The notes under the pieces are model-generated. The model did not search any database, was not told where the DNA came from, and was given only the letters and a program-made list of their open reading frames with translations. Of a stretch of DNA of 64,000 nt, positions 1 to 64,000 are shown piece after piece. Made by a program: the position numbers and the translations under genes. The stretch covers positions 53,694,001 to 53,758,000 of the forward strand of contig NC_086108.1 in NCBI RefSeq assembly GCF_963921235.1. Direction: 5' to 3'. The stretch is from Mobula hypostoma. Taxonomy: Eukaryota. How positions within the stretch are numbered: position 1 is the stretch's first letter; each line of letters starts with the position of its first letter.

Positions 1-332
1 TCCTTGCCCATCCTCTGGGCTTCCCCCCTCCCCCTTTCTTTCTCCCTAGGCCTCCTGTCCCATGATCCTCTCATATCCCTTTTGCCAATCAACTGTCCAG
101 CTCTTGGCTCCATCCCTCCTCCTCCTGTCTTCTATCATTTTAGATCTCCCCCTCCCCCTCCCCTTTTCAAATCTCTTACTAGCTCCTCTTTCAGTTAGTC
201 CTGACGAAGGGTCTCAGCCTGAAACGTCGACTGTACCTCTTCCTAGAGATGCTGCCTGGCCTGCTGCATTCACCAGCATTTTTTGTGTGTGTTGTTTGAA
301 ATTCCAGCATCTGCAGAGTTCCTCGTGTTTGC
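1..332 (+). mobile_element. 3' end / pseudo-LTR of a Penelope-like element (Neptune-type family), cut by window start
   Basis: Pyrimidine-rich tract, then agtcctgacgaagggtctcagcctgaaacgtcgactg...gatgctgcctggcctgctg...ccagcattttttgtgtgtgttg. The same tail ends the GIY-YIG-bearing copies at 56177-57239 and 60860-62075. Confidence 0.85.
197..232 (+). ncRNA. Minimal type-I hammerhead ribozyme motif in PLE pseudo-LTR
   Basis: AGUC-CUGACGA-(AGG gucucag CCU, stem II)-GAAA-C-GUC^GACU. Core boxes intact, stem I AGUC/GACU, loopless palindromic stem III (ACGU) as in PLE minimal hammerheads. Confidence 0.8.
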
Positions 333-339
333 AATATCC

Positions 340-1790
340 TTACAAGCAGGTTTGCTAGAGATGGTAGGGAGGGTTTAAACTAATTGGGCAGGGGTATTAG
401 GACAGGAGTGACAGGGCTGAGGAGGAGGCTTTTGGTATACAACTAGGTGCTGTGTGTAGTGAGACTGTGAGGAAGGACAGGCAGATGATAGGGCAATATT
501 GCAGTCAGTGGGATGAGTTAGTGTAACAGGGGACCAAAATCAGAAAGGGTGTTGAATAAAGACTGAAAGTGTTAAATTTGAAGGCATGCAGTATATGGAA
601 TAAGGTAGATGATCTGGAAGTGCACTTAGAAATTGACAAGTATGGTGTTATGGCCATCACTGAGTTGTAGCTCAAAGACCATAGTTGTGAGCTTAACTTC
701 CAAGGATACACCTTGTATTGAAAGGACAGCTGGTAGGCCGAGGAGGTGGGGTGGCCATGTTGGCAAAAAATGAAATCGAACTCTTAGAAAGAGGTGACAG
801 AGGATTGGAAGGTGTAGAATCCTTGTGAGTAATGTTATGAACCTGCAAGTTGATAAACCGTGATGAGAATTATATACAGGCCTCCGAACAGTAGCCAGGA
901 TGCGGTATATAAATCACAATGGGACATAGAAAATACATTTAAAAAGGGTAATGTTACAATAGCCATGGGGGATTTCAATATGCAGGTAGATTAGGGAAAT
1001 CATGTTAGTGCTGCATCCCTGTAGAGGGAATTTGTATAATGATACTGAAAGTTTTTTCAGATATATAAAGTGTAAAAGAGAGGCAAGAGTGTATATCAGA
1101 CTGCTAGAAAATGACACTGGAGAGGTAGTAATGAGGGACAATGAAATGGTGGGTGACCTTAATAAGTATTTTGCGTCGGTTTTCATTGTGGATGACACTA
1201 GCAGAATGCCAGAAGACCTGAGTGTTAAGGGCCAGAAGTGAGTGTAGTTGCTATTACTAAGGAAAAGGTGCTGGTGATGCCGAAAGGTCTGATGGTAGAT
1301 GTTGCCTGGACTAGATGAACTGCGCCCCAGCGTTCTGAAAGAGGTAGCTGAGAAGATTGTGGAGGCATTAGTAATCATCTTTCGAGAATCACTAGAATCA
1401 CTCCACTGTTTAAGAAGGGAGGGAGGCCAGTTAGCCTGACTTCAATGATTGAGAATGTGTCAGAGTCCACTATTAAGGATGAGGTCGGGGTACTTGGAGG
1501 CACCTGATAAAGTAGGCCAAAGTCAGCATGGTTTCTTTAAGGGGAGCTCTTGCCTGAAAAATATTAGAATTGTTTGATGAAGTAACAGGCAGGATGGACA
1601 AAGGACAGTCAGTAGATGTTGTTTGCTTGGATTTTCAGAAGGCCTTCGACAAGGTGCCACACATGAGGCTGCTTAAAAAGGTAAGAGGTTATGATATTAG
1701 AGGAAAGATACCATCACGGATAGAAGATTAGCTGATTGGCAAGCTGCAAAGAGTGGGAATAAAGGGGCCCTTTTCTGGATGGCTGCCTGA
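340..1790 (+). mobile_element. Degenerate CR1 LINE ORF2 (APE endonuclease to RT), many stops/indels
   Basis: Remnant motifs IYRPP, MGDFN, LNKYFASVF (ORF 1002-1241), QHGF, DFQKAFDKVPH. Confidence 0.85.
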
Positions 1791-1825
1791 TTTTTGAATT
1801 TTCTCTCTGTTTATAAAATAGTGAA

Positions 1826-2050
1826 TGCATAAATTCCTTCTACCAAGGTACATGGCCATACACTTCTCTACACTATATTCCAACTGTCACCTCTTTGCCG
1901 ATTCTCCCAATCTGTCGAACTCCTTCTGTAGACTCACTGCTTTCCCAAAATACCTGCACATCCACATATCTTTGTATTATTTGCAAACTTGGCCTCAAAG
2001 CCATCAATTCCATCATCCAAATTGTTGCCATATAACGTGAAAAGAAGCGG
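1826..2050 (-). mobile_element. CR1 RT-core fragment, inverted relative to 340-1790
   Basis: Minus strand reads ..NLDDGIDGFEAKFANNTK.. (FADD region) and wQLEYsveKC. Confidence 0.75.
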
Positions 2051-2054
2051 AATA

Positions 2055-2285
2055 ATTTCAAAGGAGATATGAGGGGCAAGTTTCTTTACACAGTTATGGG
2101 TGCCTGGAGTGCACCACCCGGTGTGTTGGTAGAGGCTTTTAAGAGATGTTTAGATAAATGGAAGAATATGGACATTGTTTTGGCAGAAGAGGTGAGTTTA
2201 GTTGGCCATTTGATCACTAATTTAATCAATTTGGCATAACATTGAGGATTGAAGGGCCAGTTTCTGTGCTCTGTTCAAGTTCTAT
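2055..2285 (+). mobile_element. CR1 3' end
   Basis: FKGDMRGKFFTQ-like coding remnant plus CR1 3'UTR gaagggccagtttctgtgctctgtt. Confidence 0.75.
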
Positions 2286-2468
2286 CACCTCAACTGGTTA
2301 CTTATTGAACTTTATATCAACACAGCTTACTGAAACGTTTAGATTCAACAGCCTCACAAGTTTGTAAAGGCTACATCGTGAAAGAGATGAGCATGCCTAC
2401 TTTGTAAGACAGGAATTAAAATTGTAAATTGCATTTGGAAAGAATATTTCTTAATTATGGGCATAGTA

Positions 2469-2622
2469 CAGGTCGACCTTCACTAATCCGGCACCATTGG
2501 GACCTGAGGAGTGCTGGATTAGTGAAAATGCCAAATTACAGAAGGATCACATTAAGCATAATCAGTGCCGGATTATCGAAGGAACTGGATTACAGATAGT
2601 CGGATTAGTGAAGGTTGACTTG
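2469..2622. mobile_element. 154-bp MITE, Tc1/mariner (Tigger/pogo-like)
   Basis: 22-bp TIRs CAGGTCGACCTTCACTAATCCG / CGGATTAGTGAAGGTTGACTTG (2 mismatches), TA on both sides (2467-68, 2623-24), internal repeats of the ggattag/ggattac motif. Confidence 0.9.
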
Positions 2623-3049
2623 TACTTTAATAGTGAAGAACCGAGCCATACAGATTGAGAAGTCCACATTCAGTATGGTTCTGAGTTACCTCACCTTGGC
2701 AAACTGAAGAAGAAGAACTTCAATGACTTCCAGGTCTCCAAGCCAGGGAGGGAAAAAATAAAGCTTAACTATCTTTACACTGTAAGTTGCTATGTAGCAT
2801 TCACTGCACAAGATGGATGGAAGCTCTGGGTTAGGCCTCCAAATCCAAATAGCCGATCATCTTGACTTGGGTAAAATTGGCCACTTAGCTAAGTTAATTG
2901 AGGGAAATGTACCTGCATGACCATTGGGAGTGGCCTTTGTTCCAGATAGGAGGAAGTCCAGTGTTTTGTAATGGCGGTCTGCTTTACAGTTTTAGACCTC
3001 TGGTTCGGAATGATAAGCACATAAGACAATCAGGATTAAGATGTGTTCT

Positions 3050-3372
3050 ATTTCATTTATTTATTTAGCAATACATGCAAAGTAGGCCCTTCCTGGCCCT
3101 TTGAGGCACACGTCCCAGCAACCCCCAACAAACAAGCTAAACTCTAACCTAATCACGGGATAATTTCCGATGACCAATTAACCGACCCGGTAGGTCTTTG
3201 GACTGTGGGAGGAAACTGAAGCTCATGGGGAAATCTCACACATTCCTCAGGTACAGAGACTCCTTACAGAACAGATACCTTAAAGATCAGTGCCAAAATT
3301 GAACTCTGAATTATGAGTTGTAATAGCATCCCGCTAATGACTAACCGCTGCACTATGCTACGCTAACCGCCC
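3050..3372 (-). mobile_element. tRNA-derived V-SINE (HE1-like)
   Basis: Reverse of V-domain ..tttcctcccacagtccaaagac..ggttaattggtc.. with CR1-type tail gaagggcct. Confidence 0.8.
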
Positions 3373-3477
3373 TGTGTTGTTTTGGTGGCAAGCTTATTCC
3401 CCGAAGTAACTTGAGATAGAACACTACTCAGTGGCCTAGAAACATCTTAATCCAGAGTAAGTAATTGTATTTTAGTC

Positions 3478-3684
3478 CAGCAACCCACTGATTTAACCCC
3501 TGGCCTAATCGCAATGACCAATTAACCGACTGACCAATAAGTCTTTGGACAGTGTGAAGAAACCAGATTACCTGGAGGAAACACTTTGTACAAACTTTCA
3601 TACAGAGGATGCCGGAATTGAGCTCCAACCTCTGACAGCGCAAGCTGTCGTAGCGTCACGCTAGCTGCTATACTACCATGCCAC
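3478..3684 (-). mobile_element. V-SINE (HE1-like)
   Basis: gaccaattaacc..gtctttggacagtgtgaagaaaccag..ggaattgagctc (V-domain, B-box remnant). Confidence 0.75.
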
Positions 3685-4244
3685 CGGATGATAGGGACAA
3701 CAGTTTTTAAATCCATTAAATCCTAAAAGAGATGTAAGTACTGTGGGCATCAGAATTTACATTCTATAGGGCACTTGGAGAAGATACCCCATTACCTCCG
3801 GTGGTTGACACGGGATTCCTTTAGTCTTGATACTGCAGTATACCTAGATTTTCCAATTTGTTTATCGTTGTGTAAACTGTTTTTGTTGAACCTGCAGAAA
3901 TGCTGTTTTCACAAATCATCCCTGTCTCTTGTTTTACTTGGATGTTCCTGTATTAACACCAACTGCTACTCCTGCTCCACCGCTTGTTTGGGTTTGCCTC
4001 TTTCATGACTTCCCCTGAGCCCCTGTCGGCATCTTCCCACTGTACAATCCCTGAAGTCCCAATCCAGGCACTTCTCCTGCCCATTAAGTGGTGGATTTGA
4101 CTCGAAGATTTAATGCTGCTGGACGCTGTGGTTAAATCCAGCAAATGCAGGAGGAAGGCCCATGTCAAAGTTGACTTCCCTGCCATTTTCACAATCGCAT
4201 GCAAGTACAGTTGTTATGTGCTGGGACATTAAGCAGCTAAGTCC

Positions 4245-4600
4245 CAGCACATAACATCATATAAGCAACATTCATAGGAAAAACTTAAATGTACTATGAG
4301 CTGTACACATTTCTTAAAGAAAAAACACAATTAGAACAAAAGAAATAGTCCATTTTAGAGTAAAGTGATCTAAGTAGTCACAGTGTTGTTATACTGAGGT
4401 ACTGAGGTAGTTATTAGGGTTGTGCCAGCTGGTTCAAGAACAAAATAATTGAAAGGCAGTAGTTGTTCTTGAACTTAGTGATGTTGGACCTCTAGCTTAT
4501 ATATCTCCTGCCCAGTGCTAGCTGTGAGAAGATGGCGTGGCCGAGGTAATGGGGACCTTTGATCGATGTTGCTGCTTTGAGACAGCACCTCTAGAAGCTC
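4245..4600 (-). mobile_element. Rex1/Babar-like LINE 3' end
   Basis: Minus strand PRPRHLL..STGQ resembles the HP.H.LFSLLPSGRR C-terminus of the Rex copies at 48397-48606, followed by an AT-rich 3'UTR. Confidence 0.6.
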
Positions 4601-4739
4601 CAGCTCTTTTATTGTCATCATCCCTTTCATTTCTAACTCTATGAAAGTGACCCTGATGGTATATTTGACCTTGAAGTGAGCTCCATTCCATGACTGAGGG
4701 CCATCATTTTCCAACTCTGTAGCATTGCCTGTACTTTTT

Positions 4740-4990
4740 AGATTTAGAGATACAGCACAGTAACAGGCCCTTCTGTCACAACAAGCTTGTGCTGCCCCGT
4801 TACACACTGCGCTGTGGCCAATTAACCTATTAACGTACATTTTCAGAATGTGGGAGGAAACCGGATCCCTGAGGAAACCCACACGGTCACAGGGAAACTG
4901 TACAAACTCCTTACAAGTAGTGGTGGGAAATGAACACAGCTCACTGGCACTGCAAAGCGATGCGTTAAACACTGTGCTACTGTCCTGCCC
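4740..4990 (-). mobile_element. V-SINE (HE1-like)
   Basis: aatgtgggaggaaaccggatccctgaggaaacccacacggtcacagggaaactgtacaaactcc = reverse V-domain. Confidence 0.85.
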
Positions 4991-5059
4991 TGCTCAGCTC
5001 ATCTACCCTGGACAACTTTAGCCATGCCTTTTGTCATCCTTGCACTTGACTGATTTAGC

Positions 5060-5450
5060 TTCCCAAAATCTACTCTTTATGGACTAGTGTTTATCCAGAA
5101 CTCTGCAACTTATGCTATGACCATTTCATTTGCTCATCTTCCAACAATCTACAGTATATTTCCTTCACTTAAGCATTGTGTCAATTTTTAAATTCTTTGC
5201 TTTTTTTTGAAGTTTCTTCATAGTGTGGCCTTTGCTTATTTCAGTTATCTCCAGCACTGTAAGCCTCTAAGAAATATGTGTTCCTCTAGTTCTGGGCTTC
5301 TGATTATCCATCAATTTAATTGTTCTATCTTTGTCTGTGCCATCAGCTACCAAGGTCCTAAATTCTTAAATCTCTCTGCCTCTCTGTACTTCTTTCTGAC
5401 ACTTGTTAGAGTCACCTATTCAACCAGATTTGGTTGTCTAACCTAATATC
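5060..5450 (+). mobile_element. Old L2 LINE 3' fragment
   Basis: ORF 5207-5446 YLQHCKPLRNMCSSSSGLLII...ISYQGPKFLN resembles the L2 ORF2 C-terminus. Confidence 0.55.
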
Positions 5451-6264
5451 ACCACTCTGCAGTAATTGTGAAGTATTAATGCACTAAAACTGCAATGTAA
5501 ATGGCTGACAACACACACAAAATGCTGGAGGAACTCAGCCGGTGTTGTATTTATGGCAGCAACAACAGAAAGAGTGAAGCAATTTTATAGTATTGGCAAA
5601 GAATACGTTTAATTAGGAGGTGATGGAATAATATAACCAGGAATGAAAAAGAAGAGAGAAAAGTGTTAAAGCAGGAACTTCATCTACTGTCTGTATAGAG
5701 TAAACATTCCTTTAAGTGGACAGCTTTCCCTTTCATGACCTCAAACATCTTCAGGTTCAAATTGTTCAGAAATTTATAAAATGCTGATTTCCAAAAAAAA
5801 AGTTTCCATTTGGAATCCGAACTATGTGTAGAGCACCCTGTGCTACAGGGGAATGCATTCTGAGAAAACTGTCCAGATCGCAGTTTTCCATTACATAATC
5901 CTTGGACTGAAATTGACAAAATATGTGTTTATTTAGTTTTTATTTTCCTCACACAAATTCTGCAAGAGCAAATTTTATTATATAGCACAAAGCTTTCGTT
6001 ATTGATTTGTGATTTCTGAAAGGGCAAATTTCCATTACCCAAACTGCCATAACTTGGGGAGTTTGATGTTAAAGTTGCTTTAATTATTGTTTGCCAATAT
6101 TAGTTTCATATTCTCTGATGTTGTAAATTATTTGTTTGAGGATTTGAGGCTGAATAAAACATAAAAGAGCACCTTAGCACTTTTACAAGAAGTTTGAATT
6201 CAGACCTTAATATATTAATTAGATCAAAGAACAATTGCCTGAAACTGAGATAGACATCTACGGT

Positions 6265-6545
6265 ACTTACCAGACCAAAGTCATTCACTAACTAAACATT
6301 GCTGAAAGTGAGCTTTAGGGGGCGCATTGCTGATTGTTTAGAGGTGAATAGGTGCTGTGGCGTAAGTGATGGAGAAGATGGAGACTGGAAGATCCCATTG
6401 ATCTGTACTGAGCTTGCTGACTTCGGAGAGGGCTGCAGTTAGTGCTAGCCACTGCTTCTTGCAGCTCGGGAGACGAGTAGTACAGTCGGATGTGCTCTCT
6501 TGAAGGTCCCTGATGAGTGCTGAGAGCTGGAAAGAATATGTAAGT
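6265..6545. promoter_or_regulatory. Candidate alternative promoter / first exon (unique, CpG-containing, three splice donors)
   Basis: GTAAGT at 6362-67 (+), 6540-45 (+) and 6265-70 (-). Mini-ORF MSAESWKEY at 6513-6539 ends in phase 0 at the 6540 donor. No downstream exon identified. Confidence 0.3.
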
Positions 6546-7324
6546 AGGATCAGGCACAAACACCCTGCTGTCCATAATTACCCTCCTGGTATGTTTTCTA
6601 CCCCAATGTAAATAATGGACAGTTGAATGATTCCTGCAATGGAAGGGTGGCAAAGAGAAATGCTTCCGTATTGATTCACTGTCTTGAAAAGGAGAGAAAT
6701 AAAGTTGTGTAAAATTGAGGTCCATGATAATGTATATCTTTACCAGAAAAAATAGTTGTTCTAATATTTGATGTGTGATTTTAGGTTTTAGTATATCCGA
6801 TTTCCCTGCCCCCTTTATACTTAGGCACCCTGTTTCTTCCCTGATTGTTCTGGATTATTAGAATTACTTTAAAATGTTATTTCCAACTTGACTGTACTGG
6901 TCAAATCATTTTCTTTTGTTTTGCTGATAGTTGGTGACACAGGCTTTGAATTAAACCAGTGGCAGTCGTGAAAGTGTGTTTAATCAAAAATATTAGATAT
7001 ACCATACTCATCAAATGGCTCCTGCTGAGGTGTGACCCTGTTTTCCTTCATGGCTTGTGGGCATCACTAAACCCACGAGTAAATGCTTCTGTGAAAGTGT
7101 CTCCTTAACTGCGGCAGACAGAGCAATGACCACTTCTTCAGGAGAGTTTTCCAGGACTGCGACTAAGTGCCAACATCCTTCCAAGTTGGGATGCTGTGAC
7201 TTGGAGGTACTGTAATGATATATATGTGTTCCCCATGCCCTTGTCCTTCCACGTGGCAGAAGTTGGGAAACGCTGCCAAAGAAACGTTGGTCCGTTGAAA
7301 GTCCTCGGCTGATGATGACACTAC

Positions 7325-7490
7325 AACAGGACGTCTTTGGACTGTGGAGGAAACCAGAGCACCCAGAGGAAACCCATGTGGTCATGGGGAGAATGTACAA
7401 CTCCTTGCAGACAGCGCTGGAATTGAACTCTAAACTCCGGAATGCCTTGAGCTGTAATTGTGCCACGCTAACCTCTACATTGTGGTGCAC
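7325..7490 (-). mobile_element. V-SINE (HE1-like), partial
   Basis: gtctttggactgtggaggaaaccagagcacccagaggaaacccatgtggtcatggggagaatgtacaactcc. Confidence 0.85.
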
Positions 7491-7704
7491 TATCGTTGTA
7501 GTGAAGGAAACAAACAACTAGCTTATGTTTTGCAAATGTTAACCATCTTTTGTGGCAATGATATAGCTGGGTTGCAAATGCTGGCCCTGATGCTTTTGAA
7601 GAATCCTTCTTTTTCAAGGAGAAACAGCATCTATTGCACCAAGATATCCCAAGGCACTTCTGTGAGCTTTGGGGGAGTAATGAGGACAGAAGAACAAAAT
7701 TTTA

Positions 7705-8225
7705 TTTGGGTACATTGCAGCTTGGTGTGGCAACTGCTCTGTCTATGAGCAAAAGAAACCGCACAGAGCTGTGATCAAGGCTTGGCACATCATGGAAACC
7801 GAGGCTGGTTTCCCATGGACTCTGTCTACACTTCTCACTATCGTGTTAAAGCAGCCAGCATAGTGACGGATCCCACCCACACAGACATTCTTTCTTATCT
7901 CTCATAGGGCTGAAGATAGTAAAAGTCTGAAAAGATATAACACCAGGCATAAAAACAGCTTCTACCTTACTGGTATAGGACTATAGAACAGTTCTCTAGG
8001 AAGATGAGATGGATTCTTGACCTCACAGTCTACCTCAGTATAGCCTTGTACTGTATTGTCTACCTGCAATGTAATTTAAACACTTTATTCTGCACTCTGT
8101 TATTGTTTAACCTCGTACTATCTAAATGTGCTGTTATGATAAATTGATCTGTATGAACACAATGCAAGACAATTATTTTCACTGTACCTCGGTACCTATG
8201 ACAATAATAAACCAGTTTACCAATT
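7705..8225 (+). mobile_element. Rex1/Babar-like LINE 3' end
   Basis: IAAWCGNCS..KK..RAV coding remnant, KAASIV.DP.H, RHKNSFY, then 3'UTR ending gacaataataaacc. Confidence 0.7.
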
Positions 8226-8739
8226 TTAGTGAAAGCTTTCTCACATGACCTCAAAGAGGTGGGTGGACAGAAAGATTTAGGGAACAAATCCGGAAGTATT
8301 GAGCCTTGACAGCTGAAGGTGCAGACACGCCTGGAGAATCAGTTAATTTGAGGACGATCAAGAAGAAGAGGGCAGATATCTTAAGGTTTTCCCTTGCAGA
8401 TTTTGCATCCTCTGGTATGACATAAGGAGCCCATTAATGTCTCGATGAAAAGATGTTCCGACCTATTTTGGAGACTGCAACAAATCAACTGATTCTTTAT
8501 CTCGAATCTGTTGGTTTCTGCATCACCACTTCCCACCCACTGTCAACCCTCAATGGACCCTTTTATCGGATATCTTACTGTTGAGAAGTGATTGGAAGTG
8601 GTGAGAGGAGCCTCAGGTTTGAGGCCCTTTGAGCTTAGTTCAGTTTTTGACTTAAATATTTGTCAGCCATGCTTCGCTGTCAGCAGACTTGGTCTTTTTT
8701 TTTACTTTTTTTCACAGTGATATATTAGTACAGGAGTGG

Positions 8740-9055
8740 GGGACTACTTCACTGCCAGAGGAGAGATTGAATCAAGATTCCAATTGTTCCCTTAAGTAGA
8801 GCCTCGAGCAGAGCTAAAAGATCCCACAGTGCTATTTGAAGAAAAACAGGAGTGTGCTCCCAGCATCAAAGGGAAAATCAATTCCTCCACCAACAGAGCC
8901 AAATCACTGCTGACTGTGGAGCTTAAATGGATGAAATTTGGTTGCCAGCTTCTGTACTACAGTGCGTTCATTTCAAAAATAATTATTTGGTGATTAAAGT
9001 AGTTTAGAACTGCCAGGGGACACGAGGGGCTCTGTTTAAAGTTGAGTATTTTCTT
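8740..9055 (+). mobile_element. Old Deu-domain SINE (SacSINE1/AmnSINE1-like)
   Basis: taaaagatcccacagtgctatttgaagaaaaacaggagtgtgctccc...aaatttggttgcc matches the Deu domain as I recall it. Confidence 0.65.
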
Positions 9056-10359
9056 ACTGGGTCCATTGTGCTACTGGAGAAGAGTAATAATTGCACAGAG
9101 GTTGTAATGTGTAACATATATCAGCAGCAGATCCAAAACGAAGCTGACAAGATTTCTAATCAGGTAGAACTGTCGACTAGGTTAGACCAAACCAATTACG
9201 GAGATGGATGAAGCCTAAAGAGGATCCGCTAAAAGTGAAAGCTTTTGATGATGTCACTGCAGATCCACTCTTTCATCAAGTTTTACCACTAAGCCGTTTA
9301 TGCTCCTTAAAACCTGCTGTTTTTCACCTTGCATTCCCATCTCTTATCATATTTCCCTCTGCCTATCCTCTAAACACACTGCTGTTTTTGGTTTGTCCTT
9401 GGGGACAGCAATAGACTTTGAAGTACCACATGTGAATCTCCTTCTGTTATGGGCCTCCCCTCCTTTGCTCCCTTTGGGCTGTTTATGTGTTCGCCCTTAT
9501 CATTATGGCTGTCGTTTCTAATAATCCATCGCTCATCATCACCCTTGAGGCCCGAGGGTTTGTTTGTGTTTTAATGAGTACACCAGGTCTCAGTGTGTGG
9601 GGTTAAAATGTCCTTTGTTCTTCTTCACAAGTTATGCAAATTCCATTAGCAGAAGCATTCATCTGCAAAAAAACATTCTTGTCATTTTTTTTCCAGCAAA
9701 CACTCTTACTGAAGAAAACAAAGTAAAGGTTCCTTTGTAATGCATTTGCACGGACAAATTCTTTCCAACAATGTCCTCTAGAACTAAATAGCTTGTTATC
9801 AGGCTTGATTAAGAGAATAATTCTCAATCTAGTACTTCGCTATAAAAATCTTCTATGTGCTTCATGCTCAAAAGAAAGCTAAAACACAATTTTGTATTAA
9901 AATAAATTTAAATCTCCATTTTCATTCTGATTAACTTTTTCTCATATTTCATGCTGAGCTCCCGTAACACTGTCATATGATACCTGAGACAAATAGCCAA
10001 TCTTTCTGATTTTATCCTGGGCAAAGTGAGTTGGCAAGCTTTTTTTTGTGTGTGTTCTGACACAGACACATCCATTGCCCATTCCTACCATCAGCAGATA
10101 CATTTTTGGGGTAAAGAGTTGACAGGTCGTGGTGGAGTATGAATGTCTTTTCCTTCTCTTCGTTTTAGGGACATGAAATCAACTCTAGAATCATCACAAC
10201 CACATTATCCTCACTGAGCTGGTAACTCAGCACCAAAGTTAGACATCCCGTTGCTGATTTGTTGTGCTTTTCATGAAGTATTTTTGCTTCATAATCCTCT
10301 GCTGTAGATTGTTGCATTTGCAAATATATCATTTTCAGCCGAAGGTACTGGGTACCTCA

Positions 10360-11680
10360 CATTTTGATATCTCCTTACTATATAGGACCATTTGGCCCAT
10401 CAAGTCTATACTGACTCACAAAGCAATTCCATCTCCCCATAAATCTTCTCCCTATCTTATTCCCAATCACTCCATCCAGAATTTTACCATCCAGCTGCAC
10501 TAGGGTAATTTAAAATTCAAAGTTCAAAGTAAATTTATTATTCAAGTATGTATAGATCACCATATCAGAATCAGAATCAGGTTTATTATCACCAGCATGC
10601 ATTGTGAAATTTGTTAACTTAGCAGCAGCAGCAGTTCAAGGCAAAGCATAATATAGAAAAAAAAGGTAAAAGTAAATAAATAAATATACAACTTGTACTA
10701 TATTAACTATAACCATTTATTACTCTGAGATTCATTTTCTTGTAGGCATTCATGGTAGAACAGAGAGTTACAGAAGAATCAATGAAAAACTACACAGGAG
10801 TAAACTGACAAATAGCCAATGTGCAAAAGAGGCAATCTGTGCAGATACAAAATAGCAATCATAATAATCAATAGATAAGTGAATAAGTAATACTGAGATC
10901 ATGAGTTGTAGAGTCTTTGAAAGTGAATCCGTAGGTTGTGGAATCAGTTCAGTGTAGAGGTGAGTGAAGTTATCCATGCTGGTTCAGGAGCCTGATGGTT
11001 ATTCCTGAACGTAGTCCTGTGGGATCTAAGGTCCTGTACCACCTTCCTGTTGGTAGCAGTGAGAAGAGAGCGTGGCCTGGATGGCGGGGGTCTGGGATGA
11101 TTGATGCTGCTTTTGTGTTGCAGTGCTTCTGGTAGATATATCAATGGTAGGGAGGGCTTCTCCTGTGATGGACTGGCTGTATCCACCACTTTGTGTAGGC
11201 TTTTCTATTCTTTGGTTCTTGTGTTTCAATACCTGGCCGTGATGCAATCAGTCACGAGACTCTCCACTGTGCATCTCTGGAAGTGTGTCAAAGTTTTAGA
11301 TAATGTGCAGAATCTGTGCAAACTTTTAAGAGATTAGAGGTGCTGTTATGCCTTCTTTGTAATTGCACCTACATGGTGATACCATGGCAGATCCTCTGAA
11401 ATGATAACACCAAATAATTTCAAGTTGCTAACCCTCTCCACCTCTGATACCCTAATGAGGACAGGCTCATGAATCTCTGCTTTCTTTCCCCTGTGGTCAA
11501 TAATTAGCTCTTTGGTTTGGCTGGCACTGAGTTACATTGATCAGTTCACCTCCCAACATCTTTGAATTTGGAAGGAAACTGGAGCACCTGAAGAAATCCT
11601 ATGTAGTCAAAGAGAGAATGTGAAAACTCCACGCAAAAAGCACAGGGGTCGGGATAGAACCAGGGTCATGGGAACATTGA
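10360..11680 (-). mobile_element. V-SINE (10360-10511 and 11533-11680) split by a Rex1/Babar LINE 3' part (10513-11530)
   Basis: Rex: (tcaaagt) tail, MVDTA.SITG..LP.I (ORFs 10944-11247). The SINE halves are colinear across the insertion. A second short LINE tail atcagaatcagaatcagg lies at 10565-10640. Confidence 0.8.
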
Positions 11681-12701
11681 AATCGATTTACAAGTTGTGC
11701 CAATTGATGTTGAGAGTGAGAACTCTTTCCTGGGACAAGGATATAGAAACAATTGGAAGATTTCATTTTGTTGCTTGGGTTAAAATCAATCTGGACATTT
11801 TCTATATGTAAAGCTCAGTTCTGCAATGTCACTAATTTGGTTTATAACAAATAGTCATTTCTGAATTGTGGCATTTAGTCGAAAACTGAGGGCTGTAGAT
11901 TCCTATGTTTGTATTGGATCTTGTGTATTATCGAGCAAGTGCTGAATGTCTGGGATTGTTTCCTTTTACATACCGTGTAGAACTCAATTCTTTTAACAGA
12001 TTGACTATTTACAGTTATATTCATAGATGTGTAAAGAATCAAAGGCACAGAAATTGAACAGTGGTGCAATTAACCAGATGCTTTTTTCTTTTAGTTTCCT
12101 CTTTGATGAATGTATCAAGCCTCTCCTTAAATCTGACTATCTTCAGTCATTGCATGTAGCTGTGAATTCTGCATTATCCACATTCTGTGTAAGAAAATCT
12201 TCATAATTATTTCTACACTTTTTCCAGTGTCCCTTTTCCAGAACTGTTTCTGGATATGCACACTAAGAATGTGGTCTTTTCAAGGTTTGATAGGAATAAC
12301 GGGACAATATTAACCCTCCCCGCCCCTCTTCTAAATTTCTGTTTCTCTCCAGAAGACATTCAACACTTTGTATCCTTTGTGACTCCAGCATCCTGCCTTG
12401 CTACTATTAGTGATTTATATACCAGGATTCCGAGGACTCTGTGTCTGTACTCTTTAATTTCCTTAGTAAGGTCTCCTTACTCACATGATGTATATCAAAG
12501 TCAAATTTTGATATGTTGAATTTAATTTCAATTCATGTACTTAGCACAATTCCTTAATTTAACTACTTCAGACCCAGAGAGTTTCCATAAGGAAATAAGA
12601 TGATTATATACAACATTCTTGCAGAATGGCTACAACCAAAGGAAATCAATCAGGCCCTTAAAAGCGCCAACGGTTAAACAACAATGAGGAGGAACCCATC
12701 A

Positions 12702-13108
12702 CCTAGGGCCAAAATACATCTCTGATCTGTTACTGCATTATGAACCTTCCTGAGCTCTCAGGTAGTTTGGGGCAGGTCTGCTTACCGTCCTCAGGATCAA
12801 AACTAAACATGGTGAAGCAGCTTTTAGTTACTATGCTCCACATATCTGGAATAACATTCCAGATGATCTGAAGTCTGCCCCAACTTCAAGCTCTTTTTAA
12901 ATCGAGGCTTAAAACTTTTCTTTTCACTGTATCTTTTAATTAGAATCTCCTGCATTGTAACTTTTATTTCTTTATTTTTATGTGTGATTTTATTCTCTTT
13001 ATATTGTCTGAAATTCGATGTTTGATTTTTATATCTTGTCCTTTGTAAAGCACCTTGAACTGCTTGGTGTTTGAAAAGCGATATACAAATAAACTTGCCT
13101 TGCCTTGC
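12702..13108 (+). mobile_element. L2 LINE 3' end nested in the PLE
   Basis: LGPKYISDLLLHYEPS*ALR*FGAGLLTVLRIKTKHGEAAFSYYAPHIWNNIPDDLKSAPT../KSRLKTFLF, then 3'UTR gtaaagcaccttga...aataaacttgccttgccttgc. Confidence 0.9.
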
Positions 13109-13665
13109 TACTGTCTGTTCTGTCTGCCCTATATTTCCAGTGTCTAGAAGGTTCACCAGGATTCTGAAGAAATATCAGAATAATACCATCCACAAACCTG
13201 TAAGGAAGCTCAAATCACAGCTTATTCAGGTCAAAAGATGACCTGGGACTCAGGATGACTGGCATTTACAGGATTCCCTGTGAATGCGGAGCTGTGTATA
13301 TCGGCCAGACAGGGTGTACAGTGGAAACCCGCATCAAGGAGCATAGAAGGTGTATCCATTTGGGTTACCCGGAGAAATTGGCGGTAGCAGAACTTTGCAT
13401 TTGAAATGGCCATAGGGTCGACTTCGACAGCACAAAGCTACTGTGCCATGCCAATGACTTTTGGGACCACCTGGTAAAGGAAGCCATTGAAATAAAACTG
13501 GAGGAAAAGAATTTTAACAAAGATGAAGGTCTCACTCCAAGTAAGAACCTGAATTCGATTGTAAACAAGGTAGGACAGCGGAAACCTGATTGGATGAGGA
13601 CTACCGATCAAGAAGGGCGGACAATGGAAGTATACATACCACTGGACTAGACTTGCCTAGGCATC

Positions 13666-13709
13666 ATCCCTGATGAAGATGACAGAGTTGGTCAAAAAAA
13701 ATGTTGGAT
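13666..13709 (+). ncRNA. Decayed minimal hammerhead motif in the second PLE family
   Basis: AUCC-CUGAUGA-aga UGAC agaguug GUCA-(A-run replacing GAAA)-GUU^GGAU. Stem I AUCC/GGAU intact, GAAA lost. Confidence 0.6.
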
Positions 13710-14294
13710 AAAATCGATACTTGAACCCAGCTGGATGCCTGAGAAGAGTTTATTTGTCATATACACCATAAAAGCACTAGTTCCTTATGCTTTTTATCAC
13801 CAAAGCAAGACTGATTCAGAAAATATCAAAGTACTCTCAGGGTTTATTCATAGTTTTAGGCAGAGTAATTGTGATAATTCTCTTTACCTCATATGTTGTA
13901 TATCCAACTGATCTTGAACTTGAATTGGAAATAACAGGCACTCTCAAATAAAAATGGTCCTTGCCAGTGGTAACATCCCTCACTGTGATGTGTGCAAACA
14001 AGAAATCCCAAACAATAACAAACACGATAAGCAGCCTTTGGATCACATCCTTGCAAGAATGGTGTGAAATTGCATCATTGGTACAACTTGTAATTCGTTT
14101 TTACAGAAGGATCTTCTGGCCATAATCTAAAGCACATTATCTGTAGTTAATTGCGGGGTGAATGTTTTGTTTTTGAGGTGAAAGGCTGTAAATTTGGTTT
14201 ATTATTAAAAGATAGTTTATGATTTTCTTTGAACACCTATCTCCACATATCCCTCCCTTTTAGAGCTTTCTGCTGCAGTCAGTCCTTTCACTTG

Positions 14295-14535
14295 ATGTTC
14301 CAGAGTTCCAGTGCCGATCTGTAAGGAGTCCCTGTACATCCTCCCCGTAGAGCGTGTGGGTTCTCCCCATCTGCTCTGGTATCCTCCTACAGTCCAAAGA
14401 TGTACCATGCAGGTTAATTGGTCATTGTAAATTGTCCTGTGATTACGTTAGGGTTAATCAGGGTTGTGGGGCAGCATGGCTCCAAGGGCCAGAAGGACCT
14501 ACGCTGCGCTGTATCAGTAATAAATAATAAATAAA
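14295..14535 (+). mobile_element. V-SINE (HE1-like)
   Basis: ctgtaaggagtccctgtacatcctccccgtagagcgtgtgggtttctcc..cagtccaaagatgtacc..ggttaattggtc, (taaa)n tail. Confidence 0.85.
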
Positions 14536-15064
14536 CAAGAGTCCTAAGGCTTTTCTGACACATCAATTTTTTTCATTGTTTCTTACCTATCTGTTAATGG
14601 GGACATCATTTCAAACCCTCATTTTACTTCCCCAATAAAAAGCAGGCAAGCAATTTTCTGAAGATTCATGCAAATCTGACGAGGTACCATTCCTTTCTAG
14701 ACTCAGTTATACAGCAGAAAGTTCTGCCAGTCAGTACTTCTTACCCTGAGAGTCAATTAGCAGAATCATAAGGCCTGGCTACATCCAAGTGGGACAGTGT
14801 CTACACCTCACATGAAGATTGCCTGTGGTACCTGGGTTTCAGAGGGATAGAGGCCTAAGGAGGACTTTGTCCTTCATTTATCTTTTGTGATTCGACTAAC
14901 TGGTCAAGCAGTTCCCTACTCTTAGTGGTTTGTAAAAGGTAAATGTTTAAACACTTGAATAGCTGAAAGTGTTCTTTTAGCATTGACTTGTGGGGTGCTA
15001 GACTATCAAAATGTGGAGTTGAGGATTAAAAACAGGCACATTTCCCTTGTCCCTTTTACCACTC

Positions 15065-15310
15065 CAGCACTTCCAAGGAAACGAAACATGCTTTTCATTA
15101 CAGTCACTCTTGTAATGTAGGAAATGTAGCAGCCAATTTTGCACATGACAGGCACATATAAACAGTAGTGTGATTCTGTCCAGATTGTGCTTTGGTGATG
15201 TTGGTGGATGGTTGAATAATAGCCTGCATACTAGGGAGAAGTGCCCTGCTCTTCTTCAGAGTAGTGCCAAGAAATGTTTTAAGTCAATTGAAAGCATCTC
15301 ATCTGAAGGA
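15065..15310 (-). mobile_element. Old Deu-domain SINE
   Basis: gtcactcttgtaatgtaggaaatgtagcagccaattttgcaca...gggagaagtgccctgctcttcttc = reverse Deu domain. Confidence 0.75.
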
Positions 15311-15659
15311 AGCTATATTCCAGTTCAAATATTTGAATAATGCAACGGTGATTTTTTTTCCCCACCTTAAACAGTACATTGGCTATGGAGCTAAGGGGTT
15401 TGAGAAACATCAAAAGACATTGGACCTTGTAGTGTGTGAGATAAATGGGCCACATTGGGAATCAGACTGCCTCATGCAGGCACAAAATTCATAAATCACT
15501 GAAAGCTTCATGCAGGGGATGGGAGAAGTGAGTAGAAGTGCAAAAAATTCCTCCCCCCCCCCCACCCACCCACTTGCTTATTTCAAAGGAAAAAGCTTAG
15601 GTATTTTTGTTCTTAGTTCAGTCAACAAAAACTTGCTTCATCTCGGTGTACATTAATCT

Positions 15660-16165
15660 TAACCTCACCTTGAGTCGGGAGGTCAGGGTTCAACTCCCAG
15701 TCTAGGGATGGAGCACAGAATCAACAGCAAAAGATAAACTGCTGGAAGAGCTCGGTGTGCTGAGCAACATCTGTGGGGACAGAAGGATTGTTGATATTCG
15801 GATAGGGACGCTGTATCTGGAGCACAGGATCCAGTTTGGCATCTCACTGCAGCACTGAGTGAACATTGCACTGACAGTGGATAAAATATTAACTCTAAGC
15901 CTTGTCTCCTGTCTAAGGTGAAGATAGAACTTCATGTAGCAGTATTTTGATATGAGAAAGAAAGTGAATGCTGATAATGTGACCTATATATCCCACAGTT
16001 AACATCCCTAAAACAAACTGTCTGGTGATTATCAAACCAGTCTCTCTTATATTAGGACAGGAGAGACATCTGCAGTGACTATACTGCAGATGTTCTCCAT
16101 TGTCTATAAATGGTTTTGCAACATCATGCCTTTATAAAAGGTACTGCACTGATGTAAGTTTTTAA
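15660..16165 (+). mobile_element. Old Deu-domain SINE containing a decayed PLE pseudo-LTR (about 15722-15822, minus strand)
   Basis: tRNA-like head ggttcaactccc, Deu-like body aacatccctaaaacaaactgtctggtgattatca. Insert reads cacagatgttgctcagcacaccgagctcttccagcag on the minus strand. Confidence 0.55.
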
Positions 16166-18129
16166 AAATTTTTTGTATTCAACCTTTTATTTTTTTATTC
16201 CTCTTTTATATATCTCCATTTTGAATAAATGCAGTTGCATTGTGGAAACAGTTGATCAAGTTTGTTAAGCAAGTAATCTTGGGTAAACTTTTCCATTCCT
16301 GCTCCCTGCTGTAAGTATGATTTCGCTGTGACCATGAATTCTGGGGATAGGCGGCACAAAAGAAAACAGAGACCCAGTCACGATGGGAAGTTAAGATGCC
16401 CGACTAGACAGCATTCAGCATTGATGTGAAGTTCCATCAGGGCTCCTGCTGTTCTCGCTAAGCTCATGCCACACCTCCCACAGCTCGCTGAACAAGCAGC
16501 GTTTGTGCTTATCATTAACCCTGCCCTTACTGGCTCTCGGAGACCTCTGACATGGAATGAATTGACTTTAGAACATACATCACATTAACTTTGGGAGCTC
16601 TATGCAAGTGATGGTGATTCTCTGAGAAATTATGTTGTGGAATAAACTATAATGGGTTAACGAATTGGTACCAGGGCTCTTGAATAATTTTCTATCAAAG
16701 ACTTCATGTTGCTGTTCATTCCTCATTCATCTTTGTTCTTCCACCTCTCTTTTTTGCACATCTTCCACTTTAACTTTCTCTCATGTCAGTTGGTATTGTT
16801 GCCCTTTGTTAATGTGTTTTGCTTGGATTCGGTTTCCTTTCCTCCTGATGAGTGACTGTGGGGACCAGCAAGAGATCTCCTCATGTCAAGGAAGCAGTGG
16901 GTCTTGGGGAATGGCAGTAGGCAAATTGGCTACAGTTGCCTTTCATTTGGTTTTTAATAAAAAACTAACACAAATATTATGAATTTAGCACAATAGGGAG
17001 CGTATTTTAGTTTCATTGATCAGAATGCTAATGATTGAATCTGTGGATGTGAAAAATGTTCTTACAAGGGAGCAATGTCCTTCTTGTTTTCATCAAGTCA
17101 TTGTGCATTTTTATAATACAGTGGTGTTTTAGCTTACTTGGCCTGTATGTTCAGAATAGACAGGAAAAACTTGCCAAACAACTTTCAGAGCTAACAGTCC
17201 CTTTAAAGTAAACAAGAATTGCTATATCTGTGGATCTGTTAATGAGAGGCCTTGCTGTTCTAATCAGTAGACCGAAAATCACGGGACCCAGTGAATAACG
17301 GAAGCTAACCGATCCTGAAAATACTTCAGAATTTGAGTTGCATGATTTTCCTTAATTCTGCAATATAATTTGCTGACCCGACATTATAAATATGCAGATA
17401 ATTCCAAATATTTTCTATAGTGGGGTTGATAAACCTGACACAGATGTGAAGGGTGCTATATAATTGCAACACATTCTTTTGTTTCTATATTTCAATTTTT
17501 TTCTGATTTTATGATCTCAAATTGGACTCTTTTTCTTAACCCTTTACCCCCTCCAGTAAGGAACTTCAGCAGTGCTTTCCATGTTTTTTTTGCAGCATGC
17601 TACTCTAGGCATAAAATGACATTGCTACATTATCAATGAGCCAAATTCCAGGTAGTCCTCTTCATTGCAAGCTTCGTCTCTGTAATCATGTTGGTTTGAG
17701 CTCCTCCACCATTCTCAATTTTGATTGAGCAGCTGAGCCGATTGTGTGTCCTGTTCTGTAAGTCCAATCCCAGGTCGGGGTACAGACTCAGAAAATGCTG
17801 AAAGTGGTGAGGCAGTGTCTGGGAAAAGAGAAACAGGAGTTGAGTTTCAGATTGAAGAATCTTTCTAACTATCCAGATAACTGATCTGTAGGAAGTGAAA
17901 ACCTCAGTCTCATTCCCTCTTTGGTGATCCTTGCTGTAGACGTCAACAAAGAACAGGATTTGACTCAGCTACGTATAACGTTCCCTGTGTTCAACTACCC
18001 TGATGTCACCCTCACAACCAAAACGTGGCTGATTGGAATGAAGGTGTCTGGAGCCCATGGATATTCACCTTAAAAAGGAATTGGCATCTTTTAATATTCT
18101 ATAATAATTATAGAACAACATGGGTCCTA

Positions 18130-18430
18130 GAATGCAGCGGAACTGCTGTCTCATGTTCAGCTCTGAATTCTGGCACTGCCCAGGTGGAGTTTGCAAGTTC
18201 TCCATATGACCACATGTCGTTCCTCAGTATTCTGTGTTTTTTTGCCCGCTTTCAAAGTAGGTGTGGGTGGGTAGCCAATTGGCTGCTGTAAATTGCCCCT
18301 ATTGTGTAGCAGAATCTGAGGTGAATTGATGAAAATGTGTGGAAAATAGTAAGTGGGGTGAGTCTCGGGTTAATGTATTTGGGTATTTGAAGGTTGGTAG
18401 GGACTGTTTCTGTGCTGTAGGACTCTATGA
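18130..18430 (+). mobile_element. V-SINE, older subfamily
   Basis: gtggagtttgcaagttctccatatgaccacatg..aattggctgctgtaaattgcccct..ctgtttctgtgctgta. Confidence 0.7.
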
Positions 18431-19704
18431 CGTCTAAAAACCATCTGTGGGCTGTTTATCCACAAGTAGAACTAGCTTGGCTACTGAAGTAGGTTCAGTC
18501 AGTGGACTGGAATATAACATCACCATTGATATGGTCTGACACGTCGTTGGCATGATACTGGGAAAGGTCACTGTCACTTCAGCGAAACATTCTTAGGTCT
18601 TAGATATGCCAAAATTAGCAAAGCAACTAACTCAAAATATCTGTTTTGCAGTTTATGGATTGGAATTTTCATCGCAGTCAGAGAGAGTTTAGAAACGCGT
18701 AATGCAGAAACTAAGACATGTGGTGCAGTGCCAGTCCTTAAAGAGTGTGCTTTAAGGTTTCCGATCTGTCTGACCTCAGCTGACCTGGTGGTGTTGACTG
18801 TGTTGGCTGTAGAGAGCGAGGGGTACAGTTATCCCTCAAAATTTGGGTATTTCACAGGGGTTAAGGAGGAGAAATATGCCAATTCTTAATTGTTATGCCT
18901 TCTCTATGATTAGGTGTAGACCGAATTGTTCTCAGCTGTGTTCCTAATTTATGTTTCACATTATTTTGTGCCTGCTTTTCAATGGTTTTTCAGACTGCCC
19001 TTGCTGAGAGCACGACTAGAGGATAGGGTAATTGCACAAGGCTCTTGAGTGAACTGCAAGCAATGGACATCAGATATCAAGTCAGAGCGTGTAACACTTC
19101 ACCTTACTGAAGAGACAGGTTGTAGTCGTCTAGTATATTCACCCAGTATGTGAAACATACCTCCCTCTAAATACGTACTTGTATGGTTCCCTTTGAGCTA
19201 ATTACAAGTGTCTGTCTGTAGAATAGGGCCCAATTTACTTAGGTTGTTCAGTTGTTTTAAATTATTGCACAGAAAAGTATTCTGATGCTGCAGATACCTT
19301 GCGTATGGCACAGTCACCAGCAGCTTCAGCAGAGGTGCTGGGATATGCATTAAATGACCTGTGCACTTCACAGACTCTCCACAACACTGCAGAGTTCCAA
19401 CTCTGCTGTTGCTGTCACTGGCTGTTTCACGACCAAAGAGAAGCTATTTGTAATGCCATTTAATACTAACTATCCCTGCAAAACAATGTGGTGGGTACGT
19501 AGCTGGCAAATAAAAATGGTAGTTTGTGATTTTTAGTTAATAATTTCATGAATGGTTTAATCGGCGATTGGGGAGTGGTGTGCTGGTGCAGGGCAGTGTT
19601 TATGGAAGTGATTTGGTCTGTAGAGTGGAAATGAAGCGTGGGAGAATGACCTAGTTCCTGGCTACAGAGAGCTTTCGTAACTGAAGGAGGGGCAACACTT
19701 AGTT

Positions 19705-20305
19705 ATATAGTTGGAGAGTACTACAGCACAGAAACAGGCCCTTTGGCCTATCCAGTCCATGCTGAACTGTTAATCAGCCTAGTCCCATTGATCTGCATCT
19801 GGACCACACCCCTCCCATCCATGTACTTGTCCAAATATCTCTTAAATGTTGCTGTCGAACCCACATCCACCATTTCCACTGGCAACATCCGGGACTCGAG
19901 GATCTGAGTAAAATTCCTTTGTACTCTTTTAATCTTTCCTGTAGAACTCCACACAATGATCCAGATTTGGCCTCACCAGCATGTTATGCAAATTTAACAT
20001 AACGTCCCAACTCTTGGACTTAATACTTTGATTTCCGAAGAGCAATGTGTCAAAAGCTCTCATTGTGACCCTATCTACCTATCAATGAATTATGGATCAC
20101 TGTTCCAGGATCTCTTGGTTCTACTGCACTCCTCAGTGCTCTGCCGTTCACTCTGTATGTCATCCCAAAATGCAACACCTCATGTTTGTCTGTGTTAGAT
20201 TTGATACGCCATTTTTCAGACTATTTTTCCAGCTGGTCCAAATCCCACTTTGATAGCCTTCCTGACTGTCCTCAACACCCCCAATCTTGGTGTCATCTGC
20301 AATTT
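19705..20305 (-). mobile_element. CR1 3' part
   Basis: RVQRNFT..TATFKRYLDKYMD (ORF 19748-19954) and CR1 3'UTR. Confidence 0.8.
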
Positions 20306-20459
20306 TGCTAAAAGAGTAATTGACCACCTAACAGCAGTGATGATGAGAGGGGTACCTGATGTGCCTCTATTTACCAACAGAAAAGAGAGGATCCTGTTCC
20401 CTGATTTGAGGGCAAAATTCTTTCTGCTCTGAAATTCGTTCACGTGTTAGTCCCAGGTT

Positions 20460-21690
20460 AGATAGGTTATGCTGGCTGCTTTACCAAGGCAGTGAAATGT
20501 CCATATCAGAATCCGAGGAGGGGAGGCTGCTTTTCGTGCTGAGCTCTGTCCACAACTCTGCAGTTTCTTACAGTCATGGACAAAGCAATTGTCATACCAA
20601 GGTGAGATATATCCAGATAGGAGGCTTTCTGCTGTGCATTGATAAAGCTAGTGAGGGTCAAAGGGGACATGCTAAACTTTTTTAGCTTCCAAAGGTACTG
20701 GGGAACTTTCTGGGCCATAGTGTCTGCGTGGTTGGACCAGGACAGCATATTGGCAATGTTCGCTCATGGAAGCCTGAAGCTCTCGACTCCCTCGAACTCA
20801 GCACTTGATGTAAACAGGAGTATCTCCATCATCCCCTTTCCTGAAATCAATGATTAGCTCTTTGGTTTTGCTGATATTAAGGGAAAGGTTGTTGTCACAA
20901 CACCATGTTTCCATTCCTTCCAGTACAACTCACTGTTAATCGTGATTCGCCCCACTACAGTGCTATCATTTGCAAACTTGCAGATGGAGTTAGAGCAGGA
21001 TCTAACGCTTATACGCTCTAGTATCAATTGTTTGGCAACAGTAAAGTGTAAAGTGTAAAGGATCTGGCCGTGCAGTCAGCAGTGTAGAGAGTAGACTAGG
21101 GGACTGAGAATGCAGCCTCATGGGGAGGAGGCATTGCTGCCTATTCTTACTGATTTGGTCTGTTGGTCAGGATGTCAAGGATCCAGTTGCAAAGGGAGGT
21201 ATTGAGACCTAGGTCTAGGAGTTTAGAGATGAGTTGCCTTGGAATTATGGTATTGAAGGGGGGAGCTGTACTCAATAAGCAATAGGCTAACATAGGTGCA
21301 TTTACTGTGTAGAGCCTTCAGAGACGAATATAGGGCCAGGGAGATGCTGAACTGCAGAGGGTCCAGATTGTCCGAGAGTTGGTCCATACCATGACCAGCC
21401 TCTCAAAACATTTCATGATGGTGGATGTCAGAGCCACTGAGTGGTAGTTGTTAGGTACCGGGATGTAGTAGGGTTCTTAAAGCAAGTGCAGTTTGATCTT
21501 AAAACAGATTGAAGCAGGGAGGAGTGTAAAGTGCCGTGCAATACCCCCTGATCTGCTGATCTGCACAGAATCTAAAAAAATGGCCAGGGAATCCATCCTG
21601 GCCAGGTGCTTTCTATGGGTTTACCTCTGGAAGATTGATCAATGTCCGCAATGGTGACTGTGGATTCAGGCACATTGGAAGCTGTCGGCA
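20460..21690 (-). mobile_element. Degenerate Rex1/Babar RT fragment
   Basis: LSWSNHAD..AQK..QYL.KLKKF, FANDSTVVG, IEYSSPFNTIIP, IMKCFERLV and GPDGIPG-like remnants. Confidence 0.8.
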
Positions 21691-22141
21691 TAAGTGGTGA
21701 CCTGTCAAAGTCATGGTCTGAACCAGTGGATGATTGTCTCTGTAGATCTGACCAAGAGCATTTATTAAGTGCACTCAGGTTCACTTCCCATAGATGGTGA
21801 GATCTGCTGGCCTGACAGAAGCACATTATACCTGTGATCAACTCACTGAAGCCTGAACACCTTGTGTCCATTTTCCAGGATCCCGTGACTGTGCAAGTGT
21901 TCTCCCAACGGCTAAGTGATATATATAAATGCAGGAGTAACTGGCAAATATGTGTGCATATATATACATATTGATAAAGGTGCTTTCTCACTCCTTCTTC
22001 ACCAGCATCCACTGCCATCAAGATGATAAATGACCAAGTGGTGAAAGTGTAACAGTTTCCCCTGGACTCTAGCCTCCAAGGAAGTTAATAAACTAAAATC
22101 ACCTGTAGTCCTGACCAGAACAAGGGACTCCCAATTTAAGC

Positions 22142-22142
<1 letters not shown>

Positions 22143-22208
<66 letters not shown>
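22143..22208. repeat. (AC)33 microsatellite expanded from a PLE pseudo-LTR tail
   Basis: Perfect AC run directly followed by gatgctggaggaactcaacaggccaggc; other copies have only aacacacacaaaatgctggagg. Confidence 0.95.
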
Positions 22209-22210
<2 letters not shown>

Positions 22211-22272
22211 TGCTGGAGGAACTCAACAGGCCAGGCAACATCTACGGAAATGAGAGACCCTTCATCGGGACT
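22209..22272 (-). mobile_element. Solo, internally deleted PLE pseudo-LTR with half a hammerhead
   Basis: Minus strand agtc-ccgatga-agggtctc, then the GAAA-GUC half is missing. Confidence 0.75.
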
Positions 22273-23532
22273 TCACATTTCTGGGTGTTGGGTGAGGACA
22301 AGTTCTGAGTGATGCTCTTCACGGCACTGACCCTGTGGCTGAGCAAAGGGTGGTCACTGTGCTGTGCCTATGAGCAACTGTCCTTGTGACAGGCAGTGGG
22401 CTCCGAAAAGCTGCAGTACTAACCAAGCTCGTTTGAAACTGTTGCTTTAAATTACATGTGTTGGGGCACTAGACTTTCAAAGAAAGATCTTTTAGGGAGA
22501 GGAATTTTAGAATCACGTGAGTTTCTCCTTTGTCAGATCTGATCACCAGCTATTCTTCTGTGGCAAATGTCGAAGAAAAAAGCAGTGCCTTTTAGCCTTG
22601 AAAAGTAATGCCAAGGTTCTCAAACGAGAGCACGAGCTGCAAATCACTAGGGTCCAGGGGAATTTGTTTTTTCTCTGGAATGGGGGAGGGTTTCAGGTCA
22701 CTGGGGTTAGCAGTTCTGTTCATTAAGTTAAAATCCATGTGTCATTATATGATGGGAAAGCTGGCTGGATGAAGTGGGGGCGGGGGTTAGTCTCTCCTCC
22801 CCTCACTGCCCCCATCCCCCCACAAAAACCATTCCGTGTCAGGAAAGAAATACTCAGCAAGCAAACTTCAATTGAAGCTGACAGAGGACTCGGCATGTCT
22901 GCTTTGTGTCTAACCAGGTCTGAAACATTTCTTGGGGGTCAAGACAAATGCTGGAAGCCATTTTAATGCAGAACAAAAAAGTTGATTGAAGAAAGACTGG
23001 TTTCCGCTACAGCTTCCTGCTGGGCCGACTGAGAAAGCTCAAGAAGAAAGTCACCTCCAGAAGAAAAGGCCTTTTTTTGTTATTTTTTGTTTTAATTCAA
23101 TTTTCCAGGAATTTTACATATTTCTTTACCTCTTCCAGAAACTTCTGCGGTGAATGACTATGTCCCATACAGGGATTCTGCTTCCTGAGCTCTTGGATGC
23201 TCCATCGCTGTTGGAATGGTGCTGTTAACACACCCACCCTTGTTGATCTTGGGAGAAAGAGGTGCTGATTCAACCTTGGATCCAAGGCCCATTGTATCCA
23301 TACAGTTATTTGACCACAGAGTAGCTACCCCAGCCACCCATCACTGACCGCACTCAGCCAAGGGCAGTGGGCCATCTGAGATGGTCGTACCAGCTGAGGG
23401 TCAGAACAAGGGGAAAATGACCTGTTTATATTCACACCTTTCCAGTTCATATTAATACGAGGCAGTGACAGCTCCCCTCCCTTATGGCGGCCGGAGGAAA
23501 AGGTGCTTGGAGGGAAAGGAAGCAGATGGGCA

Positions 23533-24055
23533 GACCCCACTTGGAGTACAGTGTTCAGTTTTGGTCACCTCACTACAAGCAGGATGTGGATACTATAGAG
23601 AGAGTGCAGAGGAGATTTACAAGGATGTTGCCTGGATTGGGGAGCATGCCTTATGAGAATAGATTGTGAACTTGGCCTTTTCTCCTTGGAGCGGTGGAGG
23701 ATGAGAGGTGACCTGATAGAGGTGTATAAGATGATGAGAGGCATTGATCGTGTGGATAGCCAGTGGCTTATTGCCAGGGCTGAAATGGCTGACACGAGAT
23801 AGCACATTTTTAAGGTGCTTGGAAATAGGTACAAGGGGGATATCAGGGGTAAATTTCTCACCCAGAGAGTGGTGGGTGTGTGGAATCTACTGCCAGTGAC
23901 AGTAGTAGAGGCAGATACAATGGGGTCTTTTAAGGGACCCTTGATAGGTACATGGAACTTAGAAAAATAGAGGGCAATGCGATTGGGTAATTCTAGGCAG
24001 TTTCTAGAATAGGTTACATGGTTGGCACGACATTGTGGGCCGAAGGGCCTGAAAT
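23533..24055 (+). mobile_element. CR1 3' end
   Basis: RPHLEYSVQFWSPHYKQDVDTIERVQRRFTRMLPGL; UTR ttgtgggccgaagggcctg. Confidence 0.9.
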
Positions 24056-26409
24056 ATGGAAGAGAAGGTGATTAATCTAGGGGAATGCTCATAGGGAAAA
24101 TAAATACAGGCATAGGTCAGTGGGGCTGAATGGCCTGTTTTATGTCTGTTTTTTGAGGTAAAGTGGTTTAATTGGTAATTGGTTTACTACTGTGACATCA
24201 ACTGAGAAAGAGTTGATTGCACGCTGCCCAGAGAGATCATTCCGTACATAAATCTATTGAGTTAGTACATAGGAAAACAATAACAGAATGCAGAATATAA
24301 TATTACAGTTATGGGGAAAATGCAGTGCAGGCAAGCAATAAGATGCAAGGCCATTGCAAGTTAGACTGTGAGATCAGTAGTTGATCATATAAGCGATTCA
24401 GCAGAAGTGTTCACAAATACACGATGCACAGGTGAAATACCAAACCTCTGCATGCTCCCTTTTCATTTAAAACCCGTAATCCAGTTACCTGGCGCTGCCT
24501 CTATGCTCTAGTGTCTTCCCACTTCCCAAAAATTTTCAGGCTGCTAAGTTAGTTGGCAGTTGTAAAATATCCTGGTGTGTAGATGAGTGGTTAATCTGGA
24601 GGAAATAGACGGAAAAGGAGGAAATACATTTCCAGGAGAAATCAGAGAGCTATTGGGATTGCTCGGCAAGCCAGCGTTGATTTATTACCTCCTCCTCTGT
24701 TTTATTGTATCATGTAAATGCATCACGGGTGTATCAAAAATTGTTAATTTGTGATTGTGGAATTGAGGGGTGGTGAAAGGTTCAGACTCAGAATTCAGGA
24801 CATTGATTCTTAACCTGTTTACCTTTGGGTGGGGTGGGAGAAATAGGGAACTTTTCACCTCCTGCCCCTCACCCTGTACAGTGGCAGTTTACCCACAGTG
24901 ATCAGCTCTTGGATGTTAAATGCAAAGGATGCTGGAGGTACCCTAGTGGCTAGGCTAGATCTGTGAGGAAAGATGCAGAGCTGAATTTTAGAGAAAATCA
25001 ATCAAAATGATATTGTTTAATTGTCATTCAAATCTCACACGGATATAGCCGGATGAGAAAACGTTCCTGAGGGGCCAAGGTACAAAAACATACCCATACA
25101 TTCAAAATAATGAGAAATAGGAAAAAAGCACATAGTTACATAAGAAAACAAATTGTAGACCAAGTTCCTGACTGCCTGGCAGCCACAGGGGACAGCACCA
25201 ACGAGAGAGGCCACTCCTAACTGAGCCCGAACGCCACTCTATAACACAAGCCTGAGGGCTGAGGCCTAGTTCTAGTTACAACCGTGGTGGCATTGCCTCC
25301 TCACCGCCTGACTCCCACCAAACAAGGGAAGCTGGCCTGCGGCAATCAGTGTCCAACAGGGTCTTGCGATTGCAAAAGAAACGTCTAAGACAGTCACTCA
25401 CAGTTTCACTGTACGCCACCTTTGATCCGACTTGAAGGCACCAACTCTGGCGCCTCTGAGTACCAGCAGCAGCACAGTCTCCACCCAGGTCAGCTCTTCC
25501 TTTGATTAGTGATACTAACCTTGATTTCCATCAGCAATCCCTCACCATTGCCCTCAGACTGTCGACATGGAGAACTCATCGTGACTTCACAGGTCAGTAC
25601 TGGTCAGTTGTTGCTGGTTGACAGTCACACCCTGCTGGGGTAGAATGTGAACAAATGGATTCTCTTAGAACTGTTAAGACCAGTTCACCAGAGAACCATC
25701 TCCGGATTCCACAGGATCAAAGTTTCGGTGCACTAGCTGTGCTTGAGTTAGTTCAATATAAATGCAACATAAAAATAAACTAATAGTTTGTTTGTAGGTG
25801 GTTGGTGTGAGAAGCACTGTTATAGTAGAGTGTGTATTACTCCAACACACTGAGATAAAATGTTAAGCTTTCTGACAGTGTGATATCCATTTGAAGGAGT
25901 TTATAAATCGCTGAGGTTTTTAAGATGCCTGGAAGTCTGCACCTGTTATGACAGCCTGCTTTCTAGCCATATTCACTGGACATGCATAGATAAACCTTAT
26001 TTTATGCACAGAGTATGTTTGGTTAAAGAGAAATCCATCCTTACTCTCACATTATTCATCAGGTGAATAATTGGCTGCAGGCTGCTAAAAGTGAATAGGT
26101 CAGTGTGGGACAATCTCTGGTTAAGTTTAATAATCATGGAAGTGAGTAATATGAGTTTGTTCATGATGTAAATCTCTCCCAATTCAAACTCGCATTGCTC
26201 GCTTCCATGATTATTAGCCTCCACTCGTTGTTCATGATGAAAATCTGTCCCGTTTCAACAAGTGGAAGTAGGAAGCACTCTGTGCTTGGGTGCAGGTCAT
26301 TCTTGGTATGAAGAAACCTACCTTCCTTAGAGAATTTCGGGATTGCTTCCAGTCAGCAATGTAGATGAGAAGATTTTTCACCTTTATTGAAGCCTTTTTG
26401 ATGGCGGCA

Positions 26410-26600
26410 AAATGTCACAAAGGACCAGCAGAATTCCTCTGTTTATTGAATAGTACCTTGGGGCTTTGTAGTTGAGAGGGCATACAGTTTCAATTAACTC
26501 CTCTGGGCACTCCTTCTCCACTGGACTGTGCTGAAGTGTCTAAAATTCCTTAAATCCACGATCTTCTGATTCCGAGATGTAGTGCTACCACAGGCTGATA
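26410..26600 (-). mobile_element. Old Deu-domain SINE fragment
   Basis: agaattcctctgtttattgaatagtaccttggggctt..gcactccttctccactggactg..cgatcttctgattccgaga. Confidence 0.5.
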
Positions 26601-27654
26601 TGAAAGTAAATCTGTTGCTTTAACCTCTCAAGTAAAAACGCACCCTGGAACATGTCAGTGCAACCTTTCCCATTTTCCACATCTTTTTGTGATCAGTGGA
26701 GATCTAAATCAGATTGTCAAACTTAAGAGCAAAACTCTGAGCTTTAGTGATGTGGATTAATAGGAATAGGATTGAATCTGGTCTTAATCTTTTTCATTTG
26801 GACACTTGCACTCGAGGCTTGTATTTATTACAGCCTTCGTTTCATTCCTACACTGGCCCCAGATGGTATTCTAATCCACGAGATCCTATCTTTGTTGTGA
26901 AAACTTTTATGGAGGTATATTTTCATCACCAACTTTGTTCATTTATACTGGTTACTGTTTGAGGTAAGAACTTATTTGCCCACAAAATTTCCCTGACAAA
27001 AATGCAGTATTAAAATTGATGGGAATTCTGTTTTTGCTTTGGCTTGAAATACAGTTGTTCTCAGAATCACAAAAGATCTTTATTGTGCCACATATACAGT
27101 TTATTAAATCAATAATGTCATTCAGATTGAACAAATACACTCTTATCTCAAAGATCTTGCTCCTTGGACCTGGTAGACTTCTGTATTTATTAAAGCAGAA
27201 CAGGCTGTAATGTGACTAGACATCTTAGGGCATAGAACACATTAGAAATGCACACATGGTCTTTGTTTCTCTTTGTTCTTGCATTCCAGCAACTTGTCCA
27301 GGTGGCCATGTTTTATGAGAGCGTTGAGCGTTTAGCCAAATCTGAGCCTCTCCTCAGCTAATATCCTGACACACCTGTACTTTCCAGCAAGTGACATGGG
27401 ATAGCAATCAGTCAGCAGCCTAGTGCTGGCAAATTACCTCCACTGTCCCAATCATGTCTCTGGCAGCCTGGTGGCCCATTCCCTGTCCTCCTGCCCTCAC
27501 TGTGAAGGGTTCATGTACACTGCATGCTGTAGGTAAATTGGGTTGGATGTAATTTCAATGTTTTTATTAACTAATGGCTTTTCCACAGTATCATTAACAG
27601 TAATTTTTCAATCTGTTTTCTCTGCTCTTTCTCATAAGCAGCAAGGAAAACATA

Positions 27655-27980
27655 AGGGGAACCAGGAGCAGGTCATTTGGCTCCTTCTGTCTGCTTTGCC
27701 GTTCGGTATAAACATTGCTGAACTTTTATTTCTGCTGCAGTTTGCTGCACTAAACTCCACAATTCTTGATTTTAATATCTGAGAATCCTTCATTCTCAAT
27801 CTTGAATGCAATCATTAGGCTCCACGTGCCTCTGGGATAGTGAATTCCAAAGAGTCACTGGCCTCTGGGTGAAGAAATTTCTCTTCCTTCTGATTGTTCA
27901 ACACCCTCAGTGACTCTCAGTTCTAGTCCTCCCTGTGTCAATCCTGCACCTCACCATCAAGCCCCTTAAGGATTTTGAAC
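27655..27980 (-). mobile_element. Old CR1 3' end
   Basis: gaattccaaagagtcactggcctctgggtgaagaaatt = reverse of FFTQR.V..WNS. Confidence 0.65.
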
Positions 27981-28734
27981 TGCAGTGTCAGAATCTAGGG
28001 AAAGCAAAGAAGCAAAGATGGAAAATATATTATTGGCTTATGGAAGTAAATTCCTCAATGGATGGTTAGATCACGATTTTACTGTCATCTTAAAAATTGA
28101 CTTTAAAATCATGATGGGTGGTATGACTACCTGAAGTAGAGCATATATATATACAAAATGTTGTTGTGATTAAGATATTCATGGATGTTAAACTCCCATT
28201 ACATACATGTCCTTCACACTTTTGGGGCAGAGAGATGCATGGACACAGCATCTACTGTAAATGATGAGAAAGGTTAACACTCTCCTCCTTTGAGATTTTA
28301 GAAGTAATGGCGAAAGAATGGTGAAGGTGCCATGCAATGATTCATCTGTTACTGGAGAATTGAACTTTGTTTTAACACATGTTGCACGACTGTGTAGATG
28401 AGATACAGAGGGGATGTTGTTGACCATGAGTCAAGACTGCCAGTGTGAGTTAATGTCTGGTGGCAAAGTAGGGAGGTAGGGATGTGGTGGCAGAAAGCCT
28501 TGCCAAATAAGTGCTATTCATTATTTTAATGACGAGGTCCCTAATAATGTTGTATCGTCTGTGTCTTAGCATTATAAAAGTTGATGTGGTAAAATAAGCA
28601 AAGAACATTCCAAGTACCATTGTTTCAAAAAAAAACCCTGAGAAACTAATTACACAGACAGACTTCGAGCAGTGAAGTGATTGGTGTTCAACGATGTGCT
28701 ATTTGTGGTGAGCCAAACTTGTGTTGATGGTTAA

Positions 28735-29120
28735 GATTCAGCAATCAAGATTGTTTAATGTCATTTCCAGTGCACAAGGTAAAAGGGGACATAATAATTG
28801 TTACTCTTGATCCAATGCAGCACAAACAAAAAAACACAGTAAGGAAAAGAATACAATGATAAAAAAACACAATAAATATGAATACATAAGATAGCTTATA
28901 TACATAGATTGATTGAATGCACATAAATTGACACTAGCTACAGGAGTGCCTTACATAAGGTGACTGACTGGAAATGATAAAGTAGGGGTGGGGTGGTTAG
29001 AGGTGTTGATCAGTCTTACTGCTCAGGGAAAGTAACGACTTCTGAGTCTGGTCATCCTGGCATGTATGCTCCATTGCATCCTCCCTGATGGAAGTGGGAC
29101 AAACAGTCCATGAGCAGCTT
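28735..29120 (-). mobile_element. Rex1/Babar-like 3' end
   Basis: aagattcagcaatcaagattgtttaatgtcatttcc tail; LFVPLPSGRM...ARMTRLRSRYFP on the minus strand. Confidence 0.7.
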
Positions 29121-29129
29121 CTGTGAACA

Positions 29130-29715
29130 TCCAAGTACAAGAGGCAAAAAGACATGATGAACATTACAAAATATTGGTTTAGTCATAGCTGGATTGTTCG
29201 ATCTGATTCTTGGTGACACACTTTAGGAAAGGTGTAAAGGCTTTAGAGAGGGTGCAGCAGAGAGATTTTTTTCAATGATTTTCGAAGTGGCTGACTTTTG
29301 TGAATTAAGAGGAGAAGCTGAGATTGTTCTCCTTGGAACAGATGTGTTTGAGAGGCCATTTGATAGAAGTATTTAAAATCATGAAGAACTTTGACAGACT
29401 TGATATATTCTGTTCCCATTGTCAGATTGTCGAGAATCCGGCAGCCAGGAATGTATGTTCATTACAAGCAAAATCCAAAAGTTTTGTAAAAAAAAGTTAT
29501 TTTTAAACAGTGAATGGCTAGAGTCTAAGATGCACTGACAGGGTTAATAGCAAAAGCAGATTTAAATGTAGCTTTCAAAATGGAGTTGGACATGTATTTG
29601 AAAGGACAGAATGCGCTGGGCTGTGGAGAGAAGGCAGAGAAGTGAGACCAGCTGGGTTGTTCCAAGCGTTAGCAAGGACTTGATTGGGCTGCCTCCTGTT
29701 CTGCAATCATTCAGT
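29130..29715 (+). mobile_element. Old CR1 3' part
   Basis: FRKGVKALERVQ..; LFSLEQMCLRGHLIEVFKIMKNFDR (ORF 29324-29506). Confidence 0.8.
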
Positions 29716-29854
29716 TATACCATACCTCTTTAAAAAAAAAACACAAGCCTGCAAGAAATATAAACTTTAATTAGCACAAAAAGACTCCTTAAATATGGAT
29801 AACATGTGGCTCCCTCCCCCACCTTCAATTCAAAAGATGTGATGTGTTCATATT

Positions 29855-30092
29855 TGAGCATGGTAGCTAGCATAACGTTAATACAATGTTAACAACCCGG
29901 GTTTAATTCTACCACTGTCTGTAATAAATGTTTACATTCTCTCCATGACCATGTGACTTTCCTCCACGCGCTGCCGTTTCCTCCCACTTCCTGGGACGTA
30001 CGGGTTACTGGGTTAATTGGTCACGTGGTTGTAATTGGGTGGCGTGTACACAATTGAGCTGGAAGGGCTTGATACCATGCTGTATCTCTTTC
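29855..30092 (+). mobile_element. V-SINE (HE1-like)
   Basis: acccgggtttaattct B-box remnant, cattctctccatgaccatgtgactttcctcc..gtacgggtt..ttaattggtcac. Confidence 0.8.
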
Positions 30093-30504
30093 AAAAAGCA
30101 AACTGAATCTGCTCTGAGAGACTATGTGGCCACTCTAAGTCATTGATGTCTGAGCCATAACTACTGGTGTTGGTAACAATGCAGGCATTTCAGTACAAAA
30201 TCCTGGCTTAATTTCATTGCAGAACTAAAACACGTCAGAATGCAGCTGATGTAATATTGTTTAAAGATACATTTAAATACTCCTGCCGCGTTTTTTCATT
30301 TTCCCTATAAGTATGCCAATAATTCTGTTAGAATTTGTTAAATAGCTGTGTATTTCAGGTTTGAATGAGTGCGATAATGCTCTGTTGTTCTTTGAGTGAT
30401 CGATACTGAGAGAAAACTGGAACCATTTGATCTTCTAATGGAGTTTTAATCACATATATGTATGATGTTCCCACTACAAAGAGTTCTGTAATGGTAAACA
30501 GAAA

Positions 30505-33066
30505 ATAGAACATAGAACATAGAATAGTACAGCACGGTACAGGCCCTTCAGCCCACAATGTTGTGCTGACCCTCAAACCCTGCCTCCCATATAAGCCCCC
30601 ACCTTAAATTCCTCCATATACCTGTCTAGTAGTCTCTTAAACTTCACTAGTGTATCTGCCTCCACCACTGACTCAGGCAGTGCATTCCACGCACCAACCA
30701 CTCTCTGAGTAAAAAACCTTCCTCTAATATCCCCCTTGAACTTCCCACCCCTTACCTTAAAGCCATGTCCTCTTGTATTGAGCAGTGGTGCCCTGGGGAA
30801 GAGGTGCTGGCTATCCACTCTATCAATTCCTCTTATTATCTTGTACACCTCTGTCATGTCTCCTCTCAACCTCCTTCTCTCCAAAGAGTAAAGCCCTAGC
30901 TCCCTTAATCTCTGATCATAATGCATACTTTCTAAACCAGGCAGCATCCTGGTGAATCTCCTCTGTACCCTTTCCAATGCTTCCACATCCTTTCTATAGT
31001 GAGGTGACCAGAACTGGACACAGTACTCCAAGTGTGGCCTAACCAGAGTGTTATAGAGCTGCATCATTACATCGTGACTCTTAAACTCTATCCCTTGACT
31101 TATGAAAGCTAACACCCCATAAGCTTTCTTAACTACCCTATCCAGCTGTGAGGCAACTTTCAGGGATCTGTGGACATGCACCCCGAGATTCCTCTGCTCC
31201 TCCACGCTACCAAGTATCCTGCCATTTACTTTGTACTCTGCCTTGGAGTTTGTCCTTCCAAAGTGTACCACCTCACACTTCTCCAGGTTGAACTCCATCT
31301 GCCACTTCTCAGCCCATTTCTGCATCTTATCAATGTCTCTCTGCAATCTTTGACAATCCTCTACACTACCTACAACACCACCAACCTTTGTGTCGTCTGC
31401 AAACTTGCCAACCCACCCTTCTACCCCCACATCCAGGTCGTTAATAAAAATCACGAAAAGTAGAGGTCCCAGAACAGATCCTTGTGGGACACCACTAGTC
31501 ACAATCCTCCAATCTGAATGTACTCCCTCCACCACGACCCTCTGCCTTCTGCAGGCAAGCCAATTCTGAATCCACCTGGCCAAACTTCCTTGGATCCCAT
31601 GCCTTCTGACTTTCTGAATAAGCCTACCATGTGGAACCTTGTCAAATGCCTTACTAAGATCCATATAGATCACATCCACTGCACTACCCCCATCTATATG
31701 CCTGGTCACCACCTCAAAGAACTCTATCAGGCTTGTTAGACACGATCTGCCCTTCACAAAGCCATGCTGACTGTCCCTGATCAGACCATGATTCTCTAAA
31801 TACCTATAGATCCTATCTCTAAAAATCTTTTCCAACAGCTTTCCCACCACAGACATAAGGCTCACTGGTCTATAATTACCCGGACTATCCCTACTACCTT
31901 TTTTGAACAAGGGGACTACATTCGCTTCCCTCCAATCCTCCGCTACCATTCCCATGGACAACGAGGACATAAAGATCCTAGCCAGAGGCTCAGCAATCTC
32001 TTCTCTCGCCTCATGGAGCAGCCTGGGGAATATTCCATCAGGCCCCGGGAACTTATCTGTCCTAATGTATTTTAACAACTCCAGCACCTCCTCTCCCTTA
32101 ATATCAACATGCTCCAGAACATCAACCTCACTCATATTGTCCTCACCATCATCAAGTTCTCTCTCATTGGTGAATACCAAAGAGAAGTATTCATTGAGGA
32201 CCTCGCTCACTTCCACAGCCTCCAGGCACATCTTCCCACCTTTATCTCTAATCGGTCCTACCTTCACTCCTGTCATCCTTTTTTTCTTCATATAATTGAA
32301 GAATGCCCTGGGGTTTTCCTTTACCCTACTCACCAAGGCCTTCTCATGCCCCCTTCTTGCTCTTCTCAGCCCCTTCTTAAGCTCCTTTCTTGCTTCCCTA
32401 TATTCCTCAATAGACCCATCTGATCCTTGCTTCCTAAACCTCATGTATGCTGCCTTCTTCCACCTGACTAGATTTTCCACCTCACTTGTCACTCATGGTT
32501 CCTTCACCCTACCATTCTTTATCTTCCTCACCGGGACAAATTTATCCATAACATCCTGCAAGAGATCTCTAAACATCGACCACATGTCGATAGTACATTT
32601 CCCTGCAAAAACATCATCCTAATTCACACCCGCAAGTTCTAGCCTTATAGCCTCATAATTTGCCTTTCCCCTATTAAAAATTTTCCTGTCCTCTCTGATT
32701 CTGTCCTTTTCCATGATAATGCTAAAGGCCAGGCAGCGGTGGTCACTGTCCCCCAGATGCTCACCCACTGAGAGATCTGTGACCTGACCCGGTTCATTAC
32801 ATAGTACTAGATCTAGTACGGCATTCCCCTGGTCGGCCTGTCCACATACTGTGACAGGAATCCGTTCTGGACACAGTTAACAAACTCTGCCCCATCTAAA
32901 CCGTTGGAACTAACCAGGTGCCAATCAATATTAGGGAAGTTAAAGTCACCCATGATAACAACCCTGTTATTTTTGCACCTTTCCAAAATCTGCCTCCCAA
33001 TCTGCTCCTCTGTATCTCTGCTGCTACCAGGGGGCCTATAGAATATCCCCAATAGAGTAACTGCTT
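30505..33066 (-). mobile_element. Young 5'-truncated CR1 LINE, copy 1
   Basis: (TTCTATG)n tail at about 30505-30525, continuous RT ORF, partial APE domain (GIFYRPP, MGDFNFP) with a 1-bp frameshift near 32825 and a TAG near 32620. Confidence 0.95.
30573..32492 (-). CDS. CR1 ORF2 reverse transcriptase, uninterrupted 639-aa portion
   Basis: [67 protein letters not shown]. No ORF1 or promoter, so probably not expressed. Confidence 0.9.
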   Translation of the reverse strand: MTSEVENLVRWKKAAYMRFRKQGSDGSIEEYREARKELKKGLRRARRGHEKALVSRVKENPRAFFNYMKKKRMTGVKVGPIRDKGGKMCLEAVEVSEVLNEYFSLVFTNERELDDGEDNMSEVDVLEHVDIKGEEVLELLKYIRTDKFPGPDGIFPRLLHEAREEIAEPLARIFMSSLSMGMVAEDWREANVVPLFKKGSRDSPGNYRPVSLMSVVGKLLEKIFRDRIYRYLENHGLIRDSQHGFVKGRSCLTSLIEFFEVVTRHIDGGSAVDVIYMDLSKAFDKVPHGRLIQKVRRHGIQGSLARWIQNWLACRRQRVVVEGVHSDWRIVTSGVPQGSVLGPLLFVIFINDLDVGVEGWVGKFADDTKVGGVVGSVEDCQRLQRDIDKMQKWAEKWQMEFNLEKCEVVHFGRTNSKAEYKVNGRILGSVEEQRNLGVHVHRSLKVASQLDRVVKKAYGVLAFISQGIEFKSHDVMMQLYNTLVRPHLEYCVQFWSPHYRKDVEALERVQRRFTRMLPGLESMHYDQRLRELGLYSLERRRLRGDMTEVYKIIRGIDRVDSQHLFPRAPLLNTRGHGFKVRGGKFKGDIRGRFFTQRVVGAWNALPESVVEADTLVKFKRLLDRYMEEFKVGAYMGGRV

Positions 33067-34034
33067 TATAGAGAAAATGCTGATGATACTGGTAGTATGG
33101 ATGCTGAGGGACAGAGTTAAATTTTTGGATTGATGCCTTTCCTCAGAATAGGTCTGTAGTTGTATTTTGCTTTTTACATATGGAGTTTTGATGTGCCTGG
33201 AATAAATGGCAGAAGCTAAGGAGAAGCCAGTGTGGCAGTCAGTATAATTAAGTCACATTGTGCATGAATGAATATGACTGTACTATACTTAGAGGAGTGG
33301 TTGTAAATGCACGTTCTGGGAGTGTTTAATGTGACGGCCTGCCCTGCTGTACCCCTAAGAAGGAGCCAAATATGCCATGTTGCTGTGTCGAGGGCTTACT
33401 TTGCTTTCCAGATTCTCTTCTTAACGTGACCCCATTTCCAGTTCTTTCGAGTTGCTGCCTTTGACCTTTGCATAGAGTGCTCACGCTTAGACGTCTGGCA
33501 CTTGTACAAAAGCTTCCTTAAACAACGCAAAGGGAGAATGCTTGATGAAGCAACAAATGATGTTTAAAACAAACAGTGGCCCAGCAAAATGACCAGTCTT
33601 TTCTCATCAAGAGCACGACAGCCAGTTCAGATGGAAGCTTTTCACACCACACAAAGACTGCTTGTCTATTGGGATTCCTGCTCAATGTGGCAATGTCTTA
33701 GCTTCAATGAACAAAGCACATCTCATGGATATATTGCTCACTATTGTTTGGAATGGTGTATTCCTTCCCCCCTGCTTTAGATCTGGGTGGTGTGGCAGAA
33801 GGCAATGAATTTCGGAAATGTTGATCTTTAGATGCATTGATAAGCTGCTGTTGTAGGCATTAGGTGTTTGCCTTATGACCTCTAGTCCTAATTCCTGTTC
33901 CCTAAAGTAACCTGCTGCAGCTTCTATTGGCCAAGATAAATATATGGGGTTAAATGAGGTTATCCTTGTCAGTACTGAATGATTGAGTTGCTTTTACTTT
34001 AATTAGCATGTAGGAGAAGATACAATAGCTTCAT

Positions 34035-35460
34035 AATAACATAAGAAGTCCGAGCAGGGCTGGGCCATCTGGTCCATCAAACCTGCTCTGTCATTTAATA
34101 AGATTATGGCTGATCTGGCCATGGACATAGCTCCATCTACCTGCCTTTTTCCCATAACCTTAATTTCCCACTATGCAAAACTCAGATCTGTGTCATGAGT
34201 ATACTTAATGAAGCGGTCTCTATTGCTTCCCTGGGCAGAGAATTCCACAGATTCACTACTCACTGGGAAAAGCAATTTCTCCTCATCTCCATCCTAAATC
34301 TATTTCCCTGAATCTTGAGGCTATGTCCTTTAGTTCACATCTCACTTTTCAGTGGAAACAACTTTCGTGCCTCTACCTTATCTATCCCTTTCACAATTTT
34401 ATATGTTTCTATAAGATCCCCCCCCTTATTTTTCTGAATTTCAATATAGACCCTAGTGACTCAATCTTTCCTCATAGGTTAACCCCATCATCTCTGGAAT
34501 CAAAACTGTGAACCTGCTTTGCACCATCTCCAAAACCAATATATCTTTCCTCAAATAAGGAGACCAGAGATGCATGCAGTACTCCATATGCAGCCTTCCT
34601 AGTGCCCTGTGCATTTAACTTCTCTGCTATTAAATTCAATCTCTCTAGCAATGAAGGCCAACATTCAATTTGCCCTCTTTATGTGCCTGCTAACCAACCA
34701 TTTGCGACTCCCACACATATACTCCCAAGTCCCTCTGCACAACACTAATGCTGCAAATCTTTTGCCATTTAAATAATTACCTGATCTTTTAATTTTCCTT
34801 CCAAAGTGGAAGACCTTGTATTCACCAGTGTTGTACAACAGAGTCCTGGGGAGTGTCAATGTTGTGCCTTTGCTCAAGATGGGAAATAGGGATAACACAG
34901 GTAATGATCAGTCAGTGAGCCTTGTGTCAGTGGTAGGGAAGCTGTTGAAGAGGATACTGAAGGATAGGATTCATACCCATTTGGAAAGGCATATCCTACT
35001 TTGGGACAGATCCTTACCCACTCGCCTCGTCTATTGATATCTCTCTGCAGGCTCTCAGCGTGTTCTGCACTGTTTGATTTTCCAGTCAATTTATTGTCAT
35101 CATCAAACTTAAATATGCTACCCTCAGTCCCACCTTGCAGGTTGTTAATATATATCCCGAACAGTTACAGGACCAGCACTGAACCTTGTGGTAGTCTGTT
35201 CAGCACTGACTGCCAACCCATTTATCCCAGTACTCTGTCTTCCATTGGATAACCAATTGTCTATCCTTATGATATATTACCCGAACACCGTGCATCCTTA
35301 CCTTATGGCTAAAGTCTTTTATGCAGTATCTTATCGAATGTCTTCTGGAAATCCAAGTATACAACATACACCTGTTTCCCCCATCCACTGTATTCATTAT
35401 ATCCTCAAAGAACTCCAGTAATTTTCTCAAAAGGATCTCCCCTTCACAAATCCATACTAT
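34035..35460 (-). mobile_element. Older CR1 3' half containing a plus-strand CR1 fragment (about 34840-35000)
   Basis: KLLEFFEDIM..VD (ORF 35200-35430); insert NVVPLLKMGNRD..VSLVSVVGKLLKRILKDRI (ORF 34816-35037). Confidence 0.75.
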
Positions 35461-35462
35461 GT

Positions 35463-35826
35463 CAGTCTGAGGGAACCACTTCTAACCCAATGTTCCCGAT
35501 GTTGGGGAAGTCCAGAACGAGGGGCCACAGTTTGAGGATAAAGGGGAAGCCTTTTAGGACCGAGATTAGGAAAAACTCCTTCACACAGAGAGTGGTGAAT
35601 CTGTGGAATTCTCTGCCACAGGAAACAGTTGAGGCCAGTTCATTGGCTACATTTAAGAGGGAGTTAGATATGGCCCTTGTGGCTACGGGGGTCAGGGGGT
35701 ATGGAGGGAAGGCTGGGGCGGGGTTCTGAGTTGGATGATCAGCCATGATCATAATAAATGGCGGTGCAGGCTCGAAGGGCCGAATGGCCTACTCCTGCAC
35801 CTATTTTCTCTGTTTCTATGTTTCTA
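35463..35826 (+). mobile_element. Young CR1 3' end, different subfamily
   Basis: MFPMLGKSRTRGHSLRIKGKPFRTEIRKNSFTQRVVNLWNSLP, CpG-retaining UTR, (tttctatg)n tail. Confidence 0.92.
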
Positions 35827-37249
35827 ATGAAAGCTTCTAGCATTTTCCCTCCGCTTGGTGCATTCAGAGCTTGTTTGAAATTGTTGTTGACCTGTTTGGC
35901 TTCTCCTTAGTTCGCTTTGTCATAGGGAAATATGTTAATAGAATAAGTGTGACAACCATCAGATGGGATGTAAAGAATGAAATTCCAGAAGAAATGGAGT
36001 TTGCAAATGGTGGAGTTTGAGAGGCCTGCAGGTAAAAGTGCAGAGATTATAGTTTCATTAATGAGGAGCTGTGTAATATTACAGAGTTAGTTTGGAACAG
36101 AGACAAGTTGGTTGAGGACCTTTGTCTTCCAGGTGCTTTTACGTGAGGTTTACCTTCTTGTTTACTTCAGTGAGTGAGTCTTCAATGACTTATGGCTAAA
36201 CCCTCGTGTAGACATGCAGGTATCATCTTGAGTACTATACTTTGCTGTTTTGAGGTTAGGTTCTCATTCATCTTGTAGATTAATTCCACTTCAGCAGGGA
36301 GCTTTGGCAATGAGGTACAGTTTTTCTGGGAGGAAGACTGAAAGTTGATGCCATGCACTGAAGTTTTTTCTGTAGTGGACCAGATGATTAGAATCGATAT
36401 TGTCATTCAGCAGATAGAGAAAGGTAATAGAATTTTTGAAAGAGTCCCTGTAATCTTTGTAATTGACAGATAAAGGATAACGAGGTTGCATGAGCCCACG
36501 TAAAGTGTCCTGTACTTGGATTTGTCTGAAGTGAAAATCACATCCACTGTACCTCTTGCTGGATGGAATTTTCATTGCAATTGCATCTGGAACTCTTGTT
36601 CCATCCAGTCACTATCAACTGCACTCTGTTCTGGAAAAGATCAAAAAGATCTCCTCAGTTCCTGGCTTTCAGTCAGATGGGTCTTCCTTTGGGTAGTGCT
36701 GAAGAATCCATGCATGTTGTGGCTATCAACTACTACTGAATCCCAGGGATCTTTCATCTATTTAGATTACTTTAGGTATTAAGTCTAACCCTTTGTAGAT
36801 CTGTTGCTTTCCATGCAGACATGATTTTTCCAATCTAAGCAAATCTCAAATTTTATCTTGGATCCCCTGCTTGTTCTCATGAAGCTAGCCCTACAGTTTT
36901 CTGAAAGGGAAGTGATGAGCCTCGTCACAGGTGCTGATTACAAAGGATTTCAAGGCATTCTAGGACTGTGGACACAACACAGCTTCTGTTGGTTGGGAGT
37001 TATCAGGTTTTCTGTGTGGCACTGACCAAGTAGAGATGACTTTGCTGGGTGTCCGTGCCATGCTGTATTTCTGTACTTCTCATTAAACAGAGACCAGAGA
37101 TAGCAGATGAAGCAGTGGTTAATCAGCAATTGTCAGCATTTGTTGTAGCTGACATCTCTGTGATCTGCTGCTCGTTCTGTAATGTAATGTCTCAGGTACT
37201 GGGGCTTCGATCAGGGGTGTTTCTATTAGGCCTTGTGCCTGTCTCACTG

Positions 37250-37990
37250 ACAAAACTGGCTGCTTGTTATTACAAGATCAGCAAAGCCCGTAATGATCAA
37301 AATCCATTTTCAAATCTGGGAGCCAACTCCTGGTAAAGACTAACATCAATGACATTATCCATCATTACCACCAGTGTGCCACTAGAGCCTGTGGACAACT
37401 GGAGGAAAAGCCCAAGGCCACAAACTTGACATTAAAGTCATGGCCTCCTGGTGACTGTGATCTCTGGCCTCTATCTCCTTCAGAAGGAGGCTTAAACCTG
37501 TAAGAGGCATTTCTCTGTATTGGAGAAGTACAAGTGTCTCTACAAAGCTCTCCAAATCCACTGGCAGAATAGGCAAACGGTGTCAAGTTTCTCTGACAGG
37601 TCAGTGTCTCCAACATTAAAGCTGGTGTTTGGTCACATTGTCTACTGTGTGCATGGCAGACCTGTGAAACAAGCACTCTGCTCAAAGTGCCACCAGGACA
37701 AGATATTTTCAGGAGAACCAAACAAATTTTAAATAATATTTTCAAAAGTCTCTGCAAAATGGTATCATTCTCGCCAGTTCATGGTTATCTTTGAGTGGTC
37801 TGTGACCACTGGAAATGGTGAAAGAGTACTGATGACTTCTGGTCTCTGCGACAGGAACACAGGGAGACCAAATGCAAACAGTGTTTGGAGGGGAGAACAT
37901 CTCTAAAAGCTCACCAATCCCATCAGATCTCACCTGTCCCACCTGTGGCAGGGTCTAGGGATTCCATATGGGACATTTCTGTCACCACCA
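37250..37990 (+). mobile_element. Old RTE-clade LINE 3' part
   Basis: EKY.CL.K.LQIHWQ.R, FGHIV...RPVKQAL.S and terminal zinc-finger remnant TCPTCGR. Confidence 0.7.
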
Positions 37991-39534
37991 GATGACTCCT
38001 TGAAATGCTACCTCCTTTTGTGATTGCTAATGGATACAATCGTACTTGTATTCTGGATGAAATTGAAAACGTGATGCAACAAATCAATGAAACTGAGTTA
38101 AATATTGATCAACAATCTTTGCTGATTGTTCTTTGAATCCACCGGTTGAGTGCCATTGAGAATTAAGTGATCAGCAAGCATAGAACATAGAATAGTACAG
38201 CACAGTACAGGCCCTTTGTGATGTACCAACCTTCTAAACTACTCCAAGATCAATCTAACACTTCCCTCTCACATAGCTCTCCATTTTCCTTCCATCCAAA
38301 CCTAAAGACAATACATTCACATCACTGACTTCTTCAAAAATATTGGCCACCACTTCCCCACAACCCCTTAGCCTCATCTGCTCCAGGCTAGTTGTGGTTT
38401 TTTCTTGGTCAGTGGCTTCTCCACACTCCCAAATGGTCCCTTAATTGTTAGTTCATGATGTCTGGCCAAGATAGTTTTCTGAATATCCCAAAGTAAAGTG
38501 CATCTGCCCTTTGCAAGAGGCTTTAGATGCAGCTCCCTTGAGCTTACCTGAACTCAGGTACTGCAGAAACTTAATTTTTGAAATATAATTGGGTTCAATT
38601 TGAATTCAAAATGACTAAATGAATTGCAAATGTCCCGAGAACCTGTATGACAGATTAAGGTCATTGGCTGTTGATTATCAACACTGTGATGAGACTTTAG
38701 ATGTATGCTGAAGATTGGAATTAGTCAATCTGAAATTATTATGTTGTGTTAAGATTGCTCCCATTTGTAGAATCTGGACTCTAAACGGGATAGACTCTAT
38801 ATAACTTGGGCAATAGATGTACATTTAATCGGAACCAGACTGAAACTGACCAGGCTCATTTCAAATGGTGCCTTTGCGGTCAGCAGCGCAGTTTGAGAAC
38901 AAGGTTTGAATGCTGGTTCCAGATCGGGCAGTCTGTACATTTACCCTGCTGTGCCCTCTAGTTAATTAACTTCAAAGTACACTGGATGCATTTACCACAT
39001 GGTGTGAAACTTAGCCATGCATTCTTGTGAATAGCCAGTGCTTGATCATAGGTCTGCATTGAGTTAACTAATTGCTGAGAATTGAGGCAGCTTGGTACTA
39101 TTGATTGTTGAGCTGGCTTGGCTCCAGCTCATGATAATTTAGAGCATTAGAACAGAATCACAATCAGGTTTCATATCATTCGCGTATGTCGTGAAATTTG
39201 TTGCCTTGCAACAGCAGTACAGTGCAATACACAAAAAAGTATAGATTACAATAAGAAATATTATAAAATCAAATTAGATTAGATTAGTAGTGCAAAAAGA
39301 GATCAAAGATAGTGAGGTTGTGTTCATTGTCCATTTGGAAATCTGCTGGTGGAGGGGAAGAAGCTCTTTCAGTACAGTACAGCACAGGAACAGGACCTTT
39401 GGTTCATGAAGTCTGTCCCCAGCCATGATGCCAAATTAAACTAATCCCATCCGCCTGCTCACAGCCTATCTTTTTCCATTCCCTGCTCATTTAATACCCC
39501 TTTAGCATTGCTGCTGTATTTGTTTCTACCATTT

Positions 39535-39863
39535 CAGAATAGCCAATAGCCTACATTTTAGGAGGCTCAGATAGTGATGAAGATGACAGCAGTGAGAATG
39601 ATGAGAGTGACTGGGACAGTGACGAAAGTTCTGAACTCTCAGACGGTAGTGTAAATCTCCAGAATCCTCTGATCCATGCAACCTTTTGAACTTTAAAGCT
39701 TCCATTAAAACTTGGCACAAGTTAGAAACTAGAACTGCATTTGAAGCCAGTAATCCCAAACAACCTTTACTATACTTGCCTGTAATAGAAGACATTGAGG
39801 ACAGACTAGACAGCAGGTTTTCTGACATAATTCAGGACAAGCCACTAAACCTACATGTGAATT
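39535..39863 (+). pseudogene. PPP1R15B: Frameshifted fragment of a PPP1R15B (CReP)/GADD34-family gene
   Basis: From 39546 IAYILGGSDSDEDDSSENDESDWDSDESSELSDGSVNLQN, frameshift, then from 39668 SDPCNLLNFKASIKT...EDRLDSRFSD. Resembles recalled CReP motifs LIDYILGG-acidic-LWNSF..DPYNPLNFKA. Flanked by CR1 fragments. Confidence 0.75.
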
Positions 39864-40432
39864 GGCAAAGAGTACATATCAGGTGGCTGGAAAATGACGC
39901 TGCAGAGGTAGTAACGGGGGACAAAGAAATGACAGACGATCTTACTAAGTATTTTGCAACAGTCTTCACCGTGGAAGAGTCTAGCAGTATGCCAGAAATT
40001 CGAGAGTGTCAGAGAGCAGAAGTAAGTGTAGTTGCCTTTTACGAAGAGAAGGTGCTGGGAAGCTGAAAGGTTTGAAGTCAGCTGGACCAGATGGACTACA
40101 CCTCAGGATTCTGAAAGAGATAGCTGAAGTGACTGTGGCGACATTAGTAGATTTTTCAAGAATCACTAGATTCGGGAATGGTTCCAGAGTACTGAAAAAT
40201 TATACTGTATATGTCACTTCACTCTTTAAGAATGGAGGGAGGGAGAAGAAAGAATGGGCCAGTTGACCTGACTTCAGTGGTTGGGAAGATAATGGTGTCT
40301 TCTATTAAAGACAGGTTACCTTGCAGGTTGAGTCAATGGTAAGGAAGGCAAATGCAATGTTAGCATTTATTTTGAGAGGACTAGAATATAAGAATAAGGA
40401 TATAATGCTGAGGCTTCATAGGCAGTGGTCAG
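39864..40432 (+). mobile_element. CR1 ORF2 fragment
   Basis: LENDAAEVVTGDKEMTDDLTKYFATVFT, KSAGPDGLHLRILKEIA; same family as 1080-1490. Confidence 0.85.
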
Positions 40433-40439
40433 TCTGTAA

Positions 40440-40810
40440 CCTCAGTCGCGGAGGCTGATGTCAGAACAGCTTTCATAAGGGTGAACCCTCGCAAGGCATG
40501 AAGACCTGATGGTGCATGAGGTAGGGCACTGAAAACTTGTACCAACCAACTGGTGGGCTTGTTCAAAGATATCTTCATCTCTCACAGCTGCAGTCAAAGC
40601 TTCCCACCTGTGTCAAAAGGGTGACGATCATGCCAGTGCCAAGGAAGAGCAGGGAGAGCTGCCTCAACAACTGTTGCCCAGTTGCACTCACGTCTACGGT
40701 GTTGAAATGCTTTGAGAGGGTGGTCATGGCCAGAATCAACTCCTGCCTAAGCAAGGACCTGGACTCACTGTAATTTGCCTATTGCTGCAATAGGTCTACA
40801 ACAGATGCAT
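40440..40810 (+). mobile_element. Rex1/Babar RT fragment
   Basis: PTCVKRVTIMPVPRK..SCLNNCCPVALTSTVLKCFERVV (ORF 40537-40773). Confidence 0.85.
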
Positions 40811-41003
40811 ATATACTCTAGATTTTATTTACTAATTCAAGGGTAAATTGAAAGACAATAAAGCAAAGAAAATCTTTCACATTTCGTAAACTTTTTCTCA
40901 TCCATCTTTATTACAAATCCATTGTCTATAAACACTGTTCAGATTAATTTTGTATCACAGTGGCAAAAGCGAAATGTTTTGATTAGACAGTGTCCATGTT
41001 CAA

Positions 41004-41510
41004 GCAACACACACAAAATGCTGGAGGAAGTCAGCAGGCCAGGCAGCATCTACGTGAAAGAGTAAACAGTCGACATTTTGGGCCAAGATCCTTCATTAGG
41101 ACTGGGGGAAAAAAAGGTTGGAGAGGGGAGAAAGAAGTACAGGGTGTCAGAGGGCATAGAGATCGCAGAGGGGGCGCAGTGAGAGAGGGTTTCTCGAACT
41201 CCCTTTGAAGGACAGATTTGAATTTTTCAGGGTGGGCATTCCTGGAAGAGACTTCACAGTGTAGTAGTAGCACAAAGATGAGAACATCTGCAGATTCTGG
41301 AAATCCAAGCAATGCACACAAAATGCTGGAGGAACTCAGCAAGTCAGGCAGCATTAATGGAAAAGAATGCAGTCGACATTTCAGGAGGCCATGCAGCATC
41401 TATGGAAAAGAGTAAACAATCGACATTTTGGGATGGTACTCTTCATCAGGATTGGAAAAAAAGATGAGAAGTTAGAGCAAAAAAGTGTGGGGAGGGGAGG
41501 AAGAACTACA
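41004..41510 (-). mobile_element. Non-autonomous PLE derivative: tandem pseudo-LTRs with three hammerhead remnants around a ~170-bp spacer
   Basis: Pseudo-LTR copies at about 41004-41140 and 41275-41510, the latter with a 47-bp internal duplication. Hammerhead remnants at 41067-41104, 41370-41385 (half) and 41417-41454. Confidence 0.75.
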
Positions 41511-41954
41511 AATGTCAGTGTTCAGCGGCCTAGTGGTTTATTAACAATGAGCTTCTGAGTTCCATTCTGTGTTTATTGTTACAATTTGTAACAGTATTGT
41601 AAATTGAAACACTGACAGTATAAATATATTGAAGCTTTAAAATGTTTCAAAGTAAAGGTTGAGGTACATTTATTATTTAGAAATTTATGGATTATATTCA
41701 TTAAAACATAATTGCAGGGTATTTTGCAATTATATTAATATAGATTTCAAAATATATTACCATAATTTCAAAATTATATTAACATTATATAAAAGAAAAT
41801 TCCACCTGTGCAGCAACAAAGGCTATGTGTGCAGGAGCAATTCAATTATTGAGGAGCTGTTCACCCAGGCAGATTAGAGGGAACAGTGCCGCTGTTTATG
41901 GATTATGGCTCAGCTTTCAACACCATGATATCAGTACTAATCAACAAGCTCTAA

Positions 41955-42270
41955 AATGCTCAATGAAGCAGCCTCCCGATTTATGATAGGTCTCACCAAT
42001 GTAGAGGAGGCTGCATTGGGAGCACTGGACACAATAGACGACGCAGCAGATATGCAGGACAAGTGTTGCCTCACCTGGAAGGACTGTTTGGGGCCCTGGA
42101 TGGAGGTGAGGGAGGAGGTGAATGGACCGGTGTGGCACTTGCACTGCTTGCAGGGTTAAGTGCCAGGAACAAGATTAGTGGGGAGGGAGGAATGGACAAA
42201 GGAATTATGGAGGTAGCAATCCCTGTGGAAGGTGAAGTGGGGTGGGGAGGTAAAGAGTTACATGATGGAG
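41955..42270 (-). mobile_element. Neptune-type PLE GIY-YIG fragment
   Basis: VVYCVQCSQCSLLYIGET..GGCFIEH (ORF 41941-42144). Confidence 0.85.
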
Positions 42271-44234
42271 GCGCACGTGAAATCTGACCTGCATTTGGGA
42301 GGATAAGAAAATTACTGAAGGAAATTTCTCCTGTAATACAGGGATTAAAAATGTACAATAACAAAACATTTCTGATATAGTGTTACAACCCTTTAATTCT
42401 AATGGAGGTCATATGACAGTCAGTTAATGTAAGTAAAATGGAGAAGGGGTGTATTGCTCACTGATGGGCAGTGATCTGCATCTTTTGTGGAGGCAGCAAG
42501 CAGTATGAAAACGTCATTCTGATTTAGTGCAGTGGGACACAACAGTTTTGTGTTTGGACATTGTTTCATGAAGCATTATGTTGACCATACTCCCAGGAAT
42601 CCAAAGTAAACAACTTCTGAAGAAAAGGAATTAACAGAGGATATGCTTTCTTTAAAAAATCTTAGCTGAAGTTAAGAGTTTTACATGAACTGGGGTAACA
42701 TTTTCGAACAATGAGATAATACTTTGGACAATCTGTTTGCAATTACATACTGTTGCTCTATATGGTTTAAACCCTTTATGATGTGGAGTGAATTTTTCAT
42801 TTGTAAAGCATTCTTATTTGTTTTATCTATAGGAAATTGTTGTTCCCTAACATTAAAGGGGCAACATCAGTCTGCAAAATGCAGTTGGTAAGGTTGGTGG
42901 GGGGGGGGGGGAAGCAATAAAGACTGGAGAGTTCATTTAATTCCTTTCGATTTGGGTGGTCGAATCTAGGCGGGCAGTGCTGGGAATTGTGAATATTTTA
43001 ATAATGTTCCTTTGAGAAATGCAGGGTAGAGGAAGCTGTAGTAATAACGCTCAACAGTGCAGGATGGAAATATAATCCAGCTTTGGTCAGACTGATGCAG
43101 CTGGCTGACTCCAGCAGATTTTTCAGTCTTAAAGGCAGCAAAATAATGCAGTTTGTTTGAGGGAGGAAACATGATGTTCTACAGCAGAGCAACTGCCTAG
43201 GGCAGGAAGAAGCATCTTCCCTCGGTACCCTCCGACTGGAGTTCATGTTCCTGAAACTCTTCAGTGACTGAAAACTAAATGTGTGAGATCACCGACTAAC
43301 ATATAAAGGGCTTGAAACCAATTATGATACCTTCCATAGTTGGATAAATTACTGATTGGTTTGCACAGATAGTACCGAATAGTAGCCAGTATCTGCAGGG
43401 CACAAGGAAAGTCCATCTCCTGAGAAGGAGGAAGGAGTGAGGAAGAGGAATGTAACAAGATTTAGTATGACCCTCAAGAAGTTTAATGAATCTCGTTGGA
43501 AGTCTGAACAGCCATGAAAAATAAATTGTGGTATTGTTATGAATAATATTTCATGGTTACTAGGAGACAGGAATGTGGTCAAGTTTTGAAACAAGTCTGT
43601 TTGCTATTGTAAGAACATCAGAAGATTTTCAAGGGGGGATCGTCACTGTTTGGAATGAGACTCACTGACAGATTACATGTAATGTATTAATAATGAAGAC
43701 TTTTTCATACAGTGCAGTAGTTTGATGTGAGACAAATGGATGTGGACATAACTGGGATTGTTAGAAAGTTAAAATGGTGTCTACTTTTTTATATTGTGTT
43801 TGCATTGCCTAACTTCCAAGTATCCTTCTCCAATATCCATCTATAAGTTTAACCTTCGTCTCTGAGTGCCGAAAGTACAAGTGGATCAGGTGGGAGCCCA
43901 GAGGAGGGGAGGCCAATGCACCCCGTCCCATCTGAAAATGAAGTTAAGTTTGGTGTGCCCCTCTCAACTACCCAAGATCTTTGAGTTTGCCTAGCACTTT
44001 TTCCTTTGTAATAGCAATGGCTCTCACTCCTGCTCCCTGACACTCATGGACACTGGCACACTGCTAGTGTCTTCCACAGTGAAGACAGAGGCAAAGTACC
44101 CATTAAGTTCATAACATTTCAACACGCCCTGGATAAAAACTAATTTCCTGCACCTTCCCCAGCCCTCACAGATATGTAAAGACTTCTGTGCTACAGCTTG
44201 AAGGGCAGTGCAGGTTTTTAGGGCACGGACCCCT

Positions 44235-44545
44235 CAGATTCAGGTCCCATTCCTGAGATTCAAAAATAGTCTGAGCTGATCCTGAGATGTAGTACTTTCT
44301 GATTCTCAATGGATCAAATGACACCGTTTGGGGAAAGAACACAGATATTCTCCATGATGTCCGGGCCGCTGTCGAGTCCTGAATCAATATCTCAAAATCA
44401 CTACTTGCTCAGAGTGTCCTGCCAGTTAATGAGAGCTTGCTGTGCACAGACTATTGTACTTCCTAAATACAGTCTCTGTTATGACTATACATTAAAAGTA
44501 CCACATTTGTTGTGAGATGGTTTAGAACACTTGAAATGGAAAATT
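44235..44545 (+). mobile_element. Old Deu-domain SINE
   Basis: gagagcttgctgtgcaca..tgactatacattaaaagtac..ttgtgagatggtttagaaca. Confidence 0.55.
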
Positions 44546-44929
44546 AAACTTCAAATGACTCCCCTTTTCCCCATTTCCAAGCCTTTCCTTTGTAAGGGAT
44601 AATGGGAGCCTAACTGCTTTATCCACTTCATCTAGAAATGTTATATGCAGTTTTAATAACCATACTGCCTACATATATATCTAATAAATTCAGAACACAA
44701 TGTGAGAACATCACATCTTCAGACCGTCAAGATAGTGCTGATAAAAGGCAGCTCTTTGGCTGCAGCTCCAATGGGAATCATCAGAGTTTCCCGTTCAGGA
44801 TTATTACAGCTGAAATCCACAGTCACCGCCATGGGTGTTTCAGGAAGCAACGTAGTTTTAAGATGTTTAAAAAATATCTATCATACTCAAAAGTTAATGG
44901 ATCCTGGACTGCGGACTCAGTTTGAGAAG

Positions 44930-45360
44930 CACGGAAGCTGAGCCAGTTTAAAGTACAATCGAAATGCAAAGCCTTTAGAATCACCACTCAGGACCATCCT
45001 GATGATGGACGTACACACTCGAGAAAATAAAATTGAAGACCTCAGAGCAAGATCGCAGTACCAGAGGATCATCAGGGACTGCTGTGTACTTTGCTTCACA
45101 GAAACATGGCTAAACCCCACCATTTCAGATGCAGCTCTGCAGCTTGATAGCTTCACTGTTCTCTGCAAAGACAGGACAGCTCGGTCCTTTAAAGGCAGAG
45201 GCAGTGGAGTTTGCTTTATGATCAACTCATCTGTTGCACATATGTGGTGATTCTTTCTCACTTCTGTTCACCTGACCTGGACCATCACCAGAGGAGCTAA
45301 GCTCCATAATCAGCAGACACGAAACAGCACATCCTGTTGCTTTCCCAGACATTGTGGGGG
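44930..45360 (+). mobile_element. Rex1/Babar APE endonuclease fragment
   Basis: ENKIEDLRAR..QRIIRDCCVLCFTETWLNP..DRT..KGRGSGVCFMIN (ORF 45002-45250). Confidence 0.9.
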
Positions 45361-45489
45361 ATTCAAAGTTCAAAGTAAATTTATTATCAAAGTATCTCTG
45401 TGTCACCATATACAACCTTGAGATTCCTTTTCTTGCAGGCAATCACAGTAAATACCATACACAACACAATCAATGAACTGTGGTAATTT

Positions 45490-46003
45490 TATGTACTGTA
45501 CTGCTGCCGCAGGGAAAAAAAACAAATTTCATGACATATGTGAGTGATGATAAACCTGGTTCTGATATGGGTCTCTATTATAGACTGAGAGTGGGAAGGA
45601 GGGGGTGAGAAAGAGAGGGGAATCATGGCTGGGAAAAGGAGAAGGGAGAGAGGAGAGAGCAGGATGCACCATGAAGACATTCTGTGATGTTTTTGGAATC
45701 AAATGACCTTGCCTTGTGTCTCAGGGCTGGGTGTGTCTGACCCTGGCATTCCTTCTCTGCCACCTGACCCACGCCCCTCCCCCAGCACTCCACCCTCACC
45801 ATTCCCGACATCCTTTGCTCCTGGTAGATTTACAAACTTTCTCTCTGCTCCACCTGACAAATACAGTATCGTGCAAAAGTCTTAGACACCCTAGCTATAC
45901 ATTTGTAATTTATTATAATTTATAGATGTTTAAAAATTATGTATTGCTGCCACAAAAAAGCAAATTTCAAGACATAAGCCAGTGCTATTAAACCTGATCT
46001 GAC
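45490..46003 (+). mobile_element. Composite non-coding repeat: LINE-tail motif, unique body, Tc1-like TIR, LINE-tail motif
   Basis: Imperfect direct repeats 45491-45565 and 45939-46002; 45795-45899 aligns to the reverse complement of about 63894-64000. Confidence 0.65.
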
Positions 46004-47689
46004 AATACTGACCTTGGCATTTACAACTGAGCCATTGGAAAGTGTTGGTACATAAACTGATAAGATTTTAAACCTTCAATCACAGATTTTATTCCATGCG
46101 TCTCTGAAGAAAACAGTGACATGAATAATGAACAACTTTTTGTTTTGCAAAACTCAGGCCATGTATTTTCTCAATATAAGTTTTATATTTAGAACAATCC
46201 TGTGGTAGATTAGTGTAGATTTAGTCTCCTGTGCTTTTCCCTAAGGGAATGAGTTGCTTCCTGCACTAAGCTAAAGTTGCATAAGATTACATGAGAAATT
46301 CGACTAATCAATGCAGGGTCTGTAAGCACCGGGTACAAGTTATATCGCAAACTGATCTGGTTACATTTTGAGATTCCACTCTTGCTGAGATTCTAGTTTC
46401 AATCAGTGGACTATTTCCTTTTGAACAAGCAGTGGACACCTGTGTTTTGCTTTTGAAATCATGTAGGAAGATCCTGGTAACAGGCTTTCTCAGGGAAGTT
46501 TCTGTAGATTTATTGAGAATGTAGGAACATCTGCTCTTTGGAAAAGAAGTATTAATGTCAGAGACTGCATTACCAGATGCAGATAATCTGTACAATATAT
46601 ATAAAATAAGGCACGTATGCTGACAATGAAATGAAATAAATCAACTGCTAAGTGGCACATGAAAGTATTTTATCCTGCCCGTGGTTCAGTTGGGAAACAT
46701 TTCTGGTGTGGCGGGGGGCCAGAGCAGGACAATATCTGTGAAGTAGCCAGAATAGTACCGGAGGAATTGCAGTTGGCTTTAGTATACTTGCTCTGGGTGG
46801 GGAGAAGGCCATTGAGATGGAGGTTCCATTTAAGATGCTTTAAAAAGTGGCTTGTGCTAGGATAGATAGGGATGTGGACTTCGGATTAGTACAGGATAAA
46901 CAAACATATGATCTGCTACTCTCACCTTCTTTCCTCAATGTGGAATAATCTGTAGGTGGCTGGTATTAATGTTTACCAGCTCCAGGTATAGGACTAGATT
47001 TGTAGGGAAGAAAACTAGAGGGAAATATTTGAAAAGACAATTGATTAAAAGTTGATGTTAAAGATTTAGTATCGAATTTATTGATTTGTTAATGTGATCC
47101 GTTGCCAGCTGTCAACCGTGGATGCTCAGCTGCCAAGTGTTCATTGTGAGCTCTCTGTCTTTGAACTAATTTATACTGAATATGTGTTGGGGAAATACTG
47201 ATGCTAAAATTGCCCTTTATTGCCTTCAAAAGTTCCAGTTTAGCATTTCATTGGAAAAGCTCATCTCACGAAGCATTCCTTTACTCTGTATTGACTTAGG
47301 CTGCATTTGTATACAGTCTCTACTGCCTTTGGAGATGGCAGTACTCACCAGTGCCCCATGATGGTGAAGCTGAGGAGCAGATTTTTGATGTTTGCACCAA
47401 AAGACATTGCAGTTGGTGGATGGGAAATCCTGTTTCTCTCTTAGTGTTCATTTAAGTATTTTGACAGTGCTGGTTACTCTTCTGTTCTGGCTGCCAGTAG
47501 CCTTCTGGTTAATGATCTCATACAAAGAACCACTGAACCAGTGTGATCAATAACTCCTACCTGTAATACTTCTGGGATTTTATTCGATTTTAAGGCTGCC
47601 AATTTAAAGTGCACCTGAGTTACTGCATCATCTGTACCAATTTGGGTTTCTCAAGAGGAGCTACTAAGGAACTTTAAGGAACTAAGCCA

Positions 47690-48960
47690 CTCATCGGCTC
47701 TTCACTCAACCCTGGAACATCTGGACAGCAAAGATGCATACACCAAGATGCTCTTTATTGACTACTACTCAGTATTCAATACCATCATCCTCTCAAAACT
47801 AATCAATAAGCTCCAAGACTTTGGCTTCAATGCCTCCTTGTGCAATTGGAACCTCAATTTTTCTCACTTGCAGATGCACTCAGTTTGGATTAGCAACATC
47901 TCTTTCACAATTTCCATCAGCACAAGATTGTGTGCCTAGCTCCCTGCTCTACCCGCTTTACATTTATGTGTCGCTAAGCACAGCTCTAATGCCATATTTA
48001 AGTTTGCTTATGACACTATGGTTGTTGGCCAAATCAAAGGTGGTGACGAATCAGCATATAGGAGGGGGAGTGAAAATCTGGTTGAGTGGTGGCATAACAA
48101 CAACCTCTTACTCGATGTCAGCAAGGCTAAGGAGCTGATTATTGATTGCAGGAGAAGGAAACCAGAGGTCCATGAGCCAGTCCTCATCAAAGGATCATGG
48201 GTGGAGAGGGTCAGAAACAAATTCCTCAGTGTTATCATTTGAAAGGAACTGTCCTGGGCCCAGAACATCAGTGCAATTACACAGAAAGCAAGCAGTACGT
48301 CTACTACTTTTGGAGTTCGCATAGATTCAGCATGAAATCTTAAGCTCTGACAAATTATTATAGATGCGTGGTGGATAGTATATTGACTGGCCTGGTATGG
48401 ACTGGTATGGAAACACCAATGCCGTTGAACAAAAAATGCTACAAAAAGTAGTAGATACGGCCCAGTCCATCACGGACAAAGCTCTTCCCGGCATTGAACA
48501 CACCTACACGAAGCATTGTCAGGGGAAAGCATCATCCATCATCAGAGACCCTAACAACCCAGGTCATGCTCTCTTCTCACTGCTGCCATCAGGAAGAAGG
48601 CCTTAGGACTCACACCACCTGGTTCAGGAACAGTTATTACTCCTCAACCTTTAGACTCTTGAACCAAAGGGCATAACTTCACTCAACTTCACTTGCCACA
48701 TTATTAAAATGTTCCCATAACCTATGGACTCACTTTCAAAGACTCTCATATTCTCAATATTTATTGTTTTTTATTATTATTATTTCTTTTTTGTTTTTTT
48801 CTCACATTTCTTGTTTTTTGCACACTGGCTGAATACCCAAGATTTTTTTTTTAATCTTTCATTGTGTTTATTAATCTCTCATGGATTTATTGAGTATGCC
48901 TGCAAGAAAATGAATCTCAGAGTTGTGTATGGTGACACAAATGTACTTTGAACTATGAAC
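47690..48960 (+). mobile_element. Rex1/Babar LINE 3' half
   Basis: MLFIDYYSVFNTII, VVGQIKGGDESAYR, NLLLDVSKAKELIID, HALFSLLPSGRR, (actttga) tail. Confidence 0.9.
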
Positions 48961-48967
48961 TTATCTC

Positions 48968-51900
48968 ATAGAACATAGAACATAGAATAGTACAGCACAG
49001 TACAGGCCCTTCGGCCGACATAGTTATGCAGACCCTCAAACCCTGCCTCCCATATAACCCCCCATCTTAAATTCCTCCATATACCTGTCTAGTAGTCTCT
49101 TAAACTTCACGAGTGTATCTGCCTCCACCACTGACTCAGGCAGTGCATTCCATGCACGAACCACTCACTGAGTAAAAAACCTTCCTCTAATATCCCCCTT
49201 GAACTTCCCACCCCTTACCTTAAAGCCATGTCCTCTTGTATTGAGCAGTGGTGCCTTGGGGAAGAGTCGCTGGCTATCTACTCTATCTATTCCTCTTAAT
49301 ATCTTATACACCACTATCGTGTCTCCTCTTATCCTCCTTCTCTCCAAAGAGTAAAGCCCTAGCTCCCTTAATCTCTGATCATAATGCATACTCTCTGAAC
49401 CAGGCAGCAACCCGGTAAATCTCCTCTGTACCCTTTCCAATGCTTCCACATCCTTCCTATAGTAAGGTGACCAGAACTGGACACAGTACTCCAAGTGTGG
49501 CCTAACCAGAGTTTTATAGAGCTGCATCATTACATCGCGACTCTTAAACTCTATTCCTCGACTTATGAAAGCTAACACCCCATAAGCTTTCTCCAGATCC
49601 CTCTGCTCCTCCACACTACCAAGTATCCTGCCATTTACTTTGTACTCTGCCTTGGAGTTTGTCTTTCCCAAGTGTACCACCTCACATTTCTCCTGGTTGA
49701 ACTCCATCTGCCACTTCTCAGCCCACTTCTGCATCCTATCAATGTCTCTCTGCAATCTTCGACAATCCTCTACGCTATCTACAACACCACCAACCTTTGT
49801 GTCTTATGCAAACTTGCCAACCCACCCTTCTACCCCCACATTCAAGTCATTAATAAAAATCATGAAAAGTAAAGGTCCCAGAACAGATCTTTGTGGGACA
49901 CCACTAGTTACAATCCTCCAATCTGAATGTACTCCCTCCATCACGACCCTCTGCCTTCTGCAGGCAAGTCAATTCTGAATCCACCTGGCCAAACTTCCCT
50001 GGATCCCATGCCTTCTGACTTTCTGAATAAGCCTACCATGTGGAACCTTGTCAAGTGCCTTACTAAAATCCATATAGATCACATCCACTGCACTACCCTC
50101 ATCTATATGCCTGGTCACCTCAAGGAATTCTATCAGGCTTGTTAGACATGATCTGCCCTTCACAAAGCCATGCTGACTGTCCCTGATCAGACCATGATTC
50201 TCTAAATGCCCATAGATCCTATCTCTAAGAATCTTTTCCAACAGCTTTCTCACCACAGACGTAAGGCTCACTGGTCTATAATTACCCGGACTATCCCTAC
50301 TACCTTTTTTGAACAAGGGGACAACATTCTCCTCCCTCCAATCCTCCGGTACTATTCCCGTGGACAACGAGGACATAAAGATCCTAGCCAGAGGCTCAGC
50401 AATCTCTTCTCTCGCCTCATGGAGCAGCCTGGGGAATATTCCGTCAGGCCCTGGGGACTTATCCATCATAATGTATTTTAACAACTCCAACACCTCCTCT
50501 CTCTTAATATCAACATGCTTCAGAACATCAACCTCACTCATATTGTCCTCACCATCATCAAGTTCCCTCTCATTGGTGAATACCGAAGAGAAGTATTCAT
50601 TGAGGACCTCGCTCACTTCCACAGCCTCCAGACACATATTCCCACCTTTATCTCTAATCGTTCCTACCTTCACTCCTGTCATCCTTTTGTTCTTCACATA
50701 ATTGAAGAATGCCTTGGGGTTTTCCTTTACCCTACTCGCCAAGGCCTTCTTATGCCCCCTTCTTGCTCCTCTCTTTTCTTTTTAAATCTTTTTATTAACT
50801 TTTCAAAGTTATAAACTCAGTAACAAAGTTAGTACAAAGAGATTGGAATATTGTTCATCAGCATATATAAAATGAATTTTAAGTAACATAGATATAAAAG
50901 ACTTCCAAACTCATAATGAAATTAATCATTAAAAAAAGAAATAGAAAGAAAAGAAATATATAAACAAAAAAAAACCCAAAAGAAAAAAAGAACCCCCCCC
51001 AAAAAAAAAGCAAAACAGGGCTAGACCAACAGCATGTACCAGACACGTTCAATAATGTCGTTAACTCCGCTCCTGTCATCATGTAATTTAAGTTTAGAAA
51101 AAAGATTCGGAAAGGTCAGATTACATCATATGAAAATGTTGCATAAAAGGTTTCCAAGTTTCTTCAAATTTAATCGAAGGGTCAAAAATTTAACTTCTAA
51201 TTTTTTCTAAATTTAAACTTAATATGGTTTGAGAAAACCATTGGAATGTAGTTGGAGGATTAGTTTCCTTCCAATTCAACGAAACAGATCTCCTCGCCAT
51301 TAAAGTAACAAAAGCTATCATTCGACAGGCTGAAGAAGACAAAGATCTATGTTCTACCATTGGCAATCCAAAGATTGCCATAATAGGATGGGGTTTTAAA
51401 TCGAAGCGTAGAATTGTTGAAATAATATCAAAAATGTCTTTCCAATATTTTTCCAAAAGAGGACAGGACCAAAACATATGAGTTAAAGAAGCCACTTCAG
51501 AGTGACATCTATCACAAGTAGAGTTTATATGGGAATAAAAACGAGCTAGTTTATCTTTGGACATATGAGTTCTGTGTACTACTTTAAATTGTATTAATGT
51601 ATGTTTAGCACATATAGAAGAAGTACTAACTAATTGAAAAATGTTTTCCCATTTCTCTATAGGTAGGGAAAGTTGAAGTTCCCTTTCCCATTCATTTTTT
51701 ATTTTATCAGATATATCTGGCTGTAATTTCATAATTATATCATAAATTATTACTATTAATCCCTTCTGCAAAGGATTAAAACCTAAAATTTTATCAAAAA
51801 TGCCAGAAGGATTTGAAGTCGGAAAGGTAGGCAACATAGTATTTTAAAAATTTCTTATTTGTAGGTATCTAAAAAAATGGGATCTAGGCAAATCAAATTT

Positions 51901-53237
51901 CTCAGATAACTGCTCAAAAGACATAAAGCAGTTATCCAGAAATAGATCATGAAAACATATTATACCTTTCGTTTACCATATCAAAAAGGCTTGGTCCATT
52001 ACCGAGGTATGGAAAAAGAAATTAGATATAATAGGGCTTGATAACATAAATTCATTCAGGCCAAAAAATTTATGAAATTGAAACCATATTCGCAATGTAT
52101 GTTTAACTATGAAAATTTGTTTATTCAATTTAGATAGTGCAAAAGGCAGTGAAGTTCCTAAAATGGAAGCTAAAGAAAACCTTTGTACAGAATGGCCTTC
52201 AAGGTTTACCCAATATGGGCTTGGAGTTGTATTCCAATCTTGTGTCCAGAATATTAAATATCGGATATTAATTGCCCAATAGTAAAATCTTAGGATAAGC
52301 AATGCCAAACCACCCTCTTTCTTAGATTTCTGTAAGTATTTTTTACTTAATCTGGGATTTCTATTTTGCCATATGTAAGAGGAAATTTTAGAGTCAATAG
52401 TATCAAAAAAAGATTTAGGAATAAAAATCGGTATCACTTGAAATAAATATAAAAATTTGGGTAAAATAATCATTTTAATAGCATTAATACAGCCAATCAG
52501 TGATAGAGACAAAGGGGACCATTTAGTAATCAGTTGTTTAACCTGATTAATTAATGGTAAAAGGTTGAAATTGAATAGATCCTTATGTCTCTTAGTAATT
52601 TTAACTCCCAATTTTAACTCTTCTCAGCCCCTTCTTAAGCTCCTTTCTTGCTTCCCTATAATCCTGAATAGACCCATCTGATCCTTGCTTCCTAAACCTC
52701 ATGTATGCTGCCTTTTTCCACCTGACTAGATTTTCCACCTCACTTGTCACCCATGGTTCCTTCACCCTACCATTCTTTATCTTCCTCACCAGGACAAATT
52801 TATCCCTAACATCCTGCAAGAGATCTCTAAACATCGACCACATGCCCATAGTATATTTCTCTGCAAAAACATCATCCCGATTCACATCTGCAAGTTCTAG
52901 CCTCACAGCCTCATAATTTGCCCTTCCCCAATTCAAAATTTTCCTGTCCTCTCTGATTCTATCCTTTTCCATGATAATGCTAAAGGCCAGGGAGCGGTGG
53001 TCACTGTCCCCCAGATGCTCACCCACTGAGAGATCTGTGACCTGACCTGGTTCATTACCTAGTACTAGATCTAGTATGGCATTCCCCCTAGTCGGCCTGT
53101 CAACATAACTGTGACAGGAATCCGTCCTGGACACACTTAACAAACTCTGCCCCATCTAAACCCTTGGAACTAATCAGGTGCCAATCAGTATTAGGGAAGT
53201 TAAAGTCACCCATGATAACAACCCTGTTATTTTTGCA
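48968..53237 (-). mobile_element. Young 5'-truncated CR1 LINE, copy 2 (48968-50773 and 52618-53237), split by L1
   Basis: Near-identical to copy 1. ORFs 49165-49755, 49969-50742, 52601-53155. Stop codon in the FADD motif, in-frame 54-bp deletion near 49590. Confidence 0.95.
50774..52617 (-). mobile_element. 5'-truncated L1-clade LINE
   Basis: KWSPLSLSLIG.INAIKMIILPKFLYLFQ, KKEGGLAL...FYYWA, zinc knuckle CDRCHSEVASLTHMFWSC, AATAAA + A-rich tail, TSD ctcctctc (50766-73) / ctcttctc (52618-25). Confidence 0.93.
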
Positions 53238-54424
53238 GAAGGTGATAAGGACAAATGTGTGAAAGAAAAACTGATGTATGGGAGCATAATGTGAATAACT
53301 GGAATAATATGTCATGTGCTGTGAATGACAGCATTGGAAACATATTTTACTGTGAGTGACACTGTATAAATGTGTTGTACTTGGAAAGGTTTTGGGGAAA
53401 ATCAAGGATTGATTGGAAGGACATCGCATCAGAGATTACCTACACCAGTGATCCTATTCCACTGTGACATCTCTGGGAAAGGAGGGGCAAGCCCAGATTT
53501 AGGAAAGCATTCAGTCAGGGAGAATGCAATAGCAAGCAATGCAATAGAAGCAAAGTGGTTGTTGTAACACTTTCATTGTAACAGCTTCGTTCGGTTTGGC
53601 TAAAATTCTAACGTAAATCATGATGATCCTTTATCTTATCTATAATGAGATTGAGGTACAACTGAGTTTTAACTATCTGCATATGTCTTTTTTTTAAAGA
53701 AGTATTTTCACTGATTTTCTCAGACAGTTGATTACTTTGATGCCTGTCCAGACTTTCAGCATGAATTTTGTTAAATCTGTATCTATGAGGAGAGACAGAA
53801 TTCCAGACTGTTAAGTGCTGGTATGCCAAAACATTTTTTGGGTAGTCTTAAAGGATTAAGCTGAGAAATGGACTGCATGGAAGTCCGCAGGGCAAAATGA
53901 CTTTGATCCAAGTAGCTACGCATACTGTTGGTGTGGGAAATATAAATACCATGGCAGGGCAATGCTTTTCTGAAAGTGGGAGATTAAAGCACAGATTATC
54001 AGAATTACAAGTTTAATTCAATCATTGCAACTTTAGTTTAGTCACAGTGATTGCTGCCAGATTTGGACTGAGTGTCACTTTATGGAAGTTGGGACACTAA
54101 GATTGAAATGTGTCCTGGGTCATAGATTCTAAATGTGATAGTGATACAATAATAGTGGACAAGCCTATTCATCTCCACTGTTGATATCTGGTCAATAGAA
54201 TCAATATTCTAAGATGGAGTTCAATGCGCATGGGATGCAATTACATTTTCAACTTGGTTTTCCGGAGACCTGTGTGAACTAACCAGTTTTAACTTGATTT
54301 CAAATCCCACCATGTGATCTGTATTCACTCAACTCAATGCAAACAGAAACTGCTAGCTCTGTAGTGGTGACAGGTGCCCTTCACGGGAGAAAATCTAAAC
54401 CTCTTTGCATGGTCTATGTCGACC

Positions 54425-55350
54425 ATAAGACATAGGAGAAGAATTAGGCTATTCAGCCCATTAAGTCTGCCCAGCCATTCCATATATAACCATATAACAA
54501 TTACAGCACGGAAACAGGCCATCTCGGCCCTTCTAGTCCATGCCCAACCTAGTCCCACCAACCTATCATGGTTAATTTATTACCCCTCTCAATCCCATTC
54601 TCCTGCCTTCTCCCTGGTAACCATTGAGACCCTTACTAATCAAGAATCTATCAACCTCTGCTTTGGTCACCTCAGTATAGGAAGGATGTGGAAACTATAG
54701 AAAGAGTGCAGAGGTGATTTACAAGGATGTTGCCTGGATTGGGGAGCATGCCATATGAGAATAGGTTGAGTGAACTTGGCCTTTTCTCCTTGGAGTGACG
54801 GAGGATGAGAGGTGACCTGATAGAGGTGTATACAATGATGAGAGACATTGATTGTGCTGATAGTTAGAGGCTTTTTCTCAGGGCTGAAATGGCTAACACA
54901 AGAGGACACAGTTTTAAGGTGATTGGAAATAGATACAGAGGAGATGTCAGGCGGTAAGTTTTTACGCAGAGAGTGGTGAGTGCGTGGAATGGGCTGCCGG
55001 CGATGAAGGTGGAGGATTTAAGAGACTCCTGGATAGGTACATGGAACTTAGAAAAAGTGAGGGCTATGGGTAACCCGAGGTAATTTCTAAAGTAAAGTAC
55101 GTGTTTGGCTCAGCATTGTGGGCCAAAGGGCCTGTATTGTGCTGTAGGTTTTCCATATTTCTATGTTAAATATACCCAATGACTTGGCTTCCATAAACAT
55201 CTCTGGCAATGGATTCTACAGATTCACCACAATCTGGCTAGAGAAATTCTTCCTCATCTCTGTTATCCTTGTACTCTGAGACTGTGTCCTCTGATCCTAG
55301 GCTACCCCACTATAGGAAACATCCTCTTCATGTTCACTCTATCTAGGCTT
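54425..55350. mobile_element. Nest of three CR1 3' ends
   Basis: Minus-strand host CR1 (54425-54664, 55167-55350) holds a short minus-strand CR1 tail (about 54481-54560) and a plus-strand CR1 3' end (54665-55166, same subfamily as 23533-24055). Confidence 0.8.
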
Positions 55351-55759
55351 GATTCTTAACTGCACTCAGAGATGGCCTAATGATCCTGTCATTTACTGCT
55401 CTGTTACTTACAGTCAGTGTTCATGAAGGCAACTTGTTAGCAGCTTCTCAAGGGATAGGCAATAAAAGTTGGCTTTTTCTAGTAAATGCATTTTGTAAAG
55501 GTTTTAAAAAAATCTGCACATTCTAAAAAGTGCAGGTGTTTTTAAAAATCATTACAAAATGCATTTATTACACAGAACAGAAGATGAACAATTTGTGTTT
55601 AATCCCTTTTATCTTATATGACCCAAACATTTGTTTCCTTTATGTGTACTTAAGTTTTCAAAGAGCTGGGTGAAGCAAGGCATGATCCAAGTCCCATAGC
55701 TGTTTCCTTTTTTCACTGTAACTTCCCTCTAAGAAACAAAAGTTCACCGCTTTTTTTAT

Positions 55760-57530
55760 ATATAGATTTATACAGCAGATAAGCAGACTCTTTGGCCCAA
55801 TTGGTCTATTCCAATAAAGATGCCCATCCAAGCTTGTCTCAACCTTTGAAACCTGTGTACCTGTCCAACTGACCTTTCAAAGTTGTTATTGTACCTTTCT
55901 CAACCACTTCCTCCTGCAGCTCATTCTCTATATGTTCCAATCTGTATAAAATAAAGTTGCCCATCAAGTTCCTTTGAAATCTCTCCTCTCTCACTTTAAA
56001 CCGGAACTCCCCAGTCCTTGATTCCCCAAGTCTGGGAAAAGACTAAGTGCATTTACCATGTCTCTGCCCCTCATATATACTCCTACAATCCATGGAAGAG
56101 AGACCAAGCCTGACCAACCTCTCCCTATAACTCAATCCCTTGAGTTCTGGCAATATCCTTGTAAATATTTTCTACAGCAACGTCCAGAAAATGCCAGAGG
56201 AATACAGCAGGCCGGGCAGCATCTATGAAGGGGAATGAACAGTCGATGTTTCCAGCCAAGACCCTTCATCAAGACTGAAAGAGACCAGAATAAGAAAGTG
56301 GGAGGAGGGGGAAGGAGTACAAGCTGGCTGGTGATAGGTGAAAGCAGGTGAGGGGGAAAGTGGGTGAGTTGTGGGTGGGGTTTGAAGGCAGAAGCTGAGA
56401 AGTGATAGGTGGAAGAGGTAAAGGGATGAAGAAGGAGGAATCTGATCGGAGAGGACAGTGGACCATGGGAGAAAAGGGAGGAGAAGGGGCATCACAGGAA
56501 AGTGACGGGCAGGTAAGGAGAAGGAAAGAGTTAAGAGGGGAGCCTGAAATGGGAATGGTAAAGGAGAGGGGAGGGAAAGAATCACTAAACGTTAGAGAAA
56601 TTGATGTTCATGCCATCAGTTTGGAGGCTGTACCCAGACAGAATATGAGGTGTTGCTCCTCCAGCCTGAGAGTGGCCTCGTTGCAACAGTAGAGGAGCCC
56701 ATGGGCTGACGTGTCAGAATGGGAATGGGAAGTGGAATTAAAATGGGTGGCCACTGGAAAACACCCACCGTCTGTAGCAGATGGAGCAAAGGTGTTTGAC
56801 AAATGGGTTCCCCAATCTACATCTGGTCTCCCCAATATGGAGGAGGCCGCACTGAGAGCACCAGATACAGTAGCAGGTGAAGTGTCAGCCGCCTCATCTG
56901 GAAGGACTATTTGGCGCTCTGAAAGGTGATGAGGGGGGAGGGGTAGCTGCTTGCAGGTATAAGTGCCAGGAGGGAGATCAGTGGGCAGGGACAAGTGGAC
57001 AACAGGGTCACGTAGAGAGAAAATCCCTGCAGAAAGCAGAGAGTGGTGGGGAGATGTGTTTAGTCATATGATCCCAATGAAGGTGACGGAAGTTACTGAG
57101 AATAATTTGTTGGACTTGGAAACTCATGGGTGGTAGGTGAACTCCATCTCATTTATGGGAATGGGAAGATGGGATGAGGGCAGATGTCTGGGAAATGGAG
57201 GAGATGCTGGTGAGGGTGGCATTGATGATAGAGGGTGAGAAATATTTTTGACACACTTACCAGTTTAATAACATCTTTCCTATAGGTGGGTGACCAAAAC
57301 TGAGCATAATACTTCGTGTGACATCACCAGTGTCTTATACAACTGCAACATAACTTCTCAACTTCTATACTCAATGGCCTGACTGAAGAGTGCCAACATA
57401 CAAAAAGCCTTCTTCACCAACCTGTATACCTGGAACTACTCTTTCAGGGAACCTTGTACCTGAACTCAACACTTCCCAGCGCCCAAATGTTCACTGTGAC
57501 AGTCCTACCTTGATTTGACTTTAGAATTTG
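55760..57530 (-). mobile_element. Older CR1 3' part (55760-56176 and 57240-57530) split by a PLE
   Basis: CR1 remnants are colinear across the insertion (Y.QFWSPTYRKDV on the right, FTRILPELK on the left). Confidence 0.75.
56177..57239 (-). mobile_element. Neptune-type PLE 3' part with pseudo-LTR and hammerhead remnant (56240-56277)
   Basis: PPGTYTCK, FPVATHFNSTSHSHSD, RLEEQHLIFCLG (ORF 56608-56994). Motif cagtc-TTGATGA-agggtcttggctg-GAAA-c-ATC-gactg. Confidence 0.9.
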
Positions 57531-57684
57531 CAATATATTTCTGTGAATTGTATATGTGTATTACAGAATGCAAGGGTCCCCTTTAAAAATTTTAAATGCT
57601 TATTGAGTGAGGGAGAAAACTGAGTCTATATTGATGGTGGGTGACCTAAAGCAGAAATGGCCAATTCCAATATAGAGAAGGTGA

Positions 57685-58370
57685 CTTACCTGAAGTTGTA
57701 GCATTTGATATTGCATTCCAAAGGCTGCAACATTTTCAGAGAGAAGAAGGGATGCTGTTCCTCAATTTCCATTTGGATTTGTTACAACAGTACAGGATGC
57801 CATGGATAGATTGGTCAGAGTAGAGATGGGATGGGTAACTAAAGGATAAGTAACTAGAAGTTCATGATCACCCCTGTGAACTGAACATAGGGGTTCCATA
57901 GACCAGTCACCCAAACTGCATTTAGCTTCTCCAGTGTAGAGGAGACCACAAAGTGCAATAGACTTGATTAAAAGAAGCACAGGTAAATTGCTGCTTCACC
58001 TGGAAGGAATGCTCCAGTCACTGGATGATGAAAAGGGAAGAAGTAAAGGGGTTGTTTGCATAAACAGGTCTGATGATGAGACTTTCCACTTCAGTACCTC
58101 CGAAATGTCTTCCTTCGTTCTGAGCCATGACTTCCCCTCATAGCTGGTAACTACATTTATTTCCCACATATCTCTTCACCTCCACATTCAACAGATTATC
58201 TTTCTCAATTTCCGTCATCTTCAATGAGATTCCAGCCTTCTCCACAAGTCTTCTCCTCCACGTCTTAGCATTATGAAACAACTGTTTCCTTTGCAAATTC
58301 TGGGTCCTCTCTTCCATCTTTCCCACTCAGACCATTCACATTTAGTTTCCCATGCAAACTCAGCATGTCC
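57685..58370. mobile_element. Two old PLE fragments in opposite orientation (57685-58055 minus; 58065-58370 plus)
   Basis: CGLLYTGEAKCSLGD (ORF 57762-57980); SDDETFHFSTSEMSSF RT-thumb remnant. Confidence 0.65.
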
Positions 58371-58379
58371 AAGTGAATG

Positions 58380-58895
58380 ATTTGCTAACAGCTGGTACTC
58401 AGGTTTAGAAAATAATTAGAAAAGCCAATAGGATCTTTCATACTTATTGTGAGAATACAAATATATGGGGATTGCTTCATTTATGGAGGCAGTTGCCTTT
58501 TTATTTCGGAAGGGATGTTTGTAGTTTGGAAGAAGTTCAATGAAGATTTACCGGATTGATACCTGGAATGGGCAGGTAGACTTACGAAGACAGGGTTGGA
58601 CAGACTATATGTGTATCATTGGAGCTCAGAGGAATGGAGACAACTTGATGAAACCCATAAGATTCCAAGGGGATTGACACGATGGATACACAGAGGACAC
58701 TTCCAGTTGTGAATAATCTGGAATCAGTGGCCACTTCTGAAAAATAAATAGTTATTGAAGCAGAAGTAGATACTTGCTAAACAAGGAGAATGCAAGTTTA
58801 TTTTGGGTAGATGGAAATGTGAAGCTGAAGTTACACACTTGGTATTGAGGGGCAGAGCAGGCTGAAGGGGCTGAGTGGCCTCCTCCTGTTCGTGA
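58380..58895 (+). mobile_element. Old CR1 3' part
   Basis: FRKDVCSLEEVQ*RFTGLIPGM; UTR gaaggggctgagtggcctcctcctgttc. Confidence 0.75.
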
Positions 58896-60461
58896 TTTGC
58901 ATGGCAGTCTCTTTCTGTTTCACCTGTTCATCTTTCATTGCAGCAGACACCAAACTAAGAGAGGGAACTGTTGATTTTGAAGCCCACTGTACACCTTGAA
59001 CAGCTGTTTGGAATGTCAGATATCCAGCAGAGTATATTCCTTTTATTCTTGGCACATTGGGAATATTTTCCAATTCAGTTGGTTGAAAGTAACAAAATTC
59101 AGTGGCATGCAGCCATCCGAGGAATTTGAATCAGGCATTCTGCAGCTCCTTTTTCAAAAGCAAAGGTTAATTGTTGTAACCTTTGGCAAAACTGACAGCC
59201 AGAAACACAGGAGGAGAGGAAAATTTTCCGTTTGAAACTGCAACATTTTTTCCATCCTCTCGTGTTTGATGCTGTGCATCTCAGTGGACTGCCACAGAAC
59301 TCCCAATGGAATGGACTACCCATACTGTTAGTCAGAAATCTACTGTCAGCTAAGCCTCAAGTAGAATGTAATGTTAGATTCAGAGGATCTTTGTTTTAGA
59401 AACAAAACGTGAAATGTTATATCCTTAAGGTGGTAGATTTCAATCTGGCAAATCAGTTTAAGAGGTTGGCCGGTTTTCTAATTTCCATTATTTTGGGCAT
59501 TCACTGCAAGCGCAAACGATCCACAAGGCTTCATGACAAATTGATTTATCTGCCTGGGTGTAAAGATTGCATTCTGGATGCATTATTGGGGAATTGAACA
59601 CAATCTAGGGTTCTGTTTAATCTCTGAGTACTGTGGCAGAGTGATTATGGCAAGCTGATTGTTCTGTGATGTATCTTGGCTGCAGTGGATGTGATAAACT
59701 GGCAAATTCCAGAGGCAGATGAGCAAACTCCCAGTCACATCTACTGAGTTGTCAGTAATTTCCTGGATTGAAACTGGATTATCTTTGTCCCAGCAGAGAG
59801 GCTGTAAACAAACCTATCTTGATGAATTTAACCTTGGTTTCTTAATGCATTGCCACACCTATAATTGGGTTCAGAATTAGTATTTATATATTATGTAAGG
59901 AGTTTTAAAGTGGAAAAATTACCATCTAATCTTGCAAACTCCTTTCATCAAAGTCCATATAGAGTCCACCCTTTCAGATTCTACTGAGTTCATTTATTAT
60001 CCAGACAGAAACTAATGAATGAAAGCTCCAAGGTATCAAATGTCCCATCTCCCTTGTTCTATTTTGACTTATTACCCTTCTTATATCTTGACCCATATCA
60101 GCAACAGGGGATCATTGCAGTCTGTGCATTCCATAGAAGCTCAAATCCCTTTTAAAGTATAGTCTGCCGAAAGAACTTTTTGTTTCCCTGAGGGGTCTTT
60201 GTTACATTTGTGCTCCAAAGTTATATAATTGGATATCTGTTTGATGCAGATTTTCTCCATTCTTTTTGAAAGCACAACATTTACTGTGGCTTGAATTCAT
60301 GGACACTGACAGCTCATCTGTCTTGTTCAAGTGAACTATTCTTCATGAAAAGTGGGTACTTTGGCTTGTTGAGTTGCATAAAGAACCACATTAAAACCTG
60401 ATTTTGTTTGTTGGTAACTTGTGTAGTCCACTGGATACCGTCTCTGCCTGGCTGAGAATAA

Positions 60462-60566
60462 TAGGCTTACATTTATTTTGCCCTTTTTATGATGTCTGTG
60501 TGCCTCAAAGCACTTCACAGGCAACAAAGTAGTTTCTCAGTGTTGTCACTGTAGTAATGTAGCCAA
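60462..60566 (-). mobile_element. Deu-SINE 3' end fragment
   Basis: caaagcacttcacaggcaacaaagtagtttctcagtgttgtcactgtagtaatgtag. Confidence 0.55.
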
Positions 60567-60859
60567 GGGCACTGGCATGCCGACTGCCATCCTAAGTGAA
60601 AGAATCTAATTCATCATAAACTGAGAATTGGACTGGAACTCATTAACTTGATCCACTTTGATGAAAATGGGTCAATTTTTCATTCTGAGTTATTTGTTAC
60701 CTTTTAATGCAATCTAGCATTCATTTACCACCCTCTCTTTGTAGCATTATCCCCTTCTTTCCACAGTTTGACACTTTACATGCTGCTAAGACTTTGCCAG
60801 TGAGACATGCTGTATTCTTGTCATGACCCTACCAGTCTGAGGTCAGCTTGCACGACACC

Positions 60860-62075
60860 AGCAGGTCTTTCTGGTCTTGGTGCTTCAGTACTTCATCTGT
60901 TTTAGTGGTGAGCCACTGTCTTCATTGTTAAATTGCAGCAACCATCATGACATTGCTATTTTAATTTGCACACAGAAGAACTTTGATGTCCTCCTTCTTC
61001 AAAGAACGGATATCAGAGATGTTCTCCTTCAAAGAATGGTGTTTCCCCTTCTCCAGCATTGATAGTACCCTAACCCACATCTCCTCCATTTCCTGAACAT
61101 CCATGCTTACCCCATCTTCCCGCCACCTTAACTGTGATAGTTCCTCTTGACCTTCCCTACCGCCCCATGATCTTCCAATCTTCCACCATCTCAAAAGGCA
61201 TCTGACCACCGAGCACATCTTTACCTCTCCCCCCACCCCAGTTTTCCACAGGGATCGCTCCCCCTGTGATTCCCTCGTCCATTTGTCCCTCCCCACTAAT
61301 CTCCCTTCCGACACTTATCCCTGCAAGTGGCCAAAGTGCCACACCTACCCATTCACCTCCTCCCTCACCTCCATTCAGAGACCCAAACTGCCCTTCCAGG
61401 TGAGGCACACTTCACCTGCAAATCCAGAGGGGTTGTCTATTGTGTCCGGTGCTCTCGATGTTGCCTCTTTTACGTTGGTGAGACCTGTCAAAAATTGGGT
61501 CTGCTTCGCTGTACACCTCCACTCCATCTGACAGAAGCGGAACTTCCCAGTGACCAAACATTTTAATTGTGATTCCCATTCCCATTCTGACATGTGTTCC
61601 ATGGCCTCCTCTTGTGCCACGATGAGGCCACCCTCAGGGTGGAGGATCAGCACCTTGTATTCCATCTGGGTAGCTTCCAACCTGATAGCATGGATATCGA
61701 TTGCTCTTTCTGGTTTAAAAAAAAATTCCCTCCCCCCGCCTTCTCTTCTTTTGTTCCCCACTCTGGTTTCTTACTGTTTCTCACATGTCTATCACTTCCC
61801 CAGGGCCTTTCCTCCCTCGCTTTCTCAAATGGTCCACTCTCCTGTCCTATCAGATTCCCTCCTCTCCAGCCCTTTATCTTTTCTAACCACCTGGCTTCAC
61901 CTATCACCTTCTAGCTATCCCCCTTCCCCTCCCCCGCCCACCTTTATATTCCAGCAACTTCCGCTTCCTTTCCAGTCCTGAAGAAGGCTGCTGGCCCAAA
62001 ACATTAAATGTTTGTTCATTTCCATGGATGCTACCTGACCTGCTGAGTTCCTCCAGTATTTTGTGTGTGTTGTTT
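60860..62075 (+). mobile_element. Neptune-type PLE 3' part (Cys linker, GIY-YIG, pseudo-LTR with decayed hammerhead 61973-62010)
   Basis: TYPCKWPKCHTYP (decayed CX4CX2C linker), GVVYCVRCSRCCLFYVGET, RVEDQHLVFHLGSFQPDSMDID. Confidence 0.9.
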
Positions 62076-62346
62076 TGAAATGAGACCTTGGTTTCATTTC
62101 ATGCCCCATCTCTTCCTCACTGCAGCTGCTGATCAAAAATAAAATCCAGACCATCCGCAACAGGCCGACAACAAATGCCATTTCATTGGCTCTTCACTGA
62201 ACCCTGGAACATCTGACAGCAAAGAAGCACACATCAGGATACTCTCCATTGACTACATCTCTGCATTCAATACTATCATCTCCTCAAAGCTAATCAATAA
62301 GTTCCAAGACCTTGGCTGCAATACCTCCTTGTGCAACTGGTTTCTT

Positions 62347-62646
62347 TTCTTTTTGGCGTGTGTGTGTGAGCCTGTGCGTGCGCGTCTGTGTCTGCGTGTC
62401 CGTTATGATGTCTTTTTCGTGGCTTTTACAAGGCGCGGAGCGAGAGAGAGACTGTGTGTCGTGCTACTCCTCACACAGACATTCTTGCAGTATTTTTCCT
62501 TTTATTTCACAAGGTCGAGTTGCAATCTCGACACTCAACCCGGCATGCATGGAAAGCGTACTCGGGGACGGACTCAACTGGGTCGGACATGGGAACCTCC
62601 GCTCCCGGGTCCAGCACCGATGTCGTTGCGCCACCAGCCGGCCCAA
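62347..62646 (-). mobile_element. Young tRNA-headed SINE, 300 bp
   Basis: Exact 15-bp TSD tgcaactggtttctt (62332-46, 62647-61); A-box-like TGGCGCAACG and B-box-like GTCCGACCC; CpG-rich; A-rich tail. Confidence 0.88.
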
Positions 62647-63346
62647 TGCAACTGGTTTCTTGATTTCTTCACTTGCAGACCCTGTATTGGCAACAACATC
62701 TCTGCTTCACAACCACCATCACCACAGGGGTACCACAAGGCCGTGTGCTTGGACCCCTTTCTCTACTCACTTTATACTTATGACTGTGAGGCTAAGCACA
62801 ACTCCAATGCCATGTTTAAGTTTGCTGACAACACCACAATCATTGGCTGAATCAAAGGTGGTGACGAATCAGCGTAGAGGAGGGAGATTGAAAATCTGGC
62901 TGAGTGGAGCCACAACAACAACCTCTCACTCAATGTCAGCAAGACCAAGGAGCTGATTATTGACTTCAGGAGGAGGAAACTAGAGGTCCATGAGCCAGGG
63001 CTCATCGGGGCATCAGAGGTAGAGAGGGTCAGCAACCTTAAATCCCTCGGTGTTATTATTTCAGAGGTTTAATCCTGGGAAGTGCTATTACAAAGAAAGC
63101 ATAGCAGTGACTCTACCTCCCTAGAAGTTTGTGAAGATTCAGCATGTCATCTAAACCTTTGTCAAACTTCTATAGATGTGCAGTGGAAAGTATATTGACT
63201 AGTTCCTAGAATGGAAAAGCTTTCAAAAAGTAATGGATACAGCCCAGTCCATCACAGGTAAAAGCACTGTCGCAGGAATGCAGTATCCATTATCCCCACC
63301 ATCCAAGCCATGCTCTCCTCTTGCTGCTGCTATCAGGAAGGAGGTA

Positions 63347-63403
63347 CAGGAGCCTCACCAGGTTCAGGAGCCTCACCAGGTTCAGGAGCCTCACCAGGTT
63401 CAG
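63347..63403 (+). repeat. Three perfect 18-bp tandem repeats
   Basis: (caggagcctcaccaggtt)x3 inside the Rex element. Confidence 0.95.
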
Positions 63404-63863
63404 CAGTTATCAACCATCAGGCTGTTGAACAAGAGGGGATAGCGTCGCACAACTTCACTCACCTCCAAAACTGAACTGTTCCCTCAATCTATGGACTCAG
63501 TTTCAAGGACTCTTCATCTCATGTTCTTAATATTTATTGCTTATTTATTGTTAATAATATTATTATTTGTTTTTGTGTATTTACTGTGAATGCCCGCATT
63601 CTCAGGATTGTTTGTGGTAATATATATGTACTTTGATAATAATTTTACTTTGAACTTTGACCTGCGTGTTCTTTGGCTCTATCTGAAAGGGTGGTAAATT
63701 CAGGCTCAGTAATAAACTGTGAGCATGGAATTGAATAATTACTGAAAGTGGAAACAATTGCAGGGCAATGTAGAAAGAACTGGGATGCACAATAGGAATG
63801 GCCTGATTTGATTGGCTGCCTTGGGTACTGGAGCATTTTTGGAGCATAACTGTTAGGAAGTTA

Positions 63864-63930
63864 CAGTACTGTGCAAAAGTCTCAGGAACACATATATAGC
63901 CAGGGTGCCCAAGACTTTCGCACAGTACTG
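63864..63930. mobile_element. 67-bp Tc1-like mini-MITE
   Basis: TIRs CAGTACTGTGCAAAAGTCT / AGACTTTCGCACAGTACTG (1 mismatch); TA on the left, CA on the right. Confidence 0.85.
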
Positions 63931-64000
63931 CATTTGTCAATGTGGAGCGGAGAGCAAGTTTGTGAATCTGGCAGGAGCAAATGATGTTAAGAATGGTGAG

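Follow-up and report, generated by a model that had tools for sequence, protein, structure and literature searches.

An undamaged minimal hammerhead motif at the 3′ end of a Penelope-like element in Mobula, probably a passenger copy

Does the hammerhead motif at positions 197..232 of the plus strand, near the start of the window (the whole 64-kb stretch of Mobula hypostoma DNA analysed here), belong to a ribozyme that cuts its transcript, or is it a copy that a retroelement has left behind? The original prediction had placed two catalytic boxes, a stem I of AGUC/GACU, a loopless ACGU stem III and a GUC triplet in this stretch, and descriptor scanning, folding and comparison of copies recovered every one of them there. 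The boxes are CUGACGA at 201-207 and GAAA at 221-224, stem I pairs 197-200 with 229-232 and is lengthened by U196·G233, the palindrome ACGU occupies 224-227 without a loop, and the triplet GUC at 226-228 puts the predicted cut after C228. Positions within the motif are given below in hammerhead numbering. The core CUGANGA, GAAA and UH triplet required of minimal hammerheads (min-HHRs) of Penelope-like elements (PLEs) are all present at 197..232, and so is their type-I layout, in which stem I closes the motif, loop 3 is absent and 15.2-16.2 is palindromic. Two scans had been named as checks on the prediction. A type-I descriptor matched once over both strands of the window (128 kb), and the Rfam hammerhead families gave no match at gathering score in the whole window; at E ≤ 10 over 1-600 Rfam returned two weak unrelated matches and no hammerhead. 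Short PLE variants required a custom descriptor in the original survey too (PMC4209133). As a control for chance, 300 dinucleotide shuffles of the sequence were scanned, and the loopless form arose in one of them, a relaxed form in 8%. Both boxes occur together at 10 places in the window and four sites combine at most two core mismatches with both stems, zero mismatches being found only at 201. We conclude that the 36-base motif is a genuine, undamaged copy of the hammerhead known from the ends of Penelope-type elements, and that its assignment as a minimal type-I hammerhead of the published PLE kind, lying in a PLE terminal region, is supported.

Stem II was predicted to be short, which it is, and its register can be stated more precisely. 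In the favoured fold of 195-234, A208 is left unpaired and stem II consists of four pairs between 209-212 and 217-220, two of them wobbles (G209·U220, G210-C219, G211-C218 and U212·G217), with pair probabilities of 0.88-0.98; the register that pairs A208 with U220 has a probability of 0.02 in the same stretch and was discarded. Because the favoured register leaves A208 unpaired, pair 10.1:11.1 is G·U instead of the usual G-C. A G-C at this pair is called highly conserved in PMC4209133, and our own count over Figure S3 of that paper found G·U in 8 of the 56 published minimal hammerhead rows; since these rows carry the same wobble, the G·U pair lies within the natural range. By the register probabilities, A208 is the extra nucleotide between 9 and 10.1 that is a published min-HHR trait (PMC4209133). 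No measurement of the kinetic cost of G10.1·U11.1 was found in the literature searched.

For comparison with unrelated hammerheads, metagenome contigs were scanned with a pattern that fixed stem II and pair 2.1:1.1. The scan yielded seven loci (L001-L007) in three unrelated families, all seven with C at 11.1. Five of these loci belong to one family and differ in their 3′ flanks, and no PLE protein match at E < 0.01 was found within 300 bases of any of the seven. Four near-identical loci were dropped, leaving a set of four rows, one for each metagenome family and one for the focal motif. All three stem I pairs that the pattern left free change on both sides in this set, with a covariation score of 0.595 that was reached in 0 of 500 shuffles and compares with at most 0.19 in slid controls. 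The stem covariation anticipated for the motif was thus seen for stem I across four rows of unrelated families, stem II being fixed by the search pattern. This small set supports the architecture of the motif, not the activity of the focal copy.

To which element does the motif belong? Alignment of three window remnants led to one protein and from it to nine more, seven of which are named from sharks and rays. Pfam searches with six of the retrieved proteins found GIY-YIG in all six (two above the cut-off) and a reverse transcriptase (RT) domain in two (one above it); P0002 has GIY-YIG above the cut-off and a weak RT match, and P0004 a weak GIY-YIG match (E 5e-4) under the cut-off. None of seven fragments of the family's own window remnants matched GIY-YIG in Pfam. 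The retrieved proteins were placed by tblastn upstream of three sister copies, where endonuclease remnants lie. Focal bases 3-65 translate to a peptide that matches the last 19 residues of P0004, from Mobula, with a score of 82 (0 of 5000 shuffles; the best site over all six frames), and the C-terminus of P0007, from Hypanus, with a score of 74. Because 3-65 matches these two C-termini, 1-196 is the region just past the endonuclease in the focal subfamily. The order of EN+ PLEs, with RT followed by a C-terminal GIY-YIG endonuclease upstream of the motif, was found through the homologues, the sister copies and the 3-65 link, and the focal motif lies within 1-334, the 3′-terminal part of a Penelope-like element of very high abundance. 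Two of the retrieved proteins, P0005 and P0010, are ray gene models named kinase-domain protein and neuromedin-U receptor that contain the endonuclease of this PLE; they are exonized or mis-annotated PLE pieces.

The clade was assigned from a linker motif and not from an RT tree. Seven of the ten proteins, P0004 and P0007 among these, carry a CX2-5CxxC linker ahead of the endonuclease, and decayed forms of it are visible in the window remnants. This linker is a mark of Neptune and Nematis (PMC8557442) and so is not exclusive to Neptune. A 2026 preprint (bioRxiv 10.64898/2026.07.22.740005) reports only Neptune and Poseidon PLEs from vertebrate classes; Neptune was chosen over Nematis because vertebrates held only these two, and Poseidon was dropped on the presence of the linker. 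The element is thus probably of Neptune type.

The window start cuts the focal copy. Its first 196 bases (1..196, plus strand) are a pyrimidine-rich 3′ UTR, into which P0004 and P0007 read at 3-65 and which has high depth in four of four sequencing runs. Comparison of 1-196 as a DNA homologue of the upstream parts of four sister copies gave a weak match in one (2 of 500 shuffles) and none in three, and was abandoned; it places 1-196 in the UTR of another subfamily than the sister copies in the window. Downstream of the motif, the first ATG stands at 249, and 233..300 (plus strand) is the conserved 3′ part of the terminal module, common to seven other window copies. The following 335..1782 (plus strand) is a decayed non-LTR LINE with no PLE ORF, recognized by tblastn with the window's own RT ORF (E 1e-14 at 1504-1782) and by endonuclease-like peptides in 335-1000; we take this LINE to be CR1-type. 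Because decayed LINE and not PLE ORF follows from 335 onward, the focal copy is the 3′ end of an insertion. Of the pseudo-LTR named in the original prediction, the PLE terminal region is supported. In its strict sense the term requires a tandem placed before another PLE ORF; no such ORF follows on the 3′ side, and a tandem unit could lie on the 5′ side, beyond the window. Between module and LINE, 301..334 (plus strand) is an optional extension common only to the copy ending near 41273, these two copies reaching ~35 nt past the ends of four others. The extension probably corresponds to the optional PLE 'tail' of 30-40 bp described in PMC11167929, which links it to two reverse-transcription starts, and in PMC8557442, a comparison that involves few copies (two longer against four).

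A profile built from seven seed copies was searched against the window, with the reversed window as a control, and gave eight matches at E < 1e-7 and five weak ones at E 0.12-2.5, against none in the control. Five copies in the window span the motif, and four of the five lack at least one of the 12 core positions; the motif with its box at 201 is alone intact among these full-length copies, just as had been predicted. The older sister copy at 60953..62102 (plus strand), which has RT-linker and endonuclease remnants, carries a motif at 61974-62009 without G12 and pair 15.2:16.2. On the minus strand, an older copy with endonuclease remnants at 56156..57250 has lost C3 and pairs 10.1:11.1 and 15.2:16.2 from its motif at 56276, the copy at 41273..42257, with an endonuclease remnant, lacks G12 in its motif near 41453, and the short copy at 40963..41113 lacks G5 and G12 at 41103. 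Another short minus-strand copy, at 22192..22286, has an internal deletion that takes the 3′ half of the motif, and 5508..5572 (minus strand; profile match E 6e-8) is a 3′ module fragment without motif. Core losses fall mostly in columns alternating CG, TG and CA, and pairwise identity over 197-300 is 68-83% among four copies.

Some arrangements of these copies deserve mention in their own right. At 41273-41463 (minus strand) two terminal modules stand in partial tandem, the second starting at 41385; they are joined at a short common stretch, and both motifs are broken. The family copy at 22140-22286 (minus strand) runs out into a long GT microsatellite, which agrees with the preference for microsatellites described for Neptune-like elements (PMC8557442). 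A further endonuclease remnant of the family, at 57689-58280 on the minus strand, lies next to a piece in the opposite orientation and is not followed by a motif.

To follow the family beyond the window, contigs of 4 of 24 runs (X1, X5, X9 and X17) were placed on 1-1200 at 90% likeness. Summed depth in X1 was 1.0e7 at 201-240 as against 160 at 521-560, figures that mark abundance and not copy number. The share of C at 220 was 31% in X1, 35% in X5, 79% in X9 and 21% in X17, and CpG-type change at 226 was 3-10%. Sites 56, 95, 182 and 246 shift in step with 220; in this first linked set (56, 95, 182, 220 and 246) other letters account for 12-35% in organisms A and B and 72-87% in C, and in a second linked set (48, 92 and 234) for 19-62% in A and B and less than 1% in C. 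On these shares the two sets are successive subfamily waves after the species split. Because the shares at 220 vary with the linked sites, U220 is a trait of the subfamily expanded in organisms A and B. The U at 220 and the A at 216 might have arisen by CpG decay in the focal copy alone, an explanation that was dropped: in two of three DNA runs most look-alikes have U at 220, and no other letter at 216 or 205 appears among the differences listed.

Over 1-334 the focal copy differs from the X1 majority at at least three sites (92, 295 and 301), and also by a clipped patch near 278-285 and small indels near 72 and 130. This suggests that the copy is young, on contigs whose preselection at 90% likeness favours the window letters. 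It would then be the only intact copy in the window because it belongs to a younger subfamily and not because of function; with U220 a subfamily trait and the copy young, intactness needs no selection. In X9 and X17, loose contig ends accumulate at 197 and 234, which indicates that subfamilies whose flanks differ have preserved the motif best. Among the loose ends listed there is no pile at 228/229, and in the window there are no copies truncated at the cut site. None of the contigs listed bridges 334/335, the junction that bears on orthology of the insertion. Low-depth back-joints across the motif, for example from 235 to 197 and from 329 to 198, occur in other copies (190-329; runs X1 and X5), and suggest a few head-to-tail motif repeats elsewhere in related genomes, candidate cis dimers. 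In the run guessed to be RNA the family is represented by look-alikes alone, which give neither strand nor locus.

Folding was used to ask how the motif would behave at its own locus. In the predicted monomer, pairing of 203-206 with 225-228 produces a rod and buries the triplet (ensemble frequency 0.59; z −1.5). Stem I has a probability of at least 0.9 in short contexts and of 0.08-0.13 in 170-300 and 150-340, and the best predicted structures of 185-300 and 190-334 retain it. Predicted energies, which leave out Mg2+ and tertiary contacts, are −12.7 kcal/mol for an active-like dimer, 2 × −11.6 kcal/mol for two rods and −26.4 kcal/mol for the best duplex. No intact partner motif for the focal copy, and no array in which two or more intact motifs stand in tandem, was found in the window, and the nearest sister motif on the plus strand is 61.8 kb away and broken. 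In published relatives, PLE min-HHRs showed no cleavage as monomers and low cleavage as dimers (PMC4209133), dimer cleavage is also credited to Lunse et al. (cited in PMC6765202), and one of nine Xenopus hammerhead dimers was cleaved (bioRxiv 10.64898/2026.07.22.740005). The hammerhead of PAc, the Poseidon element of Anolis carolinensis, cleaved only with protein, its catalytic mutants were without effect on insertion in vitro, and the Anolis RNA-seq described had no ends at its cut site (Frangieh et al. 2024, PMC11167929). The models make it most likely that the focal copy at its own locus is an inactive rod, cutting little or nothing.

Taken together, we favour, at a probability of roughly 0.8, the reading that the focal motif is a passenger, namely a copy of the usual minimal hammerhead carried by a Neptune-type Penelope-like retrotransposon of rays. 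In an active master element the motif would be located after the endonuclease ORF, and in a tandem transcript two motifs would join through their ACGU palindromes, forming a stem III of 4 bp, and would exchange stem I strands. By analogy with published relatives, the paired motifs would be cut after C228, probably with the help of the element's protein. Reverse transcription would have brought the focal copy to its present site as the 3′ part of an insertion, ~35-nt tail included, and the copy would owe its intactness to a younger, heavily amplified subfamily, its neighbours having decayed mostly at CpG positions. Catalytic chemistry may persist in the motif, given a complete core and a G·U pair shared by 8/56 natural rows. 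It is nevertheless unlikely that the copy is live in vivo, with a plus-strand transcript that pairs with an intact copy, upstream in cis or in trans and perhaps chaperoned by the PLE protein, and is cut between 228 and 229. In favour of such cutting, the copy lacks none of the 12 core bases and has both stems, the self-complementary ACGU would let any two family members pair, sequencing depth over the family is very high, the run guessed to be RNA contains look-alikes, and sequence upstream of base 1 could hold a partner, back-joints across the motif being present in other copies; but the 64 kb contain no intact partner, the active-like dimer is predicted ~10 kcal/mol above two rods, and stem I is improbable in the longer contexts. 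The search for a host exon was also negative, with 0 matches at cut-off and five sub-threshold when Pfam was run on those 235 of the 385 unmasked ORFs that have at least 55 aa, a search that short exons would escape. The PAc precedent bears on both sides, since its hammerhead cleaves with protein and Anolis RNA-seq lacks the expected ends (PMC11167929). A broader version, which we regard as improbable, is that dispersed copies of this enormously amplified family pair via ACGU, either in trans or over the length of long transcripts, and with PLE protein as a helper cleave host RNAs in many places; the G·U closing pair of the younger subfamily would then have attenuated cutting and so made the amplification tolerable.

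A second alternative is that the motif has no cutting role in this lineage. Master elements might retain it because it helps folding or binds protein close to where reverse transcription begins, with G·U spreading freely: in organisms A and B, U220 became more frequent together with four linked changes during continued amplification, PAc insertion in vitro tolerates catalytic mutants (PMC11167929), and Naiads thrive without hammerheads (PMC8557442). Conservation of the catalytic bases and stem I pairing between families, the pile of loose ends at the motif borders 197 and 234, and the status of G·U as a natural variant make this very improbable; as a proposal about the family, it does not conflict with the passenger explanation of the focal copy. 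Hardly any weight is left for a chance match or a co-opted host ribozyme. The relaxed descriptor matches 8% of shuffles, Rfam is silent and the folding z is only −1.5, but the rarity of the loopless form (1/300 shuffles), the seven homologous copies in the window with none in the reversed control, and the embedding of the motif in a PLE terminus refute chance and speak against co-option, and the contigs listed gave no sign of conservation specific to the locus.

This kind of hammerhead is already described in the literature, and the ray family is an added member. Like the focal motif, the min-HHRs of Cervera and De la Peña (2014, PMC4209133) are type I, without loop 3, with palindromic 15.2-16.2 and an extra nucleotide; they have a short stem I and a U-rich upstream region, and they occupy the 3′ end of PLE copies, most of which are truncated. 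In its core and junction letters the Acropora Neptune row is identical to the focal motif. None of the 56 rows comes from a cartilaginous fish, whereas the focal host is a ray, and the focal stem II, with 4 bp, two wobbles and G·U at 10.1:11.1, departs from the majority G-C. PAc resembles the focal copy in carrying its hammerhead in a terminal module and in having two element ends some 30-40 nt apart (the tail) after it; it differs in belonging to the Poseidon clade and in an ORF that starts in stem II, whereas the first ATG here follows the motif, and its activity was measured, whereas the focal motif is known from sequence alone (PMC11167929). In Neptune EN+ PLEs (Craig et al. 2021, PMC8557442), as in the focal family, a CX2-5CxxC linker comes before a C-terminal GIY-YIG, and a hammerhead is found close to the 3′ end. 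Non-LTR retrozymes also have type-I hammerheads derived from PLE termini, and were reported in the one chondrichthyan sampled (bioRxiv 10.64898/2026.07.22.740005); they form tandem arrays, whereas the focal copy has no adjoining unit on its 3′ side, its 5′ side lying beyond the window. No description of the cartilaginous-fish family was found in the literature searched, and the preprint supplements or Repbase/Dfam may already cover it.

The focal locus alone matters little. The ray family is a test bed for whether, and why, PLE hammerheads cut in vivo, with very many young copies, a fixed predicted cut site, statistical power, and two natural 10.1:11.1 forms whose frequency differs between related species, and it permits strand-bias, truncation-point and RNA-end tests.

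Other repeats in the window were noted in passing. At 13204-13720 (plus strand) lies a remnant of a second, unrelated PLE family, with a GIY-YIG match below the Pfam cut-off (E 0.0011) and no CX2-5CxxC linker seen, which makes it Penelope/Poseidon-like; it is followed by its own decayed minimal hammerhead, with a core from ~13670 that has lost G12. Two minus-strand LINE copies, at 30505-33150 and 48968-53435, are 93-96% identical to each other; the former retains a 639-aa RT frame, and nested in the latter, at 51.2-52.6 kb, is a piece that carries a zf-RVT domain.
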